This document shows, piece after piece, positions 1 through 64,000 of a stretch of DNA of 64,000 nucleotides. Position numbers and translations under genes: made by a program. Positions within the stretch are counted from its first letter, which is position 1; the number at the start of each line of letters is the position of its first letter. The notes under the pieces are model-generated. The model did not search any database. It was not told the DNA's origin and saw nothing but the letters and a program-made list of their open reading frames with translations. Source of the DNA: Propionibacteriaceae bacterium (GTDB taxonomy: Bacteria > Actinomycetota > Actinomycetes > Propionibacteriales > Propionibacteriaceae); the NCBI GenBank assembly GCA_027492545.1, contig JAPUEL010000042.1, positions 88,286 through 152,285 of the forward strand, in the 5' to 3' direction.

Positions 1-1039
1 CTTCGGCAGATCGGGTGCCGTCGTCGCCGACGCGGAGCCCGTAGCGCATGCCGTCGAAGCGGGCCAGGTTGCTGGAGAGCTCGGCGGGCTGGATGAGGTA
101 GTAGGCGGGCAGCGCGTAGCTGAACGCGGGGCAGGACACCTCGACCACCTCGGCGCCGGCTTCGCGCAGGAGTTCGACGGCCTCGGCGAACCGGTCCAGG
201 ACGCCCTGCTCGTATCCCTCGCCGCCGAGTTCCTTCACGACGCCGACGCGGACGCCGGTGAGGTTCGGCGAGGCGGCGGCGCCGGCGAGGTCGCCGACGG
301 GCTGGTCGATGGAGGCCGAGTCGTGCGGGTCGTAGCCGCCGATGACCTGCTGCAGGAGGGCTGCGTCGAGGGCGGTGCGGGCGCAGGGGCCGGGCTGGTC
401 CAGGCTGGAGGCCATGGCCACCAGGCCGTAGCGCGACACACCCCCGTAGGTGGGCTTCACGCCGACGGTGCCGGTCACCGATCCGGGCTGGCGGATGGAG
501 CCGCCTGTGTCCGAGCCCACCGCGAGGGGCACCATGAACGACGCCACTGCCGCGGCCGAGCCGCCGCCGGAGCCGCCGGGGATGCGCTCGGTGTCCCACG
601 GGTTGCGGGTGGGGCCGAAGTAGGAGGTCTCCGTCGAGGACCCCATGGCGAACTCGTCCATGTTGGTCTTGCCGACGATGACAAGACCCGCCTCGCGGAG
701 GCGCGTGACGACGGTGGCGTCGTAGGGTGGAACCCAGCCCTCCAGCATGCGGGAGCCGCAGGTGGTCGGGTGGTCGGTGGTGCAGAAGTTGTCCTTCACA
801 CCGATGGGGATGCCGGCCAGCGGGCCGAGCGCCTCGCCTGCGGCGCGCCGGGCGTCGATGGCGCGGGCCTGGGAGATGGCGGAGTCGGCGTCGACGGAAA
901 GGAATACGTTGAGCTCGTCATTGAGCTGCGCGATGCGGTCAAGGCATGCCCTAGTGAGCGCCTCGGAGGTGAGCTGACCGGCGGCCATGAGCGCGCCCAG
1001 CTCGTGGGCGGGCTTGGCGAGGAGGGGGTTCATGCTCAC
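1..1039 (-). CDS. gatA: Asp-tRNA(Asn)/Glu-tRNA(Gln) amidotransferase subunit A, 5' part (runs off the window start)
   Basis: Manual translation from GTG 1039, which overlaps the gatC stop: GVKDNFCT...[15 protein letters not shown]...[15 protein letters not shown] (amidase signature). Directly follows gatC. Confidence 0.95.
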
Positions 1040-1329
1040 TCCATCCCCAGGATCTGCGGCACGCGGAAACGGCCGTCCTCGCTGTCAGGGGCGCCGGAGA
1101 GCGCCTGCTCCTGGGTGAGCGACGGGGTGACCACGTCGTCGCGGAACACGTTGGTCATGGGGATGGCATGGGTGGCCATGAGCACGTCGGGACCGGCCAC
1201 CTCGGAGACGCTGCGGACCGAGTCCAGGATGACGTTGAGCTCGGGGGCGAGGTCCTGGCACTCCCGCTCGGTGAGCTGGATGCGGGCCAGGGCGCCCAAC
1301 CGGGCCACGTCGTCGGCGGTGATACCCAC
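1036..1329 (-). CDS. gatC: Amidotransferase subunit C
   Basis: 97 aa, [15 protein letters not shown]...NVFRDD...[15 protein letters not shown]; SD GAGGAG upstream; adjacent to gatA. Confidence 0.95.
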
Positions 1330-1527
1330 GGGTGTGCTCCTCAGTGTCGACGGGTGCCGCGGCGGCGGCGACGCCCATCTTAGGACCCTGTGACCTCTGT
1401 CTCAGTCGCGTGTTGGCCGTTTGATCGTCTCCAGAATGGGCGCAACGCGGTGGCCTGCGCTCGCGAGGCTGGGCGGTGTCACGCTCGCGCGCCGGGGCAC
1501 AGGCCTCCGCTCCGCCGGTGAGAGGCC

Positions 1528-1731
1528 CTAAGCGCCTGTGAGAATCAGGTAGAACATCCGGCCGAGGAAGAACAGTCCCACGGCGATGGCAACCACGACG
1601 AAGGGCACCACCGCCCGTTGCACCTTCTTGAACCGCGTGCTCGGCACCCCCGTCGGGCCCCACGGACCGCGCCCCACCTGCGCGCGCACGGGCACGATGT
1701 CGTTCAGGTTGAGGTCGGAGAAGATGCGCAC
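1528..1731 (-). CDS. Small single-pass membrane protein, unknown function
   Basis: 67 aa with basic residues followed by a hydrophobic C-terminal helix (VVPFVVVAIAVGLFFLGRMFYLIL); -10 hexamer TAAGCT ends 7 nt before the GTG. Confidence 0.7.
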   Translation of the reverse strand: MRIFSDLNLNDIVPVRAQVGRGPWGPTGVPSTRFKKVQRAVVPFVVVAIAVGLFFLGRMFYLILTGA

Positions 1732-1760
1732 GATCCCAAGCTTAGGCGAGCGTGGGGAAG

Positions 1761-2711
1761 CTATCCCCGGGCCAGCTGCTCCTCCACTAATGCCTTCGCC
1801 GTCCGCAGCGCCTCAAATTGTGGGCTCACGTCCTCCCGACGCCAGCCGGACAGGCCGCACGCCGTCCCGAGCAGGAGCCCGTCCAGCGAGTCCACCTGGA
1901 TCGCCCGGAACACCTGCAGAGAGGCCCTGACGAGGTCGTCGACGGTCTGGGGCCCCCGTGCTGTGTCGACGACACCGAGGATCAGCCCGCGACCCTCGTC
2001 GCGCCACTGTGCCAGTTCATCGAGGTCAACCAAGGCCGCATCCACCGAGACCCCGGCGAAGCCGGCGCGCTGCGCGACGTCCACCCAGCGTCCAGGCGCG
2101 CAGCAATGCAGCCAGGAGCCGTCGGCCAACGGCCGCAACGCCTCGACGAGGGCGGGCATGTCCACACGACGATGCCTCGAAAAGCCGCTGGCCGTCGGCA
2201 CGCGCCCCTCTGCCACCGCCAGCAGCGACGGCTCGTCGATCTGCACCCACACCGTGGCGCCCGGCACCCGCCGCGACACCTCCGCCCGCAGGCCGGCCAC
2301 CCCCTCCAGCAGGGCCTGCGCGAGCTCGCGCCGGGCTCCATGGTCCGCCAGCAGCCGATCGCCCATCGGCCGCTCGACGGAGGACGCCAGGGTCCATGGA
2401 CCGGCAACGCCGATCTTCAGCACGCCGTCGAACCCCTGGAGGAGTTCCTCGGCGTCGTCGAGGTCTCGCCGCCACTGGGCAACTGCCCGGCGGTGGTCGG
2501 CCCCTGGATTCGGCACCAGCCGCCACCCGGCGGGTTGGAGGTCGAAGCCGAGGCCCGAGACCAACCCAAGAGCCCGCCCGATCATGTCCGATCCGACGCC
2601 CCTCGCGGGCAGCTCAGGCAGCGGTAGCACCTCAGGGAGTGCCTCCGCCATGGCGGTGAGGGCGCCGCGGAAGTCGGTGCCAGGCAGGGATCCGGCGGCC
2701 GTGATGAGCAT
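1761..2711 (-). CDS. Cobalamin-independent methionine synthase catalytic-domain-like (URO-D/MetE superfamily) protein
   Basis: GSLPG at the N-terminus, PELPARG, QIDEP, HCC and GTACGL putative Zn ligands; start overlaps the mnmA stop (TGATG). Confidence 0.8.
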   Translation of the reverse strand: MLITAAGSLPGTDFRGALTAMAEALPEVLPLPELPARGVGSDMIGRALGLVSGLGFDLQPAGWRLVPNPGADHRRAVAQWRRDLDDAEELLQGFDGVLKIGVAGPWTLASSVERPMGDRLLADHGARRELAQALLEGVAGLRAEVSRRVPGATVWVQIDEPSLLAVAEGRVPTASGFSRHRRVDMPALVEALRPLADGSWLHCCAPGRWVDVAQRAGFAGVSVDAALVDLDELAQWRDEGRGLILGVVDTARGPQTVDDLVRASLQVFRAIQVDSLDGLLLGTACGLSGWRREDVSPQFEALRTAKALVEEQLARG

Positions 2712-3784
2712 CAGCGGGCCTCGGCGATCACAGCGCTGCCCACCACGCGGTCGCCGTCGTAGACCACGACGGTCTGCCCTGGGGCCACGCCGTGCCCGGG
2801 CTCGTCGAGCATCACCGACAGTCCCGCATCAGTCGCCTGGATCGTTGCGTCCTGCGGTACGCCGTGCGCCCGGTACTGCGCCTGCCCACGCCACGGGCCC
2901 ATCATCGGGTCCTGCGTCCAGGTGGTGCGGATGCCGGTGAGGCGGGTCACGGCGAGCTCCTCGCGTGCCCCCACCACCACGGTGCTGGTGGCGGGCTCGA
3001 TCCGCAGCACGTAGCGCGGCTCCCCCGTCGGCGCCGGCACGCGGAGGTCCAGCCCCTTGCGCTGCCCGACGGTGTAGCGGTGTGTCCCGCGGTGCTCCCC
3101 GAGGACGGCGCCGTCGGCGTCCACGATCGGGCCAGGATCGTCGTCCAGGTAGCGGCCGAGGAAGCCCTGGGTGTCGCCGTCGGCGATGAAGCAGATGTCG
3201 TGGCTATCGGGCTTCTTCGCCACCCCCAAGCCGAGAGCCTGCGCCTCGGCACGGACCAGCGGCTTCTCCACGTCATGGAGCGGGAACAGGCAGCGCCGCA
3301 GCTGCTCCTGGGTGAGCATGCCGAGCACGTAGGACTGGTCCTTGGCATGATCCGCCGCCCGGTGCAGCGACATCGAACCGTCGCCCTCGCGGCGCAGGTC
3401 GGCGTAGTGCCCGGTGGCCACGGCATCGAACCCGAGCGCCATGCCGCGGTCGAGCACCGCGGCGAACTTGATCTTCTCGTTGCAGCGCAGGCACGGGTTG
3501 GGTGTACGGCCGGCGCGGTACTCGGCCACGAAGTCCTCGACGACGGCCTCGCGGAACTGCTCGGCGAAGTCCCACACGTAGAAGGGAATGTCCAGCTTGT
3601 CCGCGACCCGCCGGGCGTCGTGCGAGTCCTCGAGCGAACAACAGCCACGCGCGCCAGAGCGGTAGGACTCAGGGTTCTTCGACAGCGCCAGGTGTACCCC
3701 GGTCACATCGTGACCCTCCGCGACGAGGCGCGCAGCAGCGACGGCGGAGTCCACCCCGCCCGACATCGCGACCAACACCCGCAC
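2711..3784 (-). CDS. mnmA: tRNA-specific 2-thiouridylase
   Basis: [10 protein letters not shown]-loop, [38 protein letters not shown]; start placed at GTG 3784 after SD GAGGAG. Confidence 0.97.
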
Positions 3785-3812
3785 TTGGCTCTCCTCTGCT
3801 CGGCAGTGCTCC

Positions 3813-3818
3813 ACTCTA
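3813..3818 (-). promoter_or_regulatory. Putative -10 element (TAGAGT) for mnmA
   Basis: TAnnnT hexamer about 30 nt upstream of the mnmA start, inside the segment that separates mnmA from iscS. Confidence 0.5.
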
Positions 3819-3945
3819 CCGACTGCGCCTTCGCGTACCGACGCGCCAGGAGGCGCCGAATCAAGCACCCAGAACCTGCTTCGCTACCTCGGAGAGCGTG
3901 CGCAGCCCCCGAAGCCCCGCGCAGGTGCTCCCCGCGCCCTCCGAC

Positions 3946-3954
3946 TTATCCACA
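3946..3954 (+). promoter_or_regulatory. Perfect DnaA box (TTATCCACA)
   Basis: Exact 9/9 consensus match, 21 nt upstream of the promoter of the DUF222-HNH gene. Confidence 0.55.
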
Positions 3955-3975
3955 CCCTTCGCGCAGCCGCAGAAA

Positions 3976-3998
3976 TTGTCAGTGAGTGCTAATAGAGT
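3976..3998 (+). promoter_or_regulatory. RecA-NDp / PafBC-type DNA-damage-inducible promoter
   Basis: TTGTCAGTG-AGTGCTAA-TAGAGT matches tTGTCRgtg-N8-TAnnnT exactly; ATG follows 6 nt later (leaderless). Confidence 0.75.
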
Positions 3999-4004
3999 GT
4001 CTCC

Positions 4005-5441
4005 ATGGTCAACAGCACGCCCACCCCTCTGGTCCCCGTTTCGGTGGCCGAGGGCTACGCGGCGCTGGACCACGCCCACCAGCAGCTCGTGGCGGCGGAG
4101 ACCGCCGAGATCATCGCCATCGCGCATCTCACCGACGTCTACCGGGTGGATCAGGACGCCGTGATTGTCGGCATGGAAGACCTGATCCAGCCCGGCGCGG
4201 ACGGCACCCCCAGTATCGGCGAGTTTCTCTCACTGGAGGTGGGCGCCCTGCTCGGGATCTCGCCACTTTCGGCCATGGGCCGGATCGGTGATGTCCTCAA
4301 CGTCCGCCACCGCCACCCTGTCCTGTGGGAAGCGGTGCTCGCCGGGCGGGTGCGCTGGTGGCAGGCGGCAGACGTCGCCGGGCGCGCCCAGCACCTCACC
4401 GCCGCCTCCGCCGCTCTCCTGGACCGCAGGCTCGCCCACGCCATGGCCCTGATGCCTTGGGCCCGGGTACTGCGCAACCTCGACGGCTGGATCCTCGCCG
4501 CGGACCCCCAGACTGCTGCTGAGGCCGAGGCTCGGCATCGCACCGAGCGCAAGGTCGTCCTCAACCAGATCCGAGACGGTCACATCGAAATCTGGGGACG
4601 CCTCGCCCCGGCGGACGCACTCGCCTTCGACCAGGCCATCAACGAGATCGCCAAGACCCTGCCCCCGATCCTCAGCGCAGACAACTCCCCCTTGGCCGGC
4701 CTGCCGTCAGGAGAAGTGGCCCGGATGGATCTTCAAACCCGCCGCGCAGCCGCCGTCGGTGCGCTGGCGCGGCAGGCGTTCGGGCAGGACGCCCTGCCCA
4801 CCCACCAGCTGATCGTTCACATCACCGCGTCGGACGCGTGGCTCACCGGAGACGCGGCGCCCGGCCCCGCACTCCTGCCCGACGGTTCCGCCACCGGCGT
4901 CGCCCGCGTGGAACGCTGGGGATGCCTGCCCACTGATCGTCTGCGGGAGTTGCTGGCCGATTCCCGGGTGATCGTGCGCCCCGTCCTGGATCCCAACTCG
5001 GTCACTGCCGTGGATCAGCACGATCCGCCGGACGTGATGCGGCTGGCGCTCGCCCTACGAAACCCGGTCGACGTGTTCCCCTACGGCACGCGCGTCGCCC
5101 GTGGCTGCGACGCGGACCACACCAGCCGCTACATCCACGATGGGCCCCCAGGCCAAACCTCGATGGACAATCTCGGCCCCCTGTCACGGTTCACGCATCG
5201 AGGCAAGACGCACGGCGGCTGGCGCCTGACACAACCAGTGCCGGGCGTGTACCACTGGAGGTCTCCGGCCGGGTTCGAGTATCTGGTCACGGCCCAGGGC
5301 ACTGTCAGGCTCCATTCGCCCACACCGCCGACGCGCCTGTGGGCGGAACCCGCCCGCGTCCCACCGGATCCGCCACCCGAGGACCCGGCCTGGGACATCT
5401 ATCCCGACCATCGCGCGGCCGGCCACATCCTCGCCGCCTGA
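4005..5441 (+). CDS. DUF222 (13E12-repeat family) protein with C-terminal HNH-like endonuclease domain
   Basis: Helical N-terminal region (EFLSLEVGALLGIS, RHRHPVLWEAVLAGRV); C-terminal CDADH...DNLGPLSRFTHRGKTHGGW followed by WRSPAG. Confidence 0.85.
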   Translation: MVNSTPTPLVPVSVAEGYAALDHAHQQLVAAETAEIIAIAHLTDVYRVDQDAVIVGMEDLIQPGADGTPSIGEFLSLEVGALLGISPLSAMGRIGDVLNVRHRHPVLWEAVLAGRVRWWQAADVAGRAQHLTAASAALLDRRLAHAMALMPWARVLRNLDGWILAADPQTAAEAEARHRTERKVVLNQIRDGHIEIWGRLAPADALAFDQAINEIAKTLPPILSADNSPLAGLPSGEVARMDLQTRRAAAVGALARQAFGQDALPTHQLIVHITASDAWLTGDAAPGPALLPDGSATGVARVERWGCLPTDRLRELLADSRVIVRPVLDPNSVTAVDQHDPPDVMRLALALRNPVDVFPYGTRVARGCDADHTSRYIHDGPPGQTSMDNLGPLSRFTHRGKTHGGWRLTQPVPGVYHWRSPAGFEYLVTAQGTVRLHSPTPPTRLWAEPARVPPDPPPEDPAWDIYPDHRAAGHILAA

Positions 5442-5549
5442 CACCACCCGCCGGCGGAGGAGTCTGCCCCCGCGGCTTCCTTGGGTTCATCGCGCGTCGT
5501 CCGCGACCTGCCCGACTTCACCGGCTCCGTCGAAATGACCTCCGCTGAC

Positions 5550-6014
5550 CTATGCGCGCGCCACGATGGCCCGGTCGAGCATCGACCGCGCCGCCTCAAG
5601 CGCGCCTTGGGGGTAGAACGGGAGCCCTTCGTGGCCGAGTGCGTCCAGCCGGTGCCAGGCCACAGTGCTCGGATCGTCATTGACGCCAACACGGTCGTCG
5701 AGCGACCACACCGCGAGCGCCGGACACTCGATGGCGAAGATGTGCACGATCTCGTGTCCCGGCACCCCGAGGAAGGTGAAGATGTTCTCGGTCACCGCAA
5801 GCAGCCGCTCGCCCGTGACCTCCACACCGAGTTCCTCTCTGAACTCGCGCCGCAGCGCGTCCGCCGCGCGCTCGCCAAACTCGATGCCCCCGCCGATTGC
5901 CCGCACGAAGGGGGGCTCCCCCTTCGCACCGCCGAACTCCTGCACGAGCACGTGTCCGTCGCGCACGGGGAGCCCGACGGCGAGGTTGCGGATGCGCGGA
6001 TCGGCTTGGCCCAT
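5550..6014 (-). CDS. Nudix hydrolase
   Basis: Nudix box GGGIEFGERAADALRREFREELG; start placed at ATG 6014, 6 nt after a TACGCT -10 hexamer. Confidence 0.88.
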   Translation of the reverse strand: MGQADPRIRNLAVGLPVRDGHVLVQEFGGAKGEPPFVRAIGGGIEFGERAADALRREFREELGVEVTGERLLAVTENIFTFLGVPGHEIVHIFAIECPALAVWSLDDRVGVNDDPSTVAWHRLDALGHEGLPFYPQGALEAARSMLDRAIVARA

Positions 6015-6231
6015 GGTTGGAGCGTAGACCCGTCCTCGCGCCAGCAGGCGACGGCGAACAAGGGGGACCAACGCGCCGACGCGACATGGGCACGAGGGTG
6101 GGGGACGGCAGGGCGGCTGGGCGCAGGGATGCCCAGCCCTTGGGTCACCCGAAGGAACCCGCCTGAACAGACTGGTGCCAGGGCCGCCCTGACGGCGCGC
6201 ACACGGACCCGGCCGCGCCACAGGAGAACCA

Positions 6232-6352
6232 GTGTCGGGAGACGTGGGACGAGGCACGGGCGGCCTCAACTACCGGACCCCAGCGCAACGCGCGGCGAGC
6301 ACGCCGACGGTGGACACAAGCCGCCCGTGCCTCGTGTCACGGCTCCCGGCAC
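6232..6352. repeat. Long imperfect inverted repeat (33-nt arms, 55-nt spacer)
   Basis: 6236-6264 versus 6320-6348 is 26/29 complementary, with a perfect 16-bp core (6249-6264 / 6320-6335); GTGT/GCAC extends the stem with one G.U pair. Confidence 0.85.
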
Positions 6353-6401
6353 CCGCAGCGCCACCGGGGACGGCGCACGCAAGTGCAGCCACCGGGGAGA
6401 G

Positions 6402-7583
6402 TCAGAAGGCTGAGCGGGCCACCGACAGCGCCTCGGGCAGCACCGCGAGCAGCCGGTCCACGTCGGCCGGCGTTGTCGTCCATCCCAGCGAGAAGCGCAG
6501 ACTCTGCGTCGCCTCGTCGGGCGTCCGGCCCATCGCCAGCAGCACCTCGCTCGGCTGATGCACCCCAGCGCGACACGCGCTCCCCACCGACGCGGCGATC
6601 CCCCGCTGGTCCAGGAGGAACAGCAGGTCGTCGGCGCGCACCCCGTCGAACGTCACGTTGAGTATGTGGGGCGCCCCGACCGGTGGGGCTCCACCCACCC
6701 CTTCCGTACGCTGGCTCGATTCCTGCCCGCCACTCGTGGGCCGGGGCCAGCTGTTCAACCGCCCGCCCGCCGCGACACACGCCTCCGCCACCCGGTCCCG
6801 CAACGCCGACAGCCGTGCGGCCTCGGCGGACAACTCCCCCACTGCGACACTCGCGGCCCGCGCGAACGCTGCCGCCAACGCCACCGGCTGGGTGCCGGAC
6901 CGCACCTCGCGCTCCTGCCCACCCCCCAGCCCGACGGCAGCGGGCACAACCGAGCGCCGCACCAGCAGCGCCCCCACACCCACCGGCCCACCGATCTTGT
7001 GCGCCGACACACTCATCAGGTCCACGCCACTGGCACCGAAGTCCACCGGCACGTGCCCCAACGCCTGCACCGCATCCGTGTGCATCCACGCCCCCACCGA
7101 CCCTGCCAACTTCCCCACCTCAGAAACCGGCTGCACGACCCCCGTCTCGTTGTTCACCCACATCACAGACACCACCGCCACGGCCTCATCCAGCGTCTCC
7201 TCGAGAGCGCCCAGCGACACCACGCCCTCAGCACCCACCGGCAGCACCTCGGCCCCCCGCGACACCGCCCCCTTCACCGCCGGATGCTCGACGGCCGACA
7301 CCAGCCATCGCGACCGCCCCCGCGAGCGTCCGGCCTCCCAACCCCCCAGCACCGCGATCGTGTCAGCCTCGGACCCGCCCGAGGTGAAGATCACCTCAGA
7401 GTGGCTCGCCCCGACGGCAGCCGCCAGCTCCTCGCGCGCCTCCTCCAACCGGCGCCGGGCCCGTTGCCCGGGCCGGTGCAGGGACGAGGCGTTCCCCACC
7501 AGCCCGGACGCCGCGACGAACGCCTCCAACGCCTCCGGGCGCAGCGGCGAGGTGGCGGCGTGATCGAGATAGACGGGCTCCAT
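6402..7583 (-). CDS. iscS: Cysteine desulfurase (IscS/NifS class V aminotransferase)
   Basis: YLDHAATSP, FTSGGSE, NNETG, HTDAVQA, SAHKIGGP (PLP Lys), SVGSAC (catalytic Cys); SD GGAGG before ATG 7583. Confidence 0.93.
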   Translation of the reverse strand: MEPVYLDHAATSPLRPEALEAFVAASGLVGNASSLHRPGQRARRRLEEAREELAAAVGASHSEVIFTSGGSEADTIAVLGGWEAGRSRGRSRWLVSAVEHPAVKGAVSRGAEVLPVGAEGVVSLGALEETLDEAVAVVSVMWVNNETGVVQPVSEVGKLAGSVGAWMHTDAVQALGHVPVDFGASGVDLMSVSAHKIGGPVGVGALLVRRSVVPAAVGLGGGQEREVRSGTQPVALAAAFARAASVAVGELSAEAARLSALRDRVAEACVAAGGRLNSWPRPTSGGQESSQRTEGVGGAPPVGAPHILNVTFDGVRADDLLFLLDQRGIAASVGSACRAGVHQPSEVLLAMGRTPDEATQSLRFSLGWTTTPADVDRLLAVLPEALSVARSAF

Positions 7584-7745
7584 AAGCCACCCTCCGGGCA
7601 CGGGCGACGCGGTGCGCGCCGCCCCGAACAAGCATCCATGCTAGCCACGGGATTCCGCGTGCAAACCCCCCAGCGAAGTGGAGTTTGGACCAGAAAGTGG
7701 CACAATGGGGCGCCGCCGAAAAAACGATTCCGCCGAAAGCAGACG

Positions 7746-9896
<2,151 letters not shown>

Positions 9897-9936
9897 ACCG
9901 CGCAGCCGGGGGTGCCCGCCAGCTAGGCTGACGCAC

Positions 9937-11939
<2,003 letters not shown>

Positions 11940-11943
<4 letters not shown>

Positions 11944-13097
11944 GCGAGGGCACAGCCCTCCTGCAGCAGCTGTGGGAGCTGGCGCTGTCCTCGCGCTGGT
12001 TCTCGGGGCGCAGCGGGCGGCCCGTGGACGTCGAGCTCGGCCCGTGGGCCGGGCCGACGCTGCGGCCGGCGGTCCTCGTCGTCGAGTTCGACGACGGGCA
12101 CCGCGAGCGATTCCACGTGCCGCTGCTCTACCGCGACGGCGCCCCCACCGACGCCTGCGACGAGGGCGGGGTCCTCCTGCGCGCCCTGCACGACGACGCC
12201 CCCGGCTTCGAGCGGTACCGGGCCGTGGCGCCCAACCTTCCCGCCCGACGCTACGCGGGCGAGCAGTCCAACACCTCAGTGTTCTTCGGCGACGAGCTGC
12301 TGGTGAAGGTGTTCCGCCGCCTCGAGCCGGGCCGTTCCGTGGACGTCGAGCTCCACGCCGCCCTGGCCGGCTCCGGAACCGTGGCGGAGCTGTACGGGGC
12401 GTGGACCTGGGACGGCACGGACCTCGCGGTCTTCCTGGAGGCGCTCCCGGACCCCACCGACGGCTACGTCCTGGCGTGCGAGTACGCCGCCGACGAGCGC
12501 AGCTTCACCGATCACGCCCACGCGCTGGGCGAGGCCCTCGCCACCGTGCACCGGGTCCTGGCCCAGCGGTTGGAGACGGGCACCGTCGACGGCGCGCGAC
12601 TGGCCGCCGACTGCAGGGCGCGGTTCGCCGCCGTCTGCGACGAGGTGCCCGACGTGGCCCGCTACCGGGACGCGGCCGAGGCCGTGTTCGCCGCCGTCGA
12701 GGACCGGCAGCTGCCCGCGCAGCGTGTGCACGGCGACTGTCACCTCGGTCAGGTCCTCCTTAGCGAGGGGCGCTGGCGCTACGTCGACTTCGAGGGCGAG
12801 CCGCTCAAGTCCATGGCCGAGCGGCGCCTCCCGGACTCCCCGCTGCGCGACGTGGCCGGGATGTTGCGGTCCTTCGCCTATGCCCAGGCCGCCGGCGGCG
12901 CGTCGGACGAGTGGCTCCAGCAGTGCCGCGAGGCGTTCCTCCAGGGCTACGGGCTCGACGCGGCGGCGGGGGATCCGGTGCTGGCCGCGTACGAGACCGA
13001 CAAGGCGGGATACGAGGCGGTCTACGAGGCTCGGTTCCGCCCGCACCTGCTTCAGGTGCCCCTCCACTACCTGGACACGCTGATAACGATCGCATAA
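11940..13097 (+). CDS. mak: Maltokinase (Pep2/Mak)
   Basis: GEQSNTSV, KVFRRL, RVHGDCHLGQVL, DFEGEP, SPLRDVAGMLRSF; GTG overlaps the glgE stop (GTGA). Confidence 0.9.
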
Positions 13098-13199
13098 CCC
13101 CTGGCTGCGGATTCCCCGCAGTGCGCCGTCCGTCCCCCGTGACGGCGCCCGGCACGCTAGATTGTCGCGCAGAAGACAACGCTTCGAAGGAGTCAGGAA

Positions 13200-15095
13200 A
13201 TGGCGCACGACCGCTTCGGTGGATTGACCGGTTGGGACTTTGAAGGGTTCCACGGTGGTGGCGACACCGAGTTGTGGAAGCGCCTGGGCAGCGAGGTAGT
13301 GACCGTCGAGGACGACGAGCGCGGCTCCGTCACCGGTGTGCGCTTCGCCGTCTGGGCCCCCAACGCCAAGTCGGTCTCCATCATCGGAGACTTCAACTGG
13401 TGGACCGGGGACCCGATGGAGCTGATCCCCGGCTCCGGCGTCTGGGGCGCATTCATCGAGGGCCTCGACGAGGGGACCCTCTACAAGTTCCGCATCGAGA
13501 CGCAGGACGGCACCTGGATCGAGAAGGTCGATCCGATGGCCAAGTTCAGCGAGCAGGCGCCGGCCAACGCGTCGATCGTCTACCGGTCGCGTTACGTGTG
13601 GTCCGACGATGAGTGGATCGCCAAGCGGCGCGCCTCACAGGCCCACGCCGAGCCGATGAGCGTCTACGAGGTGCACCTCGGCGGATGGCGCAAGGGCAAG
13701 AGCTACCTGGACCTGGCCGAGGAACTGGTCTCCTACGTGAAGTGGCAGGGCTACACCCACGTGGAGTTCATGCCCGTCTCGGAGCACCCCTTCGAGCCCA
13801 GCTGGGGCTACCAGGTCTCCGGTTACTTCTCCCCCACGTCGAGGTTCGGCAAGCCCGACGACCTGCGCTACCTGATCGATCGCCTCCACCAGGCCGGCAT
13901 CGGCGTGATCATGGACTGGGTGCCCGGCCACTTCCCCAAAGATGACTGGGCGCTGGGCCGGTTCGACGGCACCGCGCTCTACGAGCACGCGGACCCGCGG
14001 CAGGGCGAGCACCAGGACTGGGGCACCTACATCTTCAACTACGGCCGCAACGAGGTGAAGAGCTTCCTCGTGTCCAACGCGCTGTACTGGATCCAGGAGT
14101 TCCACATCGACGGCCTCCGGGTGGACGCCGTCGCCTCCATGCTCTACCTCGATTACTCCCGCGAGGAGGGCGAGTGGGTGCCCAACCAGTACGGGGGCCG
14201 CGAGAACCTCGAGGCCATCGACTTCCTGCGCTACTGCAACCGCCACCTGTACGAGCGCGAGCCCGGTGTGCTCATGATCGCCGAGGAGTCCACCAGCTTC
14301 GGCGGCGTCACCAAGCCTGTCCACGAGGGCGGCCTCGGCTTCGGCTTCAAGTGGAACATGGGTTGGATGAACGACACGCTGCGCTACCTGCAGCTGGACC
14401 CGGTCTACCGCCAGTACGAGCACAACCTGCTGACGTTCGCCATGGTCTACGCCTACTCGGAGAACTTCGTGCTGCCCATCAGCCACGACGAGGTGGTGCA
14501 CGGCAAGGGCTCCATGATCAACAAGGTCCCCCAGGACGACTGGCGCAAGTTCGCCACCCTGCGCGCCTACTACTCGTTCATGTGGAGCTTCCCCGGCAAG
14601 CAGCTCATCTTCATGGGCTGCGAGTTCGGGCAGCGGCCGGAGTTCAACGAGTCCGTGTCGCTCGAGTGGTGGGTCAGCGAGCTGTGGGGCCATGGCGGCC
14701 TTCAGCGGCTCTTCCGGGACCTCAACACCCTCTACAAGGCCAACCCTCCGCTGTACGAGCTGGACAACTCGCCCAAGGGATTCAGCTGGATCAACGCCGA
14801 CGACGCCGGGCACAACGCCCTCGCGTGGGTGCGTCACGACGAGGACTACAACCACATCGCGTGCGTGACCAACTTCTCGCCCGAACCGCTACGGGACTAC
14901 GAGATCGGCCTTCCCGCGGCCGGTGCGTGGGAGGAGATCCTCAACACCGACTCCCCCATCTACGACGGCTCCGGTGAGTTCGGCAACCTCGGCGAGGTCA
15001 CCGCGCACGAGGAGCCCTGGGGCCACTTCCCGGCTCGCGCCCGCGTGACGGTCCCCCCGCTCGGCTCCATCTGGCTGCGTCGCCTGGCGGACTGA
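13200..15095 (+). CDS. glgB: 1,4-alpha-glucan branching enzyme
   Basis: [53 protein letters not shown]. Confidence 0.97.
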
Positions 15096-15145
15096 CGCGT
15101 CACCCGGGTCGTCGGTCGCCGCGCCCACCGGGTACGGTCGTGCCC

Positions 15146-15925
15146 GTGAGCGACTTCAAGGTGTCCGTGGACATCGCCGGCGGCATCGGCACCCTGCGCT
15201 GGGATGAGCAGGAGGTCGAGGTCGAGACGCTCCAGCGCGCGCTGTCGTTGGCGTCCGACGACGCGATCCTGGCTCACGACCTGCGCCGTCTTCAGGTCGA
15301 GCTGCCCGAGTGGGACACCGCGGCGAGGGTCGCGGTGCACCGCTGCGGGTTCCGGCTGGAGGGCCGGCTGCGGTCCGCGGCCGAGCCCGAGCCGGGCGTC
15401 TTCCGCGACATCCTGATCTACTCGCGCCTCGCCGTCGACACCGTCTACGGGCCCAGCGGCTTCTCGGGCGTGCTGGACTCCATCCTGCCCACCAAGCGCG
15501 TCATCGCGCACGCGCTCTTCCTCGACGTGGAGGGCCGGGTGCTGCTGCTGGAGACCTCCTACAAGGAGGACTGGGAGCTCCCCGGCGGGGTGGTGGAACG
15601 CCTCGAATCCCCGCGCGACGGCGGGCAGCGCGAGACCCTGGAGGAGCTGGGCATCCGGGTGGAGTTCGGGCAGCCGTTGCTGGTGGACTGGATGCCGCCC
15701 TACCTCGGATGGTCCGACGCGGTGGAGTTCATCTTCGACGGCGGCGTCCTCCCGCCCGAGGTGGCGGCGGAGCTCGGCACCGACGACCGCGAGATCCGGG
15801 CCATCCACTGGGTCGAGCCCGCCGACGTCGCCACCCACGTGACGGAGCTGTCGGCCCGGCGGATCGCTCTCATGCTGAGCGGCTACCGCGGCCTGACGGA
15901 GGACGGCTACCCGGTCGCCCCCTGA
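15146..15925 (+). CDS. Fusion of a partial RimJ/RimL-like GNAT segment and a Nudix hydrolase
   Basis: N-terminal LRRLQV...HRCGFRLEGRLR...DILIYSRL; C-terminal WELPGGVVERLESPRDGGQRETLEELG. Start chosen 7 nt after TACGGT; GTG 15140 is an alternative. Confidence 0.75.
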   Translation: MSDFKVSVDIAGGIGTLRWDEQEVEVETLQRALSLASDDAILAHDLRRLQVELPEWDTAARVAVHRCGFRLEGRLRSAAEPEPGVFRDILIYSRLAVDTVYGPSGFSGVLDSILPTKRVIAHALFLDVEGRVLLLETSYKEDWELPGGVVERLESPRDGGQRETLEELGIRVEFGQPLLVDWMPPYLGWSDAVEFIFDGGVLPPEVAAELGTDDREIRAIHWVEPADVATHVTELSARRIALMLSGYRGLTEDGYPVAP

Positions 15926-15982
15926 CCGACCCTGCCAGACCCCGCGACGACAGGACGGTCAGGGCAGGGACACAATGGGGGC

Positions 15983-18778
15983 ATGGCCGACGCTCGACGC
16001 GACGTGACCCTCCTTCCCGCCGACGACGTGGCCCTGACGCTCGGGGTGGACCCGGCCTCGGGGCTCAGCGAAGCCGAGGTGGCCGCCAGACGGGCGGTGC
16101 ACGGTCCCAACGAGTTGCGCTCCACTCCCCCGGAACCGATGTGGAGGCGGCTGCTGCGCCAGTTCGCCGACCCGCTGATCTACCTTCTCCTCGCCGCGAT
16201 CGTCATCTCGGTGATCGCCTGGGCGGTCGAGGGAGGGGCCGGAGTGCCTGTCGACGCCGTCGTGATCGCGCTGATCGTGGTGGCCAACGCCGTCATCGGA
16301 TTCGTCCAGGAGAACCGGGCCGAGCGCGCCGTCGCGGCGTTGGCGGACCTGACCGCGACCCGGTCGACGGTCCTGCGGGAGGGGCAGCTCAGCACGGTCG
16401 CGTCGACCGAGCTGGTCCCCGGTGACGTGCTGGTGCTCGCGGAGGGAGACGCCGTCGGCGCCGACGCGCGCCTCGTCAGCGCCACGGCGCTGCGGGTGCA
16501 GGAGGCCTCGCTGACCGGGGAGTCGGAGGCGGCCGGCAAGTCCCCTGGCCCCCTGACCGGGCCCGCCCCGCTCGCCGAGCGCAGCAACATGGTGTTCAAG
16601 GGCACCGCCGTGTCCCGCGGCGTGGGGCGCGCCGTCGTCACCGACACCGGCATGCGCACCGAGATGGGCCGCATCGCCACGCTGCTGGACGAGACCGAGT
16701 CCGAGCCCAGCCCCCTGCAGCGCGAGATCGCACGCATCTCCACCACGCTGGGGCTGCTGGTGGTGGCCATCGCGATCGTGGTCATGATCACCACGGCCCT
16801 GGTCACCCGGGTCAGCACGCTCGAGGGGGCGGTCGACATCCTGCTCATGGGCGTGTCGCTGGCCGTGGCGGCGGTCCCCGAGGGCCTTCCCGCGATCCTC
16901 TCGCTCGTCCTCGCGATCGGCGTCCAGGCGCTGGCCCGCCGCAACGCTGTGATGAAGGACCTCCACTCGGTGGAGACCCTCGGCTCGGTGTCGGTCATCT
17001 GCTCCGACAAGACGGGCACCCTGACGCGCAACGAGATGACGCTGCGCGAGGTGGTGACGGCCTCTGGGCGGGTCACACTCGGGGGCACGGGCTACGCACC
17101 GGCCGGCGAGGTCACCGTCGACGGCGACGTCGACCGCACCCTCGACGAGGCTCGCCTGGCCCTCGTGGCCGGGTCGGTCGCCAACGACGCGCAGCTGACG
17201 CAACGCGACGGCACCTGGCAGATCCAGGGCGACCCGACCGAGGCGGCCTTCCTGGTGGCCGCCCGCAAGCTCGACGGCGCCCCGGAGCTCGCCGAGGGCC
17301 ACGCCCGCGCCGCGCACGCCCCGTTCACGTCCGAGCGCAGGATGATGTCGGTGCTGAGCGCCCACCCCCTCGGCGGGCACGTCGTCTATGCCAAGGGCGC
17401 CCCCGACGTCCTGCTGGAGCGCTGCACCACCGAACAGGTGGGGGACGCGACGACGCCCCTCACGGCCGGCCGTCGGATCGAGCTGGCCCGCACCGTCGAG
17501 TCCCTCGGCGGCAAGGGCTACCGCACCCTCGCGATCGCCTGGCGCGCCGCCGCGGCGGGTGAGGCGGAGGAGTTCGGCGAGCCGGCGGAGCAGGACCTCA
17601 CCTTCGGAGGGCTGGTCGCCCTCCTGGATCCTCCGCGCGCGGAGGCGGCCGCGGCGATCGCCGAGGCCCGCCGCGCGGGCATCCGCACCGTCATGATCAC
17701 CGGCGACCACCCCGTCACAGCGGCCCGCATCGCGGCCGACCTGGGCATCGGGGACGACGGGGACGCCGTCGTCGTGACCGGGGCCCAGCTCGACCGGACC
17801 GACGCAGCCGCCCTCATCGAGGCGGCCCGCACCACCCACGTGTACGCCCGGGTGGCGCCGGAGCACAAGCTTCGGGTCGTCGACGCGCTCCAGGCGGACC
17901 GGCAGGTGGTGGCGATGACCGGCGACGGCGTCAATGACGCACCCGCGCTGAAGTCGGCCGACATCGGCGTGGCGATGGGGATCACCGGCACGGAGGTCAC
18001 CAAGGAGGCCGGGGCCATGATCCTCGGCGACGACAACTACGCCACCATCGTGGCCGCCGTGCGGCAGGGCCGGGTGATCTTCGACAACATCCGCAAGTTC
18101 ATGCGCTACCTGCTCAGCTCCAACATGGGCGAGATCGCCACGGTCTTCCTGGGCGTCACCCTCGGTGGCGTGATCGGGCTGGCGGACCCGGCGAGCCCGG
18201 GCACCGCCGTCGTCCCGCTGCTGGCCACGCAGATCCTTTGGATCAATCTCGTCACCGACTCGGGCCCGGCCCTGGCGATGGGGGTGGACCCGGAGATCGA
18301 CGACGTGATGGCCAGGCCGCCCCGCCGCTATGACGACCGCCTCATCGACCGCCACATGTGGCAGCGCATCGTCGTGATCGGGGCGCTCATGGGCCTGCTC
18401 AGCCTGCTCGCCTACGACCTCACGCTGCCGGGCGGGCTGATCGGCGGCCTGGACCACCTGGCGCCAGCGGGCGAGGAGCTGGCCACCGCCCGCACCACGG
18501 TGTTCACCGCCCTGGTGGTGATGCAGCTGGCCAACGCGCTCAACAGCCGCTCGGACTGCGCGAGCGTGGCGAACCACCTCTTCACCAACCGCTGGCTGTG
18601 GGTCTCGCTGGTGGGCGCCATGCTCGCCCAGGTGGCCGTCGTGTACGTGCCGGTGCTGCAGCGCGCCTTCGGCACGGCCCCGCTCGGATGGCCGCACTGG
18701 ATCGTCGCGGTCGGCGCGGGGGCCGCCGTGATCGCCGTCGAGGAGGCCGTCAAGGGGGTGCGGAGAGCCCGCCGATGA
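15983..18778 (+). CDS. Cation-transporting P-type ATPase, type IIA (Ca2+-like)
   Basis: TGES, VPEGLP, DKTGTLT, KGAP, MITGD, TGDGVND, SSNMGEI, WINLVTD. Confidence 0.93.
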   Translation: MADARRDVTLLPADDVALTLGVDPASGLSEAEVAARRAVHGPNELRSTPPEPMWRRLLRQFADPLIYLLLAAIVISVIAWAVEGGAGVPVDAVVIALIVVANAVIGFVQENRAERAVAALADLTATRSTVLREGQLSTVASTELVPGDVLVLAEGDAVGADARLVSATALRVQEASLTGESEAAGKSPGPLTGPAPLAERSNMVFKGTAVSRGVGRAVVTDTGMRTEMGRIATLLDETESEPSPLQREIARISTTLGLLVVAIAIVVMITTALVTRVSTLEGAVDILLMGVSLAVAAVPEGLPAILSLVLAIGVQALARRNAVMKDLHSVETLGSVSVICSDKTGTLTRNEMTLREVVTASGRVTLGGTGYAPAGEVTVDGDVDRTLDEARLALVAGSVANDAQLTQRDGTWQIQGDPTEAAFLVAARKLDGAPELAEGHARAAHAPFTSERRMMSVLSAHPLGGHVVYAKGAPDVLLERCTTEQVGDATTPLTAGRRIELARTVESLGGKGYRTLAIAWRAAAAGEAEEFGEPAEQDLTFGGLVALLDPPRAEAAAAIAEARRAGIRTVMITGDHPVTAARIAADLGIGDDGDAVVVTGAQLDRTDAAALIEAARTTHVYARVAPEHKLRVVDALQADRQVVAMTGDGVNDAPALKSADIGVAMGITGTEVTKEAGAMILGDDNYATIVAAVRQGRVIFDNIRKFMRYLLSSNMGEIATVFLGVTLGGVIGLADPASPGTAVVPLLATQILWINLVTDSGPALAMGVDPEIDDVMARPPRRYDDRLIDRHMWQRIVVIGALMGLLSLLAYDLTLPGGLIGGLDHLAPAGEELATARTTVFTALVVMQLANALNSRSDCASVANHLFTNRWLWVSLVGAMLAQVAVVYVPVLQRAFGTAPLGWPHWIVAVGAGAAVIAVEEAVKGVRRARR

Positions 18779-18813
18779 TCGACTCATGCGGCGGCTCCCC
18801 ATAGTCTGGGGGT

Positions 18814-21345
18814 GTGTCAGCCACTCCCGTGTCCACTTACCGACTCCAACTGAACGCCTCGTTCACGTTCCAGGACGCCGTTGAGCAGGTGCCCTATCTG
18901 GCCTCTCTGGGCGTGAGCCACCTGTTCTGCTCCCCCATCCTGCAGGCGGCCCCCGGCTCCATGCACGGCTACGACGTGGTGGATCACAGCAGCGTCTCGG
19001 CCGAGTGCGGAGGCGAGGACGGGTTCCGCCAACTCGCCGAGGCGGCCCGCGACCACGGGCTGGGCATCGTCGTGGACGTGGTGCCCAACCACATGGCGGT
19101 GCCCACCCCCCTGTGGCTCAACCGCGCGCTCTGGGACGTCCTGAGGTCGGGGCCCGAATCGGACTTCGCGGGCTGGTTCGACATCGACCTGACCCGCTCC
19201 CGCGCCATCCTCATGCCGGTGCTGGGCCGCCGCATCGGCGACGAGCTGGCCGACTCCGCCATCGCCGTGGTGGAGCGCGACATCGACGGCCGCCCCGAGC
19301 GCGTGGTGACGTACCACGACCACGTGTTCCCCATCCGCCCCGGCACCGAGGACCTGCCGCTCGACGAGCTGCTGGATCAGCAGTGGTACCGGCTGGCCTA
19401 CTGGAAGGTGGGCAACGAGGAGCTGAACTACCGCCGGTTCTTCGACGTCGACACCTTGGCCGCGATCAGGGTGGAGGACCAGTCGGTGTTCGACGCCAGC
19501 CACGCGCTGCTGCTGCGCCTCTACGACGAGGGCCTCATCCAGGGGTTCCGCATCGATCACCCCGACGGCCTGGCCACCCCCCGCGGCTACCTGCAGAAGC
19601 TGCACCGCGCCACCGGCGGCTGCTGGGTGGTGGTGGAGAAGATCCTGGAGCCCCACGAGACTCTGCCCGTGGGCTCGCGCTGCGCGGGCACCACCGGCTA
19701 CGACGCGCTGCTGCGCGTGACCGGCCTGTTCCACGACCCGGCGGAGCTGCCACGCCTCAACGAGCTGTGGGAGCGGGTGGCCGGCGGCGAGGGGTGGTTC
19801 GGCGCGGCGCTGCTCAAGGCCAAGGACGAGGTGGTGCGCAGCATGCTGTTCGCCGAGGTGAACAGGCTGGTGTCGATCGCCGTGGCGATCTGCGAGTCCG
19901 ACGTGACGCTGCGCGACCACACACGCCGCGAGCTCGGCCGCGCCATCCGCGCGCTGCTGATCAACATGGACCGGTACCGCGCCTACGTCGAGCCGGGGCT
20001 CCCGGCACCCGTCGAGGAGCGGGCGGTGATCGTCGAGGCCGCCGACCGGGCGCGCCCCGAGCTGGCCGAGGACGAGCAGGCCACCCTGGACCTCATCGTC
20101 GCCCTGGCCTGCGGCGACACCCGTCCGGGCGAGCCCGGCGGCGCGGAGGACCTCCCGCCGGTGGGGTCCACCGCGGTCACCACGGAGCTGCCGCACACGG
20201 CCCCGGGCGTCGCGGAGCTGCGGGCCGAGTTCATGATCCGCTTCGCCCAGACCTGCGGCCCCGTGATGGCCAAGTCCAAGGAGGACACGGCCTTCTACCG
20301 CTGGAACCGGTTCGTCGGGGTCAACGAGGTAGGCAGCGAGCCCACCCTCGTGGGGGTGTCGGTGGACGGGTTCCACAGCTTCTGTGAGCAGACCAACCAC
20401 GCCTGGCCCTCCACCATGACCACGCTGTCCACCCACGACACCAAGCGTTCCGAGGATGTCCGTGCCCGCCTCGCGGCGCTGTTGGAGCACGCCAAGGAGT
20501 GGGAGGCGTGCGTCGCCGAGCTGCGTGCCGCCACCGACCACGACCGCGCAGGGGTCGACGGCGCCACGGAGCTCCTGCTCTGGCAGACGCTGGCCGCCAC
20601 CTGGCGCCTCCCCGGCACGGCCGCGGGGTCCGCCCCCATCACCGCGGACCGGCTCGAGGGCTACCTCACCAAGGCCATGCGGGAGGCGAAGGCGCACACC
20701 ACGTGGTCCGCCCCGGACCACGCCTACGAGGCGGCCGTGCAGGCGCTGGCGAGGACCGCGCTGGCGGACGAGCGCTGCGCCGCGGCGCTGGACGACGTCA
20801 CCGCCACCGTCACAGAGTCGGTGCGGTGCATCGTCCTGGGCACGAAACTGCTCCAGCTGGCGATGCCGGGCGTGCCGGACGTGTACCAGGGGTGCGAGGT
20901 GGTGGACCTGTCGCTGGTGGACCCGGACAACCGCAGGCCTGTGGACTTCGCCGCGCGCGCGGACCTGCTGGCCGCCGTCGATGCCTCGCATCAGCAGAGC
21001 CTCGACGCGGAGAAGCTGCTGGTCACCAGCAGGGCGCTGCGGGTGCGCGGCGAGCATCCGGACGCGTTCCGGGGCGAGTCGGCCACCTACTCGCCGGTGC
21101 CGAGCACCAGCGGCCACGCCGTCGCGTTCGCCCGCGGCACGAGCGACGGCGGGGTCGCCGCCGTCGCGGTGGCCACCCGCCTTCCCTCCCTGCTGGCCGA
21201 GCGCGGCGGATGGGGCGAACATCAGGTGATCCTGCCCGAGCGTCCGTTCGTCGACGCGCTGACGGGCCGGGAGTTCGACGGCGGCGCCACGCTCCTGGCG
21301 GAGGTCCTGGCCACGCTCCCCGTCGCCCTCCTGGTGGCCCGATGA
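18814..21345 (+). CDS. treY: Malto-oligosyltrehalose synthase
   Basis: STYRLQL, GSMHGYDVVD, DVVPNHM, NYRRFFDV, FRIDHPDGL, VVEKIL, STHDTKRSEDVRAR, SLVDPDNRRPVDF. Confidence 0.96.
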   Translation: MSATPVSTYRLQLNASFTFQDAVEQVPYLASLGVSHLFCSPILQAAPGSMHGYDVVDHSSVSAECGGEDGFRQLAEAARDHGLGIVVDVVPNHMAVPTPLWLNRALWDVLRSGPESDFAGWFDIDLTRSRAILMPVLGRRIGDELADSAIAVVERDIDGRPERVVTYHDHVFPIRPGTEDLPLDELLDQQWYRLAYWKVGNEELNYRRFFDVDTLAAIRVEDQSVFDASHALLLRLYDEGLIQGFRIDHPDGLATPRGYLQKLHRATGGCWVVVEKILEPHETLPVGSRCAGTTGYDALLRVTGLFHDPAELPRLNELWERVAGGEGWFGAALLKAKDEVVRSMLFAEVNRLVSIAVAICESDVTLRDHTRRELGRAIRALLINMDRYRAYVEPGLPAPVEERAVIVEAADRARPELAEDEQATLDLIVALACGDTRPGEPGGAEDLPPVGSTAVTTELPHTAPGVAELRAEFMIRFAQTCGPVMAKSKEDTAFYRWNRFVGVNEVGSEPTLVGVSVDGFHSFCEQTNHAWPSTMTTLSTHDTKRSEDVRARLAALLEHAKEWEACVAELRAATDHDRAGVDGATELLLWQTLAATWRLPGTAAGSAPITADRLEGYLTKAMREAKAHTTWSAPDHAYEAAVQALARTALADERCAAALDDVTATVTESVRCIVLGTKLLQLAMPGVPDVYQGCEVVDLSLVDPDNRRPVDFAARADLLAAVDASHQQSLDAEKLLVTSRALRVRGEHPDAFRGESATYSPVPSTSGHAVAFARGTSDGGVAAVAVATRLPSLLAERGGWGEHQVILPERPFVDALTGREFDGGATLLAEVLATLPVALLVAR

Positions 21346-23063
21346 GGCCCGAGGTCTGGGCCCCGAGGGCGGGCGCCGTCGCGCTGGTCACCGGTGAGCG
21401 GGAGGTCGCCATGCGCCGGTGTCGCGGCGGGTGGTTCACGGCCGACGTGGAGCTGTCCCCCGGTGACCGCTACGCGTTCCGGCTCGACGGCGGGGAACCC
21501 CTGCCGGACCCGCGGGCGCTGTCTCTCCCCGACGGCGTGCACGCCCCGGCGGCCGTCGTGGACCCGTCGCTGCTGGCCCGCGACACCGGCTGGCCGGGGA
21601 TGGGGCTCCGCGGGGCCGTCCTCTACGAGCTGCACGTCGGTACCTTCACCGACGCCGGCACGTTCGACGCCGCCATCGGGCGGCTGGACCATCTCGTGGA
21701 CCTCGGCGTCGAGGCAGTCGAGCTCATGCCGGTTGCGGCCTTCCCCGGCGACCGCGGGTGGGGCTACGACGGCGTGGCCCTCTACTGCACGCACGAGGCC
21801 TACGGCGGCCTGGCGGGACTGGTGCGGCTCGTCGACGCCTGCCACGCCCGGGGCTTGGGGGTCCTCATCGACGCCGTGCACAACCACCTCGGCCCGGAGG
21901 GCAACTACCTCAGCCGCTTCGGCCCCTACTTCACCGACCGCCACGCCACGCCCTGGGGCGACGCGGTCAACCTGGACGGGCCGGGCAGCGAGGAGGTGCG
22001 CCGGTTCCTGGTGGGCTCGGCCCGCCACTGGCTGGTCGACGTCGGGGTGGACGGGCTGCCGCTCGACGCGGTGCACGCGCTGCGCGACCACTCCGACGGC
22101 CCCCACTTCCTGGCCGAGCTCTCCCAGGAGGTGGAGCGGTGGTCCGGCGAGGTGGGCAGGCCGCTGACGCTGATCGCCGAGTCGGACCTGAACCAGCCGT
22201 GCATGATCTCCCCCGTGGGCTCGGAGCCCGACGCGATGGGCATGCACGCGCAGTGGGCCGACGACGTCCACCATGCGCTGCACAGCTTCTTCTCCCGGGA
22301 GACGCAGGGCTACTACGTGGATTTCGGGCCCGCACAGGTGCTTGCGAAGGCCCTCACGCGCGTGTTCGTGCACGACGGCGGACTGTCGACCTACCGCGAC
22401 ACCACCTGGGGCGCGCCGGTGGACCCGCAGAGCCCCCACTACGACGGGCACTCGTTCGTGGCGTTCCTGCAGAACCACGACCAGGTGGGCAACCGGGCGC
22501 TCGGGGACCGGTTCGCCGCCCACGCCTCGCCCGACCTGCAGGCGGCCGCCGCGGCGCTCTACCTGCTCGGGCCCTTCACGCCCATGCTGTTCATGGGTGA
22601 GGAGTGGGCCGCCTCCACCCCGTTCCCGTACTTCAGCCACCTCGGCCCGGACCTCGGCCCCTACGTCACGCAGGGGCGGGCAAGGGAGTTTGCCGCCACC
22701 GGGTGGAGCAGCCCCACCCCGGACCCGCAGGCCGTGGAGACCTGGCGGTCAGCGGTCCTGCGGTGGGAGGAGCTGGGCGAGGCACCCCATGCCCGGATGC
22801 TCGCCTGGTACCGGCGGCTCCTCGAGCTGCGTCGCGGCGTCCCGGCCCCAGCCTCACCCGAGCTGGGCGAGGTCCGCGTCGACGTGGTCGACGACGACAC
22901 CGTCGTGCTGATCCGCGGCGACGTCCAAGTCGCCGCGACCCGCGGCCACGGCGCCGAGGTGTCGCTGCCCGGCAGCGTGCTCGCCCAGTGGGAGAGCGTC
23001 GAGGAGGTGGGCGCGGGCCGGTACCGGTTGACCGGGCCGGGCGCCGTGGTGGTGCGCGGTTGA
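21342..23063 (+). CDS. treZ: Malto-oligosyltrehalose trehalohydrolase (region II Arg appears as Pro)
   Basis: YELHVGTFT, WGYDGV, HNHLGPEGNY, LDAVHA, LIAESDLN, QNHDQVGNRA, LFMGEEW; ATG overlaps the treY stop. Confidence 0.93.
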   Translation: MRPEVWAPRAGAVALVTGEREVAMRRCRGGWFTADVELSPGDRYAFRLDGGEPLPDPRALSLPDGVHAPAAVVDPSLLARDTGWPGMGLRGAVLYELHVGTFTDAGTFDAAIGRLDHLVDLGVEAVELMPVAAFPGDRGWGYDGVALYCTHEAYGGLAGLVRLVDACHARGLGVLIDAVHNHLGPEGNYLSRFGPYFTDRHATPWGDAVNLDGPGSEEVRRFLVGSARHWLVDVGVDGLPLDAVHALRDHSDGPHFLAELSQEVERWSGEVGRPLTLIAESDLNQPCMISPVGSEPDAMGMHAQWADDVHHALHSFFSRETQGYYVDFGPAQVLAKALTRVFVHDGGLSTYRDTTWGAPVDPQSPHYDGHSFVAFLQNHDQVGNRALGDRFAAHASPDLQAAAAALYLLGPFTPMLFMGEEWAASTPFPYFSHLGPDLGPYVTQGRAREFAATGWSSPTPDPQAVETWRSAVLRWEELGEAPHARMLAWYRRLLELRRGVPAPASPELGEVRVDVVDDDTVVLIRGDVQVAATRGHGAEVSLPGSVLAQWESVEEVGAGRYRLTGPGAVVVRG

Positions 23064-23094
23064 ACCGGCCGGGGTGTCCGGCAAAGATGGGCGC

Positions 23095-23994
23095 ATGACT
23101 CAAGCGAACTTCTCGCGCCCCGGCGCCGTCGACCTCTCCTCACTCTCCCAGCCGGCCACCCAGGCGGGCGGCAGCTACGTGATGGCGCTGACGGAGGCCG
23201 ACTTCCAGGAGCTGGCCGCAAAGTCCACCCAGCACCCGGTGATCCTGGAGTTCCACTCCCCCCGCGACCCCAACGGCGCGGCGGTGTCCTCCGCGCTTGC
23301 GGAGCTCGTCAACGCGGCCGGCGGCCGGTTCCTGCTCGGGCGGGTGGACGTGGACGCGGAGCCCCGCCTGGCGCAGGCGCTCCAGATCCAGGCCGTGCCC
23401 ACCGTCGTGGCCGTGATCGGCGGCCAGATGGCGCCGCTGTTCCAGGGCACCAAGAGCCGCGAGGAGATCGCGGCGGTGCTGGACCAGATCGCCCAGCTCG
23501 CGGTGGCCAATGGCATGACGGGCCGGGCCCAGCCCGTCTCCGGTGCCCCCGCCCCCGACGGGGCCGCCCCCGAGCCCGCGGTCAACCCGCGCTTCGCCAA
23601 GGCCGACGCCGCGCTGGAGGCCGGAGACTTCGCCGCCGCGGTGCGCGAGTTCGACGCCCTCCTCAAGGAGACTCCTGGCGACGCGGAGGTCCTCGCCGGG
23701 CGGGCCCAGTCGGCGCTGCTGGAGCGCAGCGCCACGTTCCAGCCGGAGCTGATCGTGCAGCGCGCCACCGCACTCCCCGACGACCTGTCCGCGCAGCTCG
23801 ACGCTGCGGACCTCGAGATCATCGGCGGGCTGGCGGACGAGGCCTTCGACCGGCTCCTGGGTCTTGCGGCCCAGTCCGGCCCCGAGGACCGCGACACCAT
23901 CCGCGTGCGACTGCTCGAGCTGTTCGAGGTGGTGGGCCGCGCCGAGCCCGCGGTCCTCAAGGCGCGGCGCCGGCTCGCCAGCGTCCTGTTCTGA
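23095..23994 (+). CDS. Thioredoxin-like/TPR co-chaperone (YbbN/CnoX family)
   Basis: RPGAVDLS N-terminus, Trx fold lacking CxxC (VDVDAEPRLAQALQIQAVPTV), helical TPR C-terminus ending RRRLASVLF. Confidence 0.85.
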   Translation: MTQANFSRPGAVDLSSLSQPATQAGGSYVMALTEADFQELAAKSTQHPVILEFHSPRDPNGAAVSSALAELVNAAGGRFLLGRVDVDAEPRLAQALQIQAVPTVVAVIGGQMAPLFQGTKSREEIAAVLDQIAQLAVANGMTGRAQPVSGAPAPDGAAPEPAVNPRFAKADAALEAGDFAAAVREFDALLKETPGDAEVLAGRAQSALLERSATFQPELIVQRATALPDDLSAQLDAADLEIIGGLADEAFDRLLGLAAQSGPEDRDTIRVRLLELFEVVGRAEPAVLKARRRLASVLF

Positions 23995-24000
23995 CGGCGC

Positions 24001-25080
24001 TCAGCGCCAGTCGACGCCCGGGGAGCGGTGGTACTGCCAGCCACGCTCCCGCCAGTCCTCGGCCAACGCGGGGAGCCGCGCCGCGAAGGACGGCCAGTCC
24101 AGCGCCCCCGCGCGGGCGATCTCCCCGACGGCGGCCAGCCTCGGCAGAAGCATGTAGGACACCTGGTCGAACGTCTCGAGGGTCTCGGTCCACAGGGCGG
24201 CCTCGATCCCTGCGATGGTTGCCGGGTCGAGGCCCTCGATGAGCGCATGGGGATCGAGCGCGGCCGTGCGGACCAGCTCCGTGGTGCCCATCCACGACAA
24301 CCCGAGGTCGTGCGACTCGTCGTACTTCATGTCGAGATAGACGCTGGAGGCGGGCGAGAGGATCACCTTCACCCCGCGCTGCGCGGCGGCGACGACGGGG
24401 GCGGTGGCCAGGCGCGGATCCCACACCTGCACGTACTCGCCCGCGCGCAGGTGTGCCGCGGCCTCCTGCCAGGCGACGACGGTGCCGCCCGCGTCGCGCA
24501 CGGCGGCGACGATGAGGTCCAGCAGCTGGCCGTACTCGGCAGCGTCGGTGGCGTGGGACTCGTCCCCGCCCACGTGCACGAGACCGTCGGAGATCTCGAC
24601 GAGGTACCGGTAGACGTCGCGGATGAACCGCTCGGTGTCCGGGGCCGCGAGCCGCAGGGACGAGAAGCCCACCTCGATGCCGTGATACTCGGCGGGGCGG
24701 ACGCCGTCGGGGTTGAGGCCGTCGACGGCGTGGAGGGCCGCGTTCGAGTGCCCGGGCAGGTCGATCTCGGGGATCAGCACCAGCCCCCGCTCTGCGGCGG
24801 CCGCCCGGAGCCGATCCCAGTCGGAGCGGGTGTAGTAGCCACCCGGGCCGCCCCCCACGCCCGAGCCGGACGACCGCTCCACGAGCTCGGGCCAGCCCGG
24901 GATGTCGAGGCGCCAGCCCTGATCGTCGCTGAGGTGGAGGTGCATCCGGTTGAGGCCCACACTCTGGGCGATGTCCATGACCCGGATGACGTCGTCGACG
25001 GGGAAGAAGTGGCGCACCACGTCGAGTGAGAGCCCCCGCCACGCGTAGCCCTGCTGCCCTGGCGTCTCTACTGCCGACAC
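24001..25080 (-). CDS. Beta-N-acetylhexosaminidase, GH20 catalytic domain only
   Basis: WRGLSLDVVRHFF, HLHLSDDQGWR, PEIDLPGH, HVGGDE, YLDMKY, IEAALWTE, LPRL; SD AAGGA before GTG 25080 (ATG 25107 is an alternative). Confidence 0.9.
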   Translation of the reverse strand: MSAVETPGQQGYAWRGLSLDVVRHFFPVDDVIRVMDIAQSVGLNRMHLHLSDDQGWRLDIPGWPELVERSSGSGVGGGPGGYYTRSDWDRLRAAAAERGLVLIPEIDLPGHSNAALHAVDGLNPDGVRPAEYHGIEVGFSSLRLAAPDTERFIRDVYRYLVEISDGLVHVGGDESHATDAAEYGQLLDLIVAAVRDAGGTVVAWQEAAAHLRAGEYVQVWDPRLATAPVVAAAQRGVKVILSPASSVYLDMKYDESHDLGLSWMGTTELVRTAALDPHALIEGLDPATIAGIEAALWTETLETFDQVSYMLLPRLAAVGEIARAGALDWPSFAARLPALAEDWRERGWQYHRSPGVDWR

Positions 25081-25101
25081 GTGTTGGTCCTTTCGTCGGG
25101 C

Positions 25102-25136
25102 TTGCATCTTGATAGTTAGTAAACCATACTATTCAA
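25102..25136 (+). promoter_or_regulatory. ROK gene promoter (TTGCAT-N17-CATACT) overlapped by an AT-rich imperfect palindrome (candidate operator)
   Basis: TTGATAGT...ACTATTCAA at 25109-25136; GTG begins 7 nt after the -10 hexamer. Confidence 0.55.
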
Positions 25137-25137
25137 C

Positions 25138-26286
25138 GTGCGACTGAGAACCTTCCAACGGGGCGAGCTCTCCCTCCCCACCCACGTGCGTGACTTCAAC
25201 CGCGCCGCCGTTCTGCAACGGCTGTTCCGTGGTGGGCCCATGTCGCGCGCCGATCTCGCCCGCCAGATCGGGCTGACCAAGGTCACCGTCTCGGCCCTCA
25301 TCGCCGGCCTCGTGGAGGAGGGCGTGGTCCGCGAGCTGGGGCCGGACAGCCGCCCGGGCACTCCTGGCAAGCGCGGCACGCTCGTGGCGCTCTGCGAGGA
25401 CCAGCGCCGCATCGTCGCGGTGGACCTGACCCGCGACGGCCACCTGTCCGGAGCCACCATGACCCTGACCGGCGAGTCGATGGACCACAACCGCCTCGAC
25501 GACCTCCTCCCCCTGGGCGACGAAGGCGTCGACGAGCTCACCCGCTTCTGCCGCACGCTGATCGACGTCTCTCAGGTGCCCGTGCTCGGCGTGGGCGTCT
25601 CCACCCCCGGCGTGGTCACCGGCGACGGCGTCATCCTCCGCGCCCCGAAGCGCGAATGGTTCGGCCTGGACCTGCAGCACGTGCTGGGCGAGCGGCTGGG
25701 GCTCCCGGTCACCGTGGCCAACGACGCCAACTGCGCCGCCCTCGGCGAGTTCGCCTTCGGCGAGACCGACGGCGACTCCGTGCTGTCCATCCTCGTGGGC
25801 GACGGGATCGGCGCGGGCCTGGTGGTCGCGGGCTCGCTGGTCCACGGCTCCAGCAGCGCGGCCGGGGAGATCGCGCACATCACCGCCACCACCGCCGGCG
25901 ACGGCGCGCCGTGGGGTGAGCCGCAGACCTGCGTGTGCGGCAGGCGCGGATGCCTGGAGACGCTGCTGAGCGAACCACTGCTGCGCGAGGCGATCGCCGG
26001 CCTCTCCCCCGCCGAACGCACCGCCTGGTTGACCGCCGTCGGCGAGCGCCTCGGCGCGGTCCTCGCGCCAGTCGCCGCGCTGCTGGACCTGTCGGACATC
26101 GTCATCGCCGGCCCCGAGGACCTCCTCGCCGGCCCGGTCGTCGAGGCGGCCCGCGCCGCGCTGACCGCCAGGATCTGGCCCGCGATGAACCACGTGCCCA
26201 CCCTCGGGCTCTCCCGCCTCGAGGACCGCGCGCCGCTGGTCGGCGCGGGAGTCCTCGTCCTGTCGAGCACTCTCGGCATCCCCTGA
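25138..26286 (+). CDS. ROK family transcriptional regulator
   Basis: N-terminal HTH (SRADLARQIGLTKVTVS), NDANCAALGE, AAGEIAH, CVCGRRGCLE Zn motif. Confidence 0.92.
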   Translation: MRLRTFQRGELSLPTHVRDFNRAAVLQRLFRGGPMSRADLARQIGLTKVTVSALIAGLVEEGVVRELGPDSRPGTPGKRGTLVALCEDQRRIVAVDLTRDGHLSGATMTLTGESMDHNRLDDLLPLGDEGVDELTRFCRTLIDVSQVPVLGVGVSTPGVVTGDGVILRAPKREWFGLDLQHVLGERLGLPVTVANDANCAALGEFAFGETDGDSVLSILVGDGIGAGLVVAGSLVHGSSSAAGEIAHITATTAGDGAPWGEPQTCVCGRRGCLETLLSEPLLREAIAGLSPAERTAWLTAVGERLGAVLAPVAALLDLSDIVIAGPEDLLAGPVVEAARAALTARIWPAMNHVPTLGLSRLEDRAPLVGAGVLVLSSTLGIP

Positions 26287-26324
26287 CCGCCATCGATCCA
26301 CAGTTCACGAAAGGAACACCCACG

Positions 26325-27656
26325 ATGAGACTCATGGCTTCCGCCGTCGCAGCCTCGCTCGCCCTCGGGCTCGCGGCCTGCACGACCACCCCCACGGACA
26401 CGGGCAGCGCCGCCCCCACCACGTCCGCCACCGGCTCGGCCGCCACCGAGGGCGCCGAGATCACCCTCTGGGTCGCCGGCGCCGACACCCCCGAGGCGCT
26501 GCGCGAGTACCTGGTCACCACGTTCGCCGAGGAGAACCCGGGCTCAACGCTGCGCATCGAGGAGCAGGCCTGGCCTGACCTGGTGACCAAGCTCACCACC
26601 GCGCTGCCGGACCCCGCCAACACGCCCGACGTCGTCGAGCTCGGCAACACGCAGGCGCCCACCTTCACCACCGTCGGGGCCTTCCTCGACCTCACCGACA
26701 TGTACGACGAGCTCGGCGGGGACGACCTGCTGCAGTCCTTCGTCGAGGTCGGAACCGTGGACGACAAGATCTACGCGCTGCCCTACTACTTCGGCTCCCG
26801 CTACATGTTCTATCGCCCCGACATCTGGGCCGCGAACAACGTCGAGGTGCCCACCACGCTGGCCGAGTTCAGCGAGGCCGCCAAGGCGCTCACCACCGAC
26901 TCCATGAGCGGGTTCGCCATGGGCGGTCAGGACTGGCGCAACGGCATCTCCTGGGTGTTCGCCAACGGCGGCGAGCTCGCCACCGTCGACGGCACCACCT
27001 GGACCTCCACCCTCAGCGATCCGAAGACCATCGCCGGCCTCGAGATGTGGCAGGACCTGACGCGGGGCGCCTCCAACCTGCCCGCCACCGAGCGCGACGT
27101 GGCCTACTGGGACTTCCTCAACGACGGCGCCGACGGGGCCGCCCCCGCCGCCGCCACCATCATGGCGCCGGGATGGGCCCGCTGGTCCATCGGTGAGCTC
27201 ACCACCAACGACGCGGGCGACGAGGTGCGCGACGGCATGGCCGACGCCGCGAAGTACGACATCTTCGCCCTCCCCGGTGTCGACGGCGGCATCGCCCCCG
27301 TGTTCGCGGGCGGCTCCAACCTGGCCGTCTCCGCCCAGTCCCAGAACCCTGAATTGGCCAAGAACCTGCTGCGCATCATCTACTCCGAGGACTACCAGCG
27401 CATGCTCGGCGAGAACGGTCTCGGCCCGGCGAACACGCAGTTCACCGACTCGCTGGGCGACGACAAGTTCGCCACCACCATGATCGAGACGGCCGAGAAC
27501 TCGAAGCTCACCCCGGCGGCGCCGGGCTGGGCCGCGATCGAGGGCGCCTTCGTCTACGAGGAGCTGTTCCAGAAGATCGCCGAGGGTGGCGACGTGGCCG
27601 CGCTCGCCGCCGAGTACGACGAGATCCTCACCCCGATGCTGAACGGCCAGGGCTGA
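26325..27656 (+). CDS. Sugar ABC transporter substrate-binding lipoprotein (DasA-like)
   Basis: Lipobox LAAC, PDVVELGNTQ, YALPYYFGSR, FAGGSNLAV; SD AAAGGA. Confidence 0.88.
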   Translation: MRLMASAVAASLALGLAACTTTPTDTGSAAPTTSATGSAATEGAEITLWVAGADTPEALREYLVTTFAEENPGSTLRIEEQAWPDLVTKLTTALPDPANTPDVVELGNTQAPTFTTVGAFLDLTDMYDELGGDDLLQSFVEVGTVDDKIYALPYYFGSRYMFYRPDIWAANNVEVPTTLAEFSEAAKALTTDSMSGFAMGGQDWRNGISWVFANGGELATVDGTTWTSTLSDPKTIAGLEMWQDLTRGASNLPATERDVAYWDFLNDGADGAAPAAATIMAPGWARWSIGELTTNDAGDEVRDGMADAAKYDIFALPGVDGGIAPVFAGGSNLAVSAQSQNPELAKNLLRIIYSEDYQRMLGENGLGPANTQFTDSLGDDKFATTMIETAENSKLTPAAPGWAAIEGAFVYEELFQKIAEGGDVAALAAEYDEILTPMLNGQG

Positions 27657-27665
27657 CCAGCGACC

Positions 27666-27697
27666 GTGGGGTGTCCGGGGAGACCCGGGCACCCCAC
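27666..27697 (+). terminator. 14-bp stem with GAGA tetraloop after the binding-protein gene (mRNA-stabilising or partial terminator)
   Basis: GTGGGGTGTCCGGG-GAGA-CCCGGGCACCCCAC, with one G.U pair. Confidence 0.7.
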
Positions 27698-27712
27698 CGA
27701 CAGGGAACCACC

Positions 27713-28627
27713 ATGACGACCCACCCTCCGCACCGGAAGGCACCGCCGCCCCGGATCCCCTACCTCCTCCTTCTCCCCAGCGTGGTCGTGCTCGCGGCCG
27801 CGCTCGGCTACCCCATCGGGTGGCAGATCGTCACCTCGATGCAGGAGTACGGCCTCGCCCAGCAGTTCGGGCAGCCGCCCCGCTTCGTCGGCATCGACAA
27901 CTTCGTCGCGGTCTTCACCCAGGACCGGCTCTGGGCCGTCGTGGTGCGCTCTGTGGCGTTCTGCCTCGTCAACGCCTTCGTCACCGTCGCCGTCGGGCTG
28001 GGCTTCGCCCTGCTGATGCGCGCCGTGCCGGCGGCGGTCCGCGTCGTCATCCAGATCAGCCTCCTGCTGGCATGGGCCATGCCCATGGTGGCCGCCGTGA
28101 CGGTGTTCCGGTGGCTGTTCGACTACCGCAGCGGCGTGGTCAACTGGCTGCTCACCAGCGTCGGCCTCGACCAGTTCGCGTCCTACGCGTGGCTGTCTCA
28201 GCCGTCGACGTTCTTCCTCGTGGCCTCCGCGATCATCATCTGGATGAGCGTCCCGTTCGTAGCGCTGTCGCTGTACGCGGGCCTCACCCAGGTGTCCACG
28301 GAGGTCATCGAGGCCGCCCAGATCGACGGAGCCTCCTCGCGCCAGATCGTCGGCCACATCCTGCTTCCCATGGTGCGGCCGGTGCTCTCGATCGTGCTGC
28401 TGCTGCAGATCATCTGGGATCTCAGGGTCTTCGCCCAGATCCGGCTCCTGCAGGACGCCGGCGCCCCCGTCGCCGAGACCAACCTGCTCGGCAACTTCAT
28501 CTACGAGCTCGGCGTGGCGCGGCAGGACTTCGGCGCCGCCTCGGCGGTCTCCCTGTTCGTGCTGGCGCTGACCGTGGTGCTCAGCTGGCCCTACGTCCGC
28601 TCGCTCCTGAAGGAGGACGCCGCATGA
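27713..28627 (+). CDS. Sugar ABC transporter permease 1
   Basis: Multiple TM helices and an EAA loop (EVIEAAQIDGAS). Confidence 0.92.
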   Translation: MTTHPPHRKAPPPRIPYLLLLPSVVVLAAALGYPIGWQIVTSMQEYGLAQQFGQPPRFVGIDNFVAVFTQDRLWAVVVRSVAFCLVNAFVTVAVGLGFALLMRAVPAAVRVVIQISLLLAWAMPMVAAVTVFRWLFDYRSGVVNWLLTSVGLDQFASYAWLSQPSTFFLVASAIIIWMSVPFVALSLYAGLTQVSTEVIEAAQIDGASSRQIVGHILLPMVRPVLSIVLLLQIIWDLRVFAQIRLLQDAGAPVAETNLLGNFIYELGVARQDFGAASAVSLFVLALTVVLSWPYVRSLLKEDAA

Positions 28628-29481
28628 GGCGCTCCGTCGTCGCCAAGGCAGGCTGGTCGCTCGTCGGCGTCCTGGTGGCCGCCCTCTGGGTCTTCCCCGT
28701 CTACTGGATGGCGCTGTCGGCGATCACGCCGAACGCCCGCCTCCGCCAGATCCCGCCCAACTTCCTGCCCACCGACGCCACCTTGACCAACCTCACCCGC
28801 GTGCTGCAGGACCCAGGCTTCGCCTCGGCGCTGAGGATGAGCCTGGCCATCACCAGCCTGACGGTGCTATGCGTCCTGGCCTTCGCGTTCCTGGCGGCGC
28901 TGGCCATCTCACGGTTCCGGTTCCGCGGCAGGCGGTCGTTCCTGCTGGCCGTCCTGTTCATCCAGATGCTGCCGGCCGAGGGGCTCTTCATCGCGCAGTA
29001 CAAGATGCTCTCGGGCATCGGAGGCACGGTGCCGGCGCTGGGGCTCAACTCCCTGTTCGGCGTGACGCTGCTCTACACCGCGGCCGTCATCCCGTTCACG
29101 GTCTGGATGTTGCGCGGGTTCGTGGCGGGCGTCCCGGTGGAGCTCGAGGAGGCCGCCATGGTCGACGGCCTCTCCCGCACGCAGGCGTTCCTCCGGATCA
29201 CCTTCCCCCTCCTGGCCCCCGGCCTGGTCGCCTCCGGTGTCTACGCCTTCCTGCAGGCGTGGAACGAGTTCACCGTGGCGCTGGTGATGCTGCCGGACTC
29301 GGCGGCGCAGACCCTCCCCCTGTGGCTGCGGGGGTTCCTCAACGCCTCGGTCAACCGGGGTGTGGACTGGGCGATGGTGATGGCCGCCTCGTCGGTGATC
29401 GCGGTCCCGGTCATCGTCTTCTTCCTGCTGGTGCAGTCCCGGATGACCTCGGGGCTGGTCTCGGGCGCCGTCAAGGGCTGA
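28624..29481 (+). CDS. Sugar ABC transporter permease 2
   Basis: ELEEAAMVDG, FLQAWNEF, GLVSGAVKG; ATGA overlap with the previous permease. Confidence 0.92.
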   Translation: MRRSVVAKAGWSLVGVLVAALWVFPVYWMALSAITPNARLRQIPPNFLPTDATLTNLTRVLQDPGFASALRMSLAITSLTVLCVLAFAFLAALAISRFRFRGRRSFLLAVLFIQMLPAEGLFIAQYKMLSGIGGTVPALGLNSLFGVTLLYTAAVIPFTVWMLRGFVAGVPVELEEAAMVDGLSRTQAFLRITFPLLAPGLVASGVYAFLQAWNEFTVALVMLPDSAAQTLPLWLRGFLNASVNRGVDWAMVMAASSVIAVPVIVFFLLVQSRMTSGLVSGAVKG

Positions 29482-29542
29482 GGGCGGCCGGGTCTCGGGG
29501 CAACCTCATGCAACCCGGCCCCCGGGATGGAAGGATGGGGCC

Positions 29543-31162
29543 ATGGCACATGAGCGAGCCGGCCAGCCGGCCCAGGAATCCGACCTCATCAACGTCGACG
29601 AGCTTCTCGCCGCGTACTACGACCGCACCCCGGACCCGGCGAACCCGGATGAGATGGTGGTCTTCGGCACCTCCGGACACCGCGGCTCCTCACTGGACAC
29701 CGCGTTCCAGGACCTGCACATCGCGGCCACGACGCAGGCCATCGTCGAGTACCGGGCCGAGCAGGGCACCACCGGGCCGCTGTTCATCGGCAAGGACACG
29801 CACGCCCTGTCGCTGCCGGCCTGGAAGACCGCCATCGAGGTGCTGAGCGCCAACGGCGTCGAGATCTGCGCCGAGCGGGAGGACGAGTACACCCCCACCC
29901 CCGCGGTGTCGCGGGCCATCATCCGCTACAACCGCCTGCACACGGCGCTGGCGGACGGCATCGTCGTCACCCCGTCGCACAACCCGCCCCGCGACGGCGG
30001 CTTCAAGTACAACCCGCCCAACGGCGGCCCCGCGGATTCGGACGCCACGAAGGTGATCGCCGCCCGAGCCAACGAGCTCATGGGCAACCCGGGCGGCATC
30101 CGCCGCGCCCGCTACGAGACGGCCGAGGTCAACCGCTACGACTACCGCACCCCCTACTGCCAGGAGCTGGCCACGGCGCTGAACTTCGACGCCATCAAGG
30201 CCTCCGGCCTGGTGCACGGCGCGGACCCCATGGGCGGCGCCTCGGTGCAGTACTGGGAGCACCTGGCCGAGCTTGGCCTGCCCATCACCGTCGTCAACCC
30301 GACGGTGGATCCCACCTGGCGCTTCATGACCCTGGACACCGACGGCAAGATCCGCATGGACTGCTCCTCGCCCAACGCCATGGCCTCCCTCGTGGCGCAG
30401 CGGGACAGCTTCTCCGTGGCCACCGGCAACGACGCGGACTCGGACCGGCACGGCATCGTCACCCCCGACGCGGGCCTGATGAACCCCAACGCCTACCTCG
30501 CAGTGGCGATCAACTACCTGTTCGCCAACCGGCCCGGGTGGGCCGCGGACGCCGGCATCGGCAAGACGCTCGTGTCGTCGTCGATCATCGACAAGGTGGC
30601 GGCCAAGCTCGGTAGGCGCCTGGTCGAGGTGCCCGTGGGGTTCAAGTGGTTCGTGCCCGGCCTGACCGACGGTTCCATCGGGTTCGGCGGCGAAGAGTCC
30701 GCCGGCGCCTCGTTCCTCGCGATGGACGGCTCCACCTGGACCACGGACAAGGACGGGCTGCTGCTCGCCCTGCTCGCCTCCGAGATCATCGCCGTCACGG
30801 GCAAGACCCCGTCGCAGCACTACGCCGAGCTCGAGGCCGAGTTCGGCCGCTCCTACTACGCCCGGGTGGACGCCGACGCCAACCGCGAGCAGAAGGCGCG
30901 CCTGAGCAGCCTCAGCGCCGACGACGTCACCGTCACGGAGTTGGCCGGAGAGCCGATCACGGCCGTCCTCTCACACGCCCCCGGTAACAACGCCGCCATC
31001 GGCGGCATCAAGGTGACCACCGAGCACGCGTGGTTCGCGGCCCGCCCGTCGGGCACGGAGGACAAGTACAAGATCTACGCCGAGTCGCTGAAGAGCGGAG
31101 AGCACCTGGCGGAGGTCCAGGCCGCGGCCAAGGCCCTGGTGGATCAGGCGCTCGCGGGGTGA
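29543..31162 (+). CDS. pgm: Phosphoglucomutase (alpha-D-glucose-1,6-bisphosphate-dependent)
   Basis: FGTSGHRG, TPSHNPP, NDADSDRH, GGEESAG, RPSGTE. Confidence 0.96.
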   Translation: MAHERAGQPAQESDLINVDELLAAYYDRTPDPANPDEMVVFGTSGHRGSSLDTAFQDLHIAATTQAIVEYRAEQGTTGPLFIGKDTHALSLPAWKTAIEVLSANGVEICAEREDEYTPTPAVSRAIIRYNRLHTALADGIVVTPSHNPPRDGGFKYNPPNGGPADSDATKVIAARANELMGNPGGIRRARYETAEVNRYDYRTPYCQELATALNFDAIKASGLVHGADPMGGASVQYWEHLAELGLPITVVNPTVDPTWRFMTLDTDGKIRMDCSSPNAMASLVAQRDSFSVATGNDADSDRHGIVTPDAGLMNPNAYLAVAINYLFANRPGWAADAGIGKTLVSSSIIDKVAAKLGRRLVEVPVGFKWFVPGLTDGSIGFGGEESAGASFLAMDGSTWTTDKDGLLLALLASEIIAVTGKTPSQHYAELEAEFGRSYYARVDADANREQKARLSSLSADDVTVTELAGEPITAVLSHAPGNNAAIGGIKVTTEHAWFAARPSGTEDKYKIYAESLKSGEHLAEVQAAAKALVDQALAG

Positions 31163-31181
31163 GGTCGGGCGGTGGACCCGG

Positions 31182-31742
31182 CTAAACTCCGTCGGCCTCG
31201 TTGGGGGTCTCGACGGAGACCGGGTCCATCCGCATCGTCTGGCGGAGGCCGGAGCGCTGGATGACGCGCTGAATGGTGAGGTCGCGGCGGTCCGGATCCC
31301 CCACGTAGCGGATCTCTCGGAGCCCCTGCCCCTGCGCCGCCGACTCGAAGACGAAGTGGCCGTAGCCCAGCACCTGGCCCATCAGCGAGCGGTACATCGA
31401 GATGTCGAGGATGCGGGTCATCGGCATGGTGGCCAGGGACCGGTCGAACACGCCGTGCACGCGGAACACCCGCATGTTGGTGATCACGAACCGGTCCATG
31501 CGCGCCACGTGCACCTTCCACAGGCCCACCCCGATCACCGCGACCCCCAGGAGCACGGGGCCCCACCAGAGCGCCTCCGCGCCCAGCGCGGCGAGGAGCA
31601 ACGGGATGCCCAACGAGGCGAGGGCGTACCACCAGAAGGTGGCGGCCCAGTGCTTGCGGACCTCGTCGATGATCACCTCGCCCTCGTCCACGAGAAGATG
31701 GCCCTGCACGTCGGGCACGACGAGGCTGCGGAAGAAGTTCAC
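31182..31742 (-). CDS. Bacterial PH-domain membrane protein
   Basis: VRKHW, two TM helices, FVITNMRVFRVHG, ILDIS...GQVLGYGHFVFESA. Confidence 0.8.
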   Translation of the reverse strand: MNFFRSLVVPDVQGHLLVDEGEVIIDEVRKHWAATFWWYALASLGIPLLLAALGAEALWWGPVLLGVAVIGVGLWKVHVARMDRFVITNMRVFRVHGVFDRSLATMPMTRILDISMYRSLMGQVLGYGHFVFESAAQGQGLREIRYVGDPDRRDLTIQRVIQRSGLRQTMRMDPVSVETPNEADGV

Positions 31743-31743
31743 C

Positions 31744-31899
31744 TCAGGCGGCCAGCGAGGTGAAGAACCGTCCGATCGCCTCGAAAGCTCCGAAGAAGGA
31801 CTTGACCGCTTCGGCCGCGGCCTCAGGCCGGGTGAACAGGTAGAACAAGACGAAGGCGGCCACCAGTAGCAACAGGGCCTTCTTCAGCCAACCAATCAC
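31744..31899 (-). CDS. 51-aa small membrane protein (absent from the ORF track)
   Basis: Manual translation MIGWLKKALLLLVAAFVLFYLFTRPEAAAEAVKSFFGAFEAIGRFFTSLAA; AGGAGG SD 5 nt before GTG; stop lies 1 nt from the PH gene start. Confidence 0.8.
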   Translation of the reverse strand: MIGWLKKALLLLVAAFVLFYLFTRPEAAAEAVKSFFGAFEAIGRFFTSLAA

Positions 31900-32033
31900 G
31901 GCGTCCTCCTCGCGTCGTTCGGCTGCCAGTCTGCCGCACCCAGACGTGTTGTCCGCGGCGACGCGCCGACGCTGGGCACTGTTCTCCCACCCCCGAGGCC
32001 CGTGGCCGGACCGCGTGTGGAAAACTGACGTCC

Positions 32034-32483
32034 ATGGACAACTCTGATCTCTTCATCTGCATCGATCACGTCGGCCTGGCCGTCCCGGACCTCGATGAGG
32101 CCGTCAAGTTCCACACCGAGACCTTCGGCTGGCGCGAGCTGCACCGCGAGGTCAACGAGGAGCAGGGCGTGGCCGAGGCCATGATCGGGACCGGCGAGCA
32201 GGGCGAGGAGAACGCCAAGATCCAGCTCCTGGCCCCCCTCAACGAGAACTCGACCATCGCCAAGTTCCTGACCAAGAACGGCCCCGGCATGCAGCAGCTG
32301 GCCTACCGCGTCGCCGACCTGGACCACGTCTCCGCGGTCCTGAAGGAGCGCGGCATGCGCCTCCTGTTCCCGGAGGCCAAGCGCGGCACCGGCGGGTCAC
32401 GCATCAACTTCGTGCACCCCAAGGACGCCCGCGGCGTGCTGCTCGAGCTGGTGGAGCTTCCGAAGGAGCCCGCCGGCCACTGA
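32034..32483 (+). CDS. mce: Methylmalonyl-CoA epimerase
   Basis: IDHVGLAV, IQLLAPL, GPGMQQLAYRV, INFVHPKD...VLLELVE. Confidence 0.93.
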   Translation: MDNSDLFICIDHVGLAVPDLDEAVKFHTETFGWRELHREVNEEQGVAEAMIGTGEQGEENAKIQLLAPLNENSTIAKFLTKNGPGMQQLAYRVADLDHVSAVLKERGMRLLFPEAKRGTGGSRINFVHPKDARGVLLELVELPKEPAGH

Positions 32484-32501
32484 TCACCAGCTGTGATCGA
32501 C

Positions 32502-32537
32502 CGCCGAGGGCAGGGTGCACGCACCCTGCCCTCGGCG
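32502..32537 (+). terminator. Perfect 17-bp inverted repeat after mce
   Basis: CGCCGAGGGCAGGGTGC-AC-GCACCCTGCCCTCGGCG. Confidence 0.75.
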
Positions 32538-32594
32538 CCACTACGGAGCGGCTAGGCTCGGAGGAGACGATCCCCGTCGATGAGAGGAGTGCCG

Positions 32595-33665
32595 GTGTCC
32601 GCACCCAGGAGCGACTTCGACAGCGAAGAGACCGGTCTCAACCTGTTCGATGACCGGGCAACCGCGGCGGGCAGCTTCCCGCACTCGATGTTGGGCTACG
32701 ACAAGCACGCCGTGGACAGCTACGTCCGCGAGGTCGAGACGCAGGTGAGCCAGCTGAAGATGCAGGTGCGCGAGCGGACCCGCGAGATCGCCTTCATCAA
32801 GGCCGAGCAGGGCACCACGGACTTCACCCGCCTGGGCGCCCACGCCACGGGGCTGCTCCGTTCGGCGGAGGCGCAGGCGGGAGACATCGTCTCCACGGCC
32901 CAGCAGGAGGCCGAGCGCATCAAGACCGAGGCGCGACGCACGGCCGCCACGCTCCGCGAGTCGGCGCAGCAGGAGGCGGACGACGTGCGGCTCACCGGGC
33001 TCGCCGGTCTGCGCGAGCTGCGCCAGCAGCAGGCCGACGCCGGCAAGGCCACCCTCGAGATGGCCCGGCGGGACGCGGACCTCATCGTCGCCGACGCGCG
33101 CGCCAAGGGCCAGGCGCTCCTGGACGCGGCCAACCTCGAAGCAGCCGCATTGCTGGAGACCGCCAAGATCGAGGGCGCCCGCCGGGCGCAGGACGCGTCG
33201 CGGGCCGCCTCCGAGATCCGGCTCGCGGCCGAACGCTCGGCCGAGGAGACGCTGGCCGCGGCTGCCGCCACGGCCAGGGAGTCGGAGCAGGCGGTCAAGG
33301 ACCGCCTCGCGCAGGCCGACAAGGAGGCAACCGACGCCGCCGCGCGGGCCGCGGAGGCGCGTGAGGAGGCCCAGCGGATCCGGGCCGAGGCGGTGGCCTC
33401 GGCGGAGGAGATCAGGCTCGGCGCCACCCGGCAGAGCGAGGAGACACTGGCCACCATGCACGCCAGGGCCCGCGACGCGGAGACGGCGCTCGAGGAGAAG
33501 GTGGCCTGGCGCAAGGAGCAGCTCGAGCGAGAGATCGCGGCGCTGGAGAGCCGCCGCGCCACGGCGTTGGCGCAACTCAGCAACCTGCGCGCGCTCGCCG
33601 AGGAGTCGGCCCGCTTCGAGGACGACCTGACAGCAGTGATCTCGAAGGACGACACCCCCCAGTGA
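32595..33665 (+). CDS. DivIVA-motif coiled-coil protein (FilP/Scy-like)
   Basis: F...LGYDKHAVDSYV N-terminal motif, long Ala/Glu/Arg coiled coil, C-terminal ALAQLSNLRAL; SD GAGGAG before GTG 32595; follows mce, as scy/filP do in Streptomyces. Confidence 0.7.
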   Translation: MSAPRSDFDSEETGLNLFDDRATAAGSFPHSMLGYDKHAVDSYVREVETQVSQLKMQVRERTREIAFIKAEQGTTDFTRLGAHATGLLRSAEAQAGDIVSTAQQEAERIKTEARRTAATLRESAQQEADDVRLTGLAGLRELRQQQADAGKATLEMARRDADLIVADARAKGQALLDAANLEAAALLETAKIEGARRAQDASRAASEIRLAAERSAEETLAAAAATARESEQAVKDRLAQADKEATDAAARAAEAREEAQRIRAEAVASAEEIRLGATRQSEETLATMHARARDAETALEEKVAWRKEQLEREIAALESRRATALAQLSNLRALAEESARFEDDLTAVISKDDTPQ

Positions 33666-34873
33666 CCGACCCGACCGACGACGCGGCGGAGCCGGCACCG
33701 GCTCCCGCCCCACCACCGCGGCGTCGCGGCCTGTTCCGCCGCGGGGCGGGCATGATGGCCAGGGGTGCCCGCACGCTCCTGACGCCCACGCCCGAGCCCG
33801 TCATCGTGCCGGTGCCCCCCACCGCGGTGGACCCTCAGGAGCGGTCCCCCTGGCCGTCGCCGTTCCTCTTCGGCTTCATGGGCGCCTTGGGGGTTCTGAT
33901 GGCCGTGGCCCTCGCCCAGGCCATCATCACCGTGCAGAGCGTCCTCATCCTCGTGGTCATGGCCCTTTTCCTGGCGTTGGGTCTCAGCCCCGCCGTCGAG
34001 TTCCTCACCCGGCGGCGCGTGCCCAGGCCGTTCGCGGTGACCGTCGTGACCATCGCTCTGCTGGCCGTCATCGCCCTCGGCGTCACGGCTCTGGTCCCCG
34101 TTCTGACCCAGCAGACCGCGGCGCTGACCCGGAACCTGCCTCAGCTGTTGCAGAACCTGGCCCAGCACCCCCAGATCGCGGCATGGGAGGAGGAGTACAA
34201 CATCACCCAGACCGTCACGGACTTCTTCGCCTCCGGGGCGCTGATCAACAACCTGTTCGGTGGCCTGTGGGGCGCGGGGCGACTGGTGGCCAACCTGGTG
34301 TTCTCCGTCATCGTGACGCTGGTGCTGACGGTCTACTTCCTCGCCTCGCTCCCCACCATCAAGGAGACCCTCTACGCGTTCGCTCCCAAGAGCCGACGCG
34401 CGCGCACCAGGTACCTGGCAGACGAGATCTTCCGGGGCGTGTCGGGCTACATCACCGGCATGTTCGTCATCGTGTCGGTGGCCTCGGTCTGCGCGTTCGT
34501 GTTCATGAACATCGCCGGCCTCGGCAGCTACTCGTTGGCGCTCGCGTTCGTCGTGGCCCTGTTCTGCTTCATCCCCCTGATCGGGTCCTCGCTGGCGATG
34601 GCGAGCGTGGCCGTCGTGGCGTTCGCCGTCGATCCCGCCATCGGCATCGCCACCATCATCTACTTCCTCATCTACCAGCAGTTCGACGCCTACGTCCTGT
34701 ACCCCACCGTCCTGAAGCGCACCGTGAAGGTGCCGGGCGCCCTGGTGGTGCTGTCCGCCATCGTCGGGGGAATGCTGTTCGGGGTCATCGGGGCGGTCAT
34801 CGCCATCCCCACCACGGCGGCCCTGCTGCTGCTCTACCGCGAGATCGCACAACCTGCGCTGGACGCGGCCTGA
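33662..34873 (+). CDS. AI-2E family transporter
   Basis: Hydrophobic; FIPLIGS, YQQFDAYVLYP, GVIGAVIAIP. Confidence 0.88.
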   Translation: MTDPTDDAAEPAPAPAPPPRRRGLFRRGAGMMARGARTLLTPTPEPVIVPVPPTAVDPQERSPWPSPFLFGFMGALGVLMAVALAQAIITVQSVLILVVMALFLALGLSPAVEFLTRRRVPRPFAVTVVTIALLAVIALGVTALVPVLTQQTAALTRNLPQLLQNLAQHPQIAAWEEEYNITQTVTDFFASGALINNLFGGLWGAGRLVANLVFSVIVTLVLTVYFLASLPTIKETLYAFAPKSRRARTRYLADEIFRGVSGYITGMFVIVSVASVCAFVFMNIAGLGSYSLALAFVVALFCFIPLIGSSLAMASVAVVAFAVDPAIGIATIIYFLIYQQFDAYVLYPTVLKRTVKVPGALVVLSAIVGGMLFGVIGAVIAIPTTAALLLLYREIAQPALDAA

Positions 34874-34893
34874 CATCTTGGTAGGTTGGCCCA

Positions 34894-35589
34894 GTGCGTT
34901 TGGTGGTAGCGAAGTGTCAGGTGGACTACGTCGGGAGGCTGACGGCCCACCTGCCGATGGCCACCCGGCTGATCCTGGTCAAGGCCGACGGGTCCGTCTC
35001 GGTGCACGCAGATGACCGCGCCTACAAGCCGCTCAACTGGATGAGCCCGCCCTGCACCCTCACGGTGGACGCGCCCGACGTGGAGGCCGCCGAGGCGCTC
35101 GGCGTGACCGAGGTGTGGCAGGTGAGAGCCAAGGACGGCGACACCCTACGAATCCTGGTGGCTGAGGTCCTGCACGACTCGGCCCACGAGCTCGGGCTCG
35201 ACCCCGGCCTGCAGAAGGACGGCGTCGAAGCGCACCTCCAGGCGCTCCTGGCCGAACACCCCGCCACCCTGGGCGACGGCATGAAGCTGATCCAGCGCGA
35301 GTACCTCACGCCCATCGGACCCGTCGACCTGCTGCTGCGCGACGACCGCGGGGCTTACGTCGCCGTCGAGGTGAAGCGGCGCGGCGAGATCGACGGCGTC
35401 GAGCAGTTGACGCGCTATCTGGACCTCATGAACCGGGACCCGCACCTGGCGCCGGTGCGAGGCATCTTCGCTGGGCAGCAGATCAAGCCGCAGGCGCGCA
35501 CCCTGGCGGCTGATCGGGGCATCGAGTGGCGCCTCATCGACTATGACGCGCTCCGCGGGCTGGACAACGCGGACGAGCGGTTGTTCTGA
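34894..35589 (+). CDS. nucS: Mismatch-specific endonuclease NucS/EndoMS
   Basis: [57 protein letters not shown]. Confidence 0.97.
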
Positions 35590-35864
35590 TGGCCAGGCGC
35601 CCCTCGAAGCATCTGCGCGCGCCGCGGCCCCTCCTGTCCGGCGGGTCGCAGAGCCGGGTGCACCGCCAGGGGGTGGACTACATCGTGCGCAGCGTGCCGG
35701 CGCAGCGCTCCGAGAAGGAGTACCGGTGTCCCGGCTGCCACCAGCGGATCGTTCCCGGCACGGCTCACGTCGTCGCGTGGCCTGCCGCGCCGCCACTGGG
35801 CGCCGAGACGGGGCTGGAACTGCGTCGGCATTGGCACACGCACTGCTGGGGGGCGCACCGGTGA
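35589..35864 (+). CDS. Conserved small putative Zn-binding protein (Rv1322-like)
   Basis: YRCPGCHQRI...HVVAWP...RRHWHTHCW; TGATG-coupled to nucS. Confidence 0.8.
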   Translation: MARRPSKHLRAPRPLLSGGSQSRVHRQGVDYIVRSVPAQRSEKEYRCPGCHQRIVPGTAHVVAWPAAPPLGAETGLELRRHWHTHCWGAHR

Positions 35865-36637
35865 GCCTCCACGAGATGATCGTGGGGTCAGGGCCCGTCC
35901 ACGCCGTGTTCCTGCACGGCCTCTTCGGCCAGGGAAAGAACTTCGGCACGGTGGCGGCCAGGCTGGGCGATGTGGCCACCTGCCACCTCGTCGACCTGCC
36001 GAATCACGGGCGCTCGGCGTGGACCGAGGAGTTCTCGCTGGACGGCCAGGCCGAGGTGGTCGGGGACTGGCTGGCCTCCCGGTTCGACTCCCCCGTGGCC
36101 CTCATCGGGCACTCCCTGGGCGGCAAGATCGCGATGCGCCTGGCGCTGCGCCGCGGCGAGCTGGTCGAGCGGCTCATGGTGCTGGACATCTCGCCTGCCC
36201 GAAACGTCGCGGCCGCGACCTTCGTCAACCTCGTGGCGGCGCTACGCACCCTGGATCTCGACGAGCTGACCAGCCGCGCCCAGGCCGACGAGGCCCTGAC
36301 CGAGCTGATCCCAGACGTCGCGGTGCGACGATTCCTGCTTCAGAACCTCCGCCACAAGGGTCAGCACTGGTCCTGGCAGGCCAACCTCGACCTGCTCGGC
36401 GATTCACTCCACGCCGTCGGCGGCTGGCCCGCCATCGAGGGCAGCTACGACGGGCCGGTGCTGTGGGTCAACGGTGGCCGTTCACCCTACGTGCAACCCG
36501 AGCACCTGGAGCCGATGCGCCGCCTCTTCCCGCGCGTGCTGCAGCTCACTTTGAAGCGTGCGGGCCACTGGGTGCACGCGGACGACCCTGACGGGTTCGT
36601 CACCGTCGCCCACCACTTCCTCACCGCGGATCGGTAG
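35861..36637 (+). CDS. Alpha/beta hydrolase (YbfF-like esterase)
   Basis: LHGLFG, DLPNHG, GHSLGGK, AGHWVHAD; GTGA overlap with the previous gene. Confidence 0.9.
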   Translation: MSLHEMIVGSGPVHAVFLHGLFGQGKNFGTVAARLGDVATCHLVDLPNHGRSAWTEEFSLDGQAEVVGDWLASRFDSPVALIGHSLGGKIAMRLALRRGELVERLMVLDISPARNVAAATFVNLVAALRTLDLDELTSRAQADEALTELIPDVAVRRFLLQNLRHKGQHWSWQANLDLLGDSLHAVGGWPAIEGSYDGPVLWVNGGRSPYVQPEHLEPMRRLFPRVLQLTLKRAGHWVHADDPDGFVTVAHHFLTADR

Positions 36638-36643
36638 TGGCGC

Positions 36644-37303
36644 TCAGCCGAGGGTGACGGAGGTGATCTTCGCCTCGGCGATGGGCGAGGTCTGGTCCGC
36701 GGCGTCCACGCCTTGGGCCGCGATCCCGCCCACCACGTCCAGTCCCGCCTGATCCATGGTGCCGAAGACGGTGTACTCCGGCGGCAGTGGCGTGTCGGCC
36801 CAGACCAGGAAGAACTGCGCTCCGCCCGTGTTGGGCGGCTGCCGCTTGGCCATGGCGACGGTGCCCGCCGGGTAGGTGGGCGCCGGAACGAGCTCGTCCG
36901 GGATGGTGTAGCCCGGCCCGCCCGTGCCGGTGGCTGTCGGATCACCGCACTGGAGGATGAAGATCCCGTAGTCCACGAGCCGGTGGCACTCGGTGTCGTC
37001 GAAGTATCCCTGCTCCGCGAGCGAGACGAACGAGTGGACGGTGCAGGGGGCCTTCGCCCGGTCCAGGGTGAGGCTCACGTCACCCGCGGTCAGGTGAAGG
37101 GTCACGCCCACGGTGCCCTGATCCGACACGTTGTCGCCGCTCGGCGGGTCGACGGGGCGGGCTGGCTCCCCGTCCGACGGGTACGCGCACTCCACGCCCG
37201 AGGCCGCCTCGACGCCGCCGTCGTTGGACTCGTTGGCGTTCTGACAGCCGGTGACGGCGAGCAGCGCCGCCAGGGTCAGGAGGGTGAGGGGTCGCATGCG
37301 CAC
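36644..37303 (-). CDS. Cyclophilin-type peptidyl-prolyl isomerase, lipoprotein
   Basis: Lipobox VTGC, CHRL, LQCGDPTATGTGGPGY, GAQFFLV, YTVFG; start is GTG 37303 (leaderless) or ATG 37297. Confidence 0.9.
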   Translation of the reverse strand: MRMRPLTLLTLAALLAVTGCQNANESNDGGVEAASGVECAYPSDGEPARPVDPPSGDNVSDQGTVGVTLHLTAGDVSLTLDRAKAPCTVHSFVSLAEQGYFDDTECHRLVDYGIFILQCGDPTATGTGGPGYTIPDELVPAPTYPAGTVAMAKRQPPNTGGAQFFLVWADTPLPPEYTVFGTMDQAGLDVVGGIAAQGVDAADQTSPIAEAKITSVTLG

Positions 37304-37331
37304 GTGCCCCAGCTTGGCATAGATTGGGGGC

Positions 37332-37928
37332 ATGGTCACACTCTCCAAGATCTACACCCGCACCGGTGACGCCGGCACCACCCGGCTCTCGGACAACTCC
37401 GAGGTCCCCAAGACGGACCTCCGGGTGGAGGCCTACGGGCACGTCGACGAGGCCAACGCGGCCATCGGTGTCGCGGTCGCCACCGGAGGGCTCCCGCCGC
37501 GCGTGGTGGAGATGCTGGCCCTCATCAGCAACGAGCTGTTCGACGTCGGCGCGGACCTGTCCACCCCGCTGAACCCGTCGCCGCCGTGGCCGCCCCTCCG
37601 GATCGAGCAGCCCTCGGTCGACCGGCTGGAGGCGTACTGCGACGAGCTGCAGGAGTCGCTGCCTGTGCTGCGCAGCTTCATCCTCCCCGGAGGCACCCCG
37701 GCGGGCGCGCAGCTGCACGTGGCGCGCACCGTCGCGCGGCGGGCCGAGAGGGCCGCCTGGCGCTGCGTCGACGCCCACGGCACAGGCCCCGACGGCGGGG
37801 TCAACCTGCTGGCCATCACCTACCTCAACCGGCTGTCCGACCTGCTGTTCATCATGTCGCGCGCCGCCAACGGCACCGCGGGCGAAATCTTGTGGGTGCC
37901 GGGCACGGACCGGGTGAAGCCTGCCTGA
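37332..37928 (+). CDS. Cob(I)alamin adenosyltransferase, PduO type
   Basis: IYTRTGDAGTT, VEAYGHVDEAN, FILPGGT, RTVARRAER, YLNRLSDLLF. Confidence 0.95.
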   Translation: MVTLSKIYTRTGDAGTTRLSDNSEVPKTDLRVEAYGHVDEANAAIGVAVATGGLPPRVVEMLALISNELFDVGADLSTPLNPSPPWPPLRIEQPSVDRLEAYCDELQESLPVLRSFILPGGTPAGAQLHVARTVARRAERAAWRCVDAHGTGPDGGVNLLAITYLNRLSDLLFIMSRAANGTAGEILWVPGTDRVKPA

Positions 37929-37937
37929 GGAGCCCGC

Positions 37938-38399
37938 TCAGCGGGGAGTGTCGGCGCTGGAGGGGAAGTAGTGGCTGCCGGGGGGCGCCGATTCCAGCCA
38001 GCTCATCAGCGCCAGCACCTCGTCGCTGGCCATCGCCAGGGTGTGGACGTGCGCGGTGGCGCGGTCCTTGACCGTGACGATCACCGAGTTGTCGAACAAC
38101 GCAATGGCCTCGATCCCCTCCGGGGATCGTCGATGCAGGTAGGTGGTCGCGGCGCGCTGCAGCACCAACTGTGGCTTCAGGCCGAAGGAGAACGACCGGA
38201 ACCACTCCAGGCTCTCGCCCCGGAAGCGGGCCATGCCGAGGACCCAGCCGGCCCCTGGCGAGTCGTCGCGCACGCGGTGCGCGCAGTCGAAGAGACCCCC
38301 CTGTCCGGTGAGCCAACGGCGACGGATGTAGAGCAGCACGAAGGGCAGCAGCACCACGGCGATGATGATCACCGTGGTCATGACGAACTGCCACACCAC
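37938..38399 (-). CDS. DUF2550 family protein
   Basis: N-terminal TM helix, GWVLGMARF, LEWFRSFS, ALMSWLESAPP; usual position after atpC. Confidence 0.85.
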   Translation of the reverse strand: MVWQFVMTTVIIIAVVLLPFVLLYIRRRWLTGQGGLFDCAHRVRDDSPGAGWVLGMARFRGESLEWFRSFSFGLKPQLVLQRAATTYLHRRSPEGIEAIALFDNSVIVTVKDRATAHVHTLAMASDEVLALMSWLESAPPGSHYFPSSADTPR

Positions 38400-38443
38400 C
38401 GCCCGCCACTCCCGTCCGGGTCACTGGGACCCTGATATGCGCT

Positions 38444-38479
38444 CAGGGCAGCTCCCCCGATGTCGGAAGAGCCGCCCTG
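38444..38479 (-). terminator. Hairpin after atpC (atp operon terminator candidate)
   Basis: CAGGGCGGCTC...GAGCTGCCCTG on the minus strand, with an inner CCGA/TCGG pair; no U-tract. Confidence 0.55.
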
Positions 38480-38494
38480 CGCGGTTCACAGCTG

Positions 38495-38902
38495 TTAGGT
38501 TGTCGCCCTCTCACCGGCACGGATCTGGGCCTGGAGGATCCGGAGGTGATGCAGCTCGTCGTCGTCGGCGTCACCCTGCATGGCCTTGACCTCCAGCGTG
38601 GACGCCTCGCGGCGGGCCTCATCCAGTCCCACCTCATGACCCAGGGTCGCGGACTGGCTGAGCACAGACACGCGCCCATGGGCCACGGAGATGTAGCCGC
38701 CGTCGACGGCGAGGGACTCGCTTCGGCCGTCGGCCGTGACGATCTCGACCACACACGGCACCAGCACCGCGAGGAGCGGCTCGTGACCGGGGAGGATGCC
38801 GATGTCGCCCTCAACCGTCCGCGCGATGATGTTGACCGACTCGCCCGACCAGACCAGGCGGTCCGCCGCGACGACCTCGACGTGGAGCGGGGGCCTGGCC
38901 AC
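38495..38902 (-). CDS. atpC: ATP synthase epsilon subunit
   Basis: LHVEVVAADRLVWSG, GDIGILPGHEP, VDGGYISV. Confidence 0.96.
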   Translation of the reverse strand: MARPPLHVEVVAADRLVWSGESVNIIARTVEGDIGILPGHEPLLAVLVPCVVEIVTADGRSESLAVDGGYISVAHGRVSVLSQSATLGHEVGLDEARREASTLEVKAMQGDADDDELHHLRILQAQIRAGERATT

Positions 38903-38904
38903 GA

Positions 38905-41278
<2,374 letters not shown>

Positions 41279-41281
41279 CGA

Positions 41282-42919
41282 CTAACCCCGCTTCTGGCGG
41301 ACGATCGTCTCCTGGCCGATCTCCTCGTCCGCGAGCGGCTTGTGCTCCTCGCGCCCCACGAGCAGCTTGCCCTCGGAGGTGCGGAAGACGGTCTTGAAGT
41401 CACCCAGTGCCTTGAGGGTGGCGTCCTTGAGGTCATCGCCGAAGAGCTGGGTCTGCGCGATGGTCTCAAGGACGGTGCCGTTGTGGCGCAGGTGATCCAG
41501 GAACTCCTGCTCGAAGCGCAGCACGTCGTCGACCGGAACGTCGTCGAAGTGGCCCTCGATGCCGGCCCACACGGACACGACCTGGTCCTCGACCGGGTAG
41601 GGGGCGTACTGCCCCTGCCGGAGCAGCTCGGTGAGCCGCGCGCCGCGGTCGAGCTGCCGGCGCGTGGCCGCATCCAGATCGGAGGCGAACATCGCGAAGG
41701 CCTGCATGTCGCGGTACTGCGCCAGGCTGATCTTCAGCGACCCGGCCACGGCCTTCATGGCCTTGATCTGCGCGGCGCCACCGACTCGCGACACCGACAC
41801 GCCCACGTCGACGGCGGGGCGCTGGTTGGCGTTGAACAGGTCCGACTGGAGGAAGATCTGCCCGTCGGTGATCGAGATCACGTTGGTGGGGATGTAGGCC
41901 GACACGTCGTTGGCCTTCGTTTCGATGATGGGCAGGCCCGTCATCGAGCCGCCGCCGAGCTCGTCGGACAGCTTGGCGCAGCGCTCCAGGAGACGGGAGT
42001 GGAGGTAGAACACGTCGCCGGGGTAGGCCTCGCGGCCCGGGGGCCGGCGCAGCAGAAGGGACATGGCGCGGTAGGCCTCGGCCTGCTTCGTCAGGTCGTC
42101 GAACACGATGAGCACGTGGGCGCCCTGGTACATCCAGTGCTGGCCGATGGCCGACCCGGAGTAGGGGGCGATGTACTTGAAGCCGGCGGGGTCGGAGGCC
42201 GGGGAGTGCACGATGGTGGTGTACTCCAACGCGCCGGCAGCCTCGAGGGTGCTGCGCACCTCGGCGATCGTCGACCCCTTCTGGCCGATGGCGACGTAGA
42301 TGCAGCGGACCTGCTTCTTCTTGTCGCCGGACTCCCAGTTGGCCTTCTGGTTGATGATCGCGTCGATCGCGATGGCCGTCTTGCCTGTCTTGCGGTCACC
42401 GATGATGAGCTGACGCTGGCCGCGGCCGATCGGGATCATCGCGTCGATGGCCTTGAGGCCGGTCTGCAGCGGCTCGCGCACCTCCTGGCGGTCCATGACG
42501 CCGGCCGCCTGGAGCTCCAGCGCCCGTCGTCCGTCGATGTCGGTGATCTCACCGAGGCCGTCGATCGGGTTGCCCATGGCGTCCACGACGCGGCCGAGGT
42601 AGCCGTCGCCGACCGGGACGGACAGCACGTCGCCGGTGCCGTGCACGATGGAGCCCTCGTCGATGCCCTCGGAGTCTCCGAGGACGACGACGCCGATCTC
42701 ACGCTCGTCCAGGTTGAGTGCGATGCCCAGAGTGCCGTTCGCGAAGCGCAGCAGCTCGTTCGCCATCGCCGAGGGGAGACCCTCGACCCGCGCGATGCCG
42801 TCTCCCGAGGTCACGACGGTGCCGACCTCGGTCCGTGAAGCGGCCTGGGGCTGGTAAGACTGGACGAAGTCGTCCAGCGCGCTGCGGATCTCGTCCGGAC
42901 TGATGGTGAGTTCAGCCAT
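41282..42919 (-). CDS. atpA: ATP synthase alpha subunit
   Basis: [28 protein letters not shown]. Confidence 0.98.
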
Positions 42920-42937
42920 TGCGTTATCTACTTTCGT

Positions 42938-43735
42938 CTAACGGGAGTTGAGTTGCCGACGCGCCTGGTCAAGCCGGGCGGCAACGGTTGATTCGATGAC
43001 GTCGTCGTCGATGGCCACATTCATGCCGCCGAGGACCGAGGGGTCCACGTCGATCTGCAGGGACACGGTGCGGCCCACCTGGGCCTCCAGCGCTCTCTTG
43101 AGCCGCGCGACGCGCGCCTCGTCGAGCGGCCGCGCCACCGTGACGCGGGCGATCTTCTCGCCAGCCACGTCCGCGGCCATCTCCAGGATGACGCCGACCG
43201 TCTGCGCGATGTTGCGGCGCCTGGCCCTGACGGCCCGCCCCGCGAGGGTGCGGGTGACAGGGTGGACCTTGCCCGCGATCAGGGTGTCGACGAGGGACTT
43301 CTTGGCCTCGACGGGGTACGTCTGGTTGCGCAGGGTCCCGGCCAGCTCGGGTGACGAGTCGATGGTGGCCGCCAGCGTGTGCAGCTGGTCCGCCACCTCG
43401 TCGATGTCCCCGGCCCGGTGGGCCGACTGGAGCGCCAGGCGAATGCCCTGCCGCTCGATGCCCGCCACCATGTCCGCGCCGCTGCCCCAGGAGGCCCCGA
43501 GCACTTCCATGATGACCGCCAGCGTCGACGCCGACACGCGAGCGCCGAACAGCCGCTTCGCCAGCCCTGAGCGATCCTCGAACGAGGCCGACGGGTCCGA
43601 CAGGGAACGACGCAGCATCGGTTGGCCGTCGATCAGGTCGACGACGGCGAACAGCTCGCTCGCCGTGGCGGCATCGGCAGAGAGGCCGTCCACGGAGGAG
43701 TCGAGTCCAGCGGGTGCGGCGCCGCGGGCCATCAT
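42938..43735 (-). CDS. atpH: ATP synthase delta subunit
   Basis: VTVARPL, VDPSVLGG; operon position. Confidence 0.93.
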   Translation of the reverse strand: MMARGAAPAGLDSSVDGLSADAATASELFAVVDLIDGQPMLRRSLSDPSASFEDRSGLAKRLFGARVSASTLAVIMEVLGASWGSGADMVAGIERQGIRLALQSAHRAGDIDEVADQLHTLAATIDSSPELAGTLRNQTYPVEAKKSLVDTLIAGKVHPVTRTLAGRAVRARRRNIAQTVGVILEMAADVAGEKIARVTVARPLDEARVARLKRALEAQVGRTVSLQIDVDPSVLGGMNVAIDDDVIESTVAARLDQARRQLNSR

Positions 43736-44277
43736 CGGGCCTGACCCGCCGACTCGAGCTCAGCCAGGAACCGGTCGACGGTGCGCATGGCGCGCTCGTC
43801 GTCGGTCAACGACTCGCCGACGATCTTGCCGGCCAGCACGGTGGCCATGCCGCCCACCTCGCCCCGGAGGTCGTGGACGAGCTGGGCCCGTTCGGCCTCG
43901 AGCTGCAGCCGACCGGCCTCGAGGATCCGCTGGGACTCCTTCGATGCCTTGTCGCGGGCCTCGGCGAGCACCGTCGCGGACTGGTTCTTCGCATCCTCGC
44001 GGATGCGGGCAGCCTCTTCGCGGGCAGCGGCCAACTGGTCGCTGTATTCGGCGAGTGCAGCCTCGGCCTTGGCTTCCGCCGCCGCCGCCCGCTGCATGCC
44101 GCCCTCGATCTTGTTCGAGCGCTCCTCGTACATCTTCTCGAAGGCCGGTACCACGGCCTTGCGCATCAGCACGTAGATCAGCAGCATCAGGACGATGCCG
44201 ACGACGATCTCCGAGAGATAGTGGGGCAGCAGGGGCCCCAGATCGATCTCGAGAAGCGCCCCGGTGAAGGGGAACAT
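43732..44277 (-). CDS. atpF: ATP synthase subunit b
   Basis: N-terminal TM helix followed by a coiled coil; operon position. Confidence 0.95.
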   Translation of the reverse strand: MFPFTGALLEIDLGPLLPHYLSEIVVGIVLMLLIYVLMRKAVVPAFEKMYEERSNKIEGGMQRAAAAEAKAEAALAEYSDQLAAAREEAARIREDAKNQSATVLAEARDKASKESQRILEAGRLQLEAERAQLVHDLRGEVGGMATVLAGKIVGESLTDDERAMRTVDRFLAELESAGQAR

Positions 44278-44285
44278 GATGCTGC

Positions 44286-44504
44286 TCAGAGGACGAAGGC
44301 GAGGGCGATGGCGATGATGGCGAGTGCCTCAACCACGGCGAAGCCGATGAAGGCGGTGCCCATCATGGCACCACGGGCCTCGGGCTGGCGGGCCGTGCCG
44401 TTGATGACCGACGCGAAGATCCAGGCGACGCCGAGGGCCGGCGCGATCGTGGCGATCGCGTAGCCGATCATGTTCAGCGAGCCGGTGATTTCGAGGAGGG
44501 ACAT
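44286..44504 (-). CDS. atpE: ATP synthase subunit c
   Basis: ARQPE loop and VVEALA (ion-binding Glu). Confidence 0.96.
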   Translation of the reverse strand: MSLLEITGSLNMIGYAIATIAPALGVAWIFASVINGTARQPEARGAMMGTAFIGFAVVEALAIIAIALAFVL

Positions 44505-44563
44505 TGACTTTTCCTTTCGGATGGCTTCTGAGAACGGGCTTGTTTCTCAGGAGTCGGATTGAC

Positions 44564-45370
44564 TTAGTGCGCCTCGGCGATCGAGGTGGACACGTACTGG
44601 GCGGTGAGAACGGTGAAGATGTAGGCCTGCAGGGCGCCGATGAACAGTTCCAGGAAGAGGATGATGAGGCTGAACGCGAGCGAGACTCCGCCGGCCACAT
44701 TGAAGAAGAGGTTGTCCTGCACCGTGAGCAGGTAGCCGCCGCCCACCACGAACACCACGACCACGAGGTGGCCGGCGAACAGGTTGGCGAAGAGACGCAG
44801 CGCCAGCGTGATCGGACGGGTGATGAAGGTGGCCAGGAACTCCAGCGGGATCACCAGGATCAGGAGGTAGGCCGGCACGCCCTCCGGGATCAGGGCCTTC
44901 TTGAGGAATCCGCCGAAGCCCCACTTGCGGAAGCCGGCGCCCACGTAGATGACCCAGGAGAGGATGGCCAGGCCGTACGCGTAGCCGACGTTGGAGAACG
45001 TCGGGTACATGAAGAGGAAGAACTCGCCGAACCAGTTGTTGACCAGGATGAACGAGAAGAGGCCGAGCAGGTAGGGCAGGAACTTCTTGAAGTCATGGTG
45101 GAGGATGTCGCGCGCGATGCCGTTGCGCACGAACTCGTAGACGTACTCGGCCAGGAACTGCGTCTTGGTGGGCTTGACCTGCAGTTTCCTCGACGCTAAC
45201 CACCAGAGGATCATCACGAGGGCCGCCCCGATCAGCGCCTGGAAGAACGGCTTGTTCATCCAGTCCGGGAGCACGCCCGGCCAGACCGAGTACCACAGGA
45301 AGTCGTCGGTGCCCGGGGGGTGGTATCCGCCCTCGCTACCGGTCTCCATCGGAAGTAGCCCCAGTGTCAC
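44564..45370 (-). CDS. atpB: ATP synthase subunit a
   Basis: RPITLALRLFANLFAGH, LQAYIFTVL; GTG overlaps the upstream stop. Confidence 0.96.
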   Translation of the reverse strand: MTLGLLPMETGSEGGYHPPGTDDFLWYSVWPGVLPDWMNKPFFQALIGAALVMILWWLASRKLQVKPTKTQFLAEYVYEFVRNGIARDILHHDFKKFLPYLLGLFSFILVNNWFGEFFLFMYPTFSNVGYAYGLAILSWVIYVGAGFRKWGFGGFLKKALIPEGVPAYLLILVIPLEFLATFITRPITLALRLFANLFAGHLVVVVFVVGGGYLLTVQDNLFFNVAGGVSLAFSLIILFLELFIGALQAYIFTVLTAQYVSTSIAEAH

Positions 45371-45591
45371 GTACCGCTCCCGTATCGCTTGATGATGAGG
45401 TAGAGGCTGGTCACGAGGCCCAGGATCAGGCCGAGCGGCAGCATCCACGCAGTATTCAGGAAGTAGTCCCCGACCCAGCCGAGGCCACCGTAGAAGATGA
45501 TCCCGCTGAGCAGGTAGCTGAGCACGAGCATGCCGTCGTCTGAGCGCCTTCCAGGTCCTTCTGGCGCGTTCTCCGACGGTGAATTGCCCAT
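45367..45591 (-). CDS. AtpZ/AtpI family small membrane protein
   Basis: LSYLLSGIIFYGGLGWVGD...LGLILG; position before atpB. Confidence 0.85.
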   Translation of the reverse strand: MGNSPSENAPEGPGRRSDDGMLVLSYLLSGIIFYGGLGWVGDYFLNTAWMLPLGLILGLVTSLYLIIKRYGSGT

Positions 45592-45643
45592 GTCGTGAGT
45601 GAGCCTAGCGGAAACGCGGCGCTGAATCATATTCCGTCGGGGG

Positions 45644-46096
45644 TCAGTCCAAAGAGGGGGGGTGGTATTCGGTGTCGTAGACCGGCACCCGCTGGCGCGC
45701 CGCCACGAGTACCACCCCCGTCACCCAGGCCAGGACCGTTCCGGCGACGCTGAGGAGCAGCCAACCGTCCCTCACCAGCGGTGCGACGGCGGGGTGGCTG
45801 AGGATGAACCACAGCCCGGCCGCGATCCCGATCACCCGCACCGCGTAGCTGACCAGCACCAGGGCCATCCCCTGGAAGTCGGCGAGTTCCGAGGCCACCA
45901 CTTCGATGGCCTGGCCCACGGAGTAGAAGATGACGACGGCGGCGAACCCCAGCGCCGCGGTGACCGCGGCCGGAGCACCGCCGAGCCCGAGCGCCAGCCC
46001 GATGACCGTCAGGCCGACGGTGTGTCCGCCCACCAGGCCGCCGATCATCATCTGCCGGGCGCGTCGGGTGGCGTCGGTGACCCGTCGCTCAGCCAC
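45644..46096 (-). CDS. ATP synthase protein I-like membrane protein
   Basis: Four TM helices; lies between wecA and the atp genes, like the Rv1303-type gene. Confidence 0.7.
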   Translation of the reverse strand: MAERRVTDATRRARQMMIGGLVGGHTVGLTVIGLALGLGGAPAAVTAALGFAAVVIFYSVGQAIEVVASELADFQGMALVLVSYAVRVIGIAAGLWFILSHPAVAPLVRDGWLLLSVAGTVLAWVTGVVLVAARQRVPVYDTEYHPPSLD

Positions 46097-47231
46097 GGCG
46101 CTCCTGGGCGGCCTCGTCGGGATCCACGGCCACCCCGGCCGGTGCCGAGCGCATGGGCCGGACGGTCAGGCCGAGGACGGTCAGCAGTGCGAGGCCGACG
46201 ACCCACCCCATGTAGGGCCAGCTCGACAGCGCAACCGCCACCAGGCCCACCGACACCACGGCCGTCCAGCCGTACATGAGCAGCACGGCCCCCCAGTGCG
46301 AGTGGCCCATCGCGAGCAGCCTGTGGTGCAGGTGCTGCTTGTCGGCGTGGAAGACGTGCTGCCCCTTCCAGGTGCGCCGGGCCCAGGCGAGGATCAGGTC
46401 GGCGATGGGCAGCGCCAGGGCGGCAAGCGGCAGGAGGATGGGCAGCAGGGCGGGCAGCAGGTTGCCGTCCTGCTGGTCCGTCGCGCCGGGATCGAGTTGG
46501 CCGGTGAACGAGATGGCGCTCATGGCCATCAGCAGCCCGAGCAGCATCGCCCCCGAATCCCCCATGAACATCTTCGCCGGGTGGAAGTTGTGCAGCAGGA
46601 AGCCCGCCGCGATGCCGCAGGTGGCCACCGTGATGAGGCTCGCCGTGGTGGCCCGGACCAGCTCCTGCTCGTAGGCGAGCACGTAGGTGTAGCTGAAGAA
46701 GGCACCCGAGCCGATGGTCACCACGCCCGCCGCGAGCCCGTCCAGCCCGTCGACGAAGTTGACCGCGTTGACGCACAGGGCGATGAAGAACACCGTGATC
46801 AGGATGCTGGTGACGTCGTCCAGCGCGACGATCCTGTTCGGCAGCGGGATCCAGTAGATCCGCACCCCCTGCAGCACCGCGACCCCCGCGGCGAGCACCT
46901 GCCCGCCGAGCTTGACCATGGCCGGCATGTCGTACTTGTCGTCGAGCACCCCGATGACCGTGATGATGAGGCCGGCCCACACCACAGCCCACGCATCGTG
47001 TTCCACCGTGGTGTAGCGGCCCAGGAACGGCATCTGCAGGGCCAGCAGGAACGCCACGACGAGGCCGCCGAACATGGCGACGCCGCCGAAGTACGGGATG
47101 GGCTCGGTGTGGACGTCGCGGCTCCGGACCGAGGCGAGCGCCCCGGTGCGGACCGCGATGCTCCGGGCCAGGCCCGACAGGAGGTAGGTCGTGCCGGCGG
47201 CGACCAGCAGCACCAGGAGGTATTCGCGCAT
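46089..47231 (-). CDS. wecA: Undecaprenyl/decaprenyl-phosphate GlcNAc-1-phosphate transferase (WecA/Rfe, GT4/MraY family)
   Basis: PIPYFGG, GVLDD, NAVNFVDGLDGLA, FMGDSG, ADKQHLHH. Confidence 0.92.
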   Translation of the reverse strand: MREYLLVLLVAAGTTYLLSGLARSIAVRTGALASVRSRDVHTEPIPYFGGVAMFGGLVVAFLLALQMPFLGRYTTVEHDAWAVVWAGLIITVIGVLDDKYDMPAMVKLGGQVLAAGVAVLQGVRIYWIPLPNRIVALDDVTSILITVFFIALCVNAVNFVDGLDGLAAGVVTIGSGAFFSYTYVLAYEQELVRATTASLITVATCGIAAGFLLHNFHPAKMFMGDSGAMLLGLLMAMSAISFTGQLDPGATDQQDGNLLPALLPILLPLAALALPIADLILAWARRTWKGQHVFHADKQHLHHRLLAMGHSHWGAVLLMYGWTAVVSVGLVAVALSSWPYMGWVVGLALLTVLGLTVRPMRSAPAGVAVDPDEAAQERRG

Positions 47232-47238
47232 GTGCGGG

Positions 47239-47880
47239 TTAGCTCTGCTCGATCCCCGGGGCGACCTCGAGCAGGGCCTCGAGGGGCAGCGCGCCCTGGC
47301 GCAGCACGCGTCCCCCGGCGACGGAGGCGAAGTCGACGATGGTGGAGGCCACTCCCCCGGTGACCGTGCCGCCGTCGAGATAGACCGCGACCCGCTCCCC
47401 CAGTTGATCCCTGGCCTCGTCGCAGGTGAGGGCCGCCGGCTGTCCGGACACGTTCGCGGAGCTGACCGCCAACGGGCCGGTGCGCCGCAGCAAGGCGCGC
47501 GCGCCGTCGTGATCAGGAACGCGCACCGCGACCGTGCCCTTCGTCTCGCCGAGCGACATGCCCGAACGTGCCTGGGCCTTGAGGATGAGCGTGAGCGCGC
47601 CCGGCCAGAACGCCTTGGCCAGGGCCGCGGCACCCGCGGGCACCTCGTCGGCGATGGCGCGCAGCATCGACGGCTCTGCGATCAGGACCGGCGGGGGCAT
47701 GTCGCGGCCGCGCTCCTTGGCGTCGAGGAGGCCCTGCACCGCTGTGGCGTCGAACGCGTTGGCGCCGATCCCGTAGACGGTGTCGGTGGGGAGCACGACG
47801 CACCGACCGCCCCGGACGGCTTCGGCCGCCGCCGCCAGGCCGGCCTCCTGGTCGGTGCTGAGGTTGAACACGTCGGTCAC
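47239..47880 (-). CDS. tsaC: L-threonylcarbamoyladenylate synthase (Sua5/TsaC)
   Basis: LPTDTVYG, AKERGRDMPPP, FWPGALT, VSSAN. Confidence 0.93.
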   Translation of the reverse strand: MTDVFNLSTDQEAGLAAAAEAVRGGRCVVLPTDTVYGIGANAFDATAVQGLLDAKERGRDMPPPVLIAEPSMLRAIADEVPAGAAALAKAFWPGALTLILKAQARSGMSLGETKGTVAVRVPDHDGARALLRRTGPLAVSSANVSGQPAALTCDEARDQLGERVAVYLDGGTVTGGVASTIVDFASVAGGRVLRQGALPLEALLEVAPGIEQS

Positions 47881-48734
47881 TGGGCCATCCTGCCACGGGC
47901 GGGGAGCCTGACGCCGGTGACGTACCGGGGGCGGCCGGCGAGGTCGGGGTGGGACGTGACGTCCCCGAAGCCTGCCCCGGCCACCAGCGACATCACCTCG
48001 CCGGCGTGGCTCTCATCGTGCTCGGTGGCCAGGAGCCCGCCCGGCAGGAGCAGCCTCGCCGCGACGTCCGCCACGACCCGCAGGGCGTCCAGCCCGTCGT
48101 CGCCGGAGAACAGCGCCAGCTCGGGGTCGTGGTCCACCACGTCCGTGGGGAGCAGCCCGCGATGCGTCTCAGGGATGTAGGGGGGATTGGCGATCACCAG
48201 GTCGACGGCGCCGTCGAGGTGCCGGAAGGCGTCAGCCATGTCGCCGCGCACCACGTCGACGCCGAGCCCCTCGAGGTTGCGGGTGAGGTAGGCGAAGGCG
48301 TCGTCGGACAGCTCCACGGCGTGCACCTCGACCCCGCCCAGCTCCCGGGCGATCGATGCGCTGATGGCCCCCGAACCGGCACACAGCTCGACGACGCGGC
48401 GCGAGCCCACGGGCCGCTCGGCGAGGCGCTCGAGGGCCCAGCCCACCATCTCCTCGGTCTCCGGCCGGGGGATGAACACGCCTGGGCCGACGGCGAGGGT
48501 CTCGTAGCGGAAGTGGGCCTCCCCGGTCAGGTGTTGCAGGGGAACTCCCTCGCCGCGACGGCGCGCCAACTCGTCGATGGCGGCCCGCTGGGCGGCGTCG
48601 ACGCTCCCGATCCGCAGCAGCCCGGAGGGCTCCACACCCAGGACGTGGGCGACCAGCTGCCGCGCCTCGGGGCCGGGGCTCGGCGAGCCGGCCCGCGCGA
48701 GACGGGCCGCCACCTCGAAGGCGACCTCGGTCAC
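47877..48734 (-). CDS. prmC: Release factor glutamine methyltransferase
   Basis: [27 protein letters not shown]. Confidence 0.95.
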
Positions 48735-49798
48735 CCGCCCACCCCGGCGAGCCGCTCCGCGAGGTCCTGCTCCGCCAGCGCGTCCAGCAGCGGCGTCATC
48801 GCCCCCTCCAGGAACTGGTCCAGGTTGTGGGCCTTGAACCCGATGCGATGGTCGGTGATCCGGTTCTCGGGGTAGTTGTAGGTGCGGATGCGCTCGGAGC
48901 GGTCCACGGTGCGGACCTGCGACTTGCGCGCCTCGGACGCCGCCGACGCCGCCTCGGCCTCGGCCAGTGCGGTGATCCGGGCGCGGAGCATCCGCATGGC
49001 GGAGTCGCGGTTCTGCAGCTGGGAACGCTCGTTCTGGCAGGACACCACCGTGCCCGTCGGCAGGTGCGTGATCCGCACCGCGGAGTCGGTCGTGTTGACG
49101 CCCTGGCCGCCGGGTCCGGAGGCGCGGAAGACGTCGATGCGGAGGTCGTCGTCGTTGATCTCCACCTCGTCGGCCTCCACGTCCGGCATCACCATCACGC
49201 CTGCTGCCGAGGTGTGGATGCGCCCCTGCGACTCGGTGACGGGCACCCGCTGCACCCGGTGCACCCCGCCCTCGAACTTCAGCCGGCCGTACGGGCCGAA
49301 GGCGCTCCCCGTGGCGGCCTTCACCGCGAACGTCACCGACTTGTACCCCCCGAGATCGGTCTCCTGCGAGTCCAGCAGCTCGACCTTCCACCCTGTCTGC
49401 TCCGCGTAGCGGGTGTACATCTTCAGCAGGTCCCCGGCGAACAGGGCGGACTCGTCGCCGCCCTCCCCCGACTTGATCTCCACGAGCGCATCGGCGTCGT
49501 CGTTGGGGTCCCGCGGCGCCAGCAGCTTGGTCAGCCGCCCGGTGGCCACCTCCAGCTGCGCGTCGAGGTCGGCCACCTCGTCGGCGAACGAGGGATCGTC
49601 GGCGGCCAGCTCGGCGGCCGCCTCGCGGTCCTCGGAGAGCCTGCGGTACAGGTCGATCCCCTCGACGACGGGTCGCAGCGCGGCGTAGCGCCGGCCCACC
49701 CTCCGGGATCGGGCCACGTCGGAGTGCAGTTCCGGGTCCGAGAGCTGCAACTCCAGCTCGCGGAACTCGTCGACGAGGGGCTGGGCGTTGTCGAACAT
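48731..49798 (-). CDS. prfA: Peptide chain release factor 1
   Basis: HRVQRVPVT (PxT), [21 protein letters not shown]. Confidence 0.97.
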
Positions 49799-49873
49799 CA
49801 CTGACTCCTTCTGTGGCGGCAAACGAAACGGGCGCCGGGCGGGTTGATACCCTCCCGACGCCCGAGCGTGAAG

Positions 49874-50080
49874 CTACTTCTTGGCGTACCGCTTCTCGAA
49901 GCGGGCCACGCGGCCACCGGTGTCGAGGATCTTCTGCTTGCCGGTGTAGAACGGGTGGCATTCGGCGCAGACGTCCGCGCTCAGCGCGCCCTTCTTGCTG
50001 GTGCTCTTGGTGGTGAACGTGTTGCCGCAGGTGCAGTGGACCTGGGTCTCGACGTAATCAGGGTGGATGCCCTGCTTCAT
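49874..50080 (-). CDS. rpmE: 50S ribosomal protein L31, Zn-binding type
   Basis: MKQGIHP, CTC and [10 protein letters not shown]. Confidence 0.97.
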
Positions 50081-50100
50081 GGTGACTCCTTGATTCTGTG

Positions 50101-50145
50101 GCCGGGTCGCTGGCCCCGATGGGCCTGGAGGATGCGTGAACCGGC
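50101..50145 (-). promoter_or_regulatory. Structured rpmE 5' leader (candidate L31 r-protein leader)
   Basis: GCCGG-TTCA...GCGAC-CCGGC closing stem with an inner GGCCC/GGGCC hairpin, between a CACAAT -10 hexamer and the SD. Confidence 0.5.
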
Positions 50146-50193
50146 GCGACCCCCAATTGTGCCTCGCCGGCCCACCAAAGCCAAGTCGGCCGA

Positions 50194-52002
50194 TCAGCCG
50201 TCGGCCGCCGGCGTGGTCTTGAGGACGCTGAGCAGGAACTCATGGTTGCTGGCGGTCTTGGTCATCCTCGACTTGAGCGTCTCCAGAGCCTGCTGATCGT
50301 CGAGCCCGGACAGGGCCCGCCGGAGCTTCCAGATGATGTTGAGCTCATCGCGGCCCAGCAGCAGGTCCTCGCGTCGGGTTCCGGAGGCGTCGACGTCGAT
50401 GGCCGGGAAGATGCGCTTGTCCGCGAGTTCGCGGCGCAGGCGCAGCTCCATGTTGCCGGTGCCCTTGAACTCCTCGAAGATCACCTCGTCCATCTTCGAA
50501 CCGGTCTCGATGAGGGCGGTGGCCAGGATGGTCAGCGAGCCGCCGTTCTCGATGTTGCGGGCGGCGCCGAAGAACTTCTTCGGCGGGTAGAGGGCCGCCG
50601 AGTCCACGCCACCGGAGAGGATGCGTCCGGACGCGGGCGCGGCCAGGTTGTAGGCGCGCCCGAGGCGGGTGATGCCGTCAAGCAGCACCACGACGTCATG
50701 GCCGAGCTCCACGAGCCGCTTGGCCCGCTCGATGGCGAGCTCCGCGACCATGGTGTGGTCCTCGGCCGGCCGGTCGAACGTCGAGGCGATGACCTCGCCG
50801 GAGACGGTCCGCTGGAAGTCGGTGACCTCCTCGGGCCGCTCATCGACGAGGACCACCATGAGGTGCACCTCGGGGTTGTTGACCGCGATCGCGTTGGCGA
50901 TGGCCTGCATCACCATGGTCTTGCCCGCCTTCGGCGGCGAGACGATCAGCCCACGCTGCCCCTTGCCGATGGGCGAGACGAGGTCGATGATCCGGCCGGC
51001 GATGTTGGTCTGCACGGTCTCGAGGCGCAGCCGCTCCTGCGGGTAGAGCGGGGTGAGCTTGGCGAACTCCGCACGTCCCTTGGCCTTCTCCGGGTCGTCG
51101 CCGTTGATGGTGTCGAGGCGCACGAGCGGGCTGAACTTCTCCCTCCGCTCGCCGTCGCGGGGGGCGCGGATCGCACCGGTGATCACGTCGCCTCGGCGCA
51201 TGCCGTAGCGACGGACGGTGGACATCGAGATGTAGGCGTCGCTCGGTCCCGGCAGGTAGCCGGTGGTGCGCACGAACGCGTAGTTGTCCTGGATGTCGAC
51301 GATGCCCGAGATGGTGGCGAGCACGTCGCCCTCGGCGAGGGTGGGTTCGGCCTCCATGCGCTCCATGCCCTGGGCGCCCCTGGCCGGCCGGCGCGTCTGG
51401 CGGTCCTGGCGGTCACGGTTGCGGCGCCGACGGCTGCGGCGCGAGTTGCCCTGGTCGTCGTCGTAGCCGCCCGGCTCGATGTTCATCGGGGGGGCCTGAG
51501 TGGCGGGCGCCGTCGCGGGGGCTGTGGAGGGCTTGCCCCCTCCCATCGCCGCCTCGAGGAGCTCGCCCACCTCGTCGATGGTGTCCTGCTGCTGAGGGCC
51601 GCGCTCCCGGTTGCGACGGCGACGGTTGCGCCCGCCCTCGCCCTCGGACGCCTCGGACGCCTGCTGGCCTCGCGGCTCGCGGGCGGCAGGAGCCTCAGCG
51701 GGCAGCTCGGCCTGCGCCTGCTGCCTCGAGTCGCCGTTCACCTCGCGTGGCTGCTGCTCCGCCTGAGCCGCGGGCTGCTCGGCCCTCGGCCGGCGCTGCC
51801 TGCCCGGCGCCCGGTCCACGGGCGCCGACGCCGCGGGGGCCGAGGCGGCAGGTGCTGGGGCGGACGCCTGGCCACCTGCGGACTGGATGGCGCCCACGAG
51901 GTCTCCCTTGCGCATCGCGGAGACGCCCTTGATCCCCAGACGGGTGGCGACGGATTTGAGCTCGACCAGCTTCATAGCGGACAGGTCTGTGGATTCGCTC
52001 AA
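50194..52002 (-). CDS. rho: Transcription termination factor Rho with actinobacterial N-terminal insertion
   Basis: Arg/Gln-rich insert, [26 protein letters not shown]; TTG start after AAGGAA. Confidence 0.97.
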
Positions 52003-52175
52003 CGAATGGTTCCTTCCATGGAGCCGTGGGGGCAGCTGACGATGCGCGCCGACGGCGTCAAAGTGGTGGAATACGTGGGCACCAGAAAGCCGGGAAGTGT
52101 GATCGCCACGGCGGCGCCTCGGGGTAAACCGACCATCAGCCTAGCAACTGATCCGGTGGCGACCAAAGAATCGCC

Positions 52176-53075
52176 TCAGATCGCCTGCGAGGAGGTCAGC
52201 TCGACCCCTGCGGAGGGCCGCATCCGCCGGGGCGCGAACCCCTCGGCCGGGACGCCGTCGAGGCCCGCCAGCTGCCCGGGCGGCCCGACGGCGATCACGG
52301 TGGGGCCGGCCCCCGAGATGGCGGCCGGCACGCCCGCCGCCCGCAACCGCTGCATCAGTGCGTAGGCGGGCCGCATGAGATCCGCCCGGTACTGCTGATG
52401 GAGGAGGTCCGCGGTGGCGTCGAGCAGCAGGTCAGGCCGCACGGTCAACGCCAGGGGCAGGGCCGCGGCGGCGATGGCCTGGGCCACCGCATCGGTCCGG
52501 GCCACCGTCTGCGGCAGGACGCGGCGCGCCTCGTCGGTGCGGCACTCGAAGCCGGGGACGAAGGCCACGGCCTCGAAATCCGACGGCAGCGGCAATTGAA
52601 CCAGGGAGACCCTGCCCTCACGGGCCCAGGCGAGGATGGCGCCACCCCACACCGCGGCCCCCGCGTTGTCCGGGTGCCCTTCGGCCGCGGTGGCCAGCCG
52701 GGTGATGGCCGCCCGGTCCACCTCGGCCCCGGGGCGGGCAACGCCCCAGGCCAGCGTCAGCCCGGCCACGATCGCGGCGGCCGACGAACCCAGCCCCCGC
52801 GAGTGCGGGATGGTGTTGCGGCAGGTCAGGCGCATGCCGGCCGGGCGCTCGGCCCCGAACTGCGCCAGTCCGTCGAGGAACGAGGAGACGACGAGGTGGC
52901 TCTCGTCCAGCGGCACCCCTGCGGCACCCTCACCGGTGACGATCACCTCCAGGCCAGGGCCGTCCAGCAGGTCGAGCGTGAGCTCGTCGTACCAGTCGAA
53001 CGCCATCCCCACGCAGTCGAACCCGGACCCCAGGTTCGCCGTGGTGGCCGGAACCCGGACGGTGAGCCTCGTCAT
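52176..53075 (-). CDS. thrB: Homoserine kinase
   Basis: VPATTANLGSGFD, PHSRGLGSSAA, EGHPDN, ISGAGPT. Confidence 0.96.
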   Translation of the reverse strand: MTRLTVRVPATTANLGSGFDCVGMAFDWYDELTLDLLDGPGLEVIVTGEGAAGVPLDESHLVVSSFLDGLAQFGAERPAGMRLTCRNTIPHSRGLGSSAAAIVAGLTLAWGVARPGAEVDRAAITRLATAAEGHPDNAGAAVWGGAILAWAREGRVSLVQLPLPSDFEAVAFVPGFECRTDEARRVLPQTVARTDAVAQAIAAAALPLALTVRPDLLLDATADLLHQQYRADLMRPAYALMQRLRAAGVPAAISGAGPTVIAVGPPGQLAGLDGVPAEGFAPRRMRPSAGVELTSSQAI

Positions 53076-53078
53076 GGA

Positions 53079-54383
53079 TCAGAAGCCCTCGACGCGCATG
53101 ACGCGCACGTCCGAGCCGACGAAATCCGCCCCGCGGAGTTCGTCGAGGACGAGGGCCAGGTCGCTCTCCTTGGTGACGTGCGTCATGACCCCGAGGCTCG
53201 CGGCGAAGCCCGCCTCGTGCTCCCCGCCCTCGCGGTAGCTCTGCTGCACGATCCGCAAGGACACCCCGTGCTCGCCGAAGATCGCGGCGCACCGGGCGAG
53301 GACGCCGGGCCGGTCCACCACGTCGAAGCTGACGTAGAACTGCGCCTCAGACTCCCCGATCGGCGCCACCGCGCGGCTGGTGTAGCTGGAGCCGCCGTGC
53401 GCGGCGGTCCCGCGATGCCGGTTGCGGGCGGCGGTCACCACGTCGCCCATGACCGCGCTGGCGGTGGGGGCGCCGCCGGCGCCCTGGCCGAGGAACATGA
53501 GCTCCCCCGCCTCGCGGGACTTGACGAAGATGGCGTTGTAGGCGCCTGAGACGGTGGCCAGCGGATGCTTGTTCGCCACCATCGCGGGGTGGACCTTGAC
53601 GATCACCCTGTCGTCGTCGGTGAGCTTGGCGATGGCCAGCAGCTTGATGGTGCAGCCCATCTGTTCCGCCGCCGCGATGTCGGCCTCGGTGACCTGGGAG
53701 ATCCCCTCGCAGAACACCTCGTCGCGCCTGACCTCGGTGTGGAACGCGAGCCCGGCGAGGATGGCGGCCTTGGCCGCCGCGTCGTGCCCCTCGATGTCTG
53801 CCGTGGGGTCCGCCTCCGCGTAGCCGAGTTCCTGCGCCTCGGCGAGCGCCGCGCCGAAGCTGCTGCCGTCGGTGACCATCTTGTCCAGGATGTAGTTGGT
53901 GGTGCCGTTGACGATGCCCATCACCGCGGTGATGTCGTCGCCCACCAGAGACTCGCGCAGTGGGCGCACGATCGGGATCGCGCCGGCGACGGCGGCCTCG
54001 TAATACAGGTCCACGCCCTTGGCGTCGGCCGCGCGTGACAGCTCTCCCAGGTCGTCGGCGAGCAGCGCCTTGTTCGCCGAGACCACGGAGGCACCGTTGG
54101 CGATGGCCGTCATCAGGAGCGACCGGGCCGGCTCGATGCCGCCGATGAGCTCGACGACGATGTCCAGGTCCGTGCGGGCCACGAGGGACTCGAGGTCCGT
54201 GGTGAGCAGCGCCGGATCGATGCCCGGGCGCTCGGCCTCCAGCCGTCGCACGCCGATCCCGACCAGCTCCAGCCGGCGGCCGATGCGCGACTCCAGCGTG
54301 GGCCCCTCGTCGAGGATGATGCGGGCCACCTGGGACCCGACGACGCCCGCGCCCAACAGCGCGACCTTGAGCGGCTTGCTCAC
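53079..54383 (-). CDS. hom: Homoserine dehydrogenase with ACT domain
   Basis: LLGAGVVG, EAAVAGAIP, NGTTNYIL, GYAEADP, DRPGVLA. Confidence 0.96.
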   Translation of the reverse strand: MSKPLKVALLGAGVVGSQVARIILDEGPTLESRIGRRLELVGIGVRRLEAERPGIDPALLTTDLESLVARTDLDIVVELIGGIEPARSLLMTAIANGASVVSANKALLADDLGELSRAADAKGVDLYYEAAVAGAIPIVRPLRESLVGDDITAVMGIVNGTTNYILDKMVTDGSSFGAALAEAQELGYAEADPTADIEGHDAAAKAAILAGLAFHTEVRRDEVFCEGISQVTEADIAAAEQMGCTIKLLAIAKLTDDDRVIVKVHPAMVANKHPLATVSGAYNAIFVKSREAGELMFLGQGAGGAPTASAVMGDVVTAARNRHRGTAAHGGSSYTSRAVAPIGESEAQFYVSFDVVDRPGVLARCAAIFGEHGVSLRIVQQSYREGGEHEAGFAASLGVMTHVTKESDLALVLDELRGADFVGSDVRVMRVEGF

Positions 54384-55783
54384 TCTCCCACGTCCAATCT
54401 CATCAGGTCCTCCAGGGTTTCGCGGCGCAGCATCACGCGGGTGACGCCGTCCTTCGCCGACACCACAGGCGGCTTCGGGATCTGATTGTAGTTACTGGCC
54501 ATGCTGCGCGCGTAGGCGCCCGAGCCCGGCACGGCGATGAGATCGCCGATCCGTACGTCGGCGGGGAGGAACACGTCGCGGATGAGGATGTCGCCGCCCT
54601 CGCAGTGCTTTCCGACGACCCTGCTCAGCACCGGCTCCCGGTCGGAGAGGCGGTTGGCGATGGCGGCGGAGTACTCGGCCGCGTACAGCGCGGGGCGGAT
54701 GTTGTCGCTCATGCCGCCGTCGACGCTGACGTAGACGCGGGACCGGCCCCCCTCCAGATCGACGATCTTGACCGTGCCCACGCGGTAGACGGCCACGCCT
54801 GCGGGGCCGCAGATGGCCCGCCCCGGCTCGATGGACAGGTGGGGGCGCTTCAGGCCGAACGCGCGGCACTCGTGGTCGATCATCTCCTCGAAGCCCGCGG
54901 CGATGTCTGCCGTCGACGAGGGGGTGTCGGCCGAGGTGTAGGCGATGCCGAAACCGCCGCCGAGATCCAGCTCGGCCAGTTCCACGCCGGTGGCGGTGCG
55001 GAACTGCGACGCGAGCCGCATGGTGCGCCGGATCGCCACCTCGAAGCCGTGGGTGTCGAAGATCTGGGAGCCGATGTGGCTGTGGATGCCCGCCAGGTCC
55101 AGGTACTGCGAGCTGTGGCAGCGCACCAGCGCGGTCAGGGCCTGACCGCCGGTGATGGACAGGCCGAACTTCTGGTCCTCGTGCGCCGTGGCGATGTACT
55201 CGTGCGTGTGGGCCTCCACGCCGGTGGTCACCCGCACCATCACGGGGGCCCGGTGTCCACCCTCGGAGCAGGCCCTCTCCAGGCGGGCGATCTCGTCGAA
55301 CGAGTCCACGATGATCCGGCCCACACCCTGCTCGAGCGCGAAGACGATCTCCTCGTCGGACTTGTTGTTGCCGTGCAACCCGAGGCGCGCCGCCGGTATG
55401 CCACCGGCCAGCGCGATGCGCATCTCGCCCATGGTGGTCACGTCCAGGTTGAGCCCCTCCTCTGCCGCCCAGCGCGCGACCGTGCGGGTCAGCAGCGCCT
55501 TGCCCGCGTAGAAGATGTCCCATCCGGGGAAGGCCGCGCGGAACTCTGCGGCACGGGAGCGGAAGTCCGCCTCGTCGATGACGTAGGCCGGGGTGCCGTG
55601 CTCCTCCGCGACGTCCGTCAGCGGGATGCCGGCCACGACGATGCGGCCCTGCTCGTCGCGATGCGCGCCACGCGGCCAGAGCTTGAGGTCCAGCGCGTTG
55701 AGGTCTGCGGGCACGTCGAGCCACTGCGGCCCCCCGTGCGCCGCGTCCGCGTGGATCGACCCGGCGATGTGCATGTGCGTCAT
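54380..55783 (-). CDS. lysA: Diaminopimelate decarboxylase
   Basis: YAGKA, HGNNKS, HSHIGSQI, EPGR, GKHCEGGD, GAYARSMASNYN; ATG 55783 lies 7 nt after CAGGCT. Confidence 0.96.
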   Translation of the reverse strand: MTHMHIAGSIHADAAHGGPQWLDVPADLNALDLKLWPRGAHRDEQGRIVVAGIPLTDVAEEHGTPAYVIDEADFRSRAAEFRAAFPGWDIFYAGKALLTRTVARWAAEEGLNLDVTTMGEMRIALAGGIPAARLGLHGNNKSDEEIVFALEQGVGRIIVDSFDEIARLERACSEGGHRAPVMVRVTTGVEAHTHEYIATAHEDQKFGLSITGGQALTALVRCHSSQYLDLAGIHSHIGSQIFDTHGFEVAIRRTMRLASQFRTATGVELAELDLGGGFGIAYTSADTPSSTADIAAGFEEMIDHECRAFGLKRPHLSIEPGRAICGPAGVAVYRVGTVKIVDLEGGRSRVYVSVDGGMSDNIRPALYAAEYSAAIANRLSDREPVLSRVVGKHCEGGDILIRDVFLPADVRIGDLIAVPGSGAYARSMASNYNQIPKPPVVSAKDGVTRVMLRRETLEDLMRLDVGE

Positions 55784-55829
55784 GGCGCCAAGCCTGCCAG
55801 AGCGCCGCGCCCCGCCGCCATCCGCGTCC

Positions 55830-56330
55830 TCAGGGTGCGGCGACGACGACGGTGTCGGCCCCGCGCAACACCAGCGACTCCGGGTCGGTGACGGGCCGGC
55901 CGTCCGCGGTGACGGTGACACCTCCGCACGCCGCACCGAGGCACTCCCCGTCGAACCGGACCCCCCACAGCGTGAAGAACTGACCCAGGGTGACGGCGTC
56001 GTTCCCGTCACCCTCCAGCCACACCTCACCGCCGGCCTCGTGGGTGTGGACCGGGGCCTGGACGGCCCTCAGCCGGTCCGCACCGATGTAGGCGGGGATG
56101 TCCACCGCCGCGCCGCCGACGGTGACCGACAGGTCGAGAACCCACGGATCGGTGTCGGTGCCGAGCGGCTGCTCGGGGAGCCCGGCTGCCCGGATGTAGG
56201 AGACGGCATCACGCGGCGCGTCCCAGGGCGGCGCCGTCTCGCGCATCACCGCCGGCGACGGATCGGGCCGCGACACGCAGGCGGTCAGCAGCAGCGCCGC
56301 CGCGGTCGCGAGGGCAGTGAGGGTGCGCAC
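55830..56330 (-). CDS. Putative lipoprotein of unknown function
   Basis: Lipobox LTAC, IPAYIG, VHTHE, TLGQFFTLWGV, CLGAAC; leaderless-type TACGGT-N6-GTG. Confidence 0.75.
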   Translation of the reverse strand: MRTLTALATAAALLLTACVSRPDPSPAVMRETAPPWDAPRDAVSYIRAAGLPEQPLGTDTDPWVLDLSVTVGGAAVDIPAYIGADRLRAVQAPVHTHEAGGEVWLEGDGNDAVTLGQFFTLWGVRFDGECLGAACGGVTVTADGRPVTDPESLVLRGADTVVVAAP

Positions 56331-56389
56331 TGCGCCACCGTAGCGGGAACGACAGGGCCCTTGATGAGGTGCTAACCTTTCCGGGTCCA

Positions 56390-56461
56390 GCCCCCGTAGC
56401 TCAGGGGATAGAGCACCGCCCTCCGGAGGCGGGAGCCGAGGTTCGAATCCTCGCGGGGGCG
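56390..56461 (+). tRNA. tRNA-Arg (anticodon CCG); CCA not encoded
   Basis: Cloverleaf folded by hand: GCCCCCG/CGGGGGC acceptor stem, GCTC/GAGC D-arm, CCGCC-CTCCGGA-GGCGG anticodon arm, CGAGG-TTCGAAT-CCTCG T-arm. Confidence 0.97.
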
Positions 56462-56491
56462 CTCAGCGCCGGCTGGCAGGAGACGGAGACG

Positions 56492-57754
56492 ATGACCCAC
56501 TCCAGGTTGGCCGCCGTCCCCACCGAGCGGTGGGCGGTCGCCGTCGGACTCATCGCCACGTTCCTCCTCACCCGCTACATCTCGTCTCTGTTCCTGGGCC
56601 TCGACGAGGTGAAGTTCGTCGCCAACGACGTCTCCTACTACGGCTATCACCTGTTCCGTCTCGACGAGGGCGAATCGGGCGTCATGGTCGAGTATCCGGT
56701 GCCGGCCGTGTGGATCCTGCAGGCCATCTACCGGCTGGGTGGTGGATGGCAGACGTGGGGTGCCCTCTACGTCTCGGTGTTCGTGCTCCTCGACGCTCTG
56801 GTCGCGATCACCCTCTACCGCCGCGACAACGCCGCCGGCGCACTCTTCTGGATCCTCTTCACCGCCGCGCAGGGGCCCATCCTCTGGTACCGCTTCGACC
56901 TGATCCCCGCCGCCCTCGTCGCCTGGGCGTGCCTGTTCGTGACCCGCTTCCCGCGGGTGGCCGGCGCGATGGTGGGTCTGGGGGCCGCGATCAAGCTGTG
57001 GCCGGCGCTCCTGATCGGTCCGATGCTGGCGCCCCACCCGTGGCGCTCGGCCCGGGCGCGCGGCCGGGTGATCGGGTTCGTGGTGGTCGGCTTCGGGCTC
57101 GCGGCCGCATCGTTGATCAGCAGCGGATGGACCCGCTCCGCCTCCCCGGTGACGTGGCAGGGTCAACGCGGGCTCCAGATCGAGTCGGTGCCCGCCTCTC
57201 CGCTGATGCTGCTACGCACCTTCACCGACAACCCGTCGTGGAACATCTTCCTGTCGCCGTTCAACGCCTTGGAGCTTCAGGGCCCGTTCGTGCAGGCGCT
57301 GCTCCAGGTCTCGACGGTGCTGACGGCTCTGTCGCTGGCCACCGCCGCGTACCTCAGCTACCGCCTCATCCGCCACCTCCACGACGACGACGAACGCCTG
57401 CACGAGGCCATCCTCCTGGCCAACCTCACCATCGTGCTGGCCACCATCGTGACCAACAAGACGCTGTCGCCCCAGTACATCGCGTGGCTCGGCGGTCCTG
57501 TGGCCGCCCTCCTGGTGGCCAGGAGCAGCGCCTGGCTGCGGCGGCCGCTCATCGTGTTCGGAGTCGCCCTGGTCCTCGTGGGGGTCCTGACGCAGATGAC
57601 CTACCCCTGGGGCGCCTACGGCATCATGGCCATTCCGCTCGGCTCCGGCCCCGAGACCGCGGTCCTCCTGCTGCGCAACCTCATCCTCGTGTGCCTGACC
57701 GCCTACGCCTTCACATTGACGGTGAAGGCCAGCAGACCCCCGATGCCGAGCTGA
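56492..57754 (+). CDS. GT87/DUF2029-like polytopic membrane glycosyltransferase (GT-C fold)
   Basis: NDVSYY, VEYP, RFDLIPA, IKLWP, LQIES, KTLSPQY. Confidence 0.75.
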   Translation: MTHSRLAAVPTERWAVAVGLIATFLLTRYISSLFLGLDEVKFVANDVSYYGYHLFRLDEGESGVMVEYPVPAVWILQAIYRLGGGWQTWGALYVSVFVLLDALVAITLYRRDNAAGALFWILFTAAQGPILWYRFDLIPAALVAWACLFVTRFPRVAGAMVGLGAAIKLWPALLIGPMLAPHPWRSARARGRVIGFVVVGFGLAAASLISSGWTRSASPVTWQGQRGLQIESVPASPLMLLRTFTDNPSWNIFLSPFNALELQGPFVQALLQVSTVLTALSLATAAYLSYRLIRHLHDDDERLHEAILLANLTIVLATIVTNKTLSPQYIAWLGGPVAALLVARSSAWLRRPLIVFGVALVLVGVLTQMTYPWGAYGIMAIPLGSGPETAVLLLRNLILVCLTAYAFTLTVKASRPPMPS

Positions 57755-57899
57755 CAGGAGCCGGCTCCGGGGCCTGCGCTCCTGGTCGGGCGGCGGCAAC
57801 CCCCCGTCGATGTGGGTAAGGTGAGCGGGTAGAAGCAGCCGCAGTCGTCTGCGGCGGAGCCGGACTCACAGAGGGGATCGTGGCCACCGCCACTCACAC

Positions 57900-60800
57900 A
57901 TGTCAGCACCTGACTCACTTGACTCTTTCGGGGCGAATTCCTGGCTGATCGACGAGATGCGGGAGGCCTACGAGGCAGATCCGCAGTCCGTCGCCGAGGA
58001 GTGGCGCGAACTCTTCGCCACCGACGTCGCGCCCACTCCGCAAGCCGAGACTCCCGCTCCGCAGCCGCCCGCTCCCGCCCCCAAGCCGGCCGGCCGCAAC
58101 AACCCCGAACCTCCTTCGCCCCAGATCACAGCGGCTCCGGCGTCGAAGCCGGCGGCGGAGGCACCGGCCGCGCCTCCGGCCGCCGCCAAGGCGGAGCCTG
58201 CGAAATCCACCAGGAGTCAGGTGGAGCAGCGCGCCCGCAAGGGGTCGGAGTCCCCCGCCAACCCCGGGACCGGATCCACCCTGTCCGCGAACGCGCCCAA
58301 CCCGACGCTGCGCCCGGCGCCGTCGGCCGCCCAGCCGAAGTACACGGCACTGCGCGGGGCGCCCATGCGTACCGCGAAGAACATGGAGTCGTCGCTGACG
58401 GTCCCCACCGCCACGTCGGTGCGGTCGGTGCCGATGAAGCTGGTCATCGACCAGCGCACCGTGATCAACAACTTCCTGCGCACCTCCAAGGGCGGCAAGG
58501 TCTCCTTCACCCACCTCATCGGCTATGCGATGGTCAAGGCTCTCGCCGCGATGCCGGACATGAACAACGCCTACGACGTGGTCGACGGCAAGCCCCACCT
58601 GATCGAGAACCCGTCGATCAACCTCGGCATCGCCATCGACATCCGCAAGGGCGAGACCCGCCAGCTGCTGGTGCCCAACATCAAGGGCTGCGAGAACCTC
58701 AACTTCTTCCAGTTCTGGTCCGCCTACGAGCAGGTGGTGAAGAAGACCCGCGACGGGGACCTGCAGGTCAGCGACTTCGCCGGCACCACCGCGTCGCTCA
58801 CCAACCCGGGAGGCATCGGCACCAACCACTCGGTCCCGCGCCTGATGAACGGGCAGGGCATGATCCTGGGCGTCGGCAACATCGACTATCCGGCCGAGTT
58901 CCAGGGCATGAGCCCCTCGCGCTTGACGGACCTGGGCGTGTCCAAGGTGACCACCCTGACCAGCACCTACGATCACCGGGTCATCCAGGGCGCCACGTCG
59001 GGCGAGTTCCTCAAGAAGCTGCACGGGCTGCTGCTGGGGCAGGACCGCTTCTACGACGAGATCTTCGAGGCGCTGCGCATCCCCTACGAGCCGTTGCGCT
59101 GGTCGCCCGACGTGTCGGCGCACCGCGACTCCCAGGTGAGCAAGACGGCACGCGTGCTCGAGCTCGTCAACGCCTACCGCACCTTCGGGCACCTCGTCGC
59201 CGACACGGACCCGCTCGAGTACCGGCAGCGCTCACACGAGGACCTACGCCTGGAGACCCACGGACTCTCGATCTGGGACCTGGACCGCGAGTTCGCCGTC
59301 GGCACCTTCGGCGGCAAGGACCGCGTCTACCTGCCGCTGCGCGACATCATCGGCATCCTGCAGGACTCGTACTGCCGCACCGTCGGCGTCGAGTACATGC
59401 ACATCGCGGACCCCCGCCAGCGCGAGTGGTTCCAGCAGCGCATGGAGCGGCCGCACACGCCCCTGACGCACGAGGAGCACATGCACGCCCTCGACAAGCT
59501 GAACGAGGCCGAGGTCTTCGAGACCTTCCTGCAGACCAAGTTCGTGGGCCAGAAGCGCTTCTCCCTGGAGGGCGGCGAGTCGCTCATCGTGCTGCTCGAC
59601 GAGATCGCCCAACGGGCCGCCAACGACTCGCTGGACGAGGTGTGCATCGGCATGCCCCACCGCGGGCGGCTCAACGTGCTGGCCAACATCGTGGGCAAGA
59701 AGTACGCGTCGATCTTCAAGGAGTTCGACGGCCAGGTGGACCGCAGCGGCACCGGCGACGTGAAGTACCACCTGGGCGCGGAGGGCACCTTCGTCGCCGC
59801 CAACGGCGCCACCATCAAGGCCTCCGTGGCGGCCAACCCGTCACACCTCGAGGCGGTCAACCCGGTGCTGCAGGGCATCGCCCGCGCGAAGCAGGACACC
59901 CTGGGCGCGGACGACTACCCGGTTCTGCCCCTCACCCTCCACGGCGACGCGTCGTTCTCCGGTCAGGGCGTGGTCTTCGAGACCCTCCAGATGAGCCAGC
60001 TGCGCGGCTACAAGACCGGCGGCACCATCCACGTGGTGGTCAACAACCAGGTGGGGTTCACCACCGCGCCCAGCGAGTCGCGCAGCTCGACCTACTGCAC
60101 GGACGTGGCGAAGGCCATCTCCGCGCCGGTGCTGCATGTCAACGGCGACGATCCGGACTCCTGCATCCGGGCCGCGCGGGCGGCGTTCGACTACCGGCAG
60201 AAGTATCACAAGGACGTCGTCATCGACGTGGTCTCCTACCGGCGTCGCGGCCACAACGAGGGCGACGACCCGAGCTTCACGCAGCCCAACATGTACGACC
60301 TCATCGAGCAGAAGCGCTCGACGAGGCGCCTCTACACCGAGTCCCTGATCGGCCGCGGCGACATCTCGATGCAAGATGCCGAGGACGTCATGAACCGGTT
60401 CCGGTCCAGGCTCGAGAACGTGTTCCGCGAGGTGCGCGAAACCAGCGAGGCGGACGACGACTACCGCAAGGTGCCCTACTACCCCACCAAGCCGGATGCC
60501 CGTCTCACCGAGATCACGCAGGACATGCTGAAGACCATCGCGGACGTGCACACCCAGTTCCCGGAGGGCTTCGTCGTGCATCCCAAGGTGATGCCTCAGC
60601 TGGAGCGTCGGGCGCAGGCCATCCTCGAGGGTCCCATCGACTGGGCGACGGCCGAGATGATCGCGATCGGTTCCCTGCTCATGGAGCGCCGCCCGGTGCG
60701 CCTGGCCGGCCAGGACTCGCGTCGCGGCACGTTCTCCCAACGCTTTGCGGCCATCGTGGACCGGGTGACCAACGAGGCGTGGGTGCCGCTCAAGCACCTC

Positions 60801-61679
60801 ACCGAGGACCAGGGCACCTTCGACGTGTTCGACTCCCTCCTCAGCGAGTACGCGGCGCTCGGCTTCGAGTACGGCTACTCCGTGGCCCGCCCCGACGCGT
60901 TGGTCATGTGGGAGGCCCAGTTCGGCGACTTCGTCAACGGCGCACAGATCATCTCCGACGAGTTCGTCGCCTCCGGCAACGCGAAGTGGACCCAGAAGTC
61001 CGGCGTGGTGCTGCTGCTGCCCCACGGCTATGAGGGGCAGGGCCCGGACCACAGCTCGTCGCGCATCGAGCGGTGGCTGCAGCTGTGTGCCGAGAATGCG
61101 CTGGCGGTGTGCCAGCCCTCCACCCCTGCCAGCTACTTCCACCTGTTGAGGCAGCACGCCTACGTCAACTTCCACCGTCCGGTGGTCATCGCCACGCCGA
61201 AGTCGATGCTGCGCAACAAGCTGGCGACCTCCCAGCCGGAGGATTTCACCTCCGGCGCCTGGCATCCGGTGCTGGACGACCCGACGGTCGAGGATCCGTC
61301 GAAGGTCGAGCGCCTGATCCTGTGCTCCGGCAAGGTGCGCTGGGATCTCGTGGCATCGCGGGACAAGCGGGGGCTCGCCGGCAAGGTGGCCATCGTGGCG
61401 TTGGAGCGGCTCTACCCGCTGCCCAGCGAGGAGCTGGCCAAGGCCCTCAAGCGCTACGCGCACGTCGACGACGTCCGCTTCGTGCAGGACGAGCCGGAGA
61501 ACCAGGGCGGGTGGCCGTTCCTGTCGGCGCACCTCCCCGCTGACGTGAAGCGCTACTTCCCCGAGTACGACCTGCGGATGCGGAGGGTCTCGCGCGAGTG
61601 GTCCTCCGCCCCGTCGGTGGGGTCGCTGAAGGTGCACAAGACCCAGGAGGAAGAGCTCCTCGACGCGGCGCTAGGCTGA
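57900..61679 (+). CDS. kgd: Multifunctional 2-oxoglutarate decarboxylase/dehydrogenase (Kgd/SucA)
   Basis: FGANSWL, E2-like TYDHRVIQGA, GQKRFSLEG, GDVKYHLG, HGDASFSGQG, NNQVGFTT, WEAQFGDF. Confidence 0.97.
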   Translation: MSAPDSLDSFGANSWLIDEMREAYEADPQSVAEEWRELFATDVAPTPQAETPAPQPPAPAPKPAGRNNPEPPSPQITAAPASKPAAEAPAAPPAAAKAEPAKSTRSQVEQRARKGSESPANPGTGSTLSANAPNPTLRPAPSAAQPKYTALRGAPMRTAKNMESSLTVPTATSVRSVPMKLVIDQRTVINNFLRTSKGGKVSFTHLIGYAMVKALAAMPDMNNAYDVVDGKPHLIENPSINLGIAIDIRKGETRQLLVPNIKGCENLNFFQFWSAYEQVVKKTRDGDLQVSDFAGTTASLTNPGGIGTNHSVPRLMNGQGMILGVGNIDYPAEFQGMSPSRLTDLGVSKVTTLTSTYDHRVIQGATSGEFLKKLHGLLLGQDRFYDEIFEALRIPYEPLRWSPDVSAHRDSQVSKTARVLELVNAYRTFGHLVADTDPLEYRQRSHEDLRLETHGLSIWDLDREFAVGTFGGKDRVYLPLRDIIGILQDSYCRTVGVEYMHIADPRQREWFQQRMERPHTPLTHEEHMHALDKLNEAEVFETFLQTKFVGQKRFSLEGGESLIVLLDEIAQRAANDSLDEVCIGMPHRGRLNVLANIVGKKYASIFKEFDGQVDRSGTGDVKYHLGAEGTFVAANGATIKASVAANPSHLEAVNPVLQGIARAKQDTLGADDYPVLPLTLHGDASFSGQGVVFETLQMSQLRGYKTGGTIHVVVNNQVGFTTAPSESRSSTYCTDVAKAISAPVLHVNGDDPDSCIRAARAAFDYRQKYHKDVVIDVVSYRRRGHNEGDDPSFTQPNMYDLIEQKRSTRRLYTESLIGRGDISMQDAEDVMNRFRSRLENVFREVRETSEADDDYRKVPYYPTKPDARLTEITQDMLKTIADVHTQFPEGFVVHPKVMPQLERRAQAILEGPIDWATAEMIAIGSLLMERRPVRLAGQDSRRGTFSQRFAAIVDRVTNEAWVPLKHLTEDQGTFDVFDSLLSEYAALGFEYGYSVARPDALVMWEAQFGDFVNGAQIISDEFVASGNAKWTQKSGVVLLLPHGYEGQGPDHSSSRIERWLQLCAENALAVCQPSTPASYFHLLRQHAYVNFHRPVVIATPKSMLRNKLATSQPEDFTSGAWHPVLDDPTVEDPSKVERLILCSGKVRWDLVASRDKRGLAGKVAIVALERLYPLPSEELAKALKRYAHVDDVRFVQDEPENQGGWPFLSAHLPADVKRYFPEYDLRMRRVSREWSSAPSVGSLKVHKTQEEELLDAALG

Positions 61680-61683
61680 GCCG

Positions 61684-61863
61684 GTGTACTTCACCGACCG
61701 TGGGCTCGAGGAGCTCGTTGATCGGCGCGGCCACGAGGAGATCACCTTCGAGTGGCTCGCCGAGCAGCTGCGGACATTTGTGGACCTGAACCCGGAGTTC
61801 GAGACTCCGGTGGAACGCCTCGCCTCGTGGCTGGCCAGGCTGGACGACGAGGAGGACGACTGA
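61684..61863 (+). CDS. 59-aa small acidic protein (DUF6104-like; absent from the ORF track)
   Basis: Manual translation MYFTDRGLEELVDRRGHEEITFEWLAEQLRTFVDLNPEFETPVERLASWLARLDDEEDD; TAGGCT-N6-GTG; TGATG coupling to galK. Confidence 0.85.
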   Translation: MYFTDRGLEELVDRRGHEEITFEWLAEQLRTFVDLNPEFETPVERLASWLARLDDEEDD

Positions 61864-63005
61864 TGCTCGATCTTGAGGCACTCACCGGGCGCTACCGCGC
61901 GCTGACCGGCTCGGATCCGGAGGGGCTGTGGTTCGCGCCCGGCCGGGTCAACCTGATCGGTGAGCACACCGACTACAACGACGGCTTCGTGCTGCCGTTC
62001 GCGCTGGAGCGCAAGGCGGTCATCGCCGCAGGCCGGCGCGACGACGATCGTCTGCACATGGTCTCGCTGGAGCTCGACGACGAGGTCAGCGTCGCGCTGG
62101 CCGATCTGGCGCCCGGCGCGGAGGGCTGGTCGGCCTACCTCGCCGGGGTTGCGTGGGCGATCCGCCAGGCCGGGCATCAGGTCGGGGGCGCCACGCTGGT
62201 GATGACCTCCGACGTGCCGCTCGGGGCCGGGTTGTCCAGCTCCGCGGCCATCGAGTGCGCCACGGTCGCCGCCCTGGCGGACCTGTACGGGCTGGACATC
62301 CCCAAGATGGACCGGGCCAAGCTCGCCCGCGTCGCGGAGAACCAGTACGTCGGCGCGCCCACCGGTCTGCTGGACCAGGCCGCCAGCACGCTGTGCGAGG
62401 AGGACTCAGGCCTGTTCCTGGACTGCCGCACGCTGGAGACGCAGCAGGTTCCGCTCCCCATGGCCGAGCAGGGCTTCGAGATGCTGGTCCTGGACACGAA
62501 GACCCCCCACAGCCACGTCGACGGCGAGTACGGCGCTCGCCGAGCCTCCTGTGAGGAGGCCAGCCGGATCCTCGGGGTGGCCGCGCTGCGTGACGTGACG
62601 GATCTCGTCGATGCCCTGGACCGGCTGGACGACGAGACGCTGCGTCGCCGGGTCCGCCACGTCGTCACTGAGAACGAGCGTGTACTGCGGGCCTTCGAGC
62701 TGGCCAAGGCCGGAGACCTGGCCGCCCTGGCGCCGCTGCTCGACGCCTCTCACGCCTCCATGCGGGACGACTACGAGATCACGGCCCCCACCGTGGACCT
62801 CGCCGTCGAGGCGGCCCGCGAGGCGGGTGCGCTGGGTGCCCGGATGACGGGCGGCGGATTCGGTGGCTGCATCATCGCGCTCACCCAGGCCGGGGAGGCG
62901 GACCGCATCGGACGGGCCGTGGCCCGGGCCTTCGCCGACGCTGGATACGGGGCGCCCGAGTGGTTCTCGGTGACCCCGGCCCCGGGCGCCGGCCGGCTCG
63001 CCTGA
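61863..63005 (+). CDS. galK: Galactokinase
   Basis: PGRVNLIGEHTDYN, PLGAGLSSSAA, GARMTGGGFGG. Confidence 0.95.
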   Translation: MLDLEALTGRYRALTGSDPEGLWFAPGRVNLIGEHTDYNDGFVLPFALERKAVIAAGRRDDDRLHMVSLELDDEVSVALADLAPGAEGWSAYLAGVAWAIRQAGHQVGGATLVMTSDVPLGAGLSSSAAIECATVAALADLYGLDIPKMDRAKLARVAENQYVGAPTGLLDQAASTLCEEDSGLFLDCRTLETQQVPLPMAEQGFEMLVLDTKTPHSHVDGEYGARRASCEEASRILGVAALRDVTDLVDALDRLDDETLRRRVRHVVTENERVLRAFELAKAGDLAALAPLLDASHASMRDDYEITAPTVDLAVEAAREAGALGARMTGGGFGGCIIALTQAGEADRIGRAVARAFADAGYGAPEWFSVTPAPGAGRLA

Positions 63006-63012
63006 CGGGGGT

Positions 63013-63390
63013 TCACTCGAGACGTTCGAGCTCCCGGCGGCCGACGGCCAACACGGAGGCGATCACCGTCGCGAGCACGAACGGCGCCACGATGAGGCTG
63101 CCGACGAACTGCGCGCGGTCCGCCGTGGTCAGGAAGCTGCCCACCACCATCAGGTGCAGCAACGACGCCGCGACCACGAGCCCGAGCGCCCACGAGTGGC
63201 GCTTCAGCACCAGCCAGGCGATCAGCACCAGGGACACGCCGTAGGCGATGAGGACGGCCGCGATCCCCACCGCGAACAGCCTCGAGTTGACCACCAGGGC
63301 CCCGACGCCGATCCCGACGGCGGCGAGGCCGGTGGCGGCGGTGAGGATGACGCTGATGGCGAGCAGGGGGCGGCGCAGGACGGCATTCAC
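63013..63390 (-). CDS. Four-TM membrane protein of unknown function
   Basis: Hydrophobic; CACGCT-N7-GTG; divergent from whiB1. Confidence 0.7.
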   Translation of the reverse strand: MNAVLRRPLLAISVILTAATGLAAVGIGVGALVVNSRLFAVGIAAVLIAYGVSLVLIAWLVLKRHSWALGLVVAASLLHLMVVGSFLTTADRAQFVGSLIVAPFVLATVIASVLAVGRRELERLE

Positions 63391-63470
63391 GCACCTGAGC
63401 GTGCCGCACCCCTGCCCCATCGAACAAGTTGGGGCAGTTTGGGTGTGGTTCCACGTAGAGCCCGCCGCTA

Positions 63471-63499
63471 TTGCCTATCGTGGACCGCAGGGGTAACCT
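63471..63499 (+). promoter_or_regulatory. Housekeeping-sigma promoter of whiB1 (TTGCCT-N17-TAACCT)
   Basis: Near-consensus hexamers with 17-nt spacing, about 60 nt upstream of the ATG. Confidence 0.65.
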
Positions 63500-63558
63500 G
63501 CTTGAGCTTGGCGGCTGCCTTTGCCGCGAACATTTGCCGATACGAAGGAGCTCCAACT

Positions 63559-63810
63559 ATGGATTGGCGCCACAAGGCCGCCTGCCTCACCGAGGATCCG
63601 GAGTTGTTCTTTCCTGTCGGAAACACCGGGCCTGCGCTGCAACAGATCGAGGAAGCCAAGAAGATCTGCATGCGATGCGTCGTCCGTGAGCAGTGCCTGT
63701 CCTGGGCCCTTGAGGCCGGCCAGGACCACGGCGTCTGGGGTGGGTTGAGCGAGGACGAGCGCCGGGCGATCAAGCGCCGCGCCGCCCGCTCACGGTTGCG
63801 CACCTCCTGA
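63559..63810 (+). CDS. whiB1: WhiB1/WblE-type Fe-S transcription regulator
   Basis: MDWRHKAACLTEDPELFFPVG, four Cys, GVWGGLSEDERR; SD AAGGAG. Confidence 0.95.
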   Translation: MDWRHKAACLTEDPELFFPVGNTGPALQQIEEAKKICMRCVVREQCLSWALEAGQDHGVWGGLSEDERRAIKRRAARSRLRTS

Positions 63811-63837
63811 TCCCGAGTTGAGGCGCACACTGGTGTC

Positions 63838-64000
63838 ATGACCAGCGGCCTCGGGGCCGCGTTCGCCTCGGCCCCCCGTTCTGAGTTTCTCCCGCCGGAT
63901 CAGCGCCTCCACGCGGCCCGGGACGCACCCTTGGCCATCGGCCACGGCTCGACGAACTCCCAGCCCTCGACGGTGCGCTACATGCTCGAGCTCCTCGACG
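63838..64000 (+). CDS. Protein-L-isoaspartate O-methyltransferase-like, partial (runs off the window end)
   Basis: Manual translation ...DAPLAIGHGSTNSQPSTVRYMLELLD; CACACT-N6-ATG. Confidence 0.75.
   Translation, partial: MTSGLGAAFASAPRSEFLPPDQRLHAARDAPLAIGHGSTNSQPSTVRYMLELLD

What the first reader, a model, noticed from the sequence alone, without database searches (positions are those of the whole stretch)
3946..5441. DUF222-HNH gene under an exact PafBC-type (RecA-NDp) promoter with an adjacent perfect DnaA box: candidate damage- and replication-responsive selfish nuclease unit
Seen: TTATCCACA (3946-3954), then TTGTCAGTG-N8-TAGAGT (3976-3998), then ATG 6 nt later, in an intergenic region that also holds the divergent mnmA promoter. 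Known: tTGTCRgtg-N8-TAnnnT is the LexA-independent DNA-damage promoter of mycobacteria, activated by PafBC. DUF222/13E12 proteins are multicopy actinobacterial proteins with no established function. Inference: this copy is made from a leaderless mRNA on DNA damage, possibly gated by DnaA. A nuclease-domain gene between normally adjacent genes with such control could be an uncharacterised mobile or homing element, or a domesticated repair factor. This is my best candidate for an undescribed system here.
Basis: partly seen in the sequence, partly recalled or inferred. Interest (0 to 1): 0.75.

Follow-up and report, generated by a model that had tools for sequence, protein, structure and literature searches.

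The report
Damage-inducible DUF222 nuclease gene, recA-type promoter
This is an ordinary member of a large actinobacterial family of DNA-damage-induced nuclease-like genes, but the DnaA-type box in its promoter sits at a fixed distance from the PafBC element, as it also does in the recA promoters of Streptomyces and other Actinobacteria, and I found no paper describing that shared layout.

Summary
ORF 4005-5441 encodes a 478-aa DUF222/13E12-family protein. Its C-terminal HNH-type core keeps the catalytic His-Asn-His residues but has lost three of the four zinc ligands.

The promoter (TTGTCAGTG-N8-TAGAGT, ATG 6 nt later) is the only exact PafBC-type motif in the window. It is kept in 5 of 6 ortholog lineages, and 38 of 74 paralogs across Propionibacteriales carry it, always in a leaderless layout. 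This gene-promoter link is already published for M. tuberculosis 13E12 genes, so the core idea is not new.

The gene was inserted between iscS and mnmA, which are adjacent in four related species. It now sits in that slot across its clade under purifying selection (dN/dS about 0.2) and has no terminal repeats. That fits an old insertion, not an active mobile element.

The TTATCCACA box is the unexpected part. It is conserved at -59 in the closest orthologs. A metagenome scan found the same box 19-24 nt upstream of PafBC elements in 20 of 30 independent high-GC lineages (P = 2e-8). The genes downstream include recA (confirmed in a Streptomyces isolate), a radA-like gene and other DUF222 genes. 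The protein that binds the box is unknown; DnaA is the leading candidate.

The parts
3946..3954 (+). DnaA-type box TTATCCACA, 21 nt upstream of the PafBC element (about -59 to -51 from the predicted transcription start)
   Evidence: Read. Identical, and at the same 59-nt distance from the ATG, in orthologs L081 and L086 and in a further relative seen as a loose end in run X2. No variants are listed in it among near relatives, while 3853-3938 is rich in indels (65 further variants were not displayed). The same box 19-24 nt from PafBC elements occurs in 20 of 30 independent high-GC lineages.
3976..3984 (+). PafBC -26 element TTGTCAGTG (core TGTCAG at 3977-3982, with the GTC triplet)
   Evidence: Consensus tGTCgg(N10)tA(N3)T with a strictly conserved GTC comes from PMC8635444. 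Kept in L082, L083-85, L086 and L087; degenerate in L081.
3993..3998 (+). -10 hexamer TAGAGT (TAnnnT)
   Evidence: A TAnnnT hexamer sits at the same place in all six ortholog lineages. No -35 consensus partner was found.
4005..4005 (+). Predicted transcription start = the A of the ATG (leaderless mRNA); inferred, not mapped
   Evidence: The ATG lies 6 nt after the -10 and there is no Shine-Dalgarno sequence. All 38 paralogs with the motif have a start codon 5-7 nt after the -10. RNA-run contigs cover only ORF-internal stretches and none upstream of 4038 (weak evidence).
4005..5441 (+). DUF222/13E12-family ORF, 478 aa, stop codon included
   Evidence: AlphaFold2 pLDDT 89.8. dN/dS 0.17-0.24 against close orthologs.
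4221..4970 (+). DUF222 (PF02720) match, residues 73-322; mostly helical, fold without a solved relative
   Evidence: Pfam E 2.7e-9. Foldseek against PDB and BFVD found nothing significant.
5064..5222 (+). HNH-type beta-beta-alpha-metal core, residues about 354-406: C368, D371-H372 (5115-5120), N389 (5169-5171), H398 (5196-5198). Zinc ligands are replaced (DVFPYG in place of CxxPxC; LS in place of LC)
   Evidence: Alignments A1 and A3. Colinear BLASTP to a Georgenia DUF222-HNH protein (E 8e-39) and to a Tsukamurella protein with a PF01844 hit (E 3e-13). C-terminal model pLDDT 96.2 with beta-beta-alpha order. 187 of 187 close relatives lack the CxxC.
2711..3784 (-). mnmA (tRNA 2-thiouridylase), divergent neighbour; likely start is the GTG at 3784, preceded by GAGGAG
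   Evidence: Pfam. 357-aa homologs. Sequence reading.
3813..3818 (-). -10-like TAGAGT of the mnmA promoter
   Evidence: Kept as TAGAGT or TACAGT in L081, L082, L083 and L086, and as TAGACT in the empty site L090. This makes it ancestral, not part of the insert.
5550..6014 (-). NUDIX hydrolase gene, a second cargo gene in the same slot (absent in L083-85)
   Evidence: Pfam. Start read. Contexts.
6402..7631 (-). iscS-like cysteine desulfurase ORF (start uncertain), the gene normally adjacent to mnmA
   Evidence: tblastn to the L081 Aminotran_5 gene, 79% identity. Empty sites L089-L092.

Best explanation
ORF 4005-5441 encodes a member of the large actinobacterial DUF222/13E12 family. It has a helical N-terminal domain of unknown fold and a C-terminal HNH-type (beta-beta-alpha-metal) nuclease core. 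The core keeps the catalytic Asp-His...Asn...His residues but has lost three of the four zinc ligands.

The gene is read from a PafBC-dependent (RecA-NDp) promoter with no -35 element. After DNA damage, single-stranded DNA activates PafBC. PafBC then docks between the -26 element (TGTCAG, 3977-3982) and sigma-A region 4 of RNA polymerase held at the -10 (TAGAGT). Transcription starts at the A of the ATG, giving a leaderless mRNA. The nuclease-like protein is therefore made together with recA and the rest of the damage regulon.

The TTATCCACA box 21 nt upstream of the -26 element belongs to the promoter. The same box at the same spacing precedes recA in Streptomyces and other Actinobacteria. 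Some factor bound there, DnaA being the obvious candidate, probably modulates this class of PafBC promoters.

The promoter-plus-ORF cassette entered the iscS-mnmA junction in an ancestor of this Tessaracoccus-like clade. It has since been inherited vertically under purifying selection.

Shown here: the motifs, their conservation and spacing, the insertion, the selection on the protein, and homology to HNH domains.

Inferred: PafBC binding and damage induction, the transcription start, nuclease activity, and which protein binds the box.
For: Motif and layout. PafBC consensus and mechanism: PMC8635444 and PMC11804915.

Ortholog conservation of GAAATTGTCRGTG-N8-TAnnnT-N5-7-ATG in 5 of 6 lineages, despite dS of 0.64-0.87 among the closest orthologs and about 0.9-1.06 to the more distant ones.

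Paralogs: 38 of 74 carry the motif against a background of 0.0145 per region, and all are leaderless.

Published precedent in M. tuberculosis 13E12 genes: PMC3381160 and PMC13157036.

A Propionibacteriaceae species (P. freudenreichii) is in the published alignment of the PafB HTH and the recA motif.

HNH homology and catalytic residues.

Box conservation and spacing. Box upstream of recA.

Insertion and empty sites.

Purifying selection. Native base composition.
Against: There are no expression data under DNA damage and no mapped transcription start. RNA runs give only scattered ORF-internal fragments.

PafBC was not found in the window and could not be sought in the rest of this genome.

The closest named ortholog (Tessaracoccus sp. 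Z1128, L081) has a degenerate -26 element (GTC shifted by 1 nt) while keeping the box and the -10.

Pfam's HNH model does not hit this protein. Foldseek finds no HNH structure even for the confident C-terminal model. Loss of the zinc site may mean the domain no longer cuts DNA.

The conserved box reads TTATCCACA, not the TTGTCCACA that I recall as the actinobacterial DnaA-box consensus (own knowledge). This weakens the DnaA assignment.
Confidence: 0.7

Rival explanations
1. Active selfish element. The promoter-plus-HNH cassette would still be a mobile or homing unit that uses damage-induced expression to cut a target and copy itself by recombination.
For: The family is multicopy, with several copies per genome in varied contexts. 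Within-genome paralog pairs share 80-92% nucleotide identity over a unit made of about 20-125 nt of upstream sequence, the ORF and a short tail. The cassette sits inside an otherwise contiguous iscS-mnmA pair. M. tuberculosis REP13E12 copies are described as repeats or insertion elements (PMC3381160; PMC10589994).
Against: In this clade the gene holds one fixed slot across proteins 63-97% identical. dN/dS is 0.17-0.24. No terminal inverted or direct repeats flank it in the window. No near-identical copies were seen in any genome. GC content equals that of the neighbours. It is absent from phages, with only 2 weak plasmid hits. Only one copy lies in this 64 kb.
Confidence: 0.12
2. The box is not a DnaA site. 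It would be bound by another, unidentified factor, or would be an extra upstream contact of the PafBC-RNA polymerase complex. It would then be a structural part of one class of PafBC promoters and would not report replication status.
For: The spacing to the -26 element is strict: 19-24 nt in the metagenome lineages, and 21-22 nt in the nine Propionibacteriales promoters with a box in that range. This is about three helical turns, so the box faces the same side of the DNA as the PafB site, which is typical of factors that touch the transcription complex. High-GC genomes keep TTATCCACAG, not the TTGTCCACA recalled as the actinobacterial DnaA-box consensus (consensus from my own knowledge). The box shares TTrTC with the -26 element.
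Against: The published PafBC ChIP motif has no upstream part, and in the published structure the PafC HTH contacts sigma region 4, not DNA. PafB reads the G of GTC, whereas the box has ATC. TTATCCACA is the textbook high-affinity DnaA box. In some paralogs boxes also occur in the other orientation or at other distances (L044, L053, L074), as DnaA sites do.
Confidence: 0.4
3. Anti-phage or anti-plasmid defence nuclease switched on by a WYL-type regulator.
For: WYL-domain regulators control several defence systems (titles). An HNH-type nuclease that is silent until single-stranded DNA appears would suit abortive defence.
Against: No PADLOC model hits it. It has no defence-island neighbours: mnmA, a NUDIX gene, iscS and glycogen genes surround it. 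Its promoter is shared with recA and radA-like repair genes.
Confidence: 0.05
4. The motifs are chance matches in an AT-richer intergenic region, and the ORF is a decaying remnant.
For: Judged by the window alone, the DnaA box is not enriched. Pfam's HNH model is not matched.
Against: The motifs are conserved across orthologs at dS of about 0.7. The motif is strongly enriched in paralogs. The spacing statistic is P = 2e-8. The ORF is intact with dN/dS of about 0.2 and invariant catalytic residues.
Confidence: 0.02

Closest known systems
M. tuberculosis 13E12 repeat family (REP13E12; Pfam DUF222 with C-terminal HNH), e.g. Rv1128c, Rv1148c, Rv1945, Rv3466
   Same: Both match PF02720. Both have a C-terminal HNH-type core that aligns colinearly. 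Both are multicopy within genomes. Both are driven by RecA-NDp (PafBC) and/or LexA-box promoters and are reported as DNA-damage-induced (PMC3381160; PMC13157036). Paralogs here show the same dual control.
   Different: This Propionibacteriales subfamily has lost the CxxC and the fourth zinc ligand (187 of 187 close relatives), and Pfam's HNH model no longer detects it. This copy has only the PafBC-type promoter and no SOS box. It carries a DnaA-type box at fixed spacing, which I did not find described for the M. tuberculosis genes. In its clade it is a stable copy in a conserved position.
recA P1 / RecA-NDp promoter of Actinobacteria (PafBC 'sigma adaptation' promoters)
   Same: Both have a -26 element with GTC, 12 nt further on a TAnnnT -10, and no -35 (PMC8635444). 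The Streptomyces recA promoter has the identical three-part layout, TTATCCACA-N23-TTGTCAGTG-N8-TAGCGT (L215:1403-1457).
   Different: recA has a 5' leader of about 37 nt, and in Streptomyces an SOS-like box lies further upstream. This gene is leaderless. The upstream box is not part of the published PafBC motif.
DnaA-regulated promoters (DnaA boxes near promoters, as in E. coli and B. subtilis replication-stress genes; from my own knowledge)
   Same: A perfect 9-mer, TTATCCACA, lies close to a promoter of a genome-maintenance gene.
   Different: No DnaA binding has been shown here. The strict spacing to an activator site is unusual for DnaA boxes. The sequence differs at position 3 from the actinobacterial consensus as I recall it.
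Free-standing HNH homing endonuclease genes
   Same: An HNH-type nuclease gene inserted between conserved neighbours, with empty sites in relatives.
   Different: There is no intron, intein or phage context, no defined target site and no flanking repeats. It is conserved in the same position under purifying selection. It has a large non-nuclease N-terminal domain.

Membership tests
PafBC-dependent (RecA-NDp) promoter | -26 element tGTCgg with invariant GTC | tested here: met
   TGTCAG at 3977-3982; consensus from PMC8635444.
PafBC-dependent (RecA-NDp) promoter | Fixed spacing (N10 after tGTCgg) to a TAnnnT -10 | tested here: met
   TGAGTGCTAA, then TAGAGT at 3993-3998. It is the only zero-mismatch hit in the window.
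PafBC-dependent (RecA-NDp) promoter | No canonical -35 element | tested here: met
   The sigma-70-type scan of 3700-6500 found 0 sites.
PafBC-dependent (RecA-NDp) promoter | Conserved in orthologous promoters | tested here: met
   Kept in 5 of 6 ortholog lineages, degenerate in L081. No variants are listed in the element among near relatives.
PafBC-dependent (RecA-NDp) promoter | Organism encodes PafB/PafC | not testable with these tools
   Only 64 kb of this genome is available. A published alignment includes the PafB HTH and recA motif of Propionibacterium freudenreichii.
PafBC-dependent (RecA-NDp) promoter | Induced by DNA damage in a PafBC-dependent way | not testable with these tools
   This needs RT-qPCR or reporter assays. 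RNA runs give only ORF-internal fragments.
DUF222 / 13E12 repeat family | PF02720 match above the gathering score | tested here: met
   37.2 bits against a cut-off of 24.4, residues 73-322.
DUF222 / 13E12 repeat family | C-terminal HNH domain detected by PF01844 | tested here: not met
   No hit even at E<=10. Only 3 of 21 relatives hit weakly, best E 0.008.
DUF222 / 13E12 repeat family | C-terminal region homologous to an HNH domain, with H-N-H residues | tested here: met
   Colinear BLASTP to a Tsukamurella DUF222 protein whose residues 431-475 hit PF01844 (E 3e-13), and to a Georgenia DUF222-HNH protein (E 8e-39). D371, H372 and H398 are invariant and N389 is kept in at least 90%. The model has beta-beta-alpha order.
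DUF222 / 13E12 repeat family | Cys4/Cys3His zinc site of the HNH domain | tested here: not met
   Only C368 remains. CxxPxC has become DVFPYG and LC has become LS. 187 of 187 close relatives lack the CxxC.
DUF222 / 13E12 repeat family | Several copies per genome | tested here: inconclusive
   Relatives have 2-4 copies per genome. This window holds one copy, and the rest of the genome was not seen.
HNH (beta-beta-alpha-metal) nuclease fold | Structural match to solved HNH nucleases | tested here: inconclusive
   Foldseek against PDB found nothing at E<=0.001 for the full model or for the C-terminal model with pLDDT 96. The motif is very small, so a miss is not decisive.
DnaA box / DnaA-regulated promoter | 9-mer matching TTATCCACA | tested here: met
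   Exact match at 3946-3954.
DnaA box / DnaA-regulated promoter | More frequent than chance within the window | tested here: not met
   1 exact hit; 3 hits at up to 1 mismatch against 1.8 expected.
DnaA box / DnaA-regulated promoter | Conserved and recurrent at a defined position | tested here: met
   At -59 in the window, L081 and L086, and seen next to the mnmA -10 in a relative from run X2. 11 of the 13 TT[AG]TCCACA sites in 818 kb lie upstream of DUF222 genes. Spacing of 19-24 nt in 20 of 30 lineages, P = 2e-8. Spacing of 21-22 nt in 9 Propionibacteriales promoters.
DnaA box / DnaA-regulated promoter | Bound by DnaA, with output dependent on DnaA | not testable with these tools
   Needs EMSA, footprinting, ChIP and genetics.
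Homing endonuclease / mobile element | Empty sites in relatives | tested here: met
   iscS and mnmA are adjacent (34-77 nt apart) in T. palaemonis, T. bendigoensis, T. antarcticus and A. propionica.
Homing endonuclease / mobile element | Terminal repeats or target-site duplication | tested here: not met
   No flanking repeat pair stands above background in 3700-6500. The intergenic flanks are too diverged to align with the empty sites.
Homing endonuclease / mobile element | Recent copies, or presence/absence variation within a lineage | tested here: not met
   Paralog pairs share at most 92% nucleotide identity. The slot is conserved across the clade. dN/dS is 0.17-0.24.
Anti-phage defence system | Match to a known defence protein model | tested here: not met
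   PADLOC gave 0 families.

The most novel reading that the evidence does not exclude
A DnaA-type box (TTATCCACAG) held about three helical turns upstream of the PafBC -26 element defines an undescribed three-part promoter class. The class is shared by recA, radA-like, FtsK-like and DUF222 nuclease-like genes in Streptomyces, Propionibacteriales and other Actinobacteria. Through it DnaA, or an unknown factor with the same specificity, would couple the state of the replication initiator to the LexA-independent DNA-damage response.
Probability: 0.35. Interest if true: 0.75.

Novelty: new variant of a known kind. Interest (0 to 1): 0.5.

Why it matters
The gene itself adds little. DUF222/13E12 genes under RecA-NDp and LexA control are known from M. 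tuberculosis, and here the pattern simply extends to Propionibacteriales (38 of 74 paralogs). The family remains one of the largest groups of damage-induced genes with no assigned function: 19,531 cluster representatives match the profile.

Two things are worth carrying forward. First, there is a coherent subfamily without the zinc site that keeps the catalytic residues under purifying selection. It is a clean test case for whether these proteins cut DNA at all.

Second, and more important, the DnaA-type box is a conserved part of the promoter at fixed spacing, and it is shared with recA promoters, including those of Streptomyces, a model genus. If a protein binds there, the PafBC 'sigma adaptation' promoters have an extra input that the published motif and structures do not include. 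This can be tested directly with existing reagents: DnaA and PafBC proteins, and recA reporters.

Tried and rejected
- NCBIfam, PADLOC and PHROGs scans of the protein found no families.
- tblastn against phages found nothing, and against plasmids only two weak hits.
- A PDB sequence search with a profile of the family found nothing meaningful.
- Foldseek of the full model against PDB and BFVD, and of the C-terminal domain against PDB, returned only noise. The DUF222 fold stays unassigned and HNH membership rests on sequence.
- An exact-protein look-up of the window's protein found it is not on record.
- Mapping the transcription start from public RNA runs failed. Only a few ORF-internal Logan contigs exist, and none are informative about the 5' end.
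- I looked for an SOS box at this copy. None is present by reading, and window-wide hits at up to 2 mismatches lie elsewhere.
- I looked for terminal repeats or a target duplication around 3700-6500 and found nothing above background.
- I considered whether the box is the -35 of the divergent mnmA promoter. In L081 and L086 it lies 18-19 nt from mnmA's -10, but in the window it is 127 nt away while staying exactly 59 nt from the DUF222 ATG. Rejected.
- I considered AT-rich intergenic composition as the cause of the box enrichment. Dinucleotide shuffles and GC-matched control windows argue against it: 0 exact boxes in 339 control windows.
- The PafBC-like site with one mismatch at 57209-57231(-) lacks the final T of the -10 and has no start codon nearby. 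I treated it as chance.
- Ten literature searches found no paper linking a DnaA box to recA or PafBC promoters or to DUF222 genes. The library omits most subscription-journal papers, so earlier description cannot be excluded.
Full report
**Observation.**
- TTATCCACA is at 3946-3954.
- TTGTCAGTG is at 3976-3984. An 8-nt spacer follows, then TAGAGT at 3993-3998, then 6 nt, then ATG at 4005.
- That ATG opens a 478-codon ORF ending at 5441.

The exact RecA-NDp pattern is unique in the 64 kb. It is also the only zero-mismatch match to the ChIP-derived PafBC consensus tGTCgg(N10)tA(N3)T (consensus from PMC8635444). No sigma-70-type -35/-10 pair exists in 3700-6500, as expected for a PafBC promoter. 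Within the window alone the DnaA box is no more than chance.

The divergent gene is mnmA. Its real start is most likely the GTG at 3784, behind a GAGGAG. A -10-like TAGAGT on the minus strand at 3818-3813 is also present in relatives that lack the insertion.

**The protein.** Pfam gives DUF222 (PF02720, residues 73-322) and nothing else, even at E<=10. NCBIfam gives nothing.

Homologs are numerous in Propionibacteriaceae: Tessaracoccus, Brooklawnia, Arachnia, Propioniciclava and Enemella. The best named one is Tessaracoccus sp. Z1128 at 77% identity. A profile of the subfamily reaches 19,531 50%-identity cluster representatives at E<=1e-3.

The alignments show an invariant D371-H372-T373 and H398-R399, and a nearly invariant N389. 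These sit in the block RNPVDVFPYGTR.A..CD.DHT...GQT..NLGPLSR..HR.KTHGGW.

Two relatives tie this block to HNH domains.
- A Georgenia plasmid protein annotated 'HNH endonuclease signature motif containing protein' aligns colinearly along the whole length (E 8e-39). At the same place it shows the canonical C.FPGC...CDADH...N..LCRGHH.
- A Tsukamurella DUF222 protein, whose residues 431-475 reach Pfam's HNH gathering score, aligns to residues 343-456 (E 3e-13).

The C-terminal domain is therefore homologous to HNH. It keeps the catalytic residues but has lost three of the four zinc ligands (only C368 remains). This holds for 187 of 187 close relatives.

AlphaFold2 models are confident (pLDDT 89.8 for the full protein, 96.2 for the C-terminal part). 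They place D371-H372 on a strand, N389 just before the next strand and H398 on the following helix. Foldseek found no significant match in PDB or BFVD for either model. The structural test is inconclusive and the DUF222 fold remains unassigned. PADLOC, PHROGs and phage genomes gave nothing.

**The promoter is real and conserved.** Five further ortholog lineages were recovered (61-80% protein identity; L081, L082, L083-85, L086, L087).
- Four of them, like the window, keep GAAATTGTCRGTG-N8-TAnnnT followed by ATG 5-7 nt later.
- Only the Z1128 copy (L081) has a degenerate -26 element.
- This holds although synonymous divergence is 0.64-0.87 among the closest orthologs.
- Among near relatives in metagenome runs, the variants listed in the promoter fall only in the spacers (3985, 3988, 3999, 4001). 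The stretch 3853-3938 is full of indels (65 further variants were not displayed).

Across 74 paralog loci from Propionibacteriales genomes, 38 have the PafBC consensus (at most 1 mismatch, GTC intact) just upstream of the start. The background is 0.0145 per region. All 38 have a start codon 5-7 nt after the -10, so they are leaderless.

About two-thirds of the paralogs (48 of 74 at a loose threshold with a high background) have a LexA-type box, often a perfect TCGAACACATGTTCGA overlapping the ATG. Eighteen have both motifs.

This is the same dual control already published for M. tuberculosis 13E12 genes. They are described as induced by DNA damage and as containing RecA_NDp, and many are bound by LexA (PMC3381160; PMC13157036).

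PafBC itself could not be looked for in this genome. A published alignment of the PafB DNA-reading residues and the recA motif includes Propionibacterium freudenreichii.

**Insertion and mobility.** In the window the gene order is mnmA(-), DUF222(+), NUDIX(-), iscS-like(-). The same slot is occupied in Z1128 and in three metagenomic lineages. One of these lacks the NUDIX gene, and another has an additional Flp-type gene.

In T. palaemonis, T. bendigoensis, T. antarcticus and Arachnia propionica, iscS and mnmA are adjacent and co-oriented, 34-77 nt apart. In Tessaracoccus sp. ZS01 the junction holds different cargo, a LysR gene and a PF03601 gene. The cassette was therefore inserted, and this junction accepts insertions repeatedly.

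Within other genomes, paralog pairs share 80-92% nucleotide identity. The shared unit consists of roughly 20-125 nt of upstream sequence, the ORF and a short tail, so the promoter travels with the gene.

Nothing suggests activity now.
- The window has no flanking repeats.
- GC content equals that of the neighbours.
- dN/dS is 0.17-0.24.
- The gene holds its position over proteins 63-97% identical.
- There is only one copy in this window.

**The DnaA-type box.** This part of the finding turned out better than expected.
- GACTTATCCACA is identical, and exactly 59 nt from the ATG, in the window, L081 and L086. Its distance to mnmA's -10 changes from 18-19 nt to 127 nt between them, so it belongs to the DUF222 promoter.
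- In 818 kb of fetched Propionibacteriales DNA plus the window, TT[AG]TCCACA occurs 13 times. Eleven of these lie upstream of DUF222 genes and the other two lie next to DUF222 genes.
- Shuffles and GC-matched control windows exclude a composition artefact.
- In promoters of PafBC type, box-like 9-mers cluster at a spacing of exactly 21-22 nt from TTGTCRGTG in nine loci from at least six lineages.

In the 80 loci returned, the gap is 19-24 nt in 53. After collapsing related sequences, 20 of 30 high-GC clusters have that gap, against 5.8 expected from a uniform distribution (binomial P = 2e-8).

The genes downstream are:
- recA, in at least six lineages whose RecA proteins are only 74-83% identical to each other;
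- further DUF222 genes;
- an FtsK/SpoIIIE-type ATPase;
- at longer gaps, a RadA-like protein and a YgjP/WLM-type metallopeptidase.

The largest recA group is Streptomyces (94-96% identity to named RecA proteins). A Streptomyces isolate genome reads TTATCCACA-N23-TTGTCAGTG-GCAGGCGT-TAGCGT about 44 nt upstream of the recA ATG (L215:1403-1457).

The box is thus a component, at fixed spacing, of one class of PafBC promoters and not a private gate on a selfish gene. The published PafBC motif and structures do not include it, and ten literature searches found no description of it. The library lacks most subscription journals, so older descriptions cannot be excluded.

What binds the box is not known. 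DnaA is the obvious candidate from the sequence. Two points argue for caution: the strict spacing, and the preference for TTATCC over the TTGTCC that I recall as the actinobacterial DnaA consensus.

**Mechanism.** The published PafBC steps, applied to this promoter by inference, are as follows. PafBC activated by single-stranded DNA inserts between the -26 element and sigma-A region 4, and turns on promoters that lack a -35. Here that would produce a leaderless mRNA starting at A4005, encoding a DUF222 protein with an HNH-type core.

Fragments of the ORF, but not of the upstream region, occur in a few metatranscriptome assemblies. This is weak support for expression in the environment. Whether the zinc-less core still cuts DNA, and on which substrate, is open. 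Purifying selection on the catalytic residues suggests that it does.

**Verdict.**
- Right but already known: a damage-responsive, leaderless DUF222 gene.
- Right for the past only: the insertion.
- Wrong for the present: an active mobile or homing element, and an undescribed system.
- Real but reinterpreted: the DnaA-type box, which is part of a shared three-part promoter that also drives recA.

That last point is the only part with real novelty potential, and it is directly testable.

Noticed in passing
L215:1403-1457 (Streptomyces isolate, GCA_041021105.1); also L095-L173: The Streptomyces recA promoter reads TTATCCACA-N23-TTGTCAGTG-N8-TAGCGT, the same three-part layout as the window's DUF222 promoter. 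An SOS-like TCGAACATCCATTCTGA lies about 80 nt further upstream. recA genes from at least six lineages, with RecA proteins 74-83% identical to each other, share the layout.
   Followed up: partly
L010:3853-3946 and 5466-5559; upstream regions of L005-L010, L047, L050, L057, L073, L077: In Arachnia propionica a DUF222 copy is flanked by a 94-nt inverted repeat (82% complementary). Cores of a REP-like palindromic element (...GGTCGAGCC...GTCGAGACC...) cluster within about 600 nt upstream and just downstream of DUF222 genes in several genomes (about 18 of 35 hits). The window has none.
   Followed up: partly
L032:3844-3930: A run of closely spaced repeats of the PafBC -26 element (at least four TTGTCAGTG plus variants such as TTGTCTGTG and TTGTCGGTG) lies immediately upstream of a DUF222 paralog that also has an SOS-like box over its start.
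   Followed up: no
L019, L020, L053, L064, L080 and other paralog loci, around the start codon: In many paralogs the LexA box (TCGAACACATGTTCGA) contains the ATG of a leaderless mRNA. The operator therefore dictates the first codons, and the proteins begin MFE or MFD.
   Followed up: partly
window 3785-6401; L088:3009-4971: The iscS-mnmA junction is a repeatedly used insertion slot. It holds DUF222 alone (L083-85), DUF222 plus NUDIX (window, L081), DUF222 plus NUDIX plus a Flp-type gene (L082), or an unrelated LysR plus PF03601 pair (Tessaracoccus sp. ZS01).
   Followed up: partly
window 6232-6264 and 6320-6352: A 33-nt inverted repeat (88% complementary, 55 nt between the arms) lies in the 387-nt non-coding stretch between the NUDIX start and the iscS stop. 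In L082 a Flp/Fap pilin-type gene lies between NUDIX and iscS.
   Followed up: no
L131:645-721 and L151:2354-2430: These two metagenome contigs have clusters of DnaA boxes in both orientations (for example TAGTTATCCACAGGTTTATCCACAGGCATCTGTGGACAATG) next to a PafBC-like motif. They look like oriC or dnaA-promoter regions rather than damage promoters.
   Followed up: no
window 4038-5502: Short contigs from metatranscriptome runs (activated sludge, wastewater, fish gut) match ORF-internal stretches at 95-100% identity. The neighbouring mnmA and NUDIX genes are almost absent from the same runs. This hints that the gene is expressed in the environment.
   Followed up: partly
window 57209-57231 (-) and 47158-47179 (-): Two PafBC-like sites with one mismatch each. 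Both lack a proper TAnnnT and have no start codon nearby, so they are probably chance.
   Followed up: partly
L021:3880 and L038:3730: Two paralogs with SOS-type promoters and no PafBC element still carry the box (TTATCCACA and TTGTCCACA). It lies 39 and 36 nt upstream of the -10, close to the 38-40 nt seen in the PafBC composite. The box may therefore be positioned relative to RNA polymerase and not relative to PafBC.
   Followed up: no
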